Shown one piece after another: positions 1-64,000 of a stretch of 64,000 bases of DNA. Source of the stretch: Bacteroidia bacterium (GTDB taxonomy: Bacteria; Bacteroidota; Bacteroidia; Bacteroidales; VadinHA17); assembly GCA_026391215.1 (NCBI GenBank), contig JAPLDX010000055.1, forward strand, positions 478-64,477. Direction: 5' to 3'. Below the pieces are notes generated by a model. That model saw only the letters and a program-made list of their open reading frames with translations. It was not told the DNA's origin and searched no databases. The position numbers and the translations under genes are program-made. Numbering within the stretch: the stretch's first letter is position 1; the number at the start of each line of letters is the position of its first letter.

Positions 1-16
1 ATACTTATTTGTTCTT

Positions 17-139
17 CATGTACCCTTCTCCCAACCCCCTTCCCTTCTGAAGTAGGGCAGGGGGCTTATATTGTTGTAAATCAATAGTTTCCCCCACCTT
101 GCTTTAGCAGGGAGGGGGATAAAGGGGCGTGGGTACATG
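17..139. repeat. GC-rich composite palindromic element: outer 9-bp inverted repeat enclosing two GC-rich hairpins
   Basis: catgtaccc (17-25) pairs perfectly with gggtacatg (131-139). Inner hairpin 35-64 is ccccct(t)ccct/aggg(c)aggggg. Inner hairpin 91-118 is cccccaccttgc-ttta-gcagggaggggg. Strong GC outlier in an AT-rich genome. Confidence 0.5.
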
Positions 140-174
140 TAACTCAACAGGAGAAAATTCAGTATCTTTATAAC

Positions 175-3100
175 ATGGGAGAAGGCACGCTTACCATATA
201 CAGTGCATCAGCAGGATCGGGAAAGACATTTAACCTTACACGGGTATACCTCACCCGTCTTTTCAGATCCGGATACGGTTATCGCAGGATACTGGCAGTG
301 ACATTTACCAACAAAGCCACAGCCGAAATGAAAAGCAGGATCCTCGATCAGCTTTATTTATTGTCAAATGGAGGTGAGTCAGATTATCTGGAACATATTA
401 TTAAAGATACAGGGAGTAGTGAAGAAGAAATCAGGAATGAAGCAGGGGAGATACTGTTTGCGATCCTCCACGATTTCTCACGTTTCTCTGTGTGCACCAT
501 AGATGCTTTCTTTCAGAAAATACTGCGGGCATTCACCAGAGAGGCAGGACTGCACTCAGGATTCAATATTGAGCTGGATCATAGTCTGATACTCTCAACA
601 GCCGTTGATGAGATGATAGCCTCCTCAGCAACCGACTCAAAGATCAGGAATTGGCTGATTCACTACGTGATGGCAAACCTTGAGGAGGAGAAAAGCTGGG
701 ACCTGAAAGGAGATATCATGAAGCTGGCAGAGGAGCTTTTCAGGGAAAAATTCAGGATCCTGTCAGAAGATGAGAGAACCAACCTGGAGAATAAGGAATT
801 CCTGCTCGGCTATATCAGGAAGATACACATCTTAAAATCATCAATTGAAGGAGATCTCGTCAAACTAGGTAAGAAATGTGAAGAGATATTCAACGAACAT
901 GGCCTTACCGATGATATGTTCTACCAGAAAGGGAAAGGTATTCCCGGTTTTATCAGGTCACTGGCAGAGGGATCCGTAAAGGAACCGAATTCTTATGTGT
1001 TGAAGATACTTGAGGATCCGCCCAAATGGTCAACAGGCAAACCAGCACCTCCTCTGCAGGAAGCAATTGCCGGAGGACTGGAAAGTGCTTTAATAAAGGT
1101 GATAGGCTTTTGTAACACTAATATAATTAATTACAGAAGTGCAGATACAGTTCTTTCAAATATTTATGCACTCGGTATTCTGTCTGATGTACTTAAAAGG
1201 GTACACCAGGTAGCCTCCTCTGAGAACAGCTTCCTGCTGTCTGAGGCGGGAGAGGTATTGAGCCTGATAACAGGAGGGGAACAGACTCCATTCATATATG
1301 AAAAGATCGGTAACATATACGAAAATTACATGATCGACGAATTCCAGGATACCTCATGGCTGCAATGGAAGAATTTTCACCCTCTGATTAATGAAAGCAT
1401 GGCCAGGGGATGCGATAATCTCGTTGTGGGAGATATTAAGCAATCGATCTACAGGTGGAGGAACAGTGACTTGCAGATACTCGCAGGGATGAAGGATAAC
1501 CTGGTTGACGGTAAAAGATTTCTCAGTAAGCCTCTGGTGTCAAACTGGAGAAGCCGTTCAAATATTATCAGGTTTAATAACTCACTCTTTTCTGTGATCC
1601 CGGCTCTTGCCGATAAGACGTTCTCTGAAAATTCTCCTTCATCTTATTTCAGGAAACTGTATTCTGAAGCAGTACAGCTTGATGCCGGCAATCGCAGCGG
1701 CGGATATGTCAGGATCGAATTCCTTGATGATGAAAAAGAAAATGGAAATGAAGACGCGAATACCAAAAGCAGTAATAAAAGATGGCAGGATATTGTGCTG
1801 GAGAAGCTCCCCTGCATAATTGAATCATTTCAGGATAAGGGATATAAAGCTTCCGATATAGGAATAATCGTAAGGGAGGGCAGGGATGGAGAAGCCGTTG
1901 TCGGGCGAATGATTGAGTATGCCGGCGCCTGCACTCCGGAAAAGAAAAACAGATATAATTACAACATAGTATCAAGTGATTCATTGTCGCTTTCCGCCTC
2001 TCATGCCCTGACCTTCATAATCTCGGCAATAAAAGTGCTTGATGATCCTGAAGACATGATAAGCAGGGCGCAGATGGTCAGGTTTTTACTGATGGCGACA
2101 GGTAATGAGAATGCAGACAGGGTACCTCTCTTCAGCAATAGTCTGGCTGATAATTTCCACGGCTGCTTCCCTGACGGCTTTGAGGAGTTCATGGAGAAAG
2201 CCAGGCAGCTTACGCTCTTTGAAGCAACAGAAAGCATCATAGGCTTTTTCGGGTTGGGGAGATACTCATCGAACGTGGCATACCTCGATACTTTTCAGGA
2301 CCTGGTTCTGGGTTTCTCAGGAAGCAAAAGTGCTGATTTCAAGTCATTTCTGGAGTGGTGGGAGACAACAGGGAAGACTAAATCAGTCATACTTCCGGCA
2401 AATCAGGATGCCGCAAGAGTTTTCACGATTCATAAATCAAAAGGGCTGGAATTCAGGATTGTCATTCTTCCATTCATTTCCTGGAACCTTGATCACAAAG
2501 CCTCAAAATCCCCTATACTATGGGTAAAGCCCGAAGGGCCTCCTTTTAATGAGCTTGGGATAGTTCCGGTAAGATATGGCAAGGCACTGGCAGACACTAT
2601 TTTTGTCGGCGATTTCAACGCCGAAAAATGTTCTGTTTACATCGATAATATTAACCTTCTTTATGTTGCGATGACCAGGGCGATGGATGCAATAGTAGGT
2701 TTTGCGCCTGAAAGCCATGATTCAGGTGAAGCCATTGCCGGACTCCTTAAAGATGCTTTGACTTCAGATGATAATCCTGCCGGAAAATCGGGCATCTTCC
2801 TTAAAACAAATTATGATGCAGGTAAAAAGATATTTGAATTCGGAGTGATGCCTGAAAACAAAGATAAGCGCCCTGAAAAAAGGAACCGGATTACCGGGAA
2901 TTACATTGTGAGCCGGAAGCCGGAAGCGCTCAGGCTTAAGCTGCATGGGGAAAATTACTTTTCAGCCGACAGGAAAGAAAAGATAAACTATGGAAAGCTG
3001 ATGCATATGGTTTTTGAAAGCATAAGCTCCTCAGATGACATCCCTTCTGCTGTCAGACGCCTTGTGCTTGAAGGCATGATAGTGGATCCCGAAGCAGCCA

Positions 3101-3399
3101 TGCTCGAAGAGAAGCTGCAGAAACTCATTTCCACTTCTCCCGTATCGGAATGGTTCAAACCGGGGATCAATGTGATGAAGGAGGCCGGGATACTAATGCC
3201 ATCGGGACATACCCGTCGTCCGGACAGGATTATCCTCAGGGATAACAAGACAATTATTATTGATTTCAAATTTGGTGAAGAGAATAGCCGGTACACCGAC
3301 CAGGTAAGGCAATACCGAAAACTTCTGACAGATATGGGATACAAAGATATTGAGGCTTACCTGTGGTATGTCGATAAGAATAAAATTGTCAATGCATGA
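175..3399 (+). CDS. AddA/RecB-like UvrD-family helicase with C-terminal PD-(D/E)XK nuclease domain
   Basis: 1074-aa ORF. Walker A is ASAGSGKT near the N-terminus. UvrD-type motifs include TFTNKATAEM, DEFQDTS and TIHKSKGLEF. C-terminal RecB-type nuclease motif is RPDRIIL..IIIDFKFG. Confidence 0.85.
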   Translation: MGEGTLTIYSASAGSGKTFNLTRVYLTRLFRSGYGYRRILAVTFTNKATAEMKSRILDQLYLLSNGGESDYLEHIIKDTGSSEEEIRNEAGEILFAILHDFSRFSVCTIDAFFQKILRAFTREAGLHSGFNIELDHSLILSTAVDEMIASSATDSKIRNWLIHYVMANLEEEKSWDLKGDIMKLAEELFREKFRILSEDERTNLENKEFLLGYIRKIHILKSSIEGDLVKLGKKCEEIFNEHGLTDDMFYQKGKGIPGFIRSLAEGSVKEPNSYVLKILEDPPKWSTGKPAPPLQEAIAGGLESALIKVIGFCNTNIINYRSADTVLSNIYALGILSDVLKRVHQVASSENSFLLSEAGEVLSLITGGEQTPFIYEKIGNIYENYMIDEFQDTSWLQWKNFHPLINESMARGCDNLVVGDIKQSIYRWRNSDLQILAGMKDNLVDGKRFLSKPLVSNWRSRSNIIRFNNSLFSVIPALADKTFSENSPSSYFRKLYSEAVQLDAGNRSGGYVRIEFLDDEKENGNEDANTKSSNKRWQDIVLEKLPCIIESFQDKGYKASDIGIIVREGRDGEAVVGRMIEYAGACTPEKKNRYNYNIVSSDSLSLSASHALTFIISAIKVLDDPEDMISRAQMVRFLLMATGNENADRVPLFSNSLADNFHGCFPDGFEEFMEKARQLTLFEATESIIGFFGLGRYSSNVAYLDTFQDLVLGFSGSKSADFKSFLEWWETTGKTKSVILPANQDAARVFTIHKSKGLEFRIVILPFISWNLDHKASKSPILWVKPEGPPFNELGIVPVRYGKALADTIFVGDFNAEKCSVYIDNINLLYVAMTRAMDAIVGFAPESHDSGEAIAGLLKDALTSDDNPAGKSGIFLKTNYDAGKKIFEFGVMPENKDKRPEKRNRITGNYIVSRKPEALRLKLHGENYFSADRKEKINYGKLMHMVFESISSSDDIPSAVRRLVLEGMIVDPEAAMLEEKLQKLISTSPVSEWFKPGINVMKEAGILMPSGHTRRPDRIILRDNKTIIIDFKFGEENSRYTDQVRQYRKLLTDMGYKDIEAYLWYVDKNKIVNA

Positions 3400-4373
3400 A
3401 GGCTGAACAGGTAAAAAATATGGAATATCAGTGGGGGCATCAAAGGAGGTTCAATGCTTACCCTGACTATTTCAGGAAGCTGTTTGGAGCCAGGATACAG
3501 AAGGTTTCCATTGATGCGGGATTTACCTGTCCTAACCGCGACGGGACAAAAGGAACCGGCGGTTGTACATACTGCAATAATGATGCATTCAATCCTTCAT
3601 ACTGTATTCCTCAAAAATCTGTTACCCGCCAGATAGAGGAGGGAATTGAATTTCATAAGAACAGATATCGAAAAGCCGGATATTATCTTGCCTATTTTCA
3701 GGCTTATTCAAACACTTACGCTTCTCTTGAAAAGCTTATGGAGCTTTATGAAGAGGCTTTGCGTTATCCCGGAGTTGCCGGACTTATCATAGGAACAAGG
3801 CCTGATTGCATTGATAATGAAAAACTTGCATATTTCAAGGAGCTTTCCAGGAGATATTATTTTGCCCTGGAATATGGCATTGAATCCTGCTATGATAAAA
3901 CATTGAAGAGGATAAACAGGAGACATACTTATAAGGAAGCTGCGGATGCTGTCAGGGTAACGGCAGCGCTTGGAATTAATACAGGAGCTCATTATATTTT
4001 TGGCTTGCCGGGCGAAACACCCGATGAGATGCTGGCAGAAGCGGAGATCATCTCTGAATTGCCGCTAACGATGGTGAAATTCCATCAGCTCCAGATATTC
4101 AAAGGAACTGCAATGGAAACAGAGTTCCGGAAAAATCCTTCTGATTTTCACCTATTTACACTGGAAAATTATCTTGATTTCTTTACCAGGTTCCTTGAAA
4201 AACTGAATCCTGCAATTGTGGTCGAACGCTTCACGGGCGAGGCTCCTCCCAGATTCCTTGCAGATCTGCCATGGAGCAGAAAACGTACTGACCAGATCGC
4301 AGTACTTATTGAAAAACGCCTTGAAGAACTCAATACCTGGCAAGGCCGGAAATATAATGGACAGCATGACTGA
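3396..4373 (+). CDS. TIGR01212/YhcC-family radical SAM protein (function unknown)
   Basis: Cluster motif CPNRDGTKGTGGCTYCN, plus LAYFQAYSNTY and GTRPDC, all typical of the YhcC family. The ATG overlaps the upstream stop (ATGA at 3396-3399). Confidence 0.85.
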   Translation: MKAEQVKNMEYQWGHQRRFNAYPDYFRKLFGARIQKVSIDAGFTCPNRDGTKGTGGCTYCNNDAFNPSYCIPQKSVTRQIEEGIEFHKNRYRKAGYYLAYFQAYSNTYASLEKLMELYEEALRYPGVAGLIIGTRPDCIDNEKLAYFKELSRRYYFALEYGIESCYDKTLKRINRRHTYKEAADAVRVTAALGINTGAHYIFGLPGETPDEMLAEAEIISELPLTMVKFHQLQIFKGTAMETEFRKNPSDFHLFTLENYLDFFTRFLEKLNPAIVVERFTGEAPPRFLADLPWSRKRTDQIAVLIEKRLEELNTWQGRKYNGQHD

Positions 4374-4375
4374 TT

Positions 4376-7276
4376 ATGGAATATTTCCTTGAGCATATCG
4401 CAAAGCATTTATATTCGGAGCATGGCAATCGCCTGAACAGCCACTGCCTTGTCTTCCCGAACCGCCGTGCAGGGCTCTTTTTTCTTAAATATCTGGCAGC
4501 GGAAATAAGCCAGCCTGTATGGACACCGGCTATAATGACCATAAATGACTTGTTCCGTTCACTGTCAGAATTGAAGTCAGCAGAGAATGAGATCCTGCTG
4601 CTTGAGTTATATAAAGTATACCGTGTTGTAAAAAAAAGCAGCGAGAGCTTTGATGATTTTTATTTCTGGGGAGATATGCTTCTCAATGACTTTGATGATG
4701 TAGACAAATATTTGGTTGATGCATCAAAGCTTTTCCGCAATGTGCAGGATATTAAAGAGATAGATCAACAATTTGGAGGTCTGTCACCAGAACAGATTGA
4801 GATTGTAAAACGGTTCTGGGTCAATTTTGATCCTGAAAAAATAACGGAACAAAAAATAGAATTCAAAAGCGTCTGGTCAATCCTGGATGATCTGTATAAA
4901 GCCTTCAGGAAAAACCTGAAAGAAAAAGATATTGCCTATGAAGGCATGATATTCAGGGATGTTGCTGAAGATTCCGGAAGAGAAAACATGTCAGGTCCCG
5001 GATGGGAGATGTTTCATTTTATAGGATTCAATGCGCTTAACGAATGCGAAAAGTCACTTATGACCAGGTTGAAAAAAACAGGCAGGGCAAAGTTTTACTG
5101 GGATTTTGATAATTCGTACATTAAAGGAAGCAAGCTGAATTCGGCCGGTTATTTCATGCGCGATAACATTAAGGTCTTTGGAAATGACATGCCCGGGGAA
5201 TGGAGCTATGAAACCCTTCTTTCAAAACATTCTTCTTCTGTAAAACACAGGATTATTGACACATCATCCGATGTGGCGCAGGTGAAGCTTATTCCGGAGC
5301 TGATCAATGAAATACCCGGACTTACTCCTGAAAATGCACATGAAACAGCAGTAATCCTGGCTGATGAGAATCTATTGATGCCTGTACTGACAAGTCTTCC
5401 TGAAAACATCCCTGACATTAATATAACAATGGGTTACCCCCTGAGGCATACATCAGTATATACCCTCATAAAGCACCTTCTGGATCTTCAGCGAAATGCT
5501 GTGGTACAGGACGGCATCATTCTTTTCCTCCATAGGGATGTGATAAACATCCTGAAACACAGTCTGGTTACTGAGATGATTGAAGAAAAGGATCAGGTGA
5601 TCATCAGGGAGATCATTGAGAAAAACCTGATACGGATACCTTCAGGACGTTTTGAGAAACCAGAGATTCTTGCCACGATCTTCACAAGACCTTCTTCACC
5701 GGCACATACCTCCGGTTATCTGAAATCGGTGATGACACTTATTGTTCAGCATGAACTGTCAGAAAAGGAGGTACAGGGAATTGATCTGGCCAACAGAAAC
5801 ATCAGGAATGAATTTATTTACAGGGCAATACTGTCGATAAACAGGCTCGATACCGTGACTGCCAGTCCGGAAATAAGCTTTACTCTGAATACCTGGATCA
5901 GCCTGCTTGATGGGCTTTTAAGAAATCAGTCCGTGCCGTTTTCCGGGGAGCCCCTTTCGGGTATCCAGATAATGGGTATTCTTGAGACCAGGTCACTTGA
6001 TTTTAAGAACCTGATTGTATTATCAGTCAACGAAGGTATAATTCCTGCCATCACAACCGGATCATCATTTATCCCTTTCAGCCTCCGTGAGGCTTTCGGC
6101 CTGCCGTCAATAAATCACAGGGAATCGGTTTATGCTTACCATTTCTACAGGCTTCTGCAACGGGCAGAAAATGTGACATTCATTTTCAACTCTAATCCTG
6201 AGGGTCTGAGAAGCGGGGAGATGAGCAGGTTTCTTCAACAGATGAAATATGATCCTCTGTTGAAACCGGAATTCCTGAATCTGGGCTTCGAGATCAGGAA
6301 CCGCAGTACTGTCAGTGAAGAAATTGAACGTACAGAGGAGCATCAACGTCAGCTTAATAGCAGGTTTTCAACCAGTGATAAAAATATGATCCTTTCTCCA
6401 ACAGCAATTAACATGTGGCTTAATTGCAGTATGAAGTTTTATTACCGGTATGTCTGCGGACTGAAGGAGCCTGAAAGCATAACCGAGGAAATTGATCCGG
6501 CATTGCTGGGCACCCTGCTGCATGAAACCATGAAAAACCTTTATCAGGGATTTATTGGAAAAAGGGTTAGTGCTTCGTCAATAGATACAATTCTGTCTGA
6601 TAAACAATCACTCCTGAAGCTGATCAACAGGACTATCAGAAAAGTATTCAGCAGGGAAAATGACACTGCTGCTACTGGTAACGAGCTGATTGTTACGGAA
6701 GTACTGATGGTGTATATAGGAAGGATACTTGAAGCTGATAGAATGTCATCTCAATTTGTCATAGAGGACCTTGAAAGACCCGTCAGGTTTCCGGCTGAAG
6801 CAGGAGAAGGCGAAAGTATTATCAGACTCCTTGCCGGGGGCAATATCGACCGTATTGACAGTAAGGATGGCATAACGAGGATCCTTGACTATAAGACCGG
6901 AGCAATAGCTGATTCAATTAGCTCGGTCAGCGATCTGTTCAATGAAAACAGGAAAAAGGATTATGACGGCTGGCTCCAGACATTGCTTTATTGCGAAGGC
7001 TATCTCCATGAGAAGCCGGAAAGGGTAGTTCGTCCATCAGTTTATAAAGTAAAAAAAGCACCCGGTGAAAACCTGGATGACAGGCTTCTGATTAAAGAGA
7101 GTAAAGGTGAAGAGATCCCTGTTGATGATTATAGTGCTATAAGACATGAATTTATGCTGGGACTGGAATCAGTTGTACATACAATATTCAAAAGCGATGA
7201 GCCATTCATAATGACCTCAGATACCTGGGGCAAATGCTCATATTGTCCATACAGCAGGTTGTGTTTAAGACAATAA
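4376..7276 (+). CDS. AddB-like PD-(D/E)XK nuclease family protein with C-terminal Fe-S cysteine motif
   Basis: 966-aa ORF starting 2 nt after the radical SAM stop. Nuclease motif is GNIDRID..ILDYKTG. C-terminal CSYCPYSRLC (CX2CX5C) plus upstream Cys residues (NCSMKFYYRYVCG) resemble the AddB iron staple. No clear Walker A. Confidence 0.75.
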   Translation: MEYFLEHIAKHLYSEHGNRLNSHCLVFPNRRAGLFFLKYLAAEISQPVWTPAIMTINDLFRSLSELKSAENEILLLELYKVYRVVKKSSESFDDFYFWGDMLLNDFDDVDKYLVDASKLFRNVQDIKEIDQQFGGLSPEQIEIVKRFWVNFDPEKITEQKIEFKSVWSILDDLYKAFRKNLKEKDIAYEGMIFRDVAEDSGRENMSGPGWEMFHFIGFNALNECEKSLMTRLKKTGRAKFYWDFDNSYIKGSKLNSAGYFMRDNIKVFGNDMPGEWSYETLLSKHSSSVKHRIIDTSSDVAQVKLIPELINEIPGLTPENAHETAVILADENLLMPVLTSLPENIPDINITMGYPLRHTSVYTLIKHLLDLQRNAVVQDGIILFLHRDVINILKHSLVTEMIEEKDQVIIREIIEKNLIRIPSGRFEKPEILATIFTRPSSPAHTSGYLKSVMTLIVQHELSEKEVQGIDLANRNIRNEFIYRAILSINRLDTVTASPEISFTLNTWISLLDGLLRNQSVPFSGEPLSGIQIMGILETRSLDFKNLIVLSVNEGIIPAITTGSSFIPFSLREAFGLPSINHRESVYAYHFYRLLQRAENVTFIFNSNPEGLRSGEMSRFLQQMKYDPLLKPEFLNLGFEIRNRSTVSEEIERTEEHQRQLNSRFSTSDKNMILSPTAINMWLNCSMKFYYRYVCGLKEPESITEEIDPALLGTLLHETMKNLYQGFIGKRVSASSIDTILSDKQSLLKLINRTIRKVFSRENDTAATGNELIVTEVLMVYIGRILEADRMSSQFVIEDLERPVRFPAEAGEGESIIRLLAGGNIDRIDSKDGITRILDYKTGAIADSISSVSDLFNENRKKDYDGWLQTLLYCEGYLHEKPERVVRPSVYKVKKAPGENLDDRLLIKESKGEEIPVDDYSAIRHEFMLGLESVVHTIFKSDEPFIMTSDTWGKCSYCPYSRLCLRQ

Positions 7277-7328
7277 TAACAACAAATCATTATTTTATTT
7301 AATTTGGTGTCCAGTTTAAAACATCTGA

Positions 7329-9071
7329 ATGAAAACCGGGTATAGAGATTATCATGTTGATATCAAAAATGTTAAATTTATTGCTGATGACGGAAGAACA
7401 TGCCCCCGTACAGCAATTGTGACATTCCATGATTCAAAAGGCAAGGCGATTTATAATGAGCTTTTTGGAGCAATTGAAGCAAGTTCAATCTATGATCTTA
7501 TAAAAGAGGGGAAAGACATAAATCTTGATAATTTTTATATTTCCGACTTTTCCTTGTCGTTTTTCAGAGGGCATAATAATATTGATAAGAAAGGAATTGT
7601 CCCGATTAAAAGCTTTTCTGCAAAAAATGCATTTTTTGAATCACCAATATGCAACGATTTCTCACATGCTTCATTTGCAGATGGTGATGTCAGCTTCGAA
7701 GGAACTCACTTTGGAAAAGGCAAAGTATCTTTCACGGGTTCTGTTTTCGGAAAGGGCAACGTAATCTTTTCAAATACATATTTCAGGGATGGGAACATTG
7801 AGTTTGCAGGCTCATCCTTCGGTGAAGGTGATTTTATGTTAAAAAATGCGCTTGTAAATGACGGGATCAAGGATTTTCAGGATATTCAGTTCGGAAACGG
7901 TGAAGTAAGCTTTGCAAATACGGAATTCAGCAGCGGAGAGCTTCTATTCATAAACACGCGGTTTAACAGCGGTCGTTTCAATTTTAAGGTAACACGCATA
8001 ACAGGAGGCAAAGTTGATTTTCATTATTCCGTTTTCGGGGATTGTGAAATTACATTTGAAAGAACAGAATTCGGAAATAGCAGGGTTGATTTCAGAACTG
8101 TTGATTTCGGTTCAGGCAGGATAAATTTCAACAGGTCGGTCTTTGGGAATGGAGAGGTGGATTTTGAAGGCGCCTCTTCAAAGGCGGGCAAAATCCAGTT
8201 TAAGAAATCAGAAATGGGAGTGGGTCCTAAAAACTTCAATCTCATGGAAATGGATGATACAGAAATCAGTTTCGAAAGAACCAGTTTTGGAGAAGGCGAT
8301 GTATCTTTCTATGAATCAAAGTTTCAGACATTATCACTTAAATCATGTCATCTTAATAGTTATTTTGACCTGAGGCTTGCGCAGGCCCAGGTACTGGATA
8401 TTTCAGATACTATAGTGCGTGATATTGTTGACCTTGAACCCTATGATTTTCCTGTTGACATACAAATCCTCGATTTATCGGGAATGCGTCTTGTAGGCAA
8501 GATGTATATTGACTGGGTACAGAATAAATGCAAAAAGGTCATTACGAGCCAGGGAGGTACCACCCTGAGACAAAAAGCTGAACAGTTCAGGATACTTAAG
8601 GAGAATTTCAACGATACGGGCAAATACTCCGATGAGGATGAAGCCTATGTAATGTTTAAACGGTATGAAGCCAAATCATGGTTAACAAAACAAAAAGAAA
8701 AAGGAGGACTGACAAAGGTTCTGAGCTATATTCCGCATGGATTCAAGTGGCTGGTTTTTGATGCAATGGGACTCTATGCCACCAATCCTGCAAGGGTACT
8801 GATTTCAATGGCTGCCGGATATCTCCTGTTCAGCGTTATTTATGTTCTGGTGATTTTATTTACAAATGGAGATGTTGTGTCCTCCACATCTGACCAGTTG
8901 GGAGTTTTTGCACGTTCATTTTACCATAGTGCAATAACTTTCTTTACTATTGGTTATGGTGATCATTATCCTCATGGAATTGCAAGGGTTGTTTCAGCAA
9001 TTGAAGGATTTATGGGGGTGTTCCTGATGTCTTATTTTACTGTTGCTTTTGTAAGAAAGGTCCTGCGATAA
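7329..9071 (+). CDS. Pentapeptide-repeat (beta-helix) domain fused to a 2-TM potassium channel pore
   Basis: About 250 aa of 5-residue periodic repeats (e.g. VSFEGTHFGKGKVSFTGSVFGKGNVIFSNTYF..). These are followed by two hydrophobic helices flanking the K+ selectivity filter FFTIGYGDHYP. Confidence 0.8.
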   Translation: MKTGYRDYHVDIKNVKFIADDGRTCPRTAIVTFHDSKGKAIYNELFGAIEASSIYDLIKEGKDINLDNFYISDFSLSFFRGHNNIDKKGIVPIKSFSAKNAFFESPICNDFSHASFADGDVSFEGTHFGKGKVSFTGSVFGKGNVIFSNTYFRDGNIEFAGSSFGEGDFMLKNALVNDGIKDFQDIQFGNGEVSFANTEFSSGELLFINTRFNSGRFNFKVTRITGGKVDFHYSVFGDCEITFERTEFGNSRVDFRTVDFGSGRINFNRSVFGNGEVDFEGASSKAGKIQFKKSEMGVGPKNFNLMEMDDTEISFERTSFGEGDVSFYESKFQTLSLKSCHLNSYFDLRLAQAQVLDISDTIVRDIVDLEPYDFPVDIQILDLSGMRLVGKMYIDWVQNKCKKVITSQGGTTLRQKAEQFRILKENFNDTGKYSDEDEAYVMFKRYEAKSWLTKQKEKGGLTKVLSYIPHGFKWLVFDAMGLYATNPARVLISMAAGYLLFSVIYVLVILFTNGDVVSSTSDQLGVFARSFYHSAITFFTIGYGDHYPHGIARVVSAIEGFMGVFLMSYFTVAFVRKVLR

Positions 9072-9074
9072 TTT

Positions 9075-9563
9075 TCACTTTTCCATCTCCCGCTGTAGTG
9101 CAGCCATTTTTATTGCCGCAACAGCAGCTTCATCGCCTTTATTCCCATGTATTCCACCGGCTCTGTCAGCAGCTTGCTGGTGAGTATCAGTGGTAAGAAC
9201 TCCGAAAATGAAAGGTATATTATAATCAAGATTTAGCTGTGTTATTCCCTGGGTTACCGCCTGACAGATATATGTGAAATGAGGAGTCTCTCCTTTGATG
9301 ACACATCCCAGGCAGATGACTGCATCGGGATCATCATATTCAGCAATAAACTGGGCACCAATAGTCAGCTCAAAACTTCCGGGGACATGCTTTATAATAA
9401 TGTTTTCGGTGGTTGCTCCGTGTCTTCTCAGGGTTTTTTCCGCGCTATCCAGCAAAGTCCATGTTATATCCCTGTTCCAGTCCGAAACCACAATCCCGAA
9501 CCTCATTTTCCCGGCATCAGGAATACTCTGCGGGTCATATTCGGATAAATTGGCGGTACCCAT
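9075..9563 (-). CDS. ribH: 6,7-dimethyl-8-ribityllumazine synthase
   Basis: 162-aa ORF with the typical lumazine synthase layout ([34 protein letters not shown]). Confidence 0.9.
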
Positions 9564-9567
9564 CCTA

Positions 9568-10248
9568 TTACATCAGAAGCTTAACTCGAGCGATATATTT
9601 ATCAATTGAAGATCCTTCAGTGCTTTCAGAATAATTATCCCGGATCCTTTCATATACTTTAAGAGCTTCATCGTATTTCCCGTTCATCTCATATAGCTCA
9701 CCTGCCTTCATCAGGAATAAAGGTGAATTGAATGAATTCCCGGCATAATCAGCTGCTTCAAGGTATTTTGCAATGCCCTTGTCAGTATCGCCAAGCTCTA
9801 CCCAGGCATCGCCTGTGGCACCTATAGCCAGGGAACCGAGCACCTTATCCTTCTTCGAGTATTTTCCCAGCATGTCTATTGCATCCTGGTACTGGCCGAG
9901 GTGAAGAAAACATATGCCAGCGCTGTAGCGTGCAAGATTGCCCGACTTTGTGAATTTGTAATTATCAGCTATATCAAGGAATCCAAGGTAATTGCCGTCG
10001 CCATACAAAGCCAGGTTAAGAGAATCATTCTCAAGATATCTTTCAGCCTGGTACATCTGCGACTGGGCTTCGTCATTCCGTTTATTCAGGTACATTTTTG
10101 CCAGCCAGAACAATCCGACAAGCACAACAACACCAACAAGTACATACAATAACAATTTGTAATTCTGCTCAAGAAAATGTTCGGTTTTTGTCAGGGTTTC
10201 CTCAACATTCTTTAGCCCTTGCGAATCTTCTCCTTTATTCTTTGCCAT
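9568..10248 (-). CDS. Membrane-anchored tetratricopeptide-repeat protein (YfgM-like)
   Basis: N-terminal TM helix ([19 protein letters not shown]) followed by TPR-like repeats. Lies 4 nt upstream of ribH on the same strand. Confidence 0.7.
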
Positions 10249-10285
10249 ATCAGTTTTAAAAAATTGACTTTAATTTTTACCACCG

Positions 10286-10293
10286 CAAAAGTA
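10286..10293 (-). promoter_or_regulatory. Bacteroidota-type -7 promoter box TACTTTTG (TAnnTTTG) for the TPR-ribH operon
   Basis: Exact TAnnTTTG match on the minus strand, 38 nt upstream of the ATG at 10248. Confidence 0.5.
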
Positions 10294-10411
10294 ATTTTTT
10301 TCAACTTATTAAAAAACAATTACCTGAAAAAAAGGGATATATTATCAATATCAATCAAGAAATTGATTATCAGTCAAATATATTTTCTGATTTTTTCACC
10401 ATATCTTTTCT

Positions 10412-10419
10412 TAATTTTG
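10412..10419 (+). promoter_or_regulatory. Bacteroidota-type -7 promoter box TAATTTTG for recF
   Basis: Exact TAnnTTTG match about 65 nt upstream of the recF ATG at 10485. This places the octamer repeat in the 5' UTR. Confidence 0.45.
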
Positions 10420-10442
10420 TAACAGATATTAAGTACCATTAA

Positions 10443-10477
10443 ACCGTTGTACCGTTGTACCGTTGTACCGTTGAACC
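10443..10477 (+). repeat. Tandem octamer repeat (ACCGTTGT) x4 plus a partial unit
   Basis: accgttgt accgttgt accgttgt accgttga acc read directly. The array ends 8 nt before the recF ATG. The same unit occurs reverse-complemented at 62554-62587. Confidence 0.9.
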
Positions 10478-10484
10478 ATTTCTT

Positions 10485-11612
10485 ATGTATCTCAAAAAAC
10501 TTTCCCTCACCAACTTCAAAAATTACGATCAGACTGAACTTGAATTCTCAGCCAGGATAAACTGCATTGTTGGCAATAACGGGGTTGGCAAGACCAACGT
10601 ACTTGATGCCATTCATTACCTGTCGCTTACAAAGAGCTTTTTCAACAATATTGACAGCATAAGCATCCGTCACGGGGAAGATTTTTTCATTATTAACGGA
10701 ACTTTTGTAAGGAATGAGGAGGAAGACCAGATATATTGCGCATTTCAGAAACAGAAGCCAAAAGTATTGAAGAAGAACGGTAAAGAATACCAGAAGCTTT
10801 CTGACCATGTCGGAAAATATCCTGTTGTGATGATATCACCTGCAGATTATGCTCTGGTTTCAGAAGGAAGCGAAGAAAGAAGAAGGTTCCTGAACAAGAT
10901 TATCAGCCAGTACAATGCTGAGTACCTGGATTCGGTGCTTAAGTACAGCAAGGCTCTTCAGCAGAGAAACAGGCTTCTCAAGGAATTCAAATCATCAGGC
11001 AGGTTCGATAATGATGCTCTTTCGATATGGGATTCACAGCTGGTCAGATACGGGACCTATGTATTCAGGGAAAGAGATACCCTCATAAACGAGCTGATCC
11101 CGGTCTTTCAGGAGAGGTATTCAATGATATCGTCTGAGAGGGAGAGGGTCAGGCTCTCTTACAGGTCTCATCTTTCAGAAGGTGATTTTGCTGAAGCCCT
11201 GGTCAGCTCTGTCACAAAGGACCGTTTCCTGGAGTATACAACTATAGGCATTCATAAAGACGACCTGCATTTTGACATGAATGAACATTCAGTCAGGACA
11301 CTTGGATCGCAGGGACAGCAGAAATCATTCCTTGTTGCCCTTAAGCTTGCAAAATTTGATTACATAAAGCGTAAATCCGGCTATTCACCGATACTACTGC
11401 TTGATGATATTTTCGATAAATTTGATGCTGAACGTGTTGAACAGATAATCAGGCTTGTCGGCAACCAGAATTTCGGTCAGATATTCATTACCGACACCCA
11501 CCAGAGCAGGCTGCACGAAATTCTCTCATCACATAAGACGGAGTACAAGCTTTTCAGGATAAACAACAATTCTGTTGAAGAGATAATTGAAAACGGTAAA
11601 TCCGGAAAATGA
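10485..11612 (+). CDS. recF: DNA replication/repair protein RecF
   Basis: MYLKKLSLTNFKNY start, Walker A GNNGVGKTNVLDA, signature/Walker B region LLLDDIFDKFD. The ORF-track TTG start at 10455 is just the translated octamer repeat. Confidence 0.9.
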   Translation: MYLKKLSLTNFKNYDQTELEFSARINCIVGNNGVGKTNVLDAIHYLSLTKSFFNNIDSISIRHGEDFFIINGTFVRNEEEDQIYCAFQKQKPKVLKKNGKEYQKLSDHVGKYPVVMISPADYALVSEGSEERRRFLNKIISQYNAEYLDSVLKYSKALQQRNRLLKEFKSSGRFDNDALSIWDSQLVRYGTYVFRERDTLINELIPVFQERYSMISSERERVRLSYRSHLSEGDFAEALVSSVTKDRFLEYTTIGIHKDDLHFDMNEHSVRTLGSQGQQKSFLVALKLAKFDYIKRKSGYSPILLLDDIFDKFDAERVEQIIRLVGNQNFGQIFITDTHQSRLHEILSSHKTEYKLFRINNNSVEEIIENGKSGK

Positions 11613-11899
11613 GACGCAGCAAGACCATATCGCTGGCTGAAGCCATGAAGGATTACATTAAAGAGATGAACCTGGAGGGCAAACTGAATGAGGTTGGCAT
11701 AATAAACTCATGGGAGGAGACTGTAGGCAAGGCTATTGCATCAAGAACATCAAAGCTTTATATTAAAGATCAGGTTCTTTATGTGTCCCTCAATTCATCT
11801 GTGGTGAGGAATGAACTGCTGATGCTCAGGCAGGAGCTGAAAGAAAAGCTGAATGAGAAGGCCGGGAGCGAAGTGATTAAAGATATAGTGTTAAGATGA
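11609..11899 (+). CDS. DUF721 / DciA-like small protein
   Basis: 96-aa basic protein with an ATGA overlap onto the recF stop. Size, position next to recF and sequence style fit the DUF721 family. Confidence 0.65.
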   Translation: MRRSKTISLAEAMKDYIKEMNLEGKLNEVGIINSWEETVGKAIASRTSKLYIKDQVLYVSLNSSVVRNELLMLRQELKEKLNEKAGSEVIKDIVLR

Positions 11900-11924
11900 C
11901 CCCCCAACACCACTTTCGTGGGCA

Positions 11925-11942
11925 GTCCCGCTTCAGCGGGAC
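11925..11942. terminator. Hairpin between convergent genes (gtcccgc-ttca-gcgggac), nested in a C6...G4 clamp (11900-11948)
   Basis: 7-bp GC-rich stem with a tetraloop lies between the DUF721 stop (11899) and the stop of the minus-strand 587-aa gene (11933), and overlaps that stop. There is no classical U-tract. Confidence 0.5.
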
Positions 11943-13696
11943 GTGGGGCATTTTATCTCAAAGGAATTATCAGAAATACTAATCGATTTCTTAAAAGATT
12001 TTAAGGAAGTAAAATCAAAATGTTGATTATTATATTTCAGTCCAACTTCGTTATTGTTTATATCAATTAAAACCTCAGCCTTATTATCCCTGCTGATAAT
12101 AAGATCAGCCATTAACAACGCTTTTTCTATCCCGTCACCACACCTGAAGTTCCACACCTCATCAGGAAGGGCGAGCCTATTGCCATCATAAATTGACTGG
12201 TCTGACATTCCATTCAGGATCTCATAAACCTCAGAGATGGTTTTCCCCTTCAGATCATTGAAGCATACGGGATTGCGCTCGATGGCTGCCTTGATGAACG
12301 GGAGCCAGTCGATCATATCCATCTGCCTGTAAACATAAAGCGTTAAAAGCGACAGCTCCGATTTATCAGCGTTATCAAGCACTGACCTGATTATCGTATC
12401 CCTGCTGTCTTCTACTGATATATCAGGTACGACAGTTTTTATGTAGTTTTTATGTTCATCAGGGAGTTTCGGATCAGTATGGATGAAATCTTCCAGGTCT
12501 CTAAACATCTCATGAATAGTCTCAGGGGCAACTGTGCCATTTAACTTATTAAACTGATCTTCAACAACTGTTATATTTTTCCCCTGGTTATCTTCAATGA
12601 TTCTTTCGACATCATTAAGCATGATCTTGCCGGACAGGGGACTTAGATGAAATTCGTCCCCTTCAATTTCCTTAATGAGCTGTGCACGCATTTCAGCCGA
12701 TACGTTGAATTTGCTTGTATGTTCATATTCAAACATTTTTTCAAGGGAAATGTATCTCTTTTTATCTGAGCATTCGCATTCAAACTGAAAAAGTGATTTG
12801 TACTTTGATTTGAACCTCAGAAAGTTAATGAAGATAAGGTTCGTCAGATCAGTGATCAGAAATTCTCTCAGCCTGGATGAAAACAGGCTATAGGCTTTCC
12901 TGTCAATTGTGGCATCATTGTTTATTATGTGGATGTAACCTGAAATATGAGATACAATAGTCACCTTCTCATTTTCAAGGGCTCTTCTTGCTTTTTCCGA
13001 CAGGGAAGTGCCGTTAAACCACATGTTTTTCGTTACAATTCTCCGGTTGTTGGTAATTAATCCCTCTTTTTCATTAATGAAGTTTTGTGAATGAAGGGGA
13101 GTTGCGATAAGAAAGATCTTCTCAAGAGGGATCCTGCCAATAACGAACATTGTAGCTGCATAAAGGGCTGACAATGAAACACATTCTCCGGCTCCTGTAG
13201 TGAAATTATTCTTCATTCTGAAAGCCGTCATTGCTTCAATTGTCTCTGTTTTCCAGTATGGAATTACATCGGAATTGAATTTATCAAGCCCGAAATGCTT
13301 CCTGATATCAATATCAAAATAGTATTTATCGCCTTCATAGCCGAAAAGTGCATTTGACTGCCTCAGGTGATCCATATCAAAGAAATCCCTGAACCTGTCA
13401 ATCTCCCTTGTTTTGGTTGTAAGTCCCCATGTGGCAAGATCAAGGTTGAATACATAGTTCTGGATTATGAACTGTTTTATCCTGTTTGCCTTGAACGTGA
13501 AGCCTCTTTTTTCGATATCCTTGAACCAGGGATCACTCCTCCATTCCCAGATAACTGGTGACATAATGTTGGCAAGAACCAGGGGATAGAAAAGCTCCGG
13601 GAAGATAAAGATCTCCATATCGGAGAGAGTGAAGGCGGACGAATACTTCTCAAGCATCTTCCTGTCTGAGAAGTCAGTAACTATTGAATTATGCAT
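11933..13696 (-). CDS. Hypothetical 587-aa protein with a possible transglutaminase-like Cys core motif
   Basis: Long uninterrupted ORF 8 nt downstream of ndk on the same strand. GAGECVSLSALYAATMFVIGRIP resembles the G-x-C..A..L....G-I-P catalytic segment of transglutaminase-like peptidases, with a His about 30 residues later (ATPLHSQNF). Confidence 0.6.
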   Translation of the reverse strand: MHNSIVTDFSDRKMLEKYSSAFTLSDMEIFIFPELFYPLVLANIMSPVIWEWRSDPWFKDIEKRGFTFKANRIKQFIIQNYVFNLDLATWGLTTKTREIDRFRDFFDMDHLRQSNALFGYEGDKYYFDIDIRKHFGLDKFNSDVIPYWKTETIEAMTAFRMKNNFTTGAGECVSLSALYAATMFVIGRIPLEKIFLIATPLHSQNFINEKEGLITNNRRIVTKNMWFNGTSLSEKARRALENEKVTIVSHISGYIHIINNDATIDRKAYSLFSSRLREFLITDLTNLIFINFLRFKSKYKSLFQFECECSDKKRYISLEKMFEYEHTSKFNVSAEMRAQLIKEIEGDEFHLSPLSGKIMLNDVERIIEDNQGKNITVVEDQFNKLNGTVAPETIHEMFRDLEDFIHTDPKLPDEHKNYIKTVVPDISVEDSRDTIIRSVLDNADKSELSLLTLYVYRQMDMIDWLPFIKAAIERNPVCFNDLKGKTISEVYEILNGMSDQSIYDGNRLALPDEVWNFRCGDGIEKALLMADLIISRDNKAEVLIDINNNEVGLKYNNQHFDFTSLKSFKKSISISDNSFEIKCPTSR

Positions 13697-13704
13697 CCTG
13701 GTTA

Positions 13705-14124
13705 TCAGTATCTTTCAGATGTTGTAAAGAAGAAATCAGATTCTCTCTGTGCGTTTTCGTCACTGTCAGAACCGTGAACAGCATTCATCTGTACCGAAAT
13801 GGCAAATAGCTTCCTGATTGTTCCCGGTTCTGCCTTGGCAGGATCAGTGGCTCCGATAAGCTTTCTGAATTCCTCAACGGCATTTTCATGCCTGAGGATC
13901 ATTACGAATACAGGCCCTGAACTCATGAACTCGACGAGGCTATCAAAAAATGATTTGCCTTTATGGACCTCATAGAATGATTCAGCCTGTTCGAGAGTCA
14001 TCCTAACCATTTTCATTGCGATAACCTCAAATCCGGCTTCATTGATCATAGCCAATATAGGACCGGCTTTGCCTGTTCTTACCGCATTCGGTTTTATGAT
14101 CGAAAAAGTAATAGCACCGTTCAT
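13705..14124 (-). CDS. ndk: Nucleoside diphosphate kinase
   Basis: 139 aa with FSIIKPNAV, GPVFVMIL and the active-site NAVHGSDS. Confidence 0.92.
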   Translation of the reverse strand: MNGAITFSIIKPNAVRTGKAGPILAMINEAGFEVIAMKMVRMTLEQAESFYEVHKGKSFFDSLVEFMSSGPVFVMILRHENAVEEFRKLIGATDPAKAEPGTIRKLFAISVQMNAVHGSDSDENAQRESDFFFTTSERY

Positions 14125-14209
14125 CTGTCGTTATTTTGTAATTAAACACTTGAAGCTTGTCTTCAGGAATATTGTATATCTTTACCAACTTGAAAAAACC
14201 GCAGCAAAA

Positions 14210-15238
14210 GTGGCTGAATTATCCAAATATACAAAAGAATTAACAAAACTTTTTTCCACAAAGGAGAATATATTGCTGATCTGCCATATCAATCCAGATG
14301 GAGATGCAATCGGCTCCCAACTGGCTATTTATCATTACCTTAAATCAAAAGGGAAGCTTGCCGGAATGATATCTCCAAATAATCTCCAGGAGTTTCTCAA
14401 ATGGATGGATGGAGTCGAGGAGATAAATATTTTCATCAGGCATAGGGAAAAATGCAAAAGGCTCGTTGAGGAGGCAGGACTTATTGTTATGCTCGACTTC
14501 AATCAGGCAGACAGGCTGGGGGAAGCTGAAATCCCGGTTGCTGCCTCTAAAGCTGTAAAAGTAGTCATAGACCATCATCTTGATCCGCGTAATTTTGCCG
14601 ACCTGATGATATCAGATCCTTCAAAATGCTCTACGTCAGAACTTGTCAATGAACTGATAACTGAGATGAATGGAGGCAGGTTCTTAAACAGGTCTTTTGC
14701 TGAAGCGCTGTACGTAGGGATCATAACTGATACAGGGAATTTTGAACATGGTTTATATACAGGATCTACTTTCAGAATGGTTGCTGACCTTCTTGAAAGC
14801 GGTATCGAAAAGGAAAAAATACATAACCTGGTCTATAATAATTTCTCAATTGACAGGATGAGGCTCCTGGGATTCGCCCTTAATCAGAGAATGGTTATTA
14901 TTCCCGAATACCAGACTGCTTATATTTACCTTACTAAGGAAGATCTCGCTGAATATAATTATACTAAAGGCGATTCGGAAGGCTTTGTCAATATGCCTCT
15001 TTCAATAAAGGGAATACTCTTTACAGCACTGTTCATTGAAAAAGACGGATTCATAAAACTCTCATTCCGTTCGAAGGGTGACTTCCCTACAAACAGATTT
15101 GCTTTGAAATACTTTTCGGGAGGCGGTCACCTGAATGCTTCCGGTGGAGATTATCATGATACGCTTGACAATACTATCAAATATTTCCTTGAAGCCCTGA
15201 AGGAATTCTACGCCGGACTCAATCAATCTATAGGATGA
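14210..15238 (+). CDS. nrnA: DHH-family bifunctional oligoribonuclease/pAp phosphatase (NrnA-like)
   Basis: HINPDGDAIGS (DHH motif I), VIDHH, GIITDTGNF and C-terminal GGGH. The ORF-track start at 14042 overlaps ndk. I chose the GTG at 14210; a TTG at 14189 is an alternative. Confidence 0.8.
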   Translation: MAELSKYTKELTKLFSTKENILLICHINPDGDAIGSQLAIYHYLKSKGKLAGMISPNNLQEFLKWMDGVEEINIFIRHREKCKRLVEEAGLIVMLDFNQADRLGEAEIPVAASKAVKVVIDHHLDPRNFADLMISDPSKCSTSELVNELITEMNGGRFLNRSFAEALYVGIITDTGNFEHGLYTGSTFRMVADLLESGIEKEKIHNLVYNNFSIDRMRLLGFALNQRMVIIPEYQTAYIYLTKEDLAEYNYTKGDSEGFVNMPLSIKGILFTALFIEKDGFIKLSFRSKGDFPTNRFALKYFSGGGHLNASGGDYHDTLDNTIKYFLEALKEFYAGLNQSIG

Positions 15239-15753
15239 TGACCAGAGACCTTGTGATATTGTTACTTCTGACAGGAATGGTTTCCTGTAATTCAGCTCAG
15301 GAGAAATCAGAAAAGCAGTCAGGACCAGACAAAAAGGAAATGGCCGAGCTGAACAAATACATGGTTCAGAAGGACAGGGAAAGGATCTCGAACTATATAG
15401 AAAGAAAAGGGCTGCAAATGACCGAGTCTCCAACAGGATTGTGGTACCTGATAAAGTCGGAGGGAAGCGGGAGCTATCTGAAGGATAATGACACGGTTGT
15501 GATGGAATATGAATGTCATCTTCTTGACGGGACAAGCTGTTATTCCTCCGGAGAATCTGGTCCTAAGGAAGTCATATTGGGAAGAAGTACTATGGAAGCC
15601 GGATTGAACCTGGGACTGAGACTGCTGAAGTCGGGTGGTGAAGCGATTTTTATCCTTCCGCCGTTCCTGGCTTACGGACTTACAGGTGACGGGAATAAAA
15701 TACCATCACGGGCTGTCATAGTATATAATATTAAAATAGTGAACGACCGTTAA
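15235..15753 (+). CDS. FKBP-type peptidyl-prolyl isomerase, lipoprotein
   Basis: Lipobox LLLTGMVSC. FKBP core includes GLWYLI..G.G, GLNLGLRLLKSGGEA and PPFLAYG. ATGA-type overlap with the nrnA stop. Confidence 0.85.
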   Translation: MMTRDLVILLLLTGMVSCNSAQEKSEKQSGPDKKEMAELNKYMVQKDRERISNYIERKGLQMTESPTGLWYLIKSEGSGSYLKDNDTVVMEYECHLLDGTSCYSSGESGPKEVILGRSTMEAGLNLGLRLLKSGGEAIFILPPFLAYGLTGDGNKIPSRAVIVYNIKIVNDR

Positions 15754-15798
15754 CCTGTGGAATGATTTTTGCGGTTTAAAAGATATAATTATACAAAT

Positions 15799-16296
15799 AT
15801 GTTGATGATGAATAAAAAGATAAAGCTGCCTGTTCTGGCATTTTTTATATTTGTTCTGATGACATCGTGTCTCAAGTTCAAAAAATATGAAAAAGAAGAA
15901 AAGGATGAAATTCAGAGGTACATTTTCAGTAATCCGGATCTGAGTTTTGAACTGAAATCAAGCGGATTGTATTATACAGATATTGTTGTAGGAACAGGCA
16001 CACATCCGGTAACACATGACACTGCTTACATAATGTACTCTGGCATGTTTACTAACGATACAATCTGGACAACAAATATCGGAACAACAGATACCCTTAT
16101 TTCTCCTGTTGGTGAAGGATACCTGATACTCGGATTTGATGAGGCAATAACATACATGAACGCAGGAGGGAAATCAAAGATTGTTGTTCCTTCAGAATTG
16201 GGGTACGGCAATTCCGGATGGAATTTCCCGGCCTATACCCCTATAGTTTATGATATTTTTCTTGTAAGGGTAAAGCCAGGGCCAGGGGCAAGATGA
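15799..16296 (+). CDS. FKBP-type peptidyl-prolyl isomerase, lipoprotein
   Basis: MLMMNKKIKLPVLAFFIFVLMTSC signal/lipobox. FKBP core includes GLYYTDIVVGTG, ILGFDEAITYMNAGGKSKIVVPSELGYG. The ORF-track TTG at 15769 is probably an over-extension. Confidence 0.8.
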   Translation: MLMMNKKIKLPVLAFFIFVLMTSCLKFKKYEKEEKDEIQRYIFSNPDLSFELKSSGLYYTDIVVGTGTHPVTHDTAYIMYSGMFTNDTIWTTNIGTTDTLISPVGEGYLILGFDEAITYMNAGGKSKIVVPSELGYGNSGWNFPAYTPIVYDIFLVRVKPGPGAR

Positions 16297-16298
16297 CT

Positions 16299-16997
16299 TT
16301 ACTGTAAAACAAATATTACCGGCCTGTTTTTAAGCGCCGGAACATCCATTTTCCATTCCGATATTTTCATTGTTTTTATCGATTCCCCGGGGAGGGTGAT
16401 ATCGGCAGCAATACACAGCAGAGCATTATTATTGCAGGTTGCTAGAATCGATTCGAGCATTGCCTGGTTCCTGTAAGGTGCCTCCATGAAGATCTGTGAA
16501 TACCCTTCCTGCGCTCTCTTTTCAAGTTGCCTGAGCCTTGCTGCTCTTTCTGCCGGCTTGACTGGAAGATAACCGTTGAATGAGAAATTCTGACCATTCA
16601 TCCCTGAGGCTATCAGTGCCATGATTATGGAAGAGGGGCCAGAAAGGGGAGAGACAGCGATCTTTTTAATATGTGCGGCCGAAATTACTTTTGCACCGGG
16701 ATCAGCTATACCAGGGAGACCTGCTTCGCTCATCACACCCATATCATGCCCATTGAGAACTGGTTCAAGGAAATTCACAACTTCCGATTCCACTGAATGC
16801 TCATTTAATTCATAGAACACACAGTCATCAATCGGGAATTTCTTGTCGATCAGCCTTAAATACCTCCTGGCGCTTCGCAGATCTTCAACAATGAAGTGTC
16901 TGAGGCGCCTGGTTATGTCCAGGGCTTTGCCGGGGATAACATCCATGTAGTTATCTCCGCCGAGTGTCACAGGTATAAGCCAGATAGTGCCCTTCAT
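16299..16997 (-). CDS. RsmI-like SAM-dependent methyltransferase (tetrapyrrole-methylase fold)
   Basis: SEAGLPGIADPG, FNGYLP and FMEAPYR parallel the RsmI motifs SDAGTPxISDPG, FxGFLP and FYESPHR. Confidence 0.7.
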   Translation of the reverse strand: MKGTIWLIPVTLGGDNYMDVIPGKALDITRRLRHFIVEDLRSARRYLRLIDKKFPIDDCVFYELNEHSVESEVVNFLEPVLNGHDMGVMSEAGLPGIADPGAKVISAAHIKKIAVSPLSGPSSIIMALIASGMNGQNFSFNGYLPVKPAERAARLRQLEKRAQEGYSQIFMEAPYRNQAMLESILATCNNNALLCIAADITLPGESIKTMKISEWKMDVPALKNRPVIFVLQ

Positions 16998-17113
16998 CTG
17001 TTTTTGTTTGCCAAATATAGCAAATATACAGTAACCGTAAAATGCAACAAAAATGCTGTTCCTGTTGGCTGTTTTGTATTTTTAATATAGGTTTGCCGTG
17101 AAATAACTGTAAA

Positions 17114-17881
17114 GTGAAAATTACATTCCTAGGTACTGGCACATCACAGGGCGTACCTGTAATAGCCTGTGAATGTGCAGTATGCCTTTCTGAAGATACC
17201 CGCGATACCAGGTTAAGAACATCTCTTCTTCTTGAGACCGGCAAAACTGTCATGCTCTTTGATGCCGGTCCTGATTTCCGCCAGCAGATGCTCAGGGAAC
17301 ATGTTAAGAAGCTGGATGCTATTATACTTACTCATGAACATAAAGATCATATCGCCGGTATGGACGATGTAAGGGCATTTAACTATAAAAGCCAGGACGC
17401 TATAGATATTTATGCCGAAGAAAGGGTGCAGGATGCAATAAGAAGAGAATTTGCGTATGTCTTTTCCGAAAAGAAATACCCGGGAATCCCGCAGATGAGG
17501 CTGAACTTAATTCCGGATTACGGATTTAAAATAAAGGATATTGAAATACTGCCCGTCAGAGTCCGTCATATGGACCTTGAGATATACGGATTCAGGATCG
17601 GTAATTTTGCATATATAACAGATGCCAGCTATATACCTGAAGAAAGCAAGGAAAGACTGATTGGTGTAAAGTATCTGGTCATTAATGCTTTAAGAAAGCA
17701 AAAGCATATTTCACATTTTAACCTTAAGGAAGCAATTGATTTTACCAGGGGAATATCGCCAAAAAAAGCATTTATCACGCACATTAGCCACCAGATGGGG
17801 TTGTATGAAAATGTTGAAAAGGAGCTTCCTCCGGGGATTATGCTTGCCTATGACGGTCTGAGTATTGAATGCAATGAATAA
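17114..17881 (+). CDS. MBL-fold metallo-hydrolase (PhnP-like)
   Basis: ITFLGTGTSQGVP, Cys-rich CECAVC and the HxHxDH motif LTHEHKDHIAG. Confidence 0.8.
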   Translation: MKITFLGTGTSQGVPVIACECAVCLSEDTRDTRLRTSLLLETGKTVMLFDAGPDFRQQMLREHVKKLDAIILTHEHKDHIAGMDDVRAFNYKSQDAIDIYAEERVQDAIRREFAYVFSEKKYPGIPQMRLNLIPDYGFKIKDIEILPVRVRHMDLEIYGFRIGNFAYITDASYIPEESKERLIGVKYLVINALRKQKHISHFNLKEAIDFTRGISPKKAFITHISHQMGLYENVEKELPPGIMLAYDGLSIECNE

Positions 17882-17889
17882 GACAGAGA

Positions 17890-18105
17890 CTATTTCTTCT
17901 TATAATTCTTGGTAAGCTTTTTCTGATACCCGGTTGAGAAATAGAATTTGTTCCTGCCAAGCTGTGATGTATTAACCCTCGATGCTTTTGTCCTTTTCTT
18001 TTGGAACGAACTCTGTGAAGAAGCACAACCCGTCATAACTGCAATAAGAATAAGAATAAGAAGGTATTTTAATATTTTGAAAGATTTGGACATCGACACT
18101 TCCAT
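17890..18105 (-). CDS. Small basic lipoprotein (hypothetical)
   Basis: Signal peptide plus lipobox (LILILIAVMTGC) followed by a Lys/Ser-rich tail. An alternative ATG exists at 18093. Confidence 0.5.
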   Translation of the reverse strand: MEVSMSKSFKILKYLLILILIAVMTGCASSQSSFQKKRTKASRVNTSQLGRNKFYFSTGYQKKLTKNYKKK

Positions 18106-18301
18106 TTTACATATGATCTATAAAAGTACAAATTATTTGCTTAATAAAAAATGACAGACTTGATGTCGCACTGCGACAGGATGGGAACAATTTTTTAAAT
18201 GCATTATATATTATAAATTACGACAAAGTTTTTGTACTTTGGTTTAGATCTTCTAATGAATTAGAAATATGTTACATCATATCTGGTCATCCGGATTAAT
18301 T

Positions 18302-21100
18302 ATGTTAAGAAAGATCCGGAACTGTCTCATAATCTTATTATTACTCCCAGCTTCTGCCTTTTCTCAAAAGATTACCTCTCTGACGCTGGCGGATGCTCCC
18401 GGGCTTCAGGCCGGGAAAATATCTCTCACGGACAGCATAATACTTAATATAAACGGAAACAAACCATTATTTAGTTTCCTTCTTGATGGAAAATATTTCA
18501 ATTCTGCAGTGGCAAATGCTGTAATACAGAATAACTCCCATATACAGTATTTTGGAAGGGATCTGAAGGTAACCACTGTGATCGGGAACCAGGTATCAGG
18601 AAGCTGGACATCTGAGATCATTTTTGAAAACAATGGTCCTGATACTGTTTCCATCAGCAATGTTGTTCCTTTCGGGGAAGATTCATCTTCGTTTTATATT
18701 ACCGGATACGGTCCGGCCGATCTTGCCCGTGCATGTCTGTTCCGCCCTGGTTACAGGCCAGTCAGGGTAATACTGCCTGATAATGCCTGGGAAATGGGAT
18801 ATACATCATTCCCTGCTGATCAGGGTTATTCGGTATGCGCAATCGCAAGGAGGCTGAAAACGGAAGGAGGTCAGAGAAGAAGATATGAGACACTTCTGCC
18901 CCCTGAATCTAAAGTATCATATATAATTCATGCCAACGCTTTCAGGGGAGAATGGCAGGAAGGCTTACGGCTGATGTTCAGGGACAGATATCTATATGAT
19001 CTCGAAGAATTTGACAATTCACTTTATGAACGCAAAGACCTTGCCTGGATAAAGGAGAGTTACCTGATGATCTTGCAAATGGCGTGGGACAGAGAGTTTT
19101 ATGACAGGATGACCGGAAAGTATACCTTCCATGAAGTGATCAGGAAAGGTACTAATCTGTTTGGGTACTTTGATGTCTTTTGCATATGGCCAACCTGGCC
19201 GCGGCTCGGATTGGATCAGAGAAACCAGTGGGACCTCTATCGTGACCTGCCCGGGGGAACTGCCCAGCTCAGGAGTTTTGCACAAATGTCGCGTCTTTCC
19301 GGTACGAAATTTTTTATTTCCTATAATCCATGGGATAACAGTACGAAAACAGAGGATCATTATAAAGGTATGGCAAGGATCATTGCTGAGACTGAGGCAG
19401 ACGGAGTCGTGCTTGATACCAGGGGCAGCTCGAGCTATGAACTGCAGGCTGCTGCCGACAGTGTGAGAAAAGGAGTGATAATGTATTCTGAAGGAATGGC
19501 CATAACCAAAGATATGCCCGGAATAATTTCAGGACGTGTTCATAATGCCATCTATCTTAGCCCTGAGCTGAATCTAAATAAGCTTATTAAACCAGATTTT
19601 TCGATTTTCCGGGTTTGTGATGTGGGCGAGGATATTATTCACCGTGAAGTAGCAATAGCATTCTTTAATGGCTATGGTACCGAGCTTAATATGTACAGGC
19701 CAGGCGGTAGGGATGAAAATTTTGATGCGGACCTTGATTTTCTTGCCAGGACAACTTTTACCCTGCGCCAGAATAATGATGCCTTCCTCGATAATAACTG
19801 GACTCCGCTGATCGGGACAACCTTAGACAATGTTTACGTAAACCAATGGAACTCAGGAGAAAAAACGATTTATACTGTACTTAATATGCGACCCGAAGGA
19901 GTAGCGGAAAACCTTTTTAAGATTAACAGCCATGCCGGGAAGCATTACGTTTCATTGTGGAATCACGAGAATCTTATTCCTGAAACAGAAAAAGGAAAAA
20001 CCTTAATTTCATCAAGGGCTGACGGATGGCAGACGATCTGGTCAGGATCGAGAAAGGAGGGATCAGTTGATTGTATTGCTGAATTGCCGGATATTTTGAA
20101 ATCGGAACTGAGGGGTGATTCTGTTAAAATACATCATCCCGGAAAAGGCAGGGTAATTATCTGGAAGGGAGATCCATCATATAAAACCGTTTATAAAGAA
20201 TTCAATATTCTTCAGGATACTGTAATCAGGATCAGGGACCTTTTTGGTTATTATGAAGGCAAGATCGTTGTACAGCTTATTGAGGACAAAAGGCTGAAGG
20301 ATGAGAATGTTCTCAGGCTTGAAGGTGGCAAACCATGGCTCATCAGCAGGGTAAACCGCACCACAACCCGGGCAATGAATGTCCCTTCAGATATGGCGCT
20401 GGTGCCCGGAACCTCATTTTCCTTTAATGTCACCACCGGTGAGGATTTCATGCCTTATCCTGATGTAAGCGGCAGGATGGTCAGGATTGATAGTTTTCTT
20501 ATTGATAAATATCCAGTCACAAATGCCCAGTACTATGAGTTTCTTATCAATACAGGCTATTTTCCAAAAGATACAATAAATTATTTAAAACACTGGGAAT
20601 CAGGAATATATAAACAAGGTCAGGATAAATATCCGGTAGTTTATGTCAGCTATGAAGATATTGCAGCTTATTTAAAATGGGCTGATAAAAGATTACCCAC
20701 AGAGGCTGAGTGGCAGCTTGCAGCCCAGGGAACTGATAAGCGTTTGTGGCCATGGGGCAATGAATTCCATGGAACAAATTGCAACAATAGTTTTGACAGG
20801 CCAACCCCGGTTGATGCTTTCTCTAAAGGTATGAGTCCTTATGGCGTTTTGGATATGGTAGGCAACATATGGCAGATTACCAATGATATGTATTTCAATG
20901 GCGCTTATTACTTTTCAGTGATCAGGGGTGGAAGCTATTATCGTCCCGAATCGAGCTGGTGGTATATTCAGGGAGGTCCGCAGCAGCTGGATAAAACTCA
21001 GATAATGCTTATGGTATCTCCGGGGTTCGACAGGAACGCAACGGTTGGATTCAGGGGTGTGAAGGATGTGGATACGAAAAACTTCAGGGGCAGGAGGTAG
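18302..21100 (+). CDS. Secreted large protein with C-terminal formylglycine-generating-enzyme (FGE/SUMF1) family domain
   Basis: Signal peptide MLRKIRNCLIILLLLPASAFSQ. C-terminal motifs are YPVTNAQYYEF, YPVVYVSYEDIAAYLKWADKRLPTEAEW, WPWGN and RGGSY. The roughly 690-aa N-terminal region has no motif I recognise. Confidence 0.75.
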   Translation: MLRKIRNCLIILLLLPASAFSQKITSLTLADAPGLQAGKISLTDSIILNINGNKPLFSFLLDGKYFNSAVANAVIQNNSHIQYFGRDLKVTTVIGNQVSGSWTSEIIFENNGPDTVSISNVVPFGEDSSSFYITGYGPADLARACLFRPGYRPVRVILPDNAWEMGYTSFPADQGYSVCAIARRLKTEGGQRRRYETLLPPESKVSYIIHANAFRGEWQEGLRLMFRDRYLYDLEEFDNSLYERKDLAWIKESYLMILQMAWDREFYDRMTGKYTFHEVIRKGTNLFGYFDVFCIWPTWPRLGLDQRNQWDLYRDLPGGTAQLRSFAQMSRLSGTKFFISYNPWDNSTKTEDHYKGMARIIAETEADGVVLDTRGSSSYELQAAADSVRKGVIMYSEGMAITKDMPGIISGRVHNAIYLSPELNLNKLIKPDFSIFRVCDVGEDIIHREVAIAFFNGYGTELNMYRPGGRDENFDADLDFLARTTFTLRQNNDAFLDNNWTPLIGTTLDNVYVNQWNSGEKTIYTVLNMRPEGVAENLFKINSHAGKHYVSLWNHENLIPETEKGKTLISSRADGWQTIWSGSRKEGSVDCIAELPDILKSELRGDSVKIHHPGKGRVIIWKGDPSYKTVYKEFNILQDTVIRIRDLFGYYEGKIVVQLIEDKRLKDENVLRLEGGKPWLISRVNRTTTRAMNVPSDMALVPGTSFSFNVTTGEDFMPYPDVSGRMVRIDSFLIDKYPVTNAQYYEFLINTGYFPKDTINYLKHWESGIYKQGQDKYPVVYVSYEDIAAYLKWADKRLPTEAEWQLAAQGTDKRLWPWGNEFHGTNCNNSFDRPTPVDAFSKGMSPYGVLDMVGNIWQITNDMYFNGAYYFSVIRGGSYYRPESSWWYIQGGPQQLDKTQIMLMVSPGFDRNATVGFRGVKDVDTKNFRGRR

Positions 21101-21112
21101 GTCACCTCATTC

Positions 21113-22543
21113 TCAGACTTTCAGTTTCTTTTCTATTTCATTTATCTGATTCCTGAAATGCTTGTCGGTATCGATAAGGTTGTTGACTGTTTTGCATGCA
21201 TGGAGCACGGTAGCATGATCTTTGCCTCCGATATGCGATCCGATACTTGCAAGTGAAGCTTTTGTAAGACTCTTTGAGAAGTACATCGAGACCTGTCTTG
21301 CCTGTACTATTTCACGTTTTCTTGTCTTGCCCTGGATAAGATCGACGGGGATCTTGTAATAGTCACATACTATCTTCTGGATAAACTCAATGGTTATTTC
21401 TCTCCTGGTTGTGCTAATAAGCTTTTCAACCATCATCCTGGCGAGTTCAAGGGTGATCTCTTTCCTGTTCAGTGTTGACTGTGCATAAAGTGATATCAGA
21501 ACTGCTTCAAGCTCCCTGATGTTATTTGAGATATTCACTGCCAGGAATTCAAAGATCTCGTCAGGTAGTTCGATGCCGTCATTATAAGCTTTCTTCTTTA
21601 ATATTGCAAGACGGGTTTCATAATCCGGGCGCTGAAGGTCAGCCTGAAGTCCCCATTTAAACCTTGAAAGAAGTCTTTGCTCCAAACCCTGGAGATCAAC
21701 AGGAGGCTTATCACATGTTAGGATTAGCTGTTTGCCAGACTGGTGAAGATGGTTGAAGATATGAAAGAAGGTATCCTGGGTTTTTTCCTTTCCTGCAAAT
21801 TCATGGACATCGTCAAGGATAAGCACATCTATCATCTGGTAGAAATGGAGAAAATCATTCTTATTGTTATTCCTCACAGATTCTACGAACTGTGTCTGGA
21901 ATTTATTTGCATTTACATAAAGGACAGTCTTGTCGGGATGTGTTTCCTTTACAAGGATACCTATTGCCTGCGCAAGATGTGTTTTGCCAAGACCTGAATC
22001 ACCATATATCATCAGTGGATTGAAGGCAGTCCCTCCGGGATTATTGCCGACGGCAATACCTGCGGATCTTGCCAGCCTGTTGCATTCACCTTCGACGTAG
22101 TTATTGAAATTATAATCAGGATTCAGCTTTGGATCAAAATGGACCTTCTTGATACCGGGGATGACGAACGGATTCTTTATAGAAGGCTGTGTTACATCAA
22201 ATGGCACCTGAACAGGCTTATTATGCAGGTCAGTCTTATTCCTTGACGGATACCTGACAGTATAAGGTTTGCCATCTGAATATATAGCATTTTCCATCAC
22301 GACGTTATATTCGAGCTTTGCATCTGTTCCGATCTCCCTCCTGAGCGTTTTCCTGAGGATATCAATATACTGTTCCTCCAGGTACTCGTAAAAAAACGGG
22401 CTTGGTACCTGAATGGTAAGTACGTTGTTTTCCAGTTTCAACGGGATGATTGGTTCAAACCAGGTTTTAAAGCTGACAGACGGAATAATATCCCTGATAA
22501 TTTGCAGACAGTTATTCCATACGTCATGATGTGTTTTGTTCAT
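21113..22543 (-). CDS. dnaA: Chromosomal replication initiator protein DnaA
   Basis: AAA+ Walker A GDSGLGKTHL, LILDDVH, and C-terminal DNA-binding domain with GGKDHATVLHACK. Confidence 0.95.
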   Translation of the reverse strand: MNKTHHDVWNNCLQIIRDIIPSVSFKTWFEPIIPLKLENNVLTIQVPSPFFYEYLEEQYIDILRKTLRREIGTDAKLEYNVVMENAIYSDGKPYTVRYPSRNKTDLHNKPVQVPFDVTQPSIKNPFVIPGIKKVHFDPKLNPDYNFNNYVEGECNRLARSAGIAVGNNPGGTAFNPLMIYGDSGLGKTHLAQAIGILVKETHPDKTVLYVNANKFQTQFVESVRNNNKNDFLHFYQMIDVLILDDVHEFAGKEKTQDTFFHIFNHLHQSGKQLILTCDKPPVDLQGLEQRLLSRFKWGLQADLQRPDYETRLAILKKKAYNDGIELPDEIFEFLAVNISNNIRELEAVLISLYAQSTLNRKEITLELARMMVEKLISTTRREITIEFIQKIVCDYYKIPVDLIQGKTRKREIVQARQVSMYFSKSLTKASLASIGSHIGGKDHATVLHACKTVNNLIDTDKHFRNQINEIEKKLKV

Positions 22544-22894
22544 TTAAAAAAGGTAGTTAAAATTTCAGGGTCGATACAAGCAATTTCAGATAGCAATATT
22601 TGTAAAAAAAAATCTGAAAAAAAATTTTTTTTCACTTGATTATTTCAAAAAAAGTATATGTTTTTAAACATCAACAACTTATGTGAAAAAAATTAAATTG
22701 ATTTTGTAATCGGCTCATTATCAATATTTTATAGTTAAATAACTCAGCTTATCAGTGTATTACAATTCGTTATGGGGTGTTACTCAAAATTCGACAAAGA
22801 GGATTTAATAGTGGGACAATTTTGATATCGATTCAATTTTATTTTTCAAGATCAAGATACACTGAATTTTATAAATAAAGAACTAAACCGGAAT

Positions 22895-23833
22895 TTATTT
22901 TTTTCCGAAGACAGAAAAGTGAACATATCGTTTTGGATTCTCTTTCAGATCCACTAAAAGGACATTCAGGTTCTCCAAACTGGTGGAAAGATTCGAATAT
23001 AGTGTGTCATTAGTCAGTAACTGACCAGCGCTTCCCTTACCTTCATTCAGGTTTTCCAGAAGCAAGGACGCTTTCTCTAGACTCGATTTCAGATTCGTGA
23101 TTGAAGTATAAATGTCAGCAGCTGCAAGAGTATCAGTTACAGATTCCAGGTTGTTGAAAGTGCTGCTCATCTTTTCGGAATTATCGGAAAGCATCTGTGA
23201 GAACCTGGTAATGTTATCAAGAGCGGTCTTAAGCTCCTTCTCCTTCGCACCAAGAACATTGTCGATGCTTTCTGTTGTACTGTTCAGGTGGTCAACTGAA
23301 CTTTTGATATCATTCCTGAATTCCAGGCTCATTAAATCATCTACTGAAGCAATAACAGAATCGACAACATCCAATAGTTCCATGATCCTTTTTTTAATGG
23401 GGTAGAATTGTGTTTCTATTGTGGTCAGCAGCGATTCAGTCAGCTTCCCAGGTATAGTATCTTCGTATGCATAGGTTCCGGGTCCTTCGCCAAAAAGGAA
23501 CTGTACCTTCATACCGGCAATTATTGACACAGGTACTATTTCGGCTACAGTGTTCCTTGGCAGCTTAAAATCCTTGCTGACTGAAAAGGTGACAAGAAGC
23601 TTGCCACTGGTTTCATCAAGGAAATCAATTGACTGAACGACGCCGACCTTGTACCCGTTAATTTCAACCGGACTTGATTCTGAAAGGCCGCCTATTTCAC
23701 TATATACACAATAATAATATGCTGTCTTTTTGAAGAAGTCTTTTCCCTTCAGAAAACTATACAACCAGATGAATACAAGAATTGTTAACAATGCAACTGC
23801 ACCAACCTTAACTTCATGAGAGATCTTCATCAC
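22895..23833 (-). CDS. mlaD: MlaD/MCE family protein
   Basis: N-terminal TM helix, MCE core (VEINGYKVGVVQSIDF), long C-terminal coiled-coil-like region. Confidence 0.8.
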   Translation of the reverse strand: MMKISHEVKVGAVALLTILVFIWLYSFLKGKDFFKKTAYYYCVYSEIGGLSESSPVEINGYKVGVVQSIDFLDETSGKLLVTFSVSKDFKLPRNTVAEIVPVSIIAGMKVQFLFGEGPGTYAYEDTIPGKLTESLLTTIETQFYPIKKRIMELLDVVDSVIASVDDLMSLEFRNDIKSSVDHLNSTTESIDNVLGAKEKELKTALDNITRFSQMLSDNSEKMSSTFNNLESVTDTLAAADIYTSITNLKSSLEKASLLLENLNEGKGSAGQLLTNDTLYSNLSTSLENLNVLLVDLKENPKRYVHFSVFGKK

Positions 23834-23838
23834 TTATC

Positions 23839-25038
23839 TTAGTTTTGTTTCTTTCTTTTTTGTTCTAAAGCCTGCTGTAAAGGTAATATTTTGTTGTCTT
23901 TTACAGCAATGACAAATGCATCCGGATAAATTGCCTCAATCTTCTTGCGGTATTTCACTGCTTCCGGGTATTCTGTAAAGAATCCTGTGGCATACTTGAA
24001 ACGATTCTGTACATTTATTTCAACAATATCATTAATGCCCTTGAAATTTTCGGGTTTAATTTCTTTTCTGGATGATGCAGTTGCAACCTGCACCATAAAA
24101 ACCAGCTCATCATGAGCAGACAATGAACCTGATGAATTTCCTCCGCCAGATTCTGCGTTCCTGACTGCTGAAATTCCGCTCTTGATATCAATTTCATTCA
24201 TGTAATCCCTGCATGCCCTGAAAATAGCAGAAGCAAGATAATCCTGTCCCTGTTCCGAGTTAAGATATTGCTCTTCAGCAAGGTTGGTGATAAATCCAGT
24301 CTCAATCAGGACACTTGGCATGGTGGTGTTATATAAGACCCAGAAGCCTGCTTGTTTTACGCCACGATCCTTTCTGTCTACCCTGACATTGAACTGGTTC
24401 TGTACTTTTGCGGCAAGATCTGTGCTTTGTTCAAGAAAAACATTCTGCATCAGGGTAAACATGATATACGATTCAGGAGACTTCGGATCAAATCCTGCAT
24501 ATTTTGTTGAGTAATCCTCCTCCAGCAGGATAACTTCATTCTCCTTCATTGCAACCTCCAGATTCTCCTGGTCTTTGGTGTGACCCATTACAAAAGTCTC
24601 GGCTCCTGCCACACTTTTTGATTTTGCCCAGTTGGAATGTATGGAAATAAACAGATCTGCATTATTCTTATTTGCTATTCTTGGACGCTCAATCAGGTCA
24701 ACAGTTGAATCATCATCCCTGGTATATATGACAGTTACGTTTTGAAAATTATCCTTTAAATAATTGCCTGTTTTTAAAGCTATTGCAAGATTGATTTTCT
24801 TTTCCTTGCTGAAGGTTCCCGATGCTCCCGGATCCCTGCCTCCATGTCCGGGGTCAATGACAATAATCCATTTCCCGTCAGTTTTTGGATCGGATTTTGC
24901 TGCTTGGATACTGCAGGGAGTAAATAATAAAAGTAACAGGATCACTGCAGCATATATATTAATGAGGTTGTGTTTTCCGTTATTAACTCCTGTACACATG
25001 TTAAGTTCGTGTTTTTTTAATAGTTTTGCCGCTAACAT
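23839..25038 (-). CDS. N-acetylmuramoyl-L-alanine amidase (Amidase_3) with C-terminal SPOR-like domain
   Basis: VIDPGHGGRDPGA, ISIHSN and ETGFITN. C-terminal FMVQVATASS..YATGFF..AFVIA looks SPOR-like. The start is ambiguous: ATG at 25038 or 24999, and the ORF-track TTG at 25053. Confidence 0.85.
   Translation of the reverse strand: MLAAKLLKKHELNMCTGVNNGKHNLINIYAAVILLLLLFTPCSIQAAKSDPKTDGKWIIVIDPGHGGRDPGASGTFSKEKKINLAIALKTGNYLKDNFQNVTVIYTRDDDSTVDLIERPRIANKNNADLFISIHSNWAKSKSVAGAETFVMGHTKDQENLEVAMKENEVILLEEDYSTKYAGFDPKSPESYIMFTLMQNVFLEQSTDLAAKVQNQFNVRVDRKDRGVKQAGFWVLYNTTMPSVLIETGFITNLAEEQYLNSEQGQDYLASAIFRACRDYMNEIDIKSGISAVRNAESGGGNSSGSLSAHDELVFMVQVATASSRKEIKPENFKGINDIVEINVQNRFKYATGFFTEYPEAVKYRKKIEAIYPDAFVIAVKDNKILPLQQALEQKRKKQN
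25021..25028 (+). promoter_or_regulatory. -7 promoter box TAGTTTTG for the LptD-like gene
   Basis: Exact TAnnTTTG match in the divergent intergenic region. Confidence 0.4.
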
Positions 25039-25061
25039 CCCTAAGTCACACAAAAACTATA

Positions 25062-25069
25062 CAAAAATA
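25062..25069 (-). promoter_or_regulatory. -7 promoter box TATTTTTG for the amidase-mlaD operon
   Basis: Exact TAnnTTTG match on the minus strand. It interleaves face to face with the plus-strand box at 25021. Confidence 0.4.
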
Positions 25070-25078
25070 GTATTTAAG

Positions 25079-27676
25079 TTGTATCTTTTTAAAGAAAAGC
25101 GGTTCCTTGCAGTGTTCCTCGTGATGGTCCGGTTTATGTCATTGTTCTCACAGGAACCCGGGATTATTACTGATACAACTCAGTTAAAAAATGAGGTTGT
25201 CACCACTGATACTATCACTCTTCTTAAAATTTCCCCTGATGCAATTGACCAGCAAGTGACCTACAAAGCTGCTGGTTCAAAAAAAAATGATCTTGTTAAT
25301 AAAAAAGTTACGCTTGTCAGAAGCGCTGTTATAAATTATGGAGATATTCTGATACAAGCCGATTCTATCATTTTCAATATGGTTAATAACCAAATATTTG
25401 CGGTAGGAGTAAAGGACACTACCGGAAATATTATTGGTAAGCCCCATTTTAAATCCGGATCTGAGGAGTTTGATGCAGATACATTAAGGTATAATTTCAA
25501 GTCGGGAAAGGCTATAGTCAAAAATATTATTACCCAGCAGCAGGAGGGATTGTTGCACAGTGAGGTCACTAAACTTCTGGAGGACGGGACCTCCAACATA
25601 TACAAAAGCACTTATTCGACCTGCGATGCAGATACACCTCATTTCTATATTGCTCTTAAAAAAGCAAAGGTTTATCCGGGTGATAAAATAATCTCAGGCC
25701 CGGGGAACCTTGTCCTTGAAGGAGTCCCGTTACCTCTGTATCTGCCTTTCGGATTTTTCCCCATTCAGACAAAGCCGGCAGCTTCCGGTATTCTGATACC
25801 AAAGCCGCATTATGAAGAGGGCAGGGGATATGCTCTTACAGATGGAGGTTACTATTTTGCTATAAACGATTATTTTGACCTCACCCTGAGGGGAAACATT
25901 TATACCAACGGTTCGTGGCTGATAAATGCTCAGTCCAGTTTTAACAAACTCTATAAATACAGCGGTAGTTTTTCGTTCAGCTACGCAAAAAATTCTACAG
26001 GACATAAAGGATTGTCAGATTATAACGAGGAAAGAAACTATAGCATCGGCTGGACATACAGCCAGAATCCTAAAGCAAAACCAGGCTCACGGATAGCCGC
26101 AAGCGTTAATATGAGCTCAAGCGGATTTGACAGGAACAACAGCTATAACCTCAATGAGCACATCACCACCCAGAGGCAGTCAAGCATAAGCTATTCAAAA
26201 ACGTGGGCAGGAACACCTTTTAACCTGTCGGCCAGCATGAACCAAAGCCAGAACGTTAAGAATAAGACTGTCAATCTCAACCTTCCGAAGGTCAGCTTCA
26301 ATGCTTCCAGAATATATCCCCTGAAAGGTAAAAGCGGCGGTACGACAAAATGGTGGCAGGAGCTTCAATTCCAGTATTCGGCATCTCTTGATAATCAGAT
26401 TAATACCAATGACACCCTTTTATTTACAAACCAGGTCTGGAATGATATGAGGAATGGCTTCACTCATGAAGCTCCACTTAGTCTGCAGCTCCGTCCATTC
26501 AAAAATTTCACAATATCACCTCAGGTATCCTATAAAGGCGTTCTGTATACGCAAAAATATGCATGGGGATGGGATCCTGATATGCAAAGAGCAGTTGTTT
26601 ATGATACTCTTCAGGGAGCATTTTATGGTCATGCAATCAATCCATCTATAAGTGCAGGCTACAGTCCACAGATCTTCGGCACTTTTGATTTTATAAATCC
26701 AGATTCAAGGATTGATGCAATACGCCATGTGATGAAGCCTTCGGTAAGCTTCAGCTTCGTACCCTCTTTTGACGGGCTTAGCTCAAAAATGTACCAGGAG
26801 GTGAAGGATCCTTCAGGTAAGTTTACTGAACATTCAATTTTTGACGGCAATATTTATGGAACACCTTCGCTGTCAAGAAAGAGCGGAAATGTTTCATTCA
26901 ATCTTACAAATATTCTGGAGGCTAAGGTATTTGAACGCGGAGACACAACCGGAAAATCGAAAAATGTCAGATTGATAGATAATTTTGGCATCAGCACATC
27001 ATATAATATTTTTGCAGACTCAATGCACTGGTCTCCCGTTTCAATGGTAATGAGAACCACCCTCTTCGATAAAATAGGTATTTCAGCAAATGGCAGTCTT
27101 TCAATGTATGGAGTCAACAGCAAAGGAAACTCAATAGATACATATTACTTCACTCAGGTACATAAGCTGCTGCGTCTTACCAGTTTCTCAGCAGGACTTG
27201 ATTTCAGCCTCAGTGATCTGCTGAAAAGGAAGGATGACAAGAAGAAAAGCTCAGCACCGGCCGGTGCAAATCCTCAGGGAACGCAGAGACCGGGCATCGG
27301 CGGTGCTCCTTCAGGAGCATTGAATACCTTCGGATACGCTGAATTCAATGTGCCATGGACAATGAATGTCAGGTACAGCTTTAACTATTCCAAATATGTT
27401 TTAAAGCCTACGATCTCTCAAACACTGTCAGTAAACGGGAACGTAAAGCTGACCAGCAAGATGGCAATTACATACAGCTCAGGATATGATTTTGACGAAA
27501 AAAAGATCACTATGACACAGATAGGGGTGACCCGTGATCTTCACTGCTGGAATATGGCTTTCAGCTGGGTACCTAACGGTTCCATGAAAATGTGGACCTT
27601 TTCCATCAATGTTAAAGCATCTGTTCTGGCTGATCTGAAATATGAAAGACGTAAAGATTATCATGACAACTATTAA
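25079..27676 (+). CDS. Large outer-membrane beta-barrel protein, LptD/OstA-like
   Basis: Signal-like N-terminus (..FLAVFLVMVRFMSLFSQ), an OstA-like N-terminal segment, and long alternating beta-strand-type sequence ending ...YHDNY. The start is uncertain: TTG at 25079, or ATG at 25124. The ORF-track start at 24764 overlaps the amidase gene. Confidence 0.65.
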   Translation: MYLFKEKRFLAVFLVMVRFMSLFSQEPGIITDTTQLKNEVVTTDTITLLKISPDAIDQQVTYKAAGSKKNDLVNKKVTLVRSAVINYGDILIQADSIIFNMVNNQIFAVGVKDTTGNIIGKPHFKSGSEEFDADTLRYNFKSGKAIVKNIITQQQEGLLHSEVTKLLEDGTSNIYKSTYSTCDADTPHFYIALKKAKVYPGDKIISGPGNLVLEGVPLPLYLPFGFFPIQTKPAASGILIPKPHYEEGRGYALTDGGYYFAINDYFDLTLRGNIYTNGSWLINAQSSFNKLYKYSGSFSFSYAKNSTGHKGLSDYNEERNYSIGWTYSQNPKAKPGSRIAASVNMSSSGFDRNNSYNLNEHITTQRQSSISYSKTWAGTPFNLSASMNQSQNVKNKTVNLNLPKVSFNASRIYPLKGKSGGTTKWWQELQFQYSASLDNQINTNDTLLFTNQVWNDMRNGFTHEAPLSLQLRPFKNFTISPQVSYKGVLYTQKYAWGWDPDMQRAVVYDTLQGAFYGHAINPSISAGYSPQIFGTFDFINPDSRIDAIRHVMKPSVSFSFVPSFDGLSSKMYQEVKDPSGKFTEHSIFDGNIYGTPSLSRKSGNVSFNLTNILEAKVFERGDTTGKSKNVRLIDNFGISTSYNIFADSMHWSPVSMVMRTTLFDKIGISANGSLSMYGVNSKGNSIDTYYFTQVHKLLRLTSFSAGLDFSLSDLLKRKDDKKKSSAPAGANPQGTQRPGIGGAPSGALNTFGYAEFNVPWTMNVRYSFNYSKYVLKPTISQTLSVNGNVKLTSKMAITYSSGYDFDEKKITMTQIGVTRDLHCWNMAFSWVPNGSMKMWTFSINVKASVLADLKYERRKDYHDNY

Positions 27677-27689
27677 TATAAGGTATAAA

Positions 27690-28067
27690 ATGAAAAAAAT
27701 AATCAGGACACCCAATGCTCCCGCGGCTATCGGACCATACAGTCAGGCTGTTGAAATCAACGGAACACTTTATATATCGGGGCAGATACCCATTGATCCC
27801 GCAACAGGCAAACTTGTTGAAGGTGACATAACTGCCCAGACTATAAGGGTATTCAAAAACATTGAGGCAATTCTTCAGGCAGCCGGTTACAGTTTTGTGG
27901 AGGTTGTCAAATCAACATGCTACCTGAGCGACATAGCCGATTTTAAGGCCATGAATGAAGTATACGGGCGCTATTATTTTGAGAATCATCCGGCAAGGGC
28001 AGCTTTTGCTGTGAAAGATCTGCCTATGGGAGCGTTGATCGAGATAGAGACTATTGCTGTGAAATAA
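27690..28067 (+). CDS. ridA: RidA/YjgF-family reactive intermediate deaminase
   Basis: MKKIIRTPNAPAAIGPYSQA.., GQIPIDP and PARAAFAVKDLPMGALIEIE. Confidence 0.9.
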   Translation: MKKIIRTPNAPAAIGPYSQAVEINGTLYISGQIPIDPATGKLVEGDITAQTIRVFKNIEAILQAAGYSFVEVVKSTCYLSDIADFKAMNEVYGRYYFENHPARAAFAVKDLPMGALIEIETIAVK

Positions 28068-28071
28068 AGAA

Positions 28072-28094
28072 GAGCGTAGTTACAAACTACGCTC
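28072..28094 (-). terminator. Intrinsic terminator hairpin, probably for the rpsF-rpsR-rplI operon
   Basis: 10-bp stem gagcgtagtt/aactacgctc with a 3-nt loop. On the minus strand it is followed by TTCTTTATTTC. Confidence 0.55.
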
Positions 28095-28134
28095 AGCGAT
28101 ATTTATACATTTTCAGATTTGAATGATCAGCTCG

Positions 28135-28163
28135 GCGTAGTTTTTAACTACGCTATTTTTGTT
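28135..28163 (+). terminator. Intrinsic terminator hairpin for ridA
   Basis: 8-bp stem gcgtagtt/aactacgc with loop ttt, followed by tatttttgtt. Confidence 0.6.
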
Positions 28164-28609
28164 TATTCAGCTACAATCTCAAATTCCAGATCTACTTTAA
28201 CTTCCCTGTGCAGCTTGATCGTTGCCTTATATTTTCCGACCTCTTTGATCTGGTCTTCAGGCAATGAAATGCTTTTGCGATCGATTTCAAATCCTTTTTC
28301 CTTGAGAGCTTCTGCGATCTGTATGGTATTTACAGAACCAAAGATCTTGCCAGAAGTGCTTGTTTTAGCTCCAACAACTATTTTCAGGCCGGATATTTTT
28401 GTTGCCAGATCCTGTGCTTCAGCCTTGATCTTCTCTTCCTTATGGGCTCTCTGCTTCAAATTCTCAGCATGCATCTTTTTTGCAGAAGGTGTTGCTGCAA
28501 CTGCATAGCCTCTCGGTATAAGGTAATTTCTGCCATATCCTGACTTTACTTTTACCATATCGTCTTTCTGTCCGAGCTTATTGACATCCTGTAATAAAAT
28601 AATCTCCAT
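28163..28609 (-). CDS. rplI: 50S ribosomal protein L9
   Basis: MEIILLQDVNKLGQKDDMVKVKSGYGRNYLIPRGYA is a typical L9 N-terminus. Confidence 0.95.
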   Translation of the reverse strand: MEIILLQDVNKLGQKDDMVKVKSGYGRNYLIPRGYAVAATPSAKKMHAENLKQRAHKEEKIKAEAQDLATKISGLKIVVGAKTSTSGKIFGSVNTIQIAEALKEKGFEIDRKSISLPEDQIKEVGKYKATIKLHREVKVDLEFEIVAE

Positions 28610-28621
28610 AGTTTCTCCTCC

Positions 28622-28891
28622 TTATTTTAAAAGGTCAGTTACATAAGGAAGAAGGGCAATATGACGGGCTCTTTTAACAGCCTTGGCCACTTTCCTCTGA
28701 TATTTAAGTGACGTGCCTGTAATCCTGCGGGGTAGAATTTTTCCCTGGTCATTCAGGAATTTTTTAAGAAATTCAGGGTCTTTGTAATCAATATAACGGA
28801 TCCTGTTCTTCTTAAAACGGCAATACTTCTTTTTCTTGACTTCAACGGTAGGGGGAGTCAAATATCTGATTTCTGTTTCATTCTGTGCCAT
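28622..28891 (-). CDS. rpsR: 30S ribosomal protein S18
   Basis: 89 aa with [37 protein letters not shown]. Confidence 0.95.
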
Positions 28892-28894
28892 ATC

Positions 28895-29248
28895 TTATTC
28901 CTCCTTGCTTTTTTCTGATTCTTTTTGTTTTCTCTTCTTCTCTGCATATTCGACGGCAAATTTTTCCATCCTGAACGTCAGGAACCTTATTATCCGCTCG
29001 TCACGGCGATACTGGACCTCAAGTTTCTCTATAAGGGTACCAGGTCCTTTGAATTCAATCAGATAATAAAAGCCTGTCGACTTTTTCTGAATAGGATAGG
29101 CCAGTTTTTTCAGGCCCCAGTTCTCTTCATGAACGATCTCACCTTTTTGATCGGTGATAACCTTCTTGAATTTTTGTACCGCTTCCTTCATCTGGTTCTC
29201 AGATAAAACGGGAGTTGCAATGAAAACGGTTTCGTACTGATTCAACAT
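28895..29248 (-). CDS. rpsF: 30S ribosomal protein S6
   Basis: [13 protein letters not shown]... is a typical S6 start, followed by an acidic/basic C-terminal tail. The ORF-track start at 29296 is an over-extension. Confidence 0.93.
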
Positions 29249-29285
29249 AATAATAATTGTTAAAAGTTTTAATGATTTTGGCTCG

Positions 29286-29293
29286 CAAAAGTA
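29286..29293 (-). promoter_or_regulatory. -7 promoter box TACTTTTG for the rpsF operon
   Basis: Exact TAnnTTTG match on the minus strand, 38 nt upstream of the rpsF ATG. The context (gcaaaagta) is the same as the box at 10286. Confidence 0.5.
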
Positions 29294-29414
29294 CAACTAT
29301 TTTCGTTTAAACAAAAAAATATTGAACATAAATATACAATTTCTGCCTATCACAGGTTACCATGTTAAATATCCTTTAGTTTTCAACACTGTTTTCCCTC
29401 TCTGGCTTTTTGAC

Positions 29415-29422
29415 TATATTTG
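29415..29422 (+). promoter_or_regulatory. -7 promoter box TATATTTG for dnaX
   Basis: Exact TAnnTTTG match 37 nt upstream of the dnaX ATG. Confidence 0.5.
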
Positions 29423-29458
29423 TATTGCAAAAAACAGAAATCCCGGAGTCAGTAATCT

Positions 29459-31195
29459 ATGGAAAACTTCATTGTTTCAGCCCGGAAATACCGTCCTGCG
29501 ACATTCGATATGGTTGTCGGGCAGGATAGCATCACCAATACGCTGAAAAACGCAATAAAAAACAAACATCTTACTCAGGCTTATTTATTCTGTGGACCCA
29601 GAGGAGTAGGCAAGACTACCTGTGCAAGAATATTCGCCAAAACAATCAATTGCATCAATCTTAAGGAAGACGCGGAAGCATGTGATAAATGCGAATCATG
29701 TATGTCATTTAATACATTACGGTCCTTTAATATACATGAGCTGGATGCCGCGTCAAATAACAAGGTTGAAGATATCAGGAGCCTGAATGACCAGGTAAGG
29801 ATACCACCCCAGATAGGGAAATACAGCATATATATAATTGATGAGGTTCACATGCTCTCTTCTTCAGCGTTTAATGCATTTCTGAAAACCCTGGAAGAGC
29901 CTCCTTCACATGCGATCTTTATACTGGCGACAACTGAGAAGCACAAGATCATTCCCACTATTCTTTCACGCTGCCAGATATTCGATTTTAACAGGATCAG
30001 GATAGAAGATATTGTCACCAGGCTTCAGTTCGTTGCAAAAAATGAATCAGTTATTGCCGAGGAAGAAGCGCTTCATATAATTGCGCAGAAAGCCGACGGG
30101 GCATTGAGGGATGCGCTCTCAATTTTTGATCAGATTGTCAGCCTCTGTGGGAAGAAGATAGGCTATAAGGATGTCATTGATAATCTTAATGTACTCGACT
30201 ATGAGTATTACTTTAAAAGTGTGGAGGCAGCTCTTAAGGGAGATGTATCAGCGGTTTTGATGACATTCAATGAGATACTTGAAAATGGATTTGACGGCCA
30301 TAATTTTGTTGCAGGACTGAACAGTCACCTGCGTGACCTTCTCGTCAGCAAGGATGAGTCAACGATCCGCCTGCTTGAAGCAACTCCTGCGGTGAAACAA
30401 AGATACCTTGAGCAGGCTGGTAAATGCTCTGTTGATTTCCTGTACCGGGCACTTGAAACAGGAAGCTCATGCGATGTTTCATATAAAGGAAGCAAGAATC
30501 CACGACTTCATGTTGAGCTTTCCCTGATACGTCTGTGCAGGATTATTGAAGAATCTGGGGAAGCAACTGAAAAAAAAAAGCCTGAGGAAAAACAGCTGAG
30601 CGGACCGGCGCCTCTTCCATCAAAATCAGAAATAATACGGCAGGCAGAAGAGCAAGGCAAGAAATATTCCACCAGCAGGGATATATCTTCAGGCAAGCAT
30701 GTTCCAGTCATAGAAAAATCTTCCAGGACAGTTTCAATAAAAGAGGTAATCTCCGAAAAGGAGAAGCCTGAAAAAACTCCTGAAAAAGCAATCGGGAATC
30801 CTGACATTACATATTCCCGGGTCAAGAAAATGGAATTCTCAGGCAGTGCTTTCAACACGGTCTGGACTGAATTTGTTGATAGTCTGAAGGGGGAAGGTAC
30901 AAGGATTATGAGCATGTTCAAATCAATACAGCCTGAAGTGGAAGACGAACATACTATCAGGATTCATTTAAGCAATGCGGCTCAGAAGGACTTATTCGTC
31001 CAGAATTACAAGCCAAAGCTGATAGGATTCCTTGAAAATAAATTTGTGGTTTCAGAATTAGATATAGAGACATCTGTTGATCTTGCCGAGACAAACGAAT
31101 TGCTCTATACCGATGAACAGAAATATAATTACCTTCAGGCAAAATATCCTGTACTTAAAGACATTAAGAAAGCTTTTAACCTTGATATAAGTTAA
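29459..31195 (+). CDS. dnaX: DNA polymerase III subunit tau/gamma
   Basis: ARKYRPATF, Walker A GPRGVGKTT, Zn-module CDKCESC, DEVHMLS and TILSRCQ. Confidence 0.95.
   Translation: MENFIVSARKYRPATFDMVVGQDSITNTLKNAIKNKHLTQAYLFCGPRGVGKTTCARIFAKTINCINLKEDAEACDKCESCMSFNTLRSFNIHELDAASNNKVEDIRSLNDQVRIPPQIGKYSIYIIDEVHMLSSSAFNAFLKTLEEPPSHAIFILATTEKHKIIPTILSRCQIFDFNRIRIEDIVTRLQFVAKNESVIAEEEALHIIAQKADGALRDALSIFDQIVSLCGKKIGYKDVIDNLNVLDYEYYFKSVEAALKGDVSAVLMTFNEILENGFDGHNFVAGLNSHLRDLLVSKDESTIRLLEATPAVKQRYLEQAGKCSVDFLYRALETGSSCDVSYKGSKNPRLHVELSLIRLCRIIEESGEATEKKKPEEKQLSGPAPLPSKSEIIRQAEEQGKKYSTSRDISSGKHVPVIEKSSRTVSIKEVISEKEKPEKTPEKAIGNPDITYSRVKKMEFSGSAFNTVWTEFVDSLKGEGTRIMSMFKSIQPEVEDEHTIRIHLSNAAQKDLFVQNYKPKLIGFLENKFVVSELDIETSVDLAETNELLYTDEQKYNYLQAKYPVLKDIKKAFNLDIS
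30574..30585 (+). other. Putative -1 programmed frameshift / slippage site in dnaX (A-AAA-AAG followed by GCC TGA in the -1 frame)
   Basis: The zero-frame codons AAA AAG (30575-30580) sit in a run of 10 A (30570-30579). The -1 frame reads GCC then TGA (30583-30585). Confidence 0.5.
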
Positions 31196-33114
31196 TGGAT
31201 CATAACAACGACATATCCGGGCAGGACGATTATACAAAGTTTCTCTCAAGGGAAAAGTACTTTTCCGACCATATAGTCAACAATTCCAGGTCGATGATAA
31301 GTATCATAAACAGAGATTATGTTTATGAGAAAGTCAATGTGCCGTTTTGCAAGGCGCAAAAAGGCATGGAAGAATCCATTATTGGAAAATCGCTCGGAGA
31401 TATCTGGGGACAGGATACATTTCAGAACAGGATAAAACCCAATATTGACAAGTGTTTTGATGGCGCCACTGTAAGATATGAAGCTTCTTTTAATATACCT
31501 CAGGCAGGCAGAAGGTTTTTTGAGGTTGTTTTCCGTCCATTTCCTGTTGAGTCAGGAGAGATAACGCATCTTCTTGCAGAGACATTCGATATAACTGATC
31601 TTAAATTATCCGAAAAATTCGCCTCGGAGAAAGAAGAGGAATTCAGAAGGTTTGAAACGAACCTTCCGATTGGTTTCCTGAGATGTACACCTGATGGCAT
31701 GATGATGCATGCAAACAAGGCATTCCTGATTATTATGGATTGTGAAGATGAAAATTTAATTTATAGCACAAACCTGAGGAGTTATTACGCTGAAGAGGGT
31801 CTGCTGGATATGCATCTTGAACAGTTGATGGATCACAAGCCGAAATCATTTGGCAGAATTCCGCTTAAAACCTGTAAAGGCAATGAGATTGTGTGCAGGA
31901 TCAGTGCTTTTATGACTTTTGATGAATCACAAAATCCTTCATATATTGATTTTTCATTTGAAGATTCGTCTCGCGAACTAATGCTTGAAAACCGTTTGCT
32001 CCAGGCTCAGAAGCTTGAGACCATTGGAGCTCTTGCCGGTGGGATAGCCCATGATTTCAATAATATTCTTGCAACAATATCAGGTTATTCAGAGCTGCTT
32101 CAGAATGACCTTCCAAAATCTTCTGCATTTGCCGGGAATGTTGCAAAAATTCAGATTGCTGTTTCAAAAGCCCGGTCCCTGACTAACCAGATCCTTACAT
32201 TCAGCAGACAGGTGGAACAGGAAAAAGTGCTGGTCAATGTATATGAAGTCCTTAAGGAGACAATAGGCTTCGTGAGGTCTGCGGCACCATCCAATATCAG
32301 GATAAGGAGCACAATCCGGGTTAAGGATGCTCCTGTATTTGCTGATCCGACGCAACTGTTCAGGGTGTTCCTTAACCTTATGACTAATGCTCTGCAATCC
32401 ATGGAAGAGCTGGAAGGAACAATCTCGGTAACTCTTGCAACCGTAAAAGGGAAGAAGATTCAGAAAGAACTGAACAAGGATATAGTAGCAGACGAATTTG
32501 TGCTTGTCACAGTAAGGGATATGGGTAAAGGAATGGATCCCTCTCTGCTCAGAAGGATATTTGAACCTTTCTTTACAACCCGTGAAGTCGGGAAAGGCTC
32601 TGGACTCGGTTTGTCAGTTGTACATGGGATTGTCTCCGAAATGGGAGGGGAGATACTTGTATCAAGCAAGGTAAATGAAGGTTCTGTATTTTATATCTAT
32701 CTTCCTTTTTTCAGGGGATATGCACCACTTACTTTGATACCTGAGAAAAACAGAAAAATACTCTTTGTCACAGGAAACAAACACGAATCACGCATTCTGT
32801 CACTTGCGTTGGAAAGTGCCGGTTATGAGATGACCCTTTCATATGATCCAGGGCACCTGAACAAAATGATTTCGGATAAGAAAAACAGCCCTGACCTTAT
32901 TATTTACATGAGTGATGCTGAGCTGGTGAGAGCAGAAGATATCATCTGTATCTATACTGATCAGAAAATTAATACTCCATGTATCCTCATTTCTGATTCA
33001 AATCTGACTTCAGAGGAAGAAAAATTAGTAAATTCGGGGATTGTAAGCCAGCAACTTACCAAACCAGTTTCTCTCAGGGAAATAATTAGCGCAATTCAGG
33101 TGTCTATTAATTAA
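31195..33114 (+). CDS. Cytoplasmic PAS-domain sensor histidine kinase with C-terminal degenerate receiver-like domain
   Basis: H-box AGGIAHDFNNIL, N-box NLMTNALQSM, and G-boxes DMGKGMD and GSGLGLSVV. No TM segments. The start overlaps the dnaX stop (TAATG). Confidence 0.85.
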   Translation: MDHNNDISGQDDYTKFLSREKYFSDHIVNNSRSMISIINRDYVYEKVNVPFCKAQKGMEESIIGKSLGDIWGQDTFQNRIKPNIDKCFDGATVRYEASFNIPQAGRRFFEVVFRPFPVESGEITHLLAETFDITDLKLSEKFASEKEEEFRRFETNLPIGFLRCTPDGMMMHANKAFLIIMDCEDENLIYSTNLRSYYAEEGLLDMHLEQLMDHKPKSFGRIPLKTCKGNEIVCRISAFMTFDESQNPSYIDFSFEDSSRELMLENRLLQAQKLETIGALAGGIAHDFNNILATISGYSELLQNDLPKSSAFAGNVAKIQIAVSKARSLTNQILTFSRQVEQEKVLVNVYEVLKETIGFVRSAAPSNIRIRSTIRVKDAPVFADPTQLFRVFLNLMTNALQSMEELEGTISVTLATVKGKKIQKELNKDIVADEFVLVTVRDMGKGMDPSLLRRIFEPFFTTREVGKGSGLGLSVVHGIVSEMGGEILVSSKVNEGSVFYIYLPFFRGYAPLTLIPEKNRKILFVTGNKHESRILSLALESAGYEMTLSYDPGHLNKMISDKKNSPDLIIYMSDAELVRAEDIICIYTDQKINTPCILISDSNLTSEEEKLVNSGIVSQQLTKPVSLREIISAIQVSIN

Positions 33115-33139
33115 TAAATCAATAAATTCCATAGCCCTC

Positions 33140-33520
33140 ATGCCAGGTATAATGATTGTTGAAGATGATAATGACCTCAGAGAAATGCTGAAGGTTTCAC
33201 TGACAAGGAGAAGGTTTACAGTCCTTGAAGCTGAAAACGGAAAGGATGCCATAAATCATTTTAAGCCTGAAGTAACGGATCTTGTCATCACTGACCTGAT
33301 TATGCCTGAGGAAGACGGACTAAAAGTCATAATGAGACTGCATGAATTGAAGCCGTCTTTGAAAATTGTGGCAATATCAGGCGGAGGAAAAGCAGGACCG
33401 GCAAGCTATCTTAATCTGGCAAAGGCTCTAGGAGCTGATGTTGTCTATTCAAAGCCATTTTCTGTGAACGACCTGATAAAGAAAATTGAAGAATTACTCG
33501 AAATTGAACAAGGTGTGTAA
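33140..33520 (+). CDS. Stand-alone response regulator receiver (CheY-like)
   Basis: IMIVEDDNDLRE, DLVITDLIMPEEDG, AISGGG and KPFSVNDL. There is no output domain. Confidence 0.85.
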   Translation: MPGIMIVEDDNDLREMLKVSLTRRRFTVLEAENGKDAINHFKPEVTDLVITDLIMPEEDGLKVIMRLHELKPSLKIVAISGGGKAGPASYLNLAKALGADVVYSKPFSVNDLIKKIEELLEIEQGV

Positions 33521-33558
33521 TACAAATGTTATTCAATAAAATAATTAAAAATTACAAT

Positions 33559-34068
33559 ATGTTAAAAAAGAAGGTAGAAGATATCTGCAACAGGCAGGTT
33601 GAAAGAGAAGGATATTCCTCAAACCTTTATCTTGCAATGGCAGCATGGGCTGAAAATGAGGGTTTTAGCGGGGTAGCAGATTGGCTTTATGCCCAGGCAG
33701 AGGAGGAAAGGATCCATTTTCTTAAGTTTATAAGGTATATCAACGAAAGAGGAGGAAAGGTTTTAATACCTGCATTTAAGAAGCCGCCGGCAGAATTTAA
33801 AGGTGTCGGGGAAATGTTCAGAGAGGTGCTGAAACATGAAGAATTTATTACAGCCAGCATTAACGAGATAGTAGCTCTGACATTATCAGAAAAGGATTTT
33901 AACACTCATAATTTCCTGCTGTGGTTCGTAATGGAACAGGTTGAAGAAGAGAAAAATGCCAGAGCAATCCTTGACAAGCTCCGTCTGGTCGGCAAAAACA
34001 ATATGTACCAGTTCGATAGGGATATCATGTCATTAAGAATCCCATCTCAACCCCCTCCAGTAGCTTAA
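33559..34068 (+). CDS. ftnA: Ferritin
   Basis: VEREGYSSNLYLAMAAW and EEERIHFLKF ferroxidase-site style motifs. The start was trimmed to the ATG at 33559. Confidence 0.85.
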   Translation: MLKKKVEDICNRQVEREGYSSNLYLAMAAWAENEGFSGVADWLYAQAEEERIHFLKFIRYINERGGKVLIPAFKKPPAEFKGVGEMFREVLKHEEFITASINEIVALTLSEKDFNTHNFLLWFVMEQVEEEKNARAILDKLRLVGKNNMYQFDRDIMSLRIPSQPPPVA

Positions 34069-36521
34069 TGAAGAAATCTATCTTATTATCCATCCTGGTT
34101 TTTATAGTTTCAGCTCCTCAGATCAACTCCCAGAAGCTGATAAAAAATTCGATGGTTACAGGCATATGCTATGCCGGAAATAAGGTAAAGAAGATTTATA
34201 TACCACCGCCTGAGAAATTTCTGCAAAAGGGCGGCGTACTAAAAGAAAAAGCCACAGTTAAAGTTTACTATTCAGGAACTCCGGCAAATATTGTTACAGC
34301 AGTGGATTTTGCTGCAGCCGTTCTTGAAACGATCCTCCCTTCGGATGCATATATGACTGTAGCGGTTTCAACAGGAAGCCTCACTTCAGATGTACTGGCT
34401 AATTCAAGTACCAGCGGTCTGGCTGGAGGATGGGCAATTGATGCCCTTGATCCCAATGCTTTTTACCCTGTTGCCCTGGCTGAAAAGATTTATGGTGAGA
34501 GCCTTAATGACGATCTGTCGGGCGACATCGTTCTTACAATTAACACAGATGTGAACTGGTACACCGGTACTGATGGAAATACTCCGATATCTCAATACGA
34601 TCTTGTCACTGTAGTACTTCATGAGCTTCTACATGGACTGGGCTTGTTTGACTCAATGTCTGGAGATGCTTCGACAGGTTCCTGGGGCTTTTCAAACATC
34701 CCCGTCATTTACGATTCTTTCATTGAAAACCAGGCCGGGAACAAACTAATAGATACATTGATTTTTATAAATCCATCTGTCGAACTGAAAAATGAACTTA
34801 CTGGCGGGCATCTCTATTTGAACGGCCCGCTTCTGAAGGATTTAACCTCCGGACAGCGAGCCAGAATATATGCTCCTTCAACCTATGATCCAGGATCAAG
34901 CATTTCTCATCTTGATGAAGATACCACACCCGATTCAAGCGCACTGATGACTCCTTTTATTGACAAAGGGGAAGCAATTCATAATCCGGGGAAGCTGATA
35001 ATGTCAATACTGGGCGACCTGGGATGGGTCAACACACGTTTTATCCATGAAAAACCGGCAGACACCGAAGAGCACCTGTCCCAGATAGCAATTACCGCAG
35101 CCATTGTGTCAGATACCACATTTGAAAGAAACAAGGTAGGACTCGTCTGGTCATTCGACGGATTCAGTACGTATGATACTGTATATATGAGCTCTCCTCA
35201 GTTAAATGATACTTTCACGGTAACGATCCCCATACCTTACTTTGATGCCAATCTGGAATATTATATGTTTGTCAGAGATCATTTTTTACGTATATACAGA
35301 TCTCCTTCATATGTAGACGAATTCCGCTACAGTGTTCGTATTGGAATGGATACAGTGAAACCCGTAATGGTACATACTCCTGTTGAGTATTATTTCGAGA
35401 AAGTTGATACTATAACATTCGAAGCTCAGGTTGCGGATAATATAGGAATAGATACGGTTTATGCTGAATATTTAGTAAATGAAGGCGCATCAGGATATAT
35501 TGGTCTTAAGGCAGGAGATAACTATTCATATACTGCTTCACTGAAAGCAGGATCCCTTTCATTGCAGGGAGGAGATTCTATCCGTTACCGCATAATAGCC
35601 CGTGATAAAGCCTCTGTCCCGAATACGAAAACAGTACCTGAAAATGGTTACTTCACAATAAGAATTGAAGATATAAGCTCAGTTGTTTCAGGCTATTCAA
35701 CTGACTTCACTGATGCATCAGGAGATTTTTTCAATATCGGATTTGAAATCGTAAAGCCCAATAATTTCTTAAATTACGGATTGCACTCAGAACATCCCTA
35801 TGTGAGTCCGGAGACAAATGACGGGAAACTGAATTTCTCAGCGATGCTCAGGCATCCGGTAATATTTGATGCTAACGGCATGATCATAAGCTTCATGGAG
35901 CTTGTCCTTGTGGAACCGGGAGAAGACGGTTCGGTTTATGGCTCAGAGGATTTTTACGATTATGTTATTATAGAGGGATCCAAAAACTACGGGAAGACAT
36001 GGTTCCCGCTGACCGATGGATATGACTCCAGATATATTAAATCGTGGGAAACTGCATATAACAGCTCTATTACCGGAAATAACTCAACCTACGTGGGTAA
36101 AGAGTCAATGATGTTGAAGCACATCATATTTCCAAAGACTTCTTCCAGCATTTCAGGCGGAGACACAATGATGGTGAGATTCAGATTATTCTCAGATCCC
36201 TTTGCCAATGGATGGGGCTGGGCAATTGAGGATTTTCACATAGGTCCGCTTATTGACAGGATTGAAAAAACCAGTTATGAAACTGCTGTTGTCTATCCAA
36301 ATCCAGGTAAAGGACTGTTTAAGATTAAAGACCTGGAAATCTCCGGAAGACAGGTGAGATATGAAGTATACAGCTCAACAGGTGTCAGGATAAAGACAGA
36401 TATTACAAATGGCAGCGAAGAGCTGGCTATTGATATTTCCGGTCAGCCATCAGGATTGTACTTCATTGTCGTTCGTTCCGCGACAGGCAGCAAGATCCAT
36501 AAATATACCCTCATAAAATAA
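34068..36521 (+). CDS. Secreted zinc metalloprotease-like protein with T9SS C-terminal sorting domain
   Basis: Signal peptide. HELLHGLGLFD (HExxHxxGxxD) with a possible Met-turn, SALMTPF. C-terminal VVYPNPGKGLF...GLYFIVVRS...KYTLIK is typical of the T9SS type A sorting domain. The ATG overlaps the ferritin stop (TAATG). Confidence 0.75.
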   Translation: MKKSILLSILVFIVSAPQINSQKLIKNSMVTGICYAGNKVKKIYIPPPEKFLQKGGVLKEKATVKVYYSGTPANIVTAVDFAAAVLETILPSDAYMTVAVSTGSLTSDVLANSSTSGLAGGWAIDALDPNAFYPVALAEKIYGESLNDDLSGDIVLTINTDVNWYTGTDGNTPISQYDLVTVVLHELLHGLGLFDSMSGDASTGSWGFSNIPVIYDSFIENQAGNKLIDTLIFINPSVELKNELTGGHLYLNGPLLKDLTSGQRARIYAPSTYDPGSSISHLDEDTTPDSSALMTPFIDKGEAIHNPGKLIMSILGDLGWVNTRFIHEKPADTEEHLSQIAITAAIVSDTTFERNKVGLVWSFDGFSTYDTVYMSSPQLNDTFTVTIPIPYFDANLEYYMFVRDHFLRIYRSPSYVDEFRYSVRIGMDTVKPVMVHTPVEYYFEKVDTITFEAQVADNIGIDTVYAEYLVNEGASGYIGLKAGDNYSYTASLKAGSLSLQGGDSIRYRIIARDKASVPNTKTVPENGYFTIRIEDISSVVSGYSTDFTDASGDFFNIGFEIVKPNNFLNYGLHSEHPYVSPETNDGKLNFSAMLRHPVIFDANGMIISFMELVLVEPGEDGSVYGSEDFYDYVIIEGSKNYGKTWFPLTDGYDSRYIKSWETAYNSSITGNNSTYVGKESMMLKHIIFPKTSSSISGGDTMMVRFRLFSDPFANGWGWAIEDFHIGPLIDRIEKTSYETAVVYPNPGKGLFKIKDLEISGRQVRYEVYSSTGVRIKTDITNGSEELAIDISGQPSGLYFIVVRSATGSKIHKYTLIK

Positions 36522-36531
36522 ATAACCAGTT

Positions 36532-36563
36532 AAGAGACGTTGAATGCAACGTCTCTTCTGTTT
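36532..36563 (+). terminator. Intrinsic terminator after the T9SS protease gene
   Basis: 11-bp stem aagagacgttg/caacgtctctt with a 4-nt loop, followed by ctgttta. Confidence 0.6.
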
Positions 36564-36591
36564 ATGCCATTTCTATATCCGAAAAATAGAT

Positions 36592-36599
36592 TAATTTTG
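36592..36599 (+). promoter_or_regulatory. -7 promoter box TAATTTTG for secA
   Basis: Exact TAnnTTTG match 24 nt upstream of the secA ATG. Confidence 0.5.
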
Positions 36600-36622
36600 C
36601 ATTTTCTGTAAAAACTGTTAAA

Positions 36623-39600
36623 ATGAGCATTATAACAAAAGTCCTGGGTTTTTTTCTGGGGAATAAGTATGAGAAGGACATTAAGGAGATAAATCCTTAT
36701 GTTGAAAAGATCCGTGCAGAATTTGACAAACTCAGGGATATTTCAAACGACCAGTTAAGAGACAAAACTCTGGAAATAAAGAAGGTGATATTTGATAATA
36801 TTGAAGAAGACGAAAAAGAGATAAGATCATTAAAGGAAAAGGCTGAAGCTGAAGAAAATGTTTACCAGAAAGAAGAGATATATAACCAGATTGATAAGTT
36901 TGAAAAGCTCATTGACGAAAAGCTGGAGGAAATTCTTGATCAGTGCGTTCCCGCTGCATTTGCAGTAATGAAGGAGACTGCCAGGAGATTCAAGGAAAAC
37001 AGCGTTATAGAAGTTACGGCAAGGCAGTATGACAGGGATCTGGCTGCTACGAGGGAAAGCATCACTGTAAAAGATGATAAGGCTTACTGGCAGAACAAGT
37101 GGATCGCAGGAGGAAACGAGATCGTATGGGATATGGTACATTACGATGTCCAGCTGATAGGAGGTGTGGCTCTTCATAAGGGGAAAATTGCCGAAATGGC
37201 TACAGGTGAGGGTAAAACAGTAGTTGCTACGCTTCCTGTATTCCTGAATGCCCTTGCCGGGAGAGGAGTGCATATAGTAACAGTCAACGATTATCTTTCA
37301 AAAAGAGACTCTGAATGGATGGGGCCCATGTATGAATTCCATGGCCTGAAAGTTGACTGTATTGATAAACATCAGCCTAACTCAGTCGACAGAAGGAAAG
37401 CATATAACGCCGATATCACTTTCGGGACCAACAATGAATTTGGATTCGATTATCTGAGGGATAATATGGCAATTAATCCTGAGGACCTTGTGCAGCGCAA
37501 GCACCATTATGCCATTGTGGATGAAGTTGACTCTGTGCTTGTGGATGATGCACGTACTCCGCTTATAATATCCGGCCCAACGGCCAAAAGCGATACACAG
37601 CAGTTTGATGAGCTTAAGCCAAAAGTGGATAAGCTGGTTACAGCTCAGAAAAAACTTGTCACACAGATACTTGCTGATGCGAAACGACTTATTGGCGAAG
37701 AAAAGAATGAGGAAGGGGGAAAGCTTCTTTTAAGAGCATATAAAGGCCTTCCAAAAAATAATGCACTGATAAAATTCTTAAGCGAGGAAGGCAATAAGAC
37801 ACTGCTTCAGAAGACTGAAAACTTCTATATGCAGAACAACAGCAAGGATATGCCCAAGGTGACTGATGAGTTATATTTTGTAATTGAAGAACAACAAAAT
37901 TCAATTGAACTGAGGGAAAAAGGGATTGATCTCATCTCAGATTCGGTTGAGGATGCAAGCTTTTTCATTCTTCCCGATGTGGGATCAAAAATAGCCGAAC
38001 TCGAAAAATCAGGAAAAGACGAACGGGAAAAACTAAAAATAAAGGATGAGCTTCTGCAGGATTATTCCGTGAAGTCGGAGAGGGTTCATACAATGACACA
38101 GCTACTCAAGGCGTGGACTCTTTTTGACAGGGATGTGGAATATGTCGTCATGGATAACAAGGTGAAGATTGTCGATGAGCAGACAGGCAGGATACTTGAA
38201 GGCAGAAGATACTCCGACGGTCTTCACCAGGCTATTGAAGCAAAGGAAAATGTCAAAGTTGAAGCCGCAACACAAACATATGCAACAATAACCCTGCAGA
38301 ACTACTTCAGGATGTACCACAAGCTTGCAGGTATGACAGGTACTGCTGAAACTGAGGCAGGAGAGTTCTGGAATATTTACAAGCTTGATGTAGTGGTCAT
38401 TCCTACAAATGTAAAAGTGATCAGGAATGACAGGGAAGATATAATCTACAAAACAAAAAGAGAGAAGTACAATGCCGTCATTGACGAAATTTCGGAAATG
38501 TATCGTCAGGGAAGACCTGTTCTTGTAGGAACGACCTCAGTTGAAATATCTGAATTGCTGAGCAGGATGCTCAAGATGAAAGGCTTAAAGCATAATGTTC
38601 TTAATGCCAAGCTTCATCAGAGAGAGGCAGAGATTGTTGCAGAGGCAGGTAAGACAGGAACAATTACAATTGCCACCAATATGGCAGGGCGTGGTACCGA
38701 CATTAAGCTTACTAATGAAGTAAAAAAGGCCGGAGGACTGGCAATTATAGGAACCGAAAGGCATGAATCACGAAGGGTGGACAGGCAGCTGAGGGGACGT
38801 GCAGGAAGACAGGGTGACCCGGGCTCATCACAGTTTTTTGTTTCCCTTGAGGATGAGCTGATGAGACTCTTTGGATCGGAAAGGATAGCAGGTATTATGG
38901 ACAAGCTCGGTCTCAAGGACGGTGAGATGATCCAGCATTCCATGATCACCAAATCAATAGAACGTGCACAGAAAAAAGTTGAAGAGAACAATTTCGGCAT
39001 CAGGAAGAGGCTCCTTGAATACGATGATGTGATGAACTCACAAAGAGAGGTTATCTACAAGAAAAGACGACATGCCCTTCTTGGCGAACGATTAAGCGTT
39101 GATGTTGCAAATTCAATGTTCGATGTTACTGAAAGTCTTGTCGAAACATATCACAATGAAGGAGATTTTGAAGGTTTTGATTTTGACCTTATACGTTCAT
39201 TTTCAATGGATTCTCCTGTTCCTTCCGAGGAGTTTAACAAGAGCTCATCAGTAGAAATAACTGAAAAAATATATTCAAAAGTTCTGGATACATACAGGAG
39301 GAAAGTTGAGACTATTTCTCAGCAGGCCTACCCGGTTCTGAAAGATGTTTATGAACGAATGTCACATGTCTACGAAAACGTGGTAGTTCCCATATCTGAC
39401 GGTGTTAAGGTATTCCAGGTTGTTACAAATCTTAAAGCCACAGCTGAATCGGAAGGGAAAGAGCTGGCGAAAGCGTATGAAAAAACGGTAGTTCTGGCGA
39501 CAATAGACGAAGCATGGAAAGAGCATCTGAGGGAAATGGATGAGCTAAAGACGTCAGTTCAGAATGCTACCTATGAGCAGAAAGACCCTCTGCTTATCTA

Positions 39601-39937
39601 CAAGTTCGAGTCATTTGGACTGTTCAAGACAATGCTTGATAAGGTGAATAAGGACGTTGTAAGCACATTGATGAAGGGATATATTCCTAATCAGGATCCG
39701 GATCAGGTAAAAGAGGCTCAGCGTCGCCGGCAGGTCGAGAACCTGAGAACATCCAAGAGTGATTTTTCACAATATAGCAGCACAGGAGGCGGCAGTCAGG
39801 ATAAAAACCAAAAAACCGAACCTGTAAGGGTTGATAAGAAAGTAGGACGTAATGACCCCTGCCCATGCGGGAGCGGCAAAAAATATAAGCATTGTCATGG
39901 TTTGCAGCAGGCTGCCGGAGCCCCGCCTGCTAAATAA
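36623..39937 (+). CDS. secA: Preprotein translocase ATPase SecA
   Basis: [46 protein letters not shown] and the C-terminal zinc motif [14 protein letters not shown]. Confidence 0.97.
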
Positions 39938-39945
39938 TTCCAGGA

Positions 39946-40824
39946 TTACCTTGTCTCTTCCACGGCTTTCTGTATCCTCGAAAAAACTGTCTGGTTGACA
40001 GGAACAAGCGGAAGCCTTAAAATATTCTGACAGATATTCATTATGCTCAGGAAAGCTTTTATTCCTGAAGGATTTCCGTCTGCAAAGCACAATTCTATCA
40101 ATTCAATAAGACGGAACTGGATCTCACGGGCAGCCTTGTATTCATTTTTTAACAAATGACGGACAAGCTCGCTGCATTCTGCCGGATAAGCATTTGCAAG
40201 AACAGATATCACACCATCTCCTCCTGCTGCCACGACAGGCAGGGTAAGCATGTCATCCCCCGAAATAACAAGGAAATTCTCTGGTTTCTCTTTAATTATC
40301 CTCATTATATGGGCCAGATCGCCTGAAGCTTCTTTTACAGCAACAATATTTGTACATTCATTGGCAAGCTTAAGGCATGTATCTGAAGTGATATTACAGC
40401 TTGTTCTTCCCGGAACATTATAAATGATCAATGGCAACGGACTGGATTCTGAGATAGCTTTAAAATGCTGAAAAATCCCGGTCTGGCTCGGCTTGTTATA
40501 ATATGGCGTAACAGACAATATTCCGTCAACTCCTTCCAGGTTTAATTCCCTGATGGTGTTAATAACCTCCTGAGTATTGTTTCCGCCAATACCGACAACC
40601 AGAGGTACACGATTGTTAATCGCTCTGGTAACATATGATAATACAGCCTTCTTTTCATCCAATGTAAGGGTGGAGGCTTCGCCTGTTGTACCCATAACTA
40701 CGATATAGTTTACGCCTCCTTTAATTACATGACTTACCACCCGGCCAAGAGCATCATAATCAATACTTAAATCGTTTTTGAATGGTGTGACAATAGCCAC
40801 GCCGGTACCTTTGAATTTTTCCAT
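39946..40824 (-). CDS. dapA: 4-hydroxy-tetrahydrodipicolinate synthase
   Basis: GTGVAIVTPF, MGTTGEASTLT, YNVPGRT and VKEASGD. Confidence 0.92.
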   Translation of the reverse strand: MEKFKGTGVAIVTPFKNDLSIDYDALGRVVSHVIKGGVNYIVVMGTTGEASTLTLDEKKAVLSYVTRAINNRVPLVVGIGGNNTQEVINTIRELNLEGVDGILSVTPYYNKPSQTGIFQHFKAISESSPLPLIIYNVPGRTSCNITSDTCLKLANECTNIVAVKEASGDLAHIMRIIKEKPENFLVISGDDMLTLPVVAAGGDGVISVLANAYPAECSELVRHLLKNEYKAAREIQFRLIELIELCFADGNPSGIKAFLSIMNICQNILRLPLVPVNQTVFSRIQKAVEETR

Positions 40825-40826
40825 AA

Positions 40827-41402
40827 TTAATTTTTATCAGCTTGTACTGATGATCCTGAATTTATCATCTCCAGATAATGAACAACGTTAGAAAGATATT
40901 CTTCAATACGTACAGGCTTTTTCAATTCAATCATCAGATCGAAAGTTGAAGAGTCTGCTTCCTTGTCAAACAATCCAACCTTGAAGCTGGCTTTGGATAA
41001 GGAGGATATATAACATAACGGAAATGATTTTTCAAAATTAACATCGATCAGTACGTCGAACATTGTATTGATGAACCTCTCTGTTTCAGATGATACCGGA
41101 ACATAAAATAAATTGATCTCCTGTTTCCTGAAACAGGTAAGATACCTCAGCGCAGTATATTGATTTGGGAGCTCTTTCCCCGGGTAATACCCAAGAATGT
41201 TTACGTTAATACCTCTTTCATTCATTTGTTGATGAAACCTTGACAGATTAATGAAATCCTCAGGTTTTGAGGCATCCCATATAATACCTATGCTTTTTAT
41301 ACGGCTTATATTTGAGTAAAAAACTTTTCTCCTGACCTTTCCAAGCTTCTTTGAAAGGATTGAGTTTCCTGTTTTCAGCCTGATCTCACTGAATAATTCC
41401 AT
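40827..41402 (-). CDS. Hypothetical 191-aa protein (no recognisable motif)
   Basis: Uninterrupted ORF packed between ligA and dapA (gaps of 46 and 2 nt) on the same strand. Confidence 0.6.
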   Translation of the reverse strand: MELFSEIRLKTGNSILSKKLGKVRRKVFYSNISRIKSIGIIWDASKPEDFINLSRFHQQMNERGINVNILGYYPGKELPNQYTALRYLTCFRKQEINLFYVPVSSETERFINTMFDVLIDVNFEKSFPLCYISSLSKASFKVGLFDKEADSSTFDLMIELKKPVRIEEYLSNVVHYLEMINSGSSVQADKN

Positions 41403-41448
41403 AATGCAAACCTAACAGTTTTTTATTAATGTAAGCAGGGTAAAAATA

Positions 41449-43464
<2,016 letters not shown>

Positions 43465-43479
43465 TCATCACAGCTTTAA

Positions 43480-44616
43480 TCAACCCCATACACCATCAAT
43501 AACATTCTTGCAATTCTTGCATTTTCCTCCCTCCATATTGTTTACGGTAATCCTGTAACCCTGTCTTCCAATAACTGTCGTACCGCAGGAGGGACACTTT
43601 GTATCAGCCATTTCATTTCCCGGCACATTGCCGATATAGACATATTTTAATCCTTCAGCGATGGCAATCTTTAATGCATCCCTCAGCAGCTCGACCGGAG
43701 TAGGAGGCAGCTGTTCAAGTTTGTGAGTAGGATAGAACCTGCTGAAATGCAGTGGAGTCTCCTTGAATCCGTTCTCACTTAGCCATTTGCACATTCTGCC
43801 TATCTCTTCAGTATTATCGCTCCATGTGGGTACAATCAGGTTTGTGATTTCAAGCCATGTCCCCATATCCTTGTATATTTTGAGCGCATCAAGTACAGGT
43901 TGAAGCTTGCCTCCGGTGAGCTTTAGATAGGTGCTGTCATTAAAAGATTTAAGGTCAACATTTGCTGCATCAAGTACACTGCAAATCTTTCTTAACGGTT
44001 CAGGATTGATATATCCATTTGTTTTAAAAATGTTTTTTACACCCGAATTTTTTGCAATAGAGGCAGTTTCATAGGCATATTCATAAAATGTTGTCGGCTC
44101 AGAGTATGTATATGCAATAGATTTGCAATTATTCCTGATACTCTCCTCTACAACTCTTTCCGGCAACAGGTCGTAATTTCTTGTTTTATCAGGACTGGTT
44201 TGTGAGATTGTCCAGTTCTGGCAGTTAAGACAGGCAAGATTACATCCTGCCGTAGCTATTGAATATGCCCTTGATCCCGGGAAAAAATGATAAAGGGGTT
44301 TCTTTTCAATGGGATCCACATTGGCAGAGCACGGATTGCCATATGCCATGGTATAAAGTTTGGAATTGCGGACTATCCTGTTTCTGCAGTCACTGATCTC
44401 ACCCTCTTTAAGAACACATTCGTTTGGACATATCCTGCATACTATTCCTCTCGGCGTCTCTTCCTGGAACATGGCGACTTTACGATGCAATTCCTGCTCC
44501 CCCGGAATGACGCCATTCATAAAAGCAGAACATGGATATGTAACAATACCTGCCGAGAATGCCAGGCATTTTTTCACAAAGTCGCGTTTACTTTTATTAT
44601 AAGATCTATCTCTCAT
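43480..44616 (-). CDS. amrS: AmmeMemoRadiSam system radical SAM enzyme (AmrS-like) with Tat-like N-terminus
   Basis: Radical SAM motif CNLACLNCQN and C-terminal Cys pairs (CPSCG..CKNC). The N-terminus SKRDFVKKCLAFSAGIVTYPCSAF resembles a twin-arginine-type signal carrying KR. Adjacent to Memo/AMMECR1 genes. Confidence 0.8.
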   Translation of the reverse strand: MRDRSYNKSKRDFVKKCLAFSAGIVTYPCSAFMNGVIPGEQELHRKVAMFQEETPRGIVCRICPNECVLKEGEISDCRNRIVRNSKLYTMAYGNPCSANVDPIEKKPLYHFFPGSRAYSIATAGCNLACLNCQNWTISQTSPDKTRNYDLLPERVVEESIRNNCKSIAYTYSEPTTFYEYAYETASIAKNSGVKNIFKTNGYINPEPLRKICSVLDAANVDLKSFNDSTYLKLTGGKLQPVLDALKIYKDMGTWLEITNLIVPTWSDNTEEIGRMCKWLSENGFKETPLHFSRFYPTHKLEQLPPTPVELLRDALKIAIAEGLKYVYIGNVPGNEMADTKCPSCGTTVIGRQGYRITVNNMEGGKCKNCKNVIDGVWG

Positions 44617-44645
44617 TTTAATGAATGCTCCAGAGAATAAAACTA

Positions 44646-47069
44646 CTATTTGTTCCTGTTTGTTCCAAGAAGAATCCCGGCAAAAATCAGGCCCGATAAT
44701 AAAAATATTGAAGCTTTCAACCCGATTAGTGGAATTGCCACACCTGAAATGAGGATAAATCCGAAAGCTGATCCGGCAAGATCTGCACTATAGATTACGG
44801 CAGATGCTGATCCGTTATTATCTGTGATGGTAAGTTCACGGAAAATATGACCTGTAATAAATGAGGGTAAAAGGGCTGATATTATTATAATAAGTATTGC
44901 CGCAGGAATGCTGTTGACCGACAACAGAAAACTGGCACCCATGGCAACTATGGCATAATATGCGATCAGGAAAAGGGCTTTGACCTTTAATGATAATGCA
45001 TTCAGGAACCTTATGTTCATTCCTGCACCGGCAGCCAGACCAGCCATAAGCGCTGCCAGAATAATACCGGTGAATTGATACATATTGCCTACTGTAAGCT
45101 GAAGCGATAACAGAATGATTATTTCAAAACCTGACAACGCAGAGGCACTGCAATACATTAAAAGGTTTTTTCTTCGCACGGTAAGGACGGGCAATGCGAA
45201 AATTACTATCATAAGAATTATTGACGGGATCTTTTCGTTAAGATTCTTGCTTATGCTGTATGACTGGAAATGAAAGCTTGCTGTCGGGAATACTGAACTG
45301 TTTTTCCTAACCTGTGGATCAAGAAGTGAAATAATCTCAGCTGATTTATTCTCCATCAGGTCGTCAGCAAGGAAATCGGAGCAGACATAGACATTATTTA
45401 TATTTCTTTCCTCTGTAAGTCTGCAAATTGAAGCTGACACTTCAGAGTCTGATGCAATAAAGTAGAGTTTATTTCCGGCAACAGGCTTTACATATTTGAA
45501 TACTCCGGCTAAGCTGTTATAAATGGATGAAAAAAAGTTAATGGATTCTTTGTTGGGGTAATTATCCCATATCCCGGGCGAGCACATGAATATACCTCCT
45601 GAGGTAAGTCTTTTCTTAGCATCAACAAAGAACTCCTTGGTGTAATACCTGTTCAGTGAGAGGGTAGAAGGTGGAGGCAGAAGAAGCAGGATCGCATCGA
45701 ATTTATCTCCCCTGCTTTTCATGTACCTGAATGCATCCTTATTTTCAATCTTCAGCTCTGCACTGCCGGGATCAGCTTGTTCTGTTACTGATTTTATCAG
45801 TTCAGGATCCCTCTCAATATAAACAACTTCTTTTACAGGGTACTTAATTATCTCAGGCAGATGCGATTTCAGGGATCCTGAAATAAGCAGAACTTTTTCA
45901 GGATTCTTCTTCTGAAGCATAGCATAGTGTATGTTTTCTTCTCTTTCAGCTACATCACCAGAATAGACAAGCAACCTGTGATTAAAATATATGCTTTTCT
46001 CGCCTTTGTATTCCCCGGTTGTAATATTCCCGTATGGAGTATCCTGTGTATCAGTGATTTTGACTCCTGGCATGAGTAGTTGCCTGATATGGACATCCGG
46101 ATCGGATAAAATAATTATAGTCGCAAGAACTGCCGTAACTGTCTTTATTATGATTTTTATTTTCCTGTTATGGATATAACCTGTCAGAAGAGCATAAGCC
46201 ACTGCCAACAGAATAATTGTAAGGAGAAGCTGATATGTATTGAACCAGCCTGCAGTAAGAACCGACAGAATAATACCAGCCGCAATTCCGCCGATGGTCT
46301 CAATGGAAAAGGATTTGCCCGGAATGAAATCATTACCTGATTTTGCAGCGGCAATAAGCTTGACAAAGCTGAAACCTGATACCAGGCAGAAGGGGACCAA
46401 AACCAGGAAGGTGAAAATCATGCTTAAAAGGAATGAGGGAGTCACTCCGGTTTGCAGGAAAAGCCTGGAGAAAAGGATAAGCAATGCAATGGAAATCAAA
46501 GGACTTACTGAAAACATCAGGTTGATCCTGCGGATGTCATTCAGCGCTGATTTTCCTGCAGCTGCAGCACCGATTCCTGATGCAATAAGCCATGAGCCAA
46601 GAAATATTCCTGCAGTTAGTTCATAGCCGCCCGAAATATTCATCACCTCCCTGATCAGCAGGATCTGTACTGACATGCTGGTAAATCCGATGAGAAACAG
46701 ATTGATGCTGATATCTGAAGGGCTCATTTTGGTATAGGTATGCATCCCTGAAGGCTCTTCAGTTCCGGAAAATATTTTGCTGAAATACGATAAGTGCCAG
46801 ATAAAGTGAAATATGCCGGTTATTGCCATACCGGCTCCTGTTTCAACATGCCATTTTAATATAGATTTTATTCCCGGTATATCCCATTTGAAATTTATTT
46901 GCAGCGCCATAAACAGACCGGCCAGCGCTGTAAAAATAAAAGTTATGGCAAGGACGGAATTCCAGAGTCTCCTGTGCCAGGCAAGAGAATATACACCTGT
47001 CCGGTAAAAAATGAAGCTTATTAAATAGAGAACAGAGACAGTAATTCCTGTTCCGATGACATGATACAT
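44646..47069 (-). CDS. Polytopic membrane protein with central spermidine-synthase-like (Rossmann) domain
   Basis: 807 aa with many hydrophobic helices at both ends. The central soluble segment KVLLISGSLKSHLPEIIKYPVKEVVYIERDPEL...DAILLLLPPPS...YTKEFF resembles SpeE-type fold motifs, but the Gly-rich loop and acidic residues are degenerate. Confidence 0.7.
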   Translation of the reverse strand: MYHVIGTGITVSVLYLISFIFYRTGVYSLAWHRRLWNSVLAITFIFTALAGLFMALQINFKWDIPGIKSILKWHVETGAGMAITGIFHFIWHLSYFSKIFSGTEEPSGMHTYTKMSPSDISINLFLIGFTSMSVQILLIREVMNISGGYELTAGIFLGSWLIASGIGAAAAGKSALNDIRRINLMFSVSPLISIALLILFSRLFLQTGVTPSFLLSMIFTFLVLVPFCLVSGFSFVKLIAAAKSGNDFIPGKSFSIETIGGIAAGIILSVLTAGWFNTYQLLLTIILLAVAYALLTGYIHNRKIKIIIKTVTAVLATIIILSDPDVHIRQLLMPGVKITDTQDTPYGNITTGEYKGEKSIYFNHRLLVYSGDVAEREENIHYAMLQKKNPEKVLLISGSLKSHLPEIIKYPVKEVVYIERDPELIKSVTEQADPGSAELKIENKDAFRYMKSRGDKFDAILLLLPPPSTLSLNRYYTKEFFVDAKKRLTSGGIFMCSPGIWDNYPNKESINFFSSIYNSLAGVFKYVKPVAGNKLYFIASDSEVSASICRLTEERNINNVYVCSDFLADDLMENKSAEIISLLDPQVRKNSSVFPTASFHFQSYSISKNLNEKIPSIILMIVIFALPVLTVRRKNLLMYCSASALSGFEIIILLSLQLTVGNMYQFTGIILAALMAGLAAGAGMNIRFLNALSLKVKALFLIAYYAIVAMGASFLLSVNSIPAAILIIIISALLPSFITGHIFRELTITDNNGSASAVIYSADLAGSAFGFILISGVAIPLIGLKASIFLLSGLIFAGILLGTNRNK

Positions 47070-47071
47070 AG

Positions 47072-48580
47072 TTACTTCTTGTTTTCTTCAAGTACGATAC
47101 CCTCATAGATGAAGATCTCGGCATTTTTCCAGCCATCCCATCCCAGTCCTGCCTTATCCCTTGAGGTATAGCCAAGGAACTGTTCAACTGTCCAGTTATT
47201 TTCTGTCGCTACCTGTGGCAGCATGGTACCTGCCCGGAAATCCTTCTTTATATAAATCCCATGTTTCCCCAGAACTATCTCGCTGATATTGTCGATTTTT
47301 TTCATGGGACCCAGGACCGTTATCTCCATTTCGATTTTATCAAACTCTTCTTTTGTAAGAGGGTAGAAGCGGGTATCTTCAAAGGCTGATGACAAAGCAG
47401 AAGCCTGGACAACTTCGTAAAGCGGATCAGATGACAGGAATCTTCCTATACAACCCCTGAGATTGCCGTTGATCTTAAGTGTCACAAAAGCTCCCATCTG
47501 TTCTTTCAGAGCTTCGGGTATCTTTTCTTCATCAATGGGATATCTTTTGTTTTCATAAAGCATTGTCCTGATGCTGTTACGAGCTATTGAGAAAAGCTGC
47601 TCTTTTTCCGATATAGAAAATGTAACATCCGCGGATGACGTCTGTTCATTTTTCATATTTAAATTTTTCTCGATCAGGGCAATGGCATTATAACCGACCA
47701 CCCTGTCTTTGTCTCCGTATTGTGTATCACCTGAATTACAATAATCAATCTGTTTGAATTCAAGGTTTTTATCACCTTCAGCCAGATACATCAGTGTAAG
47801 ACCTGAAGTCCATCCGCACATGCTTGTTACCAGACCCGGATAATTCTTTGAAGAATTGTTTTTCATTGCAGTAAGAAAGGCCCGTGGATCACCTGTAACA
47901 ATTCCTTCAGCAGTCTGATTATCAACATAAACAGCATCCTTGTATAACGGGTAGTGTGAAAAATCACTGCTTATCAGGAAGAGATTCTCCGGAGTGAAAT
48001 ATGGTTTGAGAGCTTCGGCAATGAGTTTGATAGTGTTGGTATTATTTGTTCCTATTATTATTGGAACGATCTTCGGTGTTTTTGTATAATAATACTGAAT
48101 CAGCGGAATCTGGACCTCCAGGCTGTGTTCCTGCATGTGTGCAGTGACAGGAAAATCAAAAACCTTGTTTTCACTCTTAAGCTTGCTGGCAATTTCCCTG
48201 TTTACAATCGCTTTTCCCAGCGGGGTTATAAAATCACCGGTATTGTATACTGAGGCGCCATCAAAGGCCATTACATGGCTGGAGCCAATCAGGAAAATAT
48301 TGCTTATTGCGGCATTTTTTGGCGTTATCGACAGGGCCGACGCTGCAATCTTGCCTGAGAAAACATATCCGGCATGAGGGGCTATGATTGCCCTGACTTT
48401 CCATGTGGCTGATGATTTTTTGCATTCAGCGAAAAGACCTGCAATATCACGTGTGAGGGCTTCCTTATCGGCTTCATAAAAACTGCCTGCTGCAACCGGC
48501 TGTCTGTCAGTTGATTTATTCTGGGAATAAATTTCCATAACACTGAAGATTGATAACACGACTATTAATACTCTGCGCAT
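47072..48580 (-). CDS. Fused AmmeMemoRadiSam system protein B (Memo-like) and protein A (AMMECR1-like), with signal peptide
   Basis: Sec-type signal MRRVLIVVLSIFSVMEIYSQ. The Memo motif is IIAPHAGYVFSG. The AMMECR1 motif is GAFVTLKINGNLRGCIGRF. Confidence 0.85.
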   Translation of the reverse strand: MRRVLIVVLSIFSVMEIYSQNKSTDRQPVAAGSFYEADKEALTRDIAGLFAECKKSSATWKVRAIIAPHAGYVFSGKIAASALSITPKNAAISNIFLIGSSHVMAFDGASVYNTGDFITPLGKAIVNREIASKLKSENKVFDFPVTAHMQEHSLEVQIPLIQYYYTKTPKIVPIIIGTNNTNTIKLIAEALKPYFTPENLFLISSDFSHYPLYKDAVYVDNQTAEGIVTGDPRAFLTAMKNNSSKNYPGLVTSMCGWTSGLTLMYLAEGDKNLEFKQIDYCNSGDTQYGDKDRVVGYNAIALIEKNLNMKNEQTSSADVTFSISEKEQLFSIARNSIRTMLYENKRYPIDEEKIPEALKEQMGAFVTLKINGNLRGCIGRFLSSDPLYEVVQASALSSAFEDTRFYPLTKEEFDKIEMEITVLGPMKKIDNISEIVLGKHGIYIKKDFRAGTMLPQVATENNWTVEQFLGYTSRDKAGLGWDGWKNAEIFIYEGIVLEENKK

Positions 48581-48660
48581 AATAATTGAGAATAATGGCG
48601 TACTAAAGTTATGCCAAAAAAATGAGAAAAAATGTTAAAGCTATGAGTTTAGAAAATAGA

Positions 48661-49116
48661 CTAAATGAGAACCATTGACTCTTTCAATATCTCACCATTT
48701 TCATCCGTACCGTAGATTTTAATGCCAAGGCTTACGGTAGGTGTTCCTACCATATCAATTATGGGACTTAAAGCATCCTTGAGGTCCTCTACTTCCATAC
48801 TGTCGAATTCCTCTATATTGAAATAAAGGTGAATAATGAGAGTGGCTTCCGGTTCTTTTATGGCGCAAAGGACCTTTACTATTTTTGCCAGCCATATTGA
48901 TGAGGCTGTATTGAAATATTCAAGATTAAGCCTCAGATTTGTGGTATGCCTCGGATCTTTTGCATACTGATTAACCCATTTCAGTACTTGATCGTATAGA
49001 TCAGCAGCATTTTCGGGAATTGACCTTCCTGAAAGTATCAGTTCTCCTGTAAGATGATTAAGATCAATCTGGGGCGTTTTAACAGTAGACTCAATGTAAA
49101 TATTTTTCAGTTCCAC
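48661..49116 (-). CDS. DUF1987 / SiaC-family protein
   Basis: 151 aa. TPQIDLNHLTGELILSGRSIPENAADLY and LEYFNTASSIWLAKIV match the DUF1987 pattern as I remember it. Confidence 0.65.
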   Translation of the reverse strand: MELKNIYIESTVKTPQIDLNHLTGELILSGRSIPENAADLYDQVLKWVNQYAKDPRHTTNLRLNLEYFNTASSIWLAKIVKVLCAIKEPEATLIIHLYFNIEEFDSMEVEDLKDALSPIIDMVGTPTVSLGIKIYGTDENGEILKESMVLI

Positions 49117-49359
49117 TTGATAAACTATGTTAATGCTTAATCAGTTATGAATTTCATGATAAATTTACATATCTTTTTAACAATAATATTATTCTTCATC
49201 AAATCTTCATCAATAATAATTGTCCGATTGTCAAATATTTTCAACTGTTTGTATAAACAAGTGATTATTTTCATTTTTTGAGAGACAGGTTTTGGATCTC
49301 ATTTTTTATATGTCAATTTATTAAAATGTTATCTTAGCAGCCTGAAATTTGAAGAACAG

Positions 49360-51147
49360 ATGGAGAGTATTCTTAAGGAAAAGATCAGGGAAGCTGTAAA
49401 GGTTCTTTATAAAGGTGATGCAGCTAATGAGCTTATCCAGATACAGGAAACAAGGAAAGACTTCAAAGGCGATTTCACCCTGGTTGTTTTCCCTTTACTG
49501 CGTTTTTCAAAAAATACACCTGAGAAGACCGGAGAAACCATTGGGAATTATCTTACAGCAACTTTCCCTGCAATAAAAGGATACAATGTGATCAAAGGAT
49601 TCCTTAATCTGGAGATCTCAGATGCATGGTGGATTGAGAATTTCAGCAAAATGATCTCAGAGAGTAACCTTTTCGGCAAGAGCCTGGTCTCCAATCCTGA
49701 AACAATTCTTATTGAATATTCATCTCCGAATACCAACAAGCCGCTTCATCTGGGCCATATTCGCAATAACCTTATAGGTTTTTCACTTTACAGGATACTT
49801 TCAGCCTGCGGTCACAGGGTGATAAAGACAAACATTGTAAATGACAGGGGAATCCATATCTGCAAATCGATGCTTGCATGGCAGAAATACGGAAATGTAG
49901 AAACGCCGGAATCAACAGGTATGAAGGGAGATCATCTGGTTGGTAAATACTATGTAATGTTCGAGAAAGAATATAAGCTTCAGGCAGATGAGCTTATGAA
50001 AAAAGGATTGGATGAGGATGAAGCAAGGAATTCAGCACCGCTAATGAAGGAAGCTCGGGAAATGCTCATTAAATGGGAGGCCGGTGATAAGGAAGTATTG
50101 GATCTCTGGATGAAAATGAATTCATGGGTGTATGCAGGCTTTGATGAAACATACAGGGCTCTGGGTGTGGACTTTGATGAAATCTATTATGAATCAGAAA
50201 CATACCAGCACGGCAAGGATATTATACTTGACGCACTTAAAAAAGGTGTACTGTACAAAAAAGACGACAGCTCTATATGGATTGACCTGACTGCCGACAA
50301 TCTTGACAATAAGCTGCTGCTCCGCTCCGATGGGACTGCAGTTTATATAACTCAGGATATTGGTACAGCTGTTTTGCGCCAGGCTAAATACGGTTTTAAT
50401 AAATGCATTTATGTTGTTGGGAATGAGCAGAACTATCATTTCCAGGTCCTTAAGGCCGTTCTTAAAAGAATTGGGTATAAGTGGTCCGACGGCTTGATCC
50501 ATTTCTCTTACGGAATGGTTGAACTTCCGGAAGGAAGAATGAAATCACGGGAAGGAACAATAGTTGATGCAGATGACCTTATTAATGAAATGAAAATCAC
50601 TGCCCGGGAGGTTTCTCTTGAGCTTGGGAAGCTGGCAGATTTCAATGAAGACGAAAAGGAGGAAGTCTTCCGTAAAATCGGTCTGGGCGCTTTAAAGTAT
50701 TTCATACTCAAGGTTGATCCGAGGAAGAATATGACATTCAATCCCGCTGAATCAATTGATTTTAACGGAAATACCGGACCATTTATCCAGTATACGTTCG
50801 CCAGAATTAAATCGGTATTGAGGAAAGCCGACCAGACTAACATTAAATATGATAATAACATCCTGTCTGACACAACACTTGGTGCCAAAGAAATATTACT
50901 TATAAAACTTCTGCGCAACTTCAAAATAAATGTTTCTGAAGCTGCAGAAGGATACAGCCCTGCAATAGTGGCAAATTATTGCTATGAACTTGCAAGGGAG
51001 TATAATCAGTTCTATCACGATTTTTCAATTTTAGGGGAAGAGAATCCGTCAATCAGGAACCTGAGGCTTGCGCTTTCCGAGGTCACCGGAAGGGTGCTCG
51101 GTTCAGGGATGTGGCTGCTGGGCATAGAAATGCCTGAAAGGATGTAA
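49360..51147 (+). CDS. argS: Arginine--tRNA ligase
   Basis: Class I HIGH-type motif SSPNTNKPLHLGHIRN, plus a C-terminal DALR-type anticodon-binding region. Confidence 0.95.
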   Translation: MESILKEKIREAVKVLYKGDAANELIQIQETRKDFKGDFTLVVFPLLRFSKNTPEKTGETIGNYLTATFPAIKGYNVIKGFLNLEISDAWWIENFSKMISESNLFGKSLVSNPETILIEYSSPNTNKPLHLGHIRNNLIGFSLYRILSACGHRVIKTNIVNDRGIHICKSMLAWQKYGNVETPESTGMKGDHLVGKYYVMFEKEYKLQADELMKKGLDEDEARNSAPLMKEAREMLIKWEAGDKEVLDLWMKMNSWVYAGFDETYRALGVDFDEIYYESETYQHGKDIILDALKKGVLYKKDDSSIWIDLTADNLDNKLLLRSDGTAVYITQDIGTAVLRQAKYGFNKCIYVVGNEQNYHFQVLKAVLKRIGYKWSDGLIHFSYGMVELPEGRMKSREGTIVDADDLINEMKITAREVSLELGKLADFNEDEKEEVFRKIGLGALKYFILKVDPRKNMTFNPAESIDFNGNTGPFIQYTFARIKSVLRKADQTNIKYDNNILSDTTLGAKEILLIKLLRNFKINVSEAAEGYSPAIVANYCYELAREYNQFYHDFSILGEENPSIRNLRLALSEVTGRVLGSGMWLLGIEMPERM

Positions 51148-51182
51148 ATAAACCAGAATATAATCAATACCAATAATATAAT

Positions 51183-52502
51183 ATGTTTGAAAACTTAAGC
51201 GAACGACTGGAGCGATCCTTTAAAATACTAAAGGGGCAGGGCAGGATTTCGGAAATAAATATTGCTGAGACACTTAAGGAGGTTCGCAGAGCTCTTCTGG
51301 ATGCTGATGTTAATTTTAAGATAGCCAAACAGTTTACCGATACGGTAAAAGCCAGGGCGCTGGGTCAGGAGGTACTTAAATCGGTAAATCCATCCCAGAT
51401 GATGATCAAGATTGTACATGATGAGCTGGCTGAACTGATGGGAGGAGATAAAACTGAGATCAACATAAAATACAATCCTTCCGTCATTTTGATTGCAGGT
51501 CTGCAGGGATCAGGCAAGACAACTTTCAGCGGAAAACTGGCCAAATGGGTTAAGAGTAAAAAAGGTAAAAATCCTGTGCTGGTTGCCGGAGACGTTTATC
51601 GTCCTGCAGCTATTGAACAGCTGAAAATAATCGGAACACAGGTTGAAGTGCCGGTTTATACGGAAGAAGGAAATATGAATCCTGTGCAGATTGTGAAGAA
51701 TTCCGTAAGGGAGGCAAAAATAAAAGGATACGATGTGGTCATTATCGACACTGCAGGCCGCCTGGCTGTTGATGAAGAGATGATGAAAGAAATCTCTTCA
51801 GTGAAGGAGGCAGTAAATCCGCATGAAATACTCTTCGTGGTCGATTCAATGACAGGACAGGATGCTGTCAACACTGCAAAGGAATTCAATGACAGGCTCG
51901 ATTTCGACGGTGTTGTCCTGACAAAGCTTGACGGAGATACACGCGGAGGAGCAGCCCTTTCCATTCGGTCGGTTGTCAATAAACCGATCAAGTTTGTAAG
52001 TTCCGGAGAAAAGATGGATGCAATCGACATCTTTTATCCCGTGCGAATGGCCGACAGGATTCTTGGAATGGGAGATATCGTATCTCTCGTTGAAAAAGCA
52101 CAGGAACAGTATGATGTGGAAGAAGCCAGGAAGCTTCAGAAGAAAATCGCTAAAGACCAGTTCGATTTCAATGATTTTATCGCTCAGATTCAGCAGATCA
52201 AGAAGATGGGGAATGTAAAGGACCTTATGGGTATGATCCCGGGTGTCGGAAAAGCAGTAAAAGATCTTGATATTGATGATAATGCATTTAAGGGAATAGA
52301 GGCAATAATACGAAGCATGACTCCTGAAGAAAGGACTAATCCTGTTGTTCTGAATGGAAGCAGGCGCAAGAGAATAGCTATGGGTAGCGGCACGACGGTT
52401 CAGGAGGTTAATAAGCTTGTGAAACAGTTTGATGAGACCAGGAAAATGATGAAGATGATGACAAAGGGTGGTAATGCTGCACGACTTATGGGACGAAGAT
52501 AA
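51183..52502 (+). CDS. ffh: Signal recognition particle protein Ffh
   Basis: [20 protein letters not shown] and a Met-rich M domain. Confidence 0.96.
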
Positions 52503-52511
52503 TCAGGCAAT

Positions 52512-53384
52512 ATGTACACACTTATTGACGGTAAAAAAATAGCATCCGAAATTAAACGGGAAATTGCTGAAGAAGTAATAAGGTTAAAAAAGGAGGGAAG
52601 GAAAACACCCCACCTGGCAGCAATTCTTGTAGGTAATGACGGTTCAAGCCAAACCTATGTTGCCAACAAAGTTAAAGACTGTGAAGAAGTCGGTTTCCGG
52701 TCATCACTGTTTAAATATGACGCGGATGTAGCTGAAGAAATCCTTCTGTACAAAATCGGGGAGCTTAATAATGATAACGACGTCGATGGCTTCATAGTGC
52801 AGTTGCCGCTTCCGGATCATATAAATGAGAATAAGGTTATTGAGTCGATAGATCCTTCAAAGGATGCTGACGGTTTTCACCCGGTCAACATCGGGAAGAT
52901 GGTCATTGGCCTCCCCGGATTTCTGCCTGCAACTCCCTATGGAATAATAGAGCTTATTAAAAGGTATAAAATAGAGACATCAGGAAAGAGGTGTGTGGTA
53001 ATAGGAAGGAGCAACATTGTGGGCAGGCCTGTCAGCATACTGCTTTCCCAGAAAGGAATGGATGCGACAGTCACTGTAGTTCACAGCAGGACAAAAAATC
53101 TGGAAAATATTGTAAAAGAATCAGATATAATCATTGCCGCTTTAGGATCACCGGGTTTTGTCAGGGCTGATATGGTTAAGACAGGTGCTGTGGTCATTGA
53201 TGTGGGGACAACAAGGATCAATGCTCCTGAAACAAAAACAGGATGGAAGCTTGCAGGCGATGTCGATTTCAACAATGTAGCCCCTAAATGCTCTTATATA
53301 ACACCTGTCCCTGGCGGAGTTGGTCCTATGACAAGGGTTTCTTTACTTAGGAATACACTGGAAGCCGTTAAGATGAGGAGGTAA
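52512..53384 (+). CDS. folD: Bifunctional methylenetetrahydrofolate dehydrogenase/cyclohydrolase
   Basis: [34 protein letters not shown] and PGGVGPMT. Confidence 0.95.
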
Positions 53385-53395
53385 TTGCCCGCTAT

Positions 53396-54394
53396 TTATT
53401 CAGGGAATTTGATACCTGTGAAATACAAGTCAAATCCTCCTTTTCCTCCAGTCCTGTTGGAAGAAAATACAAGCAGGTTATTTGAGAATTCAGTGTGTAT
53501 CCATAATCTAGGCCTGAATTCGTCTGAAGATGAATTTATTTCGGGTCCTAAATTTACTGGTGAGCTCCATTTACCCTTTTTGAAGATAGAATAGTACAGA
53601 TCAAAGCCTCCCATACCACCTGGACGGTTGGATGCGAACAGCATAATGTCTTTATAAACAAGAGGACATTTATCTTCACTTGTGCTGTTGATGCTATCGA
53701 CCTTTACAGATGAAGAATAGGCTCCATTCAGCCAGGTATCGATTGGTGTTTCTTCAGGTCTGTTTTTTAGATAGATATCAAAATTACCTCCAACAGCAGA
53801 TGAAAAATAAGCTGAATCCTGATTTGTGTTAAAACTGATGTATGCATCATCATCTGATGTATTGAGTAGTTTTGCAGAGTAAGGCCCCAGAATATCAGGA
53901 AGAGTAGAGCCGAAAACGGGTCGGTTTTTAAAATAATAGAAATCAAGATTTCCATCCGGATTTTCCGATGCTGTTAGAAGATATTCGTACCCGTCGACCG
54001 TACTGACAAGACTGTAAGGACCGAAGTCATCTCCGGCAGTGTTAGCTGCATTTATCAGTTTGGTTAGAAATGCATCGTTTGATATAATATTGTCATATCC
54101 GAATTCACCTGTTGTCTGATCAAAAACAAAGGATATTTCACCCTGAACAAAATCAAACTGACCACCTGAACTTCCCCTGTTGCTGGAAAACATAAAGTAT
54201 ATTTTACCATAGAGCTGATAAATATCCAGATTATAATCATCATATGAAGAATTGATATCCGCCAGGCTTATTACAGAATCAGGAAAAGTACCCAATGGAA
54301 ATTTTATCGGATTTTCGGTTTTTTTACAGGATACAAAGCTTACAATAATGATACATATAATAAGAACTGCTGATTTCATCGATGATCTTTTCAT
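53396..54394 (-). CDS. Lipoprotein with PD40/TolB-like beta-propeller repeats
   Basis: Lipobox IIVSFVSC. Repeated FSSNR.GG.GGFDLY motifs. I chose the ATG at 54394 because the -7 box lies at 54426-54433; the ORF-track TTG at 54415 is too close to it. Confidence 0.75.
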   Translation of the reverse strand: MKRSSMKSAVLIICIIIVSFVSCKKTENPIKFPLGTFPDSVISLADINSSYDDYNLDIYQLYGKIYFMFSSNRGSSGGQFDFVQGEISFVFDQTTGEFGYDNIISNDAFLTKLINAANTAGDDFGPYSLVSTVDGYEYLLTASENPDGNLDFYYFKNRPVFGSTLPDILGPYSAKLLNTSDDDAYISFNTNQDSAYFSSAVGGNFDIYLKNRPEETPIDTWLNGAYSSSVKVDSINSTSEDKCPLVYKDIMLFASNRPGGMGGFDLYYSIFKKGKWSSPVNLGPEINSSSDEFRPRLWIHTEFSNNLLVFSSNRTGGKGGFDLYFTGIKFPE

Positions 54395-54425
54395 ATAATG
54401 TGCAGTTAAAGACAAAGTGTAAACG

Positions 54426-54433
54426 CAAAGATA
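54426..54433 (-). promoter_or_regulatory. -7 promoter box TATCTTTG for the PD40 lipoprotein gene
   Basis: Exact TAnnTTTG match on the minus strand, 32 nt upstream of the ATG at 54394. Confidence 0.45.
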
Positions 54434-54458
54434 TTAATAAATAGTATTAGTGATACAA

Positions 54459-54484
54459 ATGAAAAACCGGGTGGGTGCCCGGTT
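54459..54484 (-). terminator. Orphan intrinsic terminator on the minus strand, upstream of the PD40 gene promoter
   Basis: The minus strand reads AACCGGG-CACCCA-CCCGGTT followed by TTTCATTTG. The terminator lies between divergent promoters, so it ends an unannotated transcript. Confidence 0.5.
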
Positions 54485-54712
54485 CTTCTGAGGTAGAATT
54501 TAGGTTAATTCTAGGGTAAATTGGGTATAGGGTAAAAAATTCTGTTTTATATTCACAAGATGATTATTTGTACAGTGAGGTTGCGTGATGGTTGTAAAAA
54601 AATGCATAAATCCGGATATTCTTTTGTATTGTATTGATAATTAAGTGTTTAAAAATACATTAAATTGTTAATAATTGAATATTTGCCAGGTTAACCTTGT
54701 TAAAAATAGTAT

Positions 54713-54720
54713 TACTTTTG
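54713..54720 (+). promoter_or_regulatory. -7 promoter box TACTTTTG for the TPR gene
   Basis: Exact TAnnTTTG match 19 nt upstream of the ATG at 54739, with a TTG about 20 nt further upstream. Confidence 0.5.
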
Positions 54721-54738
54721 CAAAATACCGACAAAGTA

Positions 54739-56151
54739 ATGGAAGAGGAAAAGTTTGGATTCTCCTTTGAGGATGAAATTAAACAAGCGGTGCTGAAGTT
54801 CGAGAGAATGAGGAAGAATAATGAGAGTTATTTCTTTGATGTTATTGAATTTGAATCAATTATAGATTATTATATTGAGAGCAACAATTCTTTAAAAGCA
54901 TTCGAAGCTGCCGTACTGGCTACAAAACAACACCCGAATTCCGTATCAATTCAGCTAAGGAAAGCCAGGGTATTACTAGACAAGGGCAGGGCAGTGGAAA
55001 CTCTGAAGATACTTAAGAAACTTGAGAACATTGAACCTGGAAACCATGAGATCTATATAGCAAAAGGTACGGCTTTAGGCATGCTTGGTGATATCCAGGG
55101 CGCTAAGAAAATGTTTGACCATGCTTTATGTCTCGATTCGGATGACATTGAAAATATCCTTTTCTCAATAGTATCGGTACTGCAGAATCTTAATTATTAT
55201 GAGCATCTTATACCTTACCTTAAGACGCTCATTGAAAAGGAACCTGAGTTCAAGGCTCATCTGTATGACCTTGCGTATGCCTACGAAAAGACTGGGGATT
55301 TCGATAATAGCATAAGTCTTTACCTCAAGTACCTTGAGGAAGAACCTTTTTCCGACAGTGCCTGGTATAACCTGGGGATCATCTATAACAAGCTTGAACA
55401 ATCGGAAAAGGCTATTGAAGCATATGATTATGCTCTTGCCATAAATGATCAGAACTCTTTTGCACTGTTCAATAAAGGCAATATTCTCAGCAATCTGGAA
55501 AAATATACTGAAGCGATCCCTGTTTACCATGAATATCTTGAGGTTGAACCTGACAGCTTCGAGGCAATGACCTACCTCGCAGAATGCTATGAAAAAACCA
55601 ATGAGGCGATACATGCTAAAAAATATTATCACGATGCTATAGAGCTGGCTCCGGAATTTGCTGATCCGTGGTTTGGACTTGGAGTAATAGAGCTCAATGC
55701 CGGAAATACCGATGACAGCCTTATCTATTTCAGAAAAGCAGTCAGACTTGATGATGAGAATCCTGAATTCTGGTACCTTCTTGGGAAGGCACATTTTGCC
55801 AAAGGCGAAAAAAAGGCAGCACTCAGATGTTTCAGGGAAGCACTTAAAATCGATGCCTACTACGATGAAGTCTGGTCAGATATTGGCACAATAGTTCTGA
55901 AGGAAAATCTTGCTCTGAAAGCTATACCTTACCTTGAGCATGCATACAAGGTCACTGGCGACGTGCCGGGTATAAACTACCTGCTGGCTTCTTTTTACCT
56001 TCAGACAGGCTGCAATGAAAAAGCTCTGAAACACTTGTCACTGGCAATAGAAACTGATAAAAATCTTTATTCTGAATTTACTGACCTCTTCCCCACAAAA
56101 CTCCTGACAACAAAGATCATCAGGCTCCTGGAGAAAAATGATCTTATCTGA
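54739..56151 (+). CDS. Tetratricopeptide-repeat protein
   Basis: Serial 34-aa TPR units (AWYNLGIIYNKL.., ALFNKGNILSNL.., PWFGLGVIELNAG..). The start was trimmed to the ATG downstream of the promoter box. Confidence 0.8.
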   Translation: MEEEKFGFSFEDEIKQAVLKFERMRKNNESYFFDVIEFESIIDYYIESNNSLKAFEAAVLATKQHPNSVSIQLRKARVLLDKGRAVETLKILKKLENIEPGNHEIYIAKGTALGMLGDIQGAKKMFDHALCLDSDDIENILFSIVSVLQNLNYYEHLIPYLKTLIEKEPEFKAHLYDLAYAYEKTGDFDNSISLYLKYLEEEPFSDSAWYNLGIIYNKLEQSEKAIEAYDYALAINDQNSFALFNKGNILSNLEKYTEAIPVYHEYLEVEPDSFEAMTYLAECYEKTNEAIHAKKYYHDAIELAPEFADPWFGLGVIELNAGNTDDSLIYFRKAVRLDDENPEFWYLLGKAHFAKGEKKAALRCFREALKIDAYYDEVWSDIGTIVLKENLALKAIPYLEHAYKVTGDVPGINYLLASFYLQTGCNEKALKHLSLAIETDKNLYSEFTDLFPTKLLTTKIIRLLEKNDLI

Positions 56152-56179
56152 TTATTCCCCGCTAATAAATATATAAATT

Positions 56180-56953
56180 ATGAAAAAAGTACTCCCTTTT
56201 TTGCCTGATCGACCAGCAAAACCCAGAAATTACGGACTTACAATGGTAATGGATAAAGGCCTGAGCATCAGGGAAGCTGAAGACTTTATGTCTGTTGGAA
56301 GAAAATACACCGATTTTGTCAAGCTGGGATTCGGAACATCCCTGGTTACTCCCGGATTCAGAAAGAAAATAAAGATATATAAGGATGCAGGCGTCATTCC
56401 ATATTTTGGGGGAACATTATTCGAAGCATTCATCGTCCGGAATATGTTTAAGGAATACATTAAATTTCTTGATAAATGTAAAATTGAGCTTGTAGAAGTC
56501 TCTGACGGTTCTTATGACATTGACCATTCAAAGAAGCTTGAATATATCAAAACTCTTTCAAAACGTGGCACAGTAATATCAGAAGTGGGTTCCAAAAAGA
56601 AGGAGGTGGTATATACTCCTGATCAATGGGTTACCATGATGAAGGCTGAACTGGATGCCGGTTCGTCAAAAGTAATTGCTGAAGCCCGTGAATCTGGTAC
56701 AACAGGGATATATAACGAAGATGGATCAATAAATAACAAGATCATAAGTGCAATTTCGGAGCATGTCAAACTCGAAAATGTGATATGGGAAGCGCCTATG
56801 AAATCACAGCAGGCTTGGTTCATTAAGCATTTCGGAGCAAATGTCAACCTTGGAAATATTGCCCCCAATGAAATAATCCCTCTTGAATCGCTTCGGATGG
56901 GTCTGAGAGGTGATACTTTCTTTCAGTTCCTTCCTGATACTTACAAGAAGTAA
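56180..56953 (+). CDS. comA: Phosphosulfolactate synthase (ComA family)
   Basis: By eye it is collinear with archaeal ComA. Shared motifs are VMDKGL, DFVKLGFGTS, GGTLFE, VEVSDGS, EAPMKSQQAWFIKHFGANVNLGNI and LRGDTF. Confidence 0.85.
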   Translation: MKKVLPFLPDRPAKPRNYGLTMVMDKGLSIREAEDFMSVGRKYTDFVKLGFGTSLVTPGFRKKIKIYKDAGVIPYFGGTLFEAFIVRNMFKEYIKFLDKCKIELVEVSDGSYDIDHSKKLEYIKTLSKRGTVISEVGSKKKEVVYTPDQWVTMMKAELDAGSSKVIAEARESGTTGIYNEDGSINNKIISAISEHVKLENVIWEAPMKSQQAWFIKHFGANVNLGNIAPNEIIPLESLRMGLRGDTFFQFLPDTYKK

Positions 56954-56989
56954 AGCAGTTACTGTGCTGAAAACGCAATCTCCTGTCAG

Positions 56990-57742
56990 ATGAGAAAATT
57001 CGGCCTTATAGGATATCCTCTCGGTCACTCTTTCTCAGGCAAGTACTTTGCCGGGAAATTTGCCAGGGAAGGGATAAGGGATTGTTCATATCAAAATTAT
57101 CCTCTTGAAACACTTGAAAAATTCCCTGATCTGATTTCTGAAAATCCAGAGCTTTGCGGACTGAATATTACCATCCCCTATAAGACAGAAATCATAAAAT
57201 ACATTGATGATACCGAACCTGCAGTAAAGGATATTGGTGCGGTAAATGTGCTGAAAATAAAAAGGTCAAAACATAAGATCAGGATTTCCGGATTTAACAG
57301 CGATGTAATTGGTATAGAAGCATCTCTAGTTCCTTTTGTCACTGAGCAAATAAAGAATGCCTTAATACTTGGAACCGGCGGCGGTTCAAAAGCTGTCGCT
57401 TATACTCTGAAAAAAATGGGGATAAATGTCACCTTTGTATCAAGGACAAGGAAGAAAAATTGTCTTACCTATGAAGATCTGACATCATCAGTGATACAGA
57501 AGTCTGATATAATAATTAACACAACTCCTCTCGGGATGTTCCCGGACATAACGACCCGGCCAGGTATCAATTATAGCCTGCTTAATGAGAAGCATATTCT
57601 TTTTGACCTTGTTTATAATCCGGAAATTACGTCATTCCTTTGTATGGGGCAGGAGCGGGGAAGCAGAATAATTACAGGTCTGAAAATGCTTTATGCACAG
57701 GCCGAAAGATCATGGGAGATATGGAATGATGACAGCCTTTAG
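56990..57742 (+). CDS. aroE: Shikimate dehydrogenase
   Basis: FGLIGYPLGHSFS, NITIPYK, GTGGGSKAV and NTTPLGM. Confidence 0.87.
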   Translation: MRKFGLIGYPLGHSFSGKYFAGKFAREGIRDCSYQNYPLETLEKFPDLISENPELCGLNITIPYKTEIIKYIDDTEPAVKDIGAVNVLKIKRSKHKIRISGFNSDVIGIEASLVPFVTEQIKNALILGTGGGSKAVAYTLKKMGINVTFVSRTRKKNCLTYEDLTSSVIQKSDIIINTTPLGMFPDITTRPGINYSLLNEKHILFDLVYNPEITSFLCMGQERGSRIITGLKMLYAQAERSWEIWNDDSL

Positions 57743-57764
57743 AATTGTAATGTCTTGATTTTGT

Positions 57765-57802
57765 CCCCCCTCCAGGGGGGATGCCGCAAAGCGGCAGGGG
57801 GG
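57765..57802. terminator. GC-rich double hairpin between convergent aroE and truA
   Basis: cccccc-tcca-gggggg, then tgccgc-aaa-gcggca, then a second gggggg run that can alternatively pair with the C6 run. It fills almost the entire 68-nt gap between the two stops. Confidence 0.5.
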
Positions 57803-57810
57803 TATTTAGT

Positions 57811-58596
57811 CTAAAGAAAAATCTCTTCAGGATACTCGATCTGCTCAAGAAATAAACCCTTCGCCGGAGCGGATTTCCCCGCCCTGCAACGGTCCTTTGC
57901 ATGAATTATCCCCTCAAATTCCTTCAGGTTTATTTTACCCCGTCCGACATCAATCATTGTACCGACTATTGCTCTTACCATATTTCGCAGAAACCTGTCC
58001 GCCCTGATGGTAAAAATCAGCCTGTTGTCTCCCTTGACCCAGTCAGCCGAGAATATCCTGCATAGATTTGTCCTGACATCTGAATGAAGCTTGCTGAAGC
58101 TGGTAAAATCCGAATGTTTTAACAGCAATTCACAGGCTTTGCTCATAAGGTTTGCATCAATTTCACCTTGCAGGAACCATGATGAGTCCTCGTTAAAAGG
58201 ATCCTTTACAGTCGAGATGTAGTACCTGTATGTTCTTGAAACAGCGCTGAACCTGGCATGTGCATCCGGAAGGACTTTTGAGATTCGCGAAACTGAAATA
58301 TCTTTTGGCAGAAAACGGTTTAACCTGAATATCAGTTTTTTATTGGCAGAAAGTTCATTATTATTACTTTCAAAATGGGCGCAGAAAACCAAGGCATGGA
58401 CACCTGTATCAGTTCTTCCGGCTCCGGTGGTTGCGATTTTTTCATTAAGGATAGTGGACAGGGCTTCATCCAGGATCTTTTGAACTGTGACTGAATTTGG
58501 TTGTATCTGCCAGCCATGGTAGATTGTCCCTTTGTATGAGATAAATATGAAGTATCTTGTCTTCACCGGTTTGTTTCTGCAAATATAGTTATTCAC
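57811..58596 (-). CDS. truA: tRNA pseudouridine(38-40) synthase
   Basis: YKGTIYHGWQIQ and the catalytic GAGRTDTGVHA. Confidence 0.9.
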   Translation of the reverse strand: MNNYICRNKPVKTRYFIFISYKGTIYHGWQIQPNSVTVQKILDEALSTILNEKIATTGAGRTDTGVHALVFCAHFESNNNELSANKKLIFRLNRFLPKDISVSRISKVLPDAHARFSAVSRTYRYYISTVKDPFNEDSSWFLQGEIDANLMSKACELLLKHSDFTSFSKLHSDVRTNLCRIFSADWVKGDNRLIFTIRADRFLRNMVRAIVGTMIDVGRGKINLKEFEGIIHAKDRCRAGKSAPAKGLFLEQIEYPEEIFL

Positions 58597-58723
58597 AAAA
58601 TGAACTTAATTGTTTAAAATATTAATAATTATTGCTTCTGATCCGCTTGAAAATCGATCATAAAATGTAAATTTACCTCTCCTAAAAACTATCAGATTGT
58701 TTGTTTAACCAAAAATCCATACA

Positions 58724-60058
58724 ATGACAGAACAGAAAAATACGCAAGCAGTTGGTATGGCCTTTATGGGAATGATATTCTTCCTGTTTGGGTTCGTTAC
58801 AACTTTCAACATTACGCTGGCTGATAAGTTCAAGGCAGTTTTTGACCTTTCAAACTTTGCAGCCCAGCTGGTTAACGGTGCCTTTTTCTTTACATACTTT
58901 GTTCTCTCTTTTGCTGCAGGTAGCATTATCAAGAAGATAGGATATAAAAGTGGCGTGATTCTTGGCTTATTGCTCGTGGCATTAGGCAGCTTTTTATTCT
59001 ATCCTGCTGCCAAGGCACTCTCTTTCCCGTTCTTTTTATTTGCCATCTTTGTCATGGCCGGTGGAGTCGTATTTCTGCAGGTTGCTGCAAATCCCTATGT
59101 TACCGCCCTGGGACCTTCAGAAACTGCCTCAGGCAGGCTGAACCTCACCCAGGCCCTTAATTCAATAGCAACTTACATTGCACCCATCATTGCCAGTGTA
59201 TTTGTTTTCAAAGCCGCATCAAATGCACTAAGTGCTGCTGATGCTGCCAAATCAGTTCCGACTCCATTTCTGATTATAGGTGTCGTTGTCATTATTATAG
59301 CAATTGCTGTATATCTTTTGAAACTGCCGGTAATCCCTACTCAGGGTGAAGAAAAGAAAAGCATCTGGAAATATCCTCACGTAATACTTGGAGCTTTGGG
59401 TATCTTCTTCTATGTAGGTGCCGAAGTTGGTAGTGCAGCAATGCTCCAGAGATATTTCCAGGAAGCTCTTGGCATGGTACAATCGAAAGCTGCGATGATG
59501 ATCGCTCTGTACTGGGGCGGCGCTATGGTTGGCAGGTTCTATGGATCTTTCATGCTGTCAAATACTACCAGGTCAAAGAAATATCTCTATACAGGTTTGG
59601 TACTGTTACTTGCCCTGTTCGTTGGATGGTTTGTAAGACGCGAGATAACAGATGGTTTGATTTTCGCAGGTATTGCACTTGTAAACTATCTGGCTATGCA
59701 GCTTGGCAAAGGAAAAGCAAACAGGTCGCTGGCAGTCTTTGGCATGATTGCAGCACTTCTTCTGGTTGTCGTTATAATCGCAAACGGCCCGATAATTCTG
59801 TGGCTTGGTTTATCAATCGGTTTCTTCAACTCAATAATGTTCCCTAACATTTTTGCATTAGGTGTTGACGGGCTGGATAAAGGCGAACTCAGCATGGCCT
59901 CAGGAATAATTAATACACTGATAGTCGGTGGAGCAATAATACCTGTTCTGATGGGTGTTATGGCTGATGGTCTGGGTGTCAGGTTTGCATTTATTCTCCC
60001 GATAATCTGTTACCTGTACATTGTATTCTATGCACTGGTGGGGAGTAAACATAAATAA
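58724..60058 (+). CDS. MFS sugar transporter, FucP/GluP (glucose/galactose or fucose:H+ symporter) family
   Basis: 12-TM-type hydrophobicity. LQVAANPYVTALG and RLNLTQALNS are family motifs. Lies upstream of galK. Confidence 0.85.
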   Translation: MTEQKNTQAVGMAFMGMIFFLFGFVTTFNITLADKFKAVFDLSNFAAQLVNGAFFFTYFVLSFAAGSIIKKIGYKSGVILGLLLVALGSFLFYPAAKALSFPFFLFAIFVMAGGVVFLQVAANPYVTALGPSETASGRLNLTQALNSIATYIAPIIASVFVFKAASNALSAADAAKSVPTPFLIIGVVVIIIAIAVYLLKLPVIPTQGEEKKSIWKYPHVILGALGIFFYVGAEVGSAAMLQRYFQEALGMVQSKAAMMIALYWGGAMVGRFYGSFMLSNTTRSKKYLYTGLVLLLALFVGWFVRREITDGLIFAGIALVNYLAMQLGKGKANRSLAVFGMIAALLLVVVIIANGPIILWLGLSIGFFNSIMFPNIFALGVDGLDKGELSMASGIINTLIVGGAIIPVLMGVMADGLGVRFAFILPIICYLYIVFYALVGSKHK

Positions 60059-60091
60059 AGACATACACTGTCAAAATAAATACTGATTAAA

Positions 60092-60135
60092 AGAGGCCGT
60101 CTCATTTCCTATTTTGAGGCGGCCTCTATTTATTA
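60092..60135 (+). terminator. Intrinsic terminator after the first MFS transporter gene
   Basis: 12-bp stem agaggccgtctc/gaggcggcctct (one G-U pair) with a 12-nt loop, followed by atttattatt. Confidence 0.6.
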
Positions 60136-60190
60136 TTACCTTACAATTACTATTTTTACATTTAATCTTAAACCATCAAAATCAATTATT

Positions 60191-61474
60191 ATGGCAACAG
60201 CAGAAAACCTTATCGCTAAGATTAATAACGGTGACAACAAGGCTTTCCGGGAATTGTACGGTAATGATCCGGCTGAATTGAAACGGAATGCAAAAAGATA
60301 CGCTGATCTTCTGAAGCAGTTCAATAGTGAATTTGGCTTTAGTGATCCCGAGTTTTTTAGTTCTCCGGGCCGAACAGAAATCGGTGGCAATCATACAGAT
60401 CATAACTGGGGCCGCGTGCTTGCCGGTGCAGTTAATCTGGATAATGTGTCTGTTGCAGCCAGGAACAATACCAATACTATTCGTATCCTGTCGGAAGGCT
60501 ACCCCAGATTTGAGGTAGATCTGTCAAATTTAAAACCTGAAAAGAGTGAACTCTTTTCTTCAGCCGCCCTTGTAAGGGGTATCTGTTCCCGTTTTAAAGA
60601 ACTCGGTCATGCTATCGGAGGTTTTGATGCATGTATCGATGGAGGTGTGCCAAAAGGTTCAGGATTAAGCTCCTCAGCTTCTTTTGAAGTGCTGATTGGA
60701 GCTATCCTCAGTGAGCTTTTCAATAACGCTAAGGTAGATCCGATTCAGAATGCAATCATTGGACAATACTCTGAAAACAACTATTTTGGCAAACCCTGTG
60801 GTTTGATGGACCAGACGGCATGTGCCATGGGAGGTCTGATTACCATTGATTTCAAAGACCCTGCAGAACCTGTCGTAAAGAAAGTGGATTTCGATTTCGT
60901 CGCTACAGGCTTTTCACTTGTTATTACTGACACTGGAGGAAACCATGCTGACCTGAACGATGAATATGCTTCCCTGCCTATTGATATGAAAGCTGTTGCT
61001 TCTGAACTCGGAGCCAAGGTCCTTCGACAGGTAAGCCTTGATCAGGTAATTGAGATCATTCCTAAAATCCGTGGAAAAGTAGGTGACCGCGCTATACTTC
61101 GTGCTATTCACTTCCAGGGAGATAACCAGCGTGTAGTGGATCAGGTGGCTGCACTTGAAAGAAATGACTTCAAAGCATTTCTTAGGATGGTTGTCGATTC
61201 CGGATTCAGCTCCTATATGTACAACCAGAATATTTATCCGGTCAATAATATCAGGGAACAGGGAGTCTCTCTTGCCCTTGCTCTGAGTGAGCTTGTTCTG
61301 AAAGGAGAGGGCGCCTGGCGTGTTCACGGAGGAGGATTTGCTGGTACAATACAGGCATTTGTACCACAAAGTCTGCTTGACAAATATGTCACTACAATTG
61401 AGCATGTTTTTGGAAAAGATTCTTGCCGGAAACTGTTTATAAGACACCAGGGAGCAGGGATAGTGAAGCTGTAA
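60191..61474 (+). CDS. galK: Galactokinase
   Basis: GRTEIGGNHTDHN galactokinase signature and the GHMP motif PKGSGLSSSASFEV. Confidence 0.9.
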   Translation: MATAENLIAKINNGDNKAFRELYGNDPAELKRNAKRYADLLKQFNSEFGFSDPEFFSSPGRTEIGGNHTDHNWGRVLAGAVNLDNVSVAARNNTNTIRILSEGYPRFEVDLSNLKPEKSELFSSAALVRGICSRFKELGHAIGGFDACIDGGVPKGSGLSSSASFEVLIGAILSELFNNAKVDPIQNAIIGQYSENNYFGKPCGLMDQTACAMGGLITIDFKDPAEPVVKKVDFDFVATGFSLVITDTGGNHADLNDEYASLPIDMKAVASELGAKVLRQVSLDQVIEIIPKIRGKVGDRAILRAIHFQGDNQRVVDQVAALERNDFKAFLRMVVDSGFSSYMYNQNIYPVNNIREQGVSLALALSELVLKGEGAWRVHGGGFAGTIQAFVPQSLLDKYVTTIEHVFGKDSCRKLFIRHQGAGIVKL

Positions 61475-61491
61475 CTATAATATTATCAATT

Positions 61492-62544
61492 ATGAATATA
61501 ATCCCGGAAGAATCATTTAAGGGAGTGCATAACGGTAAAGCTACCAGTCTGCACACGCTTAGGAATAAGAACGGCATGATTGCCCAGGTCACAAACTATG
61601 GTGCTATCCTTGTAAGCTTATATGTCCCTGACCGAAAAGGTAAGCTGGATGATATTGTCCAGGGGTATGATACGATCAGTGAGTATATCAATGGAAATGG
61701 ACCTTATATGGGCGCAATATGCGGCCGTTGCGCTAACCGTATTGCAGGCGGAAAATTCACTCTGCTTGGCCAACAGTATTCTCTTGCAGTGAATAATGGA
61801 CCTAACCATCTTCATGGCGGAATTACAGGATTTAACAGGGTGGTCTGGGATGTAACAAAATCTTCTCCCTCCAGGCTACAGCTGGTGTATCTTTCAGCTG
61901 ACGGAGAAGAAGGTTATCCAGGGAATCTCAGGGTTTCAGTCAAATATACACTAACAGATGAGAACGAGCTAAGGCTTGATTTCTCTGCATCTTCGGATAA
62001 AACGACCATAGTTAACCTGGCAGGTCATTCTTATTTTAACTTATCGGGAGAAGGGTCCGGAAGTATATATGATCATGAATTAATGATTAACGGCTCATTT
62101 TTCACCCCTACTGATGAGACTAATATTCCTTCCGGCGAGATCCGTCCGGTAAAAGGAACACCTATGGATTTTACCACTTCACATAAAATTGGAGCATCTA
62201 TTGATCAGGATGACATCCAGTTGAAATATGGTGCAGGATACGACCATAACTGGGTATTAAACCATCGCACAGGTACTATTGGACTTGCTGCCGTTGCTCA
62301 TGACCCTGAATCAGGACGTGTAATGGAAGTATTAACAACACAACCCGGAGTACAGCTATATACAGCCAACTGGATAGATAATGAGAAAGGAAAAGGCGGT
62401 AAAAAATACCAGCGGCGCTGTGCATTCTGCCTCGAAACCCAGCATTTCCCGGATGCAGTGAATAAACCTCATTTTCCTTCCACTATTCTGAAACAGGGAA
62501 AGGAATACAGGCATAGCTCAGTATATAAGTTCAGTGTTAAATAA
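61492..62544 (+). CDS. galM: Aldose 1-epimerase (galactose mutarotase)
   Basis: GRCANRI, NGPNHLHGG, GYPGNL, HSYFNL and FCLETQHFPD. The start was trimmed to MNIIPEE. Confidence 0.9.
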   Translation: MNIIPEESFKGVHNGKATSLHTLRNKNGMIAQVTNYGAILVSLYVPDRKGKLDDIVQGYDTISEYINGNGPYMGAICGRCANRIAGGKFTLLGQQYSLAVNNGPNHLHGGITGFNRVVWDVTKSSPSRLQLVYLSADGEEGYPGNLRVSVKYTLTDENELRLDFSASSDKTTIVNLAGHSYFNLSGEGSGSIYDHELMINGSFFTPTDETNIPSGEIRPVKGTPMDFTTSHKIGASIDQDDIQLKYGAGYDHNWVLNHRTGTIGLAAVAHDPESGRVMEVLTTQPGVQLYTANWIDNEKGKGGKKYQRRCAFCLETQHFPDAVNKPHFPSTILKQGKEYRHSSVYKFSVK

Positions 62545-62553
62545 TTACAAATA

Positions 62554-62587
62554 GGTACAACGGTGCAACGGTACAATGGTACAACGG
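62554..62587 (+). repeat. Tandem octamer repeat (GGTACAAC) x4, the reverse complement of the unit at 10443-10477
   Basis: ggtacaac ggtgcaac ggtacaat ggtacaac gg read directly, 10 nt after the galM stop. Confidence 0.9.
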
Positions 62588-62594
62588 CATTAAA

Positions 62595-62611
62595 AACCAG
62601 CAACCAGCAAC
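62595..62611 (+). repeat. Short tandem heptamer repeat (AACCAGC) x2 plus a partial unit
   Basis: aaccagc aaccagc aac, immediately after the octamer array. Confidence 0.7.
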
Positions 62612-62647
62612 AATTAATTTATAATCATTAACTAATAACCAGATAAT

Positions 62648-63859
62648 ATGACAACCGAAAAAAGCAACAAGTATTTGTTCCCTCTGATAGTGATGGCCTC
62701 TATGTTCTTCCTGCTTGGCTTTATCACTACCATGAATAATTCACTGATTGATTACCTGAAAAATGCATTCAATCTGAATGAAGTTGAAAAACAGCTTCCA
62801 AACACCTTCTTTTATGGGGCTTACATTCTTTCAATCCCTGTGGGTTATCTTCTGAACCGTATAGGCTACAGGTGGGGAGTGCTCAGCTCACTCGCACTTA
62901 TTGCACTAGGATTCTTTTTATGTATACCTGGGGTGGCTGCAGGGTACTATGGTTTCCTGAGTGCTGTCTCAGTTTTTGCTATTGGTGTTGTTATACTTCA
63001 GGTAGCTGCTAATCCTTATGTTAACGCTCTTGGTACTCCTGAAACAGCTGCAAGCCGTCTGACTCTTACCAACGCGCTCAACTCACTGGCAACTGTAATT
63101 GCACCGCTTTTTGTGTCAATGCTGATAGTTTCATCAAATACCGGTGGAGCAGCTGATCCAAAAGCTGTCCAGGGTCCGTTTGCAGGGATAGGAATTGCTA
63201 CCCTGGTGATCGTGGTCATAATGTTCTTCATGAAGCTGCCTGAGATTAAAGAAGGAGAAGCTTCAGAAGGAGGAGCAGTAAAACAATATAAGTCAAGTGC
63301 ATATAAATATTCTCATATGTGGCTTGGTTCGCTGGCAATCTTTTTCTATATGGGAGTTGAGATAGGTATTCCCAGCTTCTTCGCCGATTATTCGGATAAA
63401 CTGGGATTCACTTTCGATGGCGATATGCGTACAAGACTGCTGGCATATTACTGGGGTGGATTAATGGTTGGTCGTATAGCAGGCATTTTTATACTACGCA
63501 AATATTCTGCCCGTAAGATACTCAGTTTCAATGCGGTTTTTGGAGCCTTTATGTTGTTGCTGTCTATTGTTCTTGGAACCATGGGTTTAAGCAGGATTGC
63601 CCTAGTATTGTTCCTTGGGACAGGACTCATGCATTCTATTATGTGGCCTTGTATATTTAACCTTTCACTTGAGGATCTTGGTCCTCATTCAAAAGTAGGT
63701 TCGGGTGTTATAGCAACCTCAGTTATAGGAGCTGCAATACTTCCAATAATCATGGGAGGTATTCAGAGGGGTGTTGGTCTTATTTTGGCTATCTGCTGCC
63801 TGTTTATATACTATGCCTATATTACTTTCTTTGCCGTGAAAGGATCGAAAATACGGTAG
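62648..63859 (+). CDS. MFS sugar transporter, GluP/FucP family (paralogue of 58724-60058)
   Basis: LQVAANPYVNALG and RLTLTNALNS, with hydrophobicity like the first transporter. Confidence 0.85.
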   Translation: MTTEKSNKYLFPLIVMASMFFLLGFITTMNNSLIDYLKNAFNLNEVEKQLPNTFFYGAYILSIPVGYLLNRIGYRWGVLSSLALIALGFFLCIPGVAAGYYGFLSAVSVFAIGVVILQVAANPYVNALGTPETAASRLTLTNALNSLATVIAPLFVSMLIVSSNTGGAADPKAVQGPFAGIGIATLVIVVIMFFMKLPEIKEGEASEGGAVKQYKSSAYKYSHMWLGSLAIFFYMGVEIGIPSFFADYSDKLGFTFDGDMRTRLLAYYWGGLMVGRIAGIFILRKYSARKILSFNAVFGAFMLLLSIVLGTMGLSRIALVLFLGTGLMHSIMWPCIFNLSLEDLGPHSKVGSGVIATSVIGAAILPIIMGGIQRGVGLILAICCLFIYYAYITFFAVKGSKIR

Positions 63860-63886
63860 TTGAAATTTCATAACACTCATATTACA

Positions 63887-64000
63887 ATGAATCGTAGAAA
63901 ATTCATCGAAACTTCCGGTGCGGCAGCAGGAGCTGCTGTTCTTGGAAAAGTAAACCCTCCTTTGAAGGAAAAGATCGGTACCTCAGGTATTAACTCTGGA
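63887..64000 (+). CDS. Partial CDS (5' end) with twin-arginine signal; product unknown
   Basis: MNRRKFIETSGAAAGAAVLGK is a canonical Tat-type RRxFxxxS/A-rich signal. The ORF runs off the window. Confidence 0.45.
   Translation, partial: MNRRKFIETSGAAAGAAVLGKVNPPLKEKIGTSGINSG

Follow-up and report, generated by a model that had tools for sequence, protein, structure and literature searches.

Three minus-strand genes are packed together between positions 43480 and 48580 of the window, the 64,000-nucleotide stretch of Bacteroidia DNA that was analyzed, and together they encode a bona fide fused AmrB-AmrA protein, a dedicated polytopic membrane protein, and an AmrS radical SAM enzyme. Gene 1 (47072..48580) specifies a 502-aa protein in which a Memo domain (AmrB) precedes an AMMECR1 domain (AmrA), as recognized from Pfam and TIGRFAM matches to its ORF. 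Gene 2 (44646..47069) specifies the membrane protein, here called Mfam, of 807 aa, and gene 3 (43480..44616) specifies AmrS, of 378 aa, in the same orientation as the fusion, whose ORF sits 2.4 kb upstream. The intergenic gaps measure 2 nt (47070-47071) between genes 1 and 2, and 29 nt (44617-44645) between genes 2 and 3. An earlier note on this DNA had described a Memo/AMMECR1/radical-SAM locus on the minus strand with these gaps, and its coordinates and all of its quoted peptides were verified.

HMM searches for AmrA, AmrB, and AmrS placed every family above its cut-off. The fusion matched Memo (PF01875) over residues 28-299 with 180 bits and AMMECR1 (PF01871) over residues 331-494 with 168 bits, and scored 223 bits against TIGR04336 (AmrB; cut-off 26) and 162 bits against TIGR04335 (AmrA; cut-off 99). 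It carries the Memo metal-site residues APHAGY, GSSH, DFSHY, and MCGW, as well as the AMMECR1 motifs RGCIG and DTRF, and among solved structures MM0484/PH0010 (AMMECR1-like) and human MEMO1 come closest to it. The joining of A and B, which had been singled out as unusual, is thus real, as both profiles attest, but it is not unusual; Balaji and Aravind described the Memo-AMMECR1-radical SAM association in 2007 and had already noted the Memo/AMMECR1 fusion (PMC2034487).

AmrS scored 340.5 bits against TIGR04337 (cut-off 220), the match beginning at residue 56, and also matched Radical_SAM (PF04055). The radical SAM cluster motif C125-x3-C129-x2-C132 (CNLACLNC; 44221..44244) is invariant in the AmrS alignment, as are C60, C63, C77, C341, C366, and C369, with C344 nearly invariant. 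The nearest solved structure is the PFL-activating enzyme (3C8F/3CB8; E 1e-8); the AlphaFold2 model of AmrS had a pLDDT of 55, too low for use. Scanning the window against Rfam and for tRNA genes returned no matches, and a scan for sigma-70 promoters and terminators stayed at the level of shuffled sequence, the promoter model not being applicable to Bacteroidota.

The membrane protein begins with a 3-TM module (residues 1-100; 46770..47069) in which His3, His32, His74, His88, and His92 are conserved in alignments, and which is a putative dihaem b-type cytochrome of DUF4405-like type. The window's own module gave zero Pfam matches at E<=0.1, DUF4405 (PF14358) included. Among 21 orthologous modules, nine matched DUF4405 (best E 8.8e-6, none shown passing the 26.7-bit gathering score), three matched Cytochrom_B561, and two each matched Ni_hydr_CYTB and Ferric_reduct; haem b binding by DUF4405 has been demonstrated (PMC11334425). 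The module is encoded by a separate ORF of 107-109 aa in two loci (L030 and L036), and is absent in the members outside Bacteroidota. A first 7-TM block follows (residues 113-322; 46104..46733), defined by hydropathy and AlphaFold2 helices, and then a soluble domain with a spermidine-synthase fold (residues 323-612; 45234..46103), identified by PF01564 and Foldseek. The second 7-TM block (residues 613-807; 44649..45233) is an inverted repeat of the first, from loop charges, AlphaFold2, and hhalign; the homology of the two blocks was detected by hhalign with a probability of 98.1% (E 1e-13). The helices of the AlphaFold2 model (pLDDT 80.8, pTM 0.80) agree with the TM map. Seven short loops with 1.7-3.0 Lys/Arg each alternate with six loops with 0-0.6, and the positive-inside rule, the sole basis of this assignment, predicts that residues 323-612, between TM10 and TM11, lie outside, on the Lys/Arg-poor side.

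The soluble domain invites the reading that gene 2 encodes a standard membrane-bound polyamine aminopropyltransferase lying by chance between amr genes, the apparent signals on the neighboring proteins being gene-calling artefacts. Family members are labeled 'spermidine synthase' by JGI, and Spermine_synth (PF01564; residues 379-498, 49 bits) is the sole Pfam domain match of the protein. The best 50 Foldseek matches in the PDB were all aminopropyltransferases (target-normalized TM-score 0.57-0.71, E down to 2e-10); these covered the soluble domain only, the TM part being without an informative match. The best NCBIfam match was PRK03612, over residues 122-496, but every SpeE equivalog model fell far below its cut-off (NF002956, 81 vs. 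472; NF002010, 43 vs. 260; TIGR00417, 36 vs. 250), and the catalytic motifs are absent in the window protein, where SGSLKS replaces GGGDGG and LLPPPS replaces DxxDP, with E419, D445, and D458 kept. Members in other phyla mostly keep GGGxGG and [DN]LPDP. Loss of the glycine-rich loop and of the DP motif in the window clade makes SAM binding by its SpeE-like domain less likely.

The fusion protein starts with a predicted Sec (signal peptidase I) signal peptide (residues 1-19; 48524..48580), assigned from composition and from orthologues. In Bacteroidetes, Gln commonly follows the signal peptidase I site at +1 (the 'Q-rule'). By inspection, the N-terminus MRRVLIVVLSIFSVMEIYS↓QNK fits the Bacteroidota type of Sec signal: its n-region is positively charged, its h-region is strongly hydrophobic, the residues at -3 and -1 are small, and Gln stands at +1. 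A signal persists at the equivalent place of the fusion in the orthologues of 37 loci. Its end is SQ, AQ, or a lipoprotein-like Cys in other Bacteroidota, and Desulfobacterota have AxA-type sites; the cytoplasmic-type orthologues begin right at the Memo domain. The h-region, the S↓Q end, and the retention of the signal in these orthologues bear out the earlier claim of a Sec-type start. Where AmrS is of the Tat type, the Memo-AMMECR1 partner was found to bear a signal peptide or lipoprotein-like signal in 36 of 39 scorable loci. Loci L041-L045 and L048, of the cytoplasmic type, lack both a signal on the partner and the membrane gene. Elsewhere in the window, an S↓Q junction is also present in two other secreted-looking proteins.

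The leader of AmrS is of a different kind. Conservation and alignment to RRxFL define a putative Tat-type signal region (residues 1-32; 44521..44616), in which the n-region motif S9-K-R-D-F-V-K15 (44572-44592) departs from the Tat consensus S/T-R-R-x-F-L-K at the first Arg, replaced by Lys. The moderately hydrophobic h-region, CLAFSAGIVTY, averages ~1.65 on the Kyte-Doolittle scale; the Sec signal of the fusion averages ~3.0. Signal types, here and in the loci tabulated below, were called by heuristics and alignment. When the AmrS start was examined against internal Met codons, nearly all of the 120 homologues closest in sequence (71-98% identity) were found to keep the long start, with lengths of 375-380 aa, and the motif [SG]KRxF[LIV]KK[CS]LAxSAG was kept in ~118 of the 120. 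Because the N-terminal extension is conserved in sequence, and not only in length, the annotated start is taken to be the true start, and a start-codon artefact was ruled out, even though two homologue gene calls (P0004 and P0015) begin at an internal Met, as an artefactual origin of the signals would have it.

The KR pair shares an alignment column with the canonical RRxFL twin-arginine motifs of many phyla, and the earlier description of a Tat-like n/h region, with KR in place of RR, is supported by this alignment. Of the 150 nearest representatives at 50% identity, 28 have RR in this column, as do four Bacteroidota loci (L012, L013, L014, and L036) and 34 metagenomic AmrS genes adjoining the membrane gene, where DRRxFLK was seen. 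No tat genes were present within the 64-kb window; tatA and tatC directly adjoin the module in two other loci (L039 and L071). Sec-type rather than Tat-type signals were found on some Omnitrophota AmrS proteins and on a Memo-AMMECR1-AmrS triple fusion (P0244), and such Sec-type signals are hard to square with Fe-S insertion in the cytoplasm. A lipoprotein signal on AmrS was also considered and ruled out, since the Cys after the h-region alternates with Gly and its context is not lipobox-like.

The cleavage site in the AmrS c-region is unclear in the window clade, where PCSAF↓M and PGSAV↓M are poor matches to the -3/-1 rule. The leader could therefore be an uncleaved signal anchor, inserted by Tat or Sec, that holds the enzyme on the outer face of the membrane beside the membrane protein, and a membrane-bound complex of this kind would explain the dedicated polytopic partner. 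However, the h-region spans only ~11 residues of low hydrophobicity, and AxA-like sites are found in many orthologues and are clear in other lineages, so that permanent anchoring is considered quite improbable.

The ~807-aa membrane-protein family occurs in Bacteroidales MAGs, and one cultured carrier was found, Mangrovibacterium marinum DSM 28823 (locus L018). In samples of ~80 loci, which are best query matches and not random draws, the membrane gene adjoins AmrS in 57 of 81 genome loci from several phyla, and amr genes adjoin the membrane gene in 59 of 62 evaluable metagenome loci, in co-directional and convergent arrangements. Among genome loci with adequate flank, the membrane gene is adjacent in 49 and lacking in 3 of those with a Tat-type AmrS, compared with 4 and 7, respectively, of those with an extension-less AmrS. 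The cross-genome tabulation called for by the earlier note thus showed that the membrane gene is syntenic with amr genes, and that it co-varies with the N-terminal targeting signals of the other two proteins. Only three families, AmrS, Memo/AMMECR1, and the membrane protein, are conserved over the sampled phyla, whereas the other neighbors (ligA, DUF6913, SiaC, argS, ffh, and secA) are kept among close relatives only. The SiaC-like gene (48661-49116), ligA, and DUF6913 were ruled out as parts of the system, their synteny being limited to close Bacteroidales (13-14 loci).

These patterns bear on the notion of a large membrane protein inserted in the operon: the protein is present and syntenic over phyla, but its conservation indicates that it is a core component of the signal-bearing subtype, and not an insertion. 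They likewise leave a chance neighborhood with an ordinary aminopropyltransferase highly improbable, as the adjacency persists over several phyla in varied gene orders and orientations. Elsewhere, AmrS has putative electron-transfer partners, including fusions to DsbD_2, FMN_bind, and Fer4_5, DsbD_2 genes in 10 loci, and, in 3 loci, NapH-like genes immediately upstream of it.

These findings suggest that the locus probably represents a subtype of the AmmeMemoRadiSam system that is wired to the membrane and works outside the cytoplasm, and all three proteins appear to face the periplasm. The proposal that the system acts at or across the cytoplasmic membrane is supported by the alignment of KR with RR, the signals on the partner proteins, and the synteny of the membrane gene. 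At its core, the Memo-AMMECR1 fusion would be exported by Sec and cleaved before Gln20, whereas AmrS would fold and gain its Fe-S clusters in the cytoplasm, and then be exported by Tat through the KR-variant signal. The membrane protein would cross the membrane ~17 times with its N-terminus outside, and its SpeE-fold domain and both soluble enzymes would be periplasmic.

One difficulty is that neither SAM nor a low-potential reductant is known to be present in the periplasm, and we know of no characterized radical SAM enzyme that works in that compartment. This problem disappears if the fusion alone is exported, and AmrS, with a leader that is vestigial or serves for tethering (as in NarG), stays in the cytoplasm at the membrane protein, which would pass substrate or a radical-derived product to the periplasmic partners. 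The KR pair and the lack of a clean AxA cleavage site in the window clade favor such a split arrangement, as do variants in which a NapH-like protein is joined to AmrS or encoded immediately before it; the C-termini of NosR/NapH are cytoplasmic, so that AmrS can be cytoplasmic in some of these. However, the charge distribution of the AmrS leader predicts an N-in/C-out orientation, and many orthologues in other phyla combine a full RRxFLK with AxA-type sites, typical of cleaved Tat signals. The adjoining tatA and tatC genes in two loci, the co-variation of the AmrS signal with the partner signal, and the predicted periplasmic location of the SpeE-fold domain itself also argue against it, and a cytoplasmic AmrS is judged unlikely, though less so than a permanently anchored one.

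Within the extracytoplasmic reading, the 3-TM five-His module may act as a dihaem b-type cytochrome that moves electrons through the membrane, with menaquinol as the probable donor, and reduces the AmrS cluster; DsbD_2 or NapH-like/FMN-binding proteins, fused or encoded alongside, would take over electron delivery in other lineages. The 7+7 inverted-repeat TM domain and the nucleotide-binding-fold domain may deliver or present a small molecule, either SAM or the substrate. The substrate itself might be an envelope, periplasmic, or membrane-embedded molecule, and not cytoplasmic RNA. The cytochrome, small-molecule-delivery, and substrate steps are progressively more speculative than the core of export and topology. 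The complete scheme, a radical SAM system working outside the cytoplasm, is offered tentatively as one possibility: AmrS would be Tat-exported with its clusters, and possibly SAM, bound, would be re-reduced by the dihaem cytochrome b of the membrane protein, would draw SAM or substrate from the 7+7-TM and periplasmic SAM-fold domains, and would work with the exported Memo-AMMECR1 to modify a molecule that belongs to the envelope or is embedded in the membrane. The standing prediction for the Memo/AMMECR1 system is RNA base modification (PMC2034487), and the presence of two exported-type enzymes with a dedicated membrane protein argues against a cytoplasmic RNA substrate here.

The locus belongs to a widely conserved variant of the Memo/AMMECR1/radical-SAM system that has apparent export signals and a membrane component. 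Conservation of Memo and AMMECR1 extends from archaea to humans, in whom they have links to disease, and to our knowledge no chemistry has been assigned to them. A large bacterial subtype with signals on both enzymes and a dedicated membrane protein offers a tractable membrane-bound complex for study. If true, a Tat-targeted AmrS would challenge the assumed confinement of radical SAM enzymes to the compartment that holds SAM and low-potential reductant, and would predict a transmembrane route of SAM and electron supply. The complete scheme would also make this the first radical SAM system acting outside the cytoplasm, and would give a first mechanistic handle on Memo/AMMECR1 chemistry.

The association of Memo, AMMECR1, and a radical SAM enzyme was reportedly also described by Burroughs et al. 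in 2019. The three-gene locus shares with classical AmmeMemoRadiSam loci the three families above cut-off, a single direction of the genes, the fusion of A and B as in other bacteria, and the retained catalytic motifs. It differs in that both enzymes bear predicted export signals, which classical loci (e.g., L041-L045) lack, and in the added polytopic protein, which combines a cytochrome-like module with a SpeE-fold domain and has no counterpart in classical loci. With membrane-bound 'spermidine synthases' (PRK03612/NF002956, and the fused MFS/spermidine synthase NF037959), the membrane protein shares an N-terminal multi-TM block followed by a SpeE-fold domain. Unlike them, it has a second, homologous 7-TM block after the soluble domain, and it stays at 81 bits where NF002956 requires 472; the Bacteroidales members add the His-rich 3-TM module, and the window clade has no glycine loop or DP motif in a domain predicted to be periplasmic.

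The 3-TM module resembles b-cytochromes of the DUF4405/MsrQ/PepSY type in being a small TM module with conserved His at both membrane faces, and its orthologues match DUF4405, b561, and ferric-reductase profiles; it differs in having 3 TM helices and five His only, and in its fusion to a transporter-like protein. Extracytosolic electron-transfer modules of the NapH-like/DsbD kind (Méheust et al. 2021, PMC8238504; PMC11334425) are adjacent or fused to the amr module in other lineages, and radical SAM, Memo, and AMMECR1 are unmentioned in the main text of both papers. The window itself showed neither apbE nor a flavinylated partner.

AmrS shares the CX3CX2C cluster with the PFL-activating enzyme (3C8F/3CB8), and differs from it in its extra N- and C-terminal Cys clusters, in its export leader, and in having no glycyl-radical partner. 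Fe-S proteins that are exported by Tat after cofactor insertion include hydrogenase small subunits and DmsB/NrfC-type ferredoxins, and natural KR variants of the Tat signal are found in Salmonella TtrB and the plant Rieske protein. A literature search found no paper on the export of an AmmeMemoRadiSam system, or of a radical SAM enzyme by Tat, and we know of no characterized example of the latter. The AmrS leader is like those of Tat-exported Fe-S proteins in its S-[KR]-R-x-F-[LIV]-K motif and weakly hydrophobic h-region, and cofactor insertion would likewise precede export, whereas the cargo here would be a radical SAM enzyme.

The module consists of three minus-strand genes that encode a Memo-AMMECR1 fusion (AmrB-AmrA; 502 aa, 47072..48580), a polytopic membrane protein (807 aa, 44646..47069), and the radical SAM enzyme AmrS (378 aa, 43480..44616). 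The tight packing described in the earlier note was confirmed, with intergenic gaps of 2 and 29 nt, and HMM searches bore out both enzyme assignments: the fusion exceeds the cut-offs of TIGR04336 and TIGR04335, with Memo (PF01875) at residues 28-299 and AMMECR1 (PF01871) at residues 331-494, and AmrS scores 340 bits against a TIGR04337 cut-off of 220. The fusion of proteins A and B is real, but, contrary to what had been claimed, it is not unusual, since it was already noted in 2007 (PMC2034487). The window corresponds to a Bacteroidia MAG, with P0001 as a 100% identical match. The sole family match of the membrane protein is Spermine_synth (PF01564, residues 379-498), and its scores against the SpeE equivalog models were all far below cut-off. 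The best-supported reading of the sequence is that the locus would represent an exported, membrane-wired AmmeMemoRadiSam subtype.

Linkage of the membrane gene to amr genes was examined in both directions. An AmrS alignment was searched against one genome per GTDB species, and the best 80 loci, spanning Bacteroidota, Ignavibacteriota, Desulfobacterota, Omnitrophota, Elusimicrobia, Fibrobacterota, and others, were annotated by our own ORF calls and HMMs, with leader types assigned by our own heuristic. The membrane family was found in 57 of 81 loci, which are best matches to the AmrS query. When loci whose flanks measured 3 kb or more, or in which the membrane gene was present, were counted by AmrS type, the gene accompanied Tat-type AmrS in 49 loci and was missing in 3, and accompanied extension-less AmrS in 4 and was missing in 7. 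The Memo/AMMECR1 partner carries a signal in 36 of the 39 scorable Tat-type loci; both enzymes are signal-free, and the membrane gene is missing, in cytoplasmic-type loci of Paludibacteraceae and relatives (L041-L045, L048). When all neighbour genes were clustered, just three families proved conserved beyond close relatives: AmrS, Memo/AMMECR1, and the membrane protein. In the reverse test, a membrane-protein query against metagenomes, amr genes adjoined the membrane gene in 59 loci and were absent in 3 whose flanks reached 3 kb or more on both sides; 18 contigs were too short to judge. Almost all AmrS adjoining the membrane gene in these metagenome loci bear DRRxFLK, and the genes are convergent in many of them, so the adjacency survives rearrangement. 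Adjacency kept in both directions of search makes the membrane gene a core component of a distinct AmmeMemoRadiSam subtype and not the insertion that had been suggested. The identity of the three genes, their conservation, co-variation, and sequence features form the firm part of this analysis.

Several neighbouring genes fall outside the conserved set, and SiaC, LigA, and DUF6913 were rejected as module parts. LigA, DUF6913, SiaC, ArgRS, Ffh, and SecA show local synteny only, among close relatives. In the window, AmrS is directly followed by the genes for LigA (NAD-dependent DNA ligase; 41449-43458 (-)), 21 nt away, and for a DUF6913 protein (40827-41402 (-)), both conserved among close relatives only. 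A gene for a SiaC-family regulatory phosphoprotein (PF09345, DUF1987; 48661-49116 (-), GTG start from a mechanical ORF call) is found 80 nt upstream of the module on the same strand, and its synteny is confined to 13 close Bacteroidales loci.

The TIGR04337 match of AmrS begins at residue 56, therefore about 45 extra residues are present at the N-terminus. Almost every one of the 120 closest homologues (71-98% identity) has a length of 375-380 aa and the motif [SG]KRxF[LIV]KK[CS]LAxSAG; the annotated start is therefore real and not an internal Met. Among the 150 nearest representatives in a 50%-identity library, 90 lack an extension and 18 are long fusions; a canonical N-terminal RRxF[LI] with an h-region after it is present in 28, KR, RK, or KK in 3, and a Sec-like or lipoprotein-like leader in a few. 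A joint alignment placed K10-R11 of the window's Tat-like leader in the RR column; most Bacteroidota loci have KR, and four (L012, L013, L014, L036) have RR at the same position. The fusion carries the predicted Sec-type signal, MRRVLIVVLSIFSVMEIYS|QNK, whose n-, h-, and c-regions are arranged as in signal peptidase I substrates. Gln at +1, as found here, is typical of Bacteroidota. Two large, secreted-looking proteins encoded elsewhere in the window (18269-21100 (+) and 34068-36521 (+)) carry N-terminal signals that end in ...AFS|QK and ...INS|QK, with the same S|Q junction as the fusion, which fits this habit.

Hydropathy and an AlphaFold2 model (pLDDT 80.8, pTM 0.80) agree that the membrane protein consists of 3 + 7 TM segments, a soluble domain (residues ~323-612), and 7 further TM segments. 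The first 7-TM block is homologous to the second (hhalign probability 98.1%, E 1e-13), and the pair, given the predicted topology, forms an inverted repeat; such repeats are common in transporters. Within the Bacteroidales family, seven short loops average 1.7-3.0 K/R and alternate with six at 0-0.6, a pattern that is weaker across phyla and would put both the soluble domain and the N-terminus on the outer side. Structure comparison of the model revealed a full spermidine-synthase fold in the soluble domain, in which E419, D445, D458, and N473-R474 are invariant across phyla. In the window clade SGSLKS replaces GGGDGG and LLPPPS replaces the DxxDP catalytic motif, whereas most members outside the clade retain GGGxGG and [DN]LPDP. 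Judged by these motifs, the domain is not a bona fide SpeE in the window clade, and the family taken together appears capable of SAM or dcSAM binding.

Residues 1-100 of the membrane protein form an accessory module: many Bacteroidota have it as a fusion, two loci (L030 and L036) encode it as a separate 107-109-aa ORF, and it is absent elsewhere. His3, His32, His74, His88, and His92 are strictly or almost strictly conserved. The predicted topology puts His3 and His74 near the outer face, and His32 and His88/His92 near the inner face, a placement that we take as the pattern of a dihaem transmembrane wire. In a family profile search of 21 such modules, 9 matched DUF4405 (best E 8.8e-6), others matched cytochrome b561, Ni_hydr_CYTB, and Ferric_reduct, and the window's own module had no match. 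DUF4405 was shown to bind haem b, and a role in transmembrane electron transfer was proposed for it (PMC11334425).

Candidate electron-transfer partners accompany AmrS in other lineages, where it occurs in fusions with DsbD_2, with FMN_bind+Fer4_5 (NapH/NosR-like), or with the two together. In 10 loci a separate DsbD_2 gene is placed between AmrS and the membrane gene or next to one of them, nine from Omnitrophota and relatives (L053, L061, L072, L074, L079, L081, L100, L101, L151) plus L110. In most of the nine, AmrS has a classical Sec-type signal and not a Tat signal, some with AxA sites; our heuristic scored L061 as Tat:KR and L079 and L081 as Sec/TM, and the N-terminus in L110 is cut off. 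Leader type and DsbD_2 presence thus appear correlated. In L058, L059, and L080, an extension-less AmrS is immediately preceded by a NapH-like gene. In two loci, tatA and tatC lie right beside the module's membrane gene (L039:11106-12084 and L071:11431-11926). L039 is labelled Aenigmatarchaeota, is bacterial in appearance, and may be mis-binned.

Further variants were found among the homologous proteins. P0244 (835 aa, a representative-library match) has a Sec-like signal ending FSQ, followed by Memo, AMMECR1, and AmrS on one polypeptide, and P0257 has the reverse domain order behind an N-terminal TM anchor. In two other representative-library matches, P0245 and P0246, the AmrS domain follows a long, secreted-looking N-terminal portion that contains a CBM_11 carbohydrate-binding domain and Reg_prop/PorZ-like beta-propeller repeats, respectively, which again hints at an extracytoplasmic context. 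In some genomes an exported-type module directly adjoins an AmrS of the cytoplasmic type, which may or may not come with Memo, and some have two Memo/AMMECR1 gene sets (L022:1937-9122; also L068, L099, L086, L088). The presence of both subtypes side by side suggests distinct, non-redundant roles. Mangrovibacterium marinum DSM 28823 (L018, NZ_QAAD01000014.1), the only cultured isolate among the exported-type loci, has a KR-type AmrS and an 827-aa membrane protein, and its Memo gene runs off the contig start; this organism is a candidate for experiments.

From these observations we infer export, topology, haem binding, SAM supply, and substrate. The fusion would be exported via Sec and AmrS via Tat, and a dedicated membrane protein would be oriented to the same side as the exported enzymes. 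Its putative cytochrome would supply electrons, and it would also contribute a transporter-like domain having a nucleotide-binding fold. One main difficulty is that the AmrS motif is KR and not RR; another is that no periplasmic supply of SAM or of reductant is known. The Sec-type AmrS variants are a further main difficulty for the exported, membrane-wired reading, as is the triple fusion P0244, in which a Sec-type leader precedes an Fe-S radical SAM domain. The leading alternative, which we consider unlikely, is that the system straddles the membrane and AmrS stays at the cytoplasmic face.

The main text of a flavinylation survey (PMC8238504) makes no mention of radical SAM, Memo, or AMMECR1. 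A literature search, which lay outside Burroughs et al. 2019, found no description of an exported AmmeMemoRadiSam subtype or of any Tat-exported radical SAM enzyme. Burroughs et al. 2019 reportedly described extended Memo gene contexts and linked Memo to isoprenoid modification, and part of the exported subtype may have been noted there earlier.
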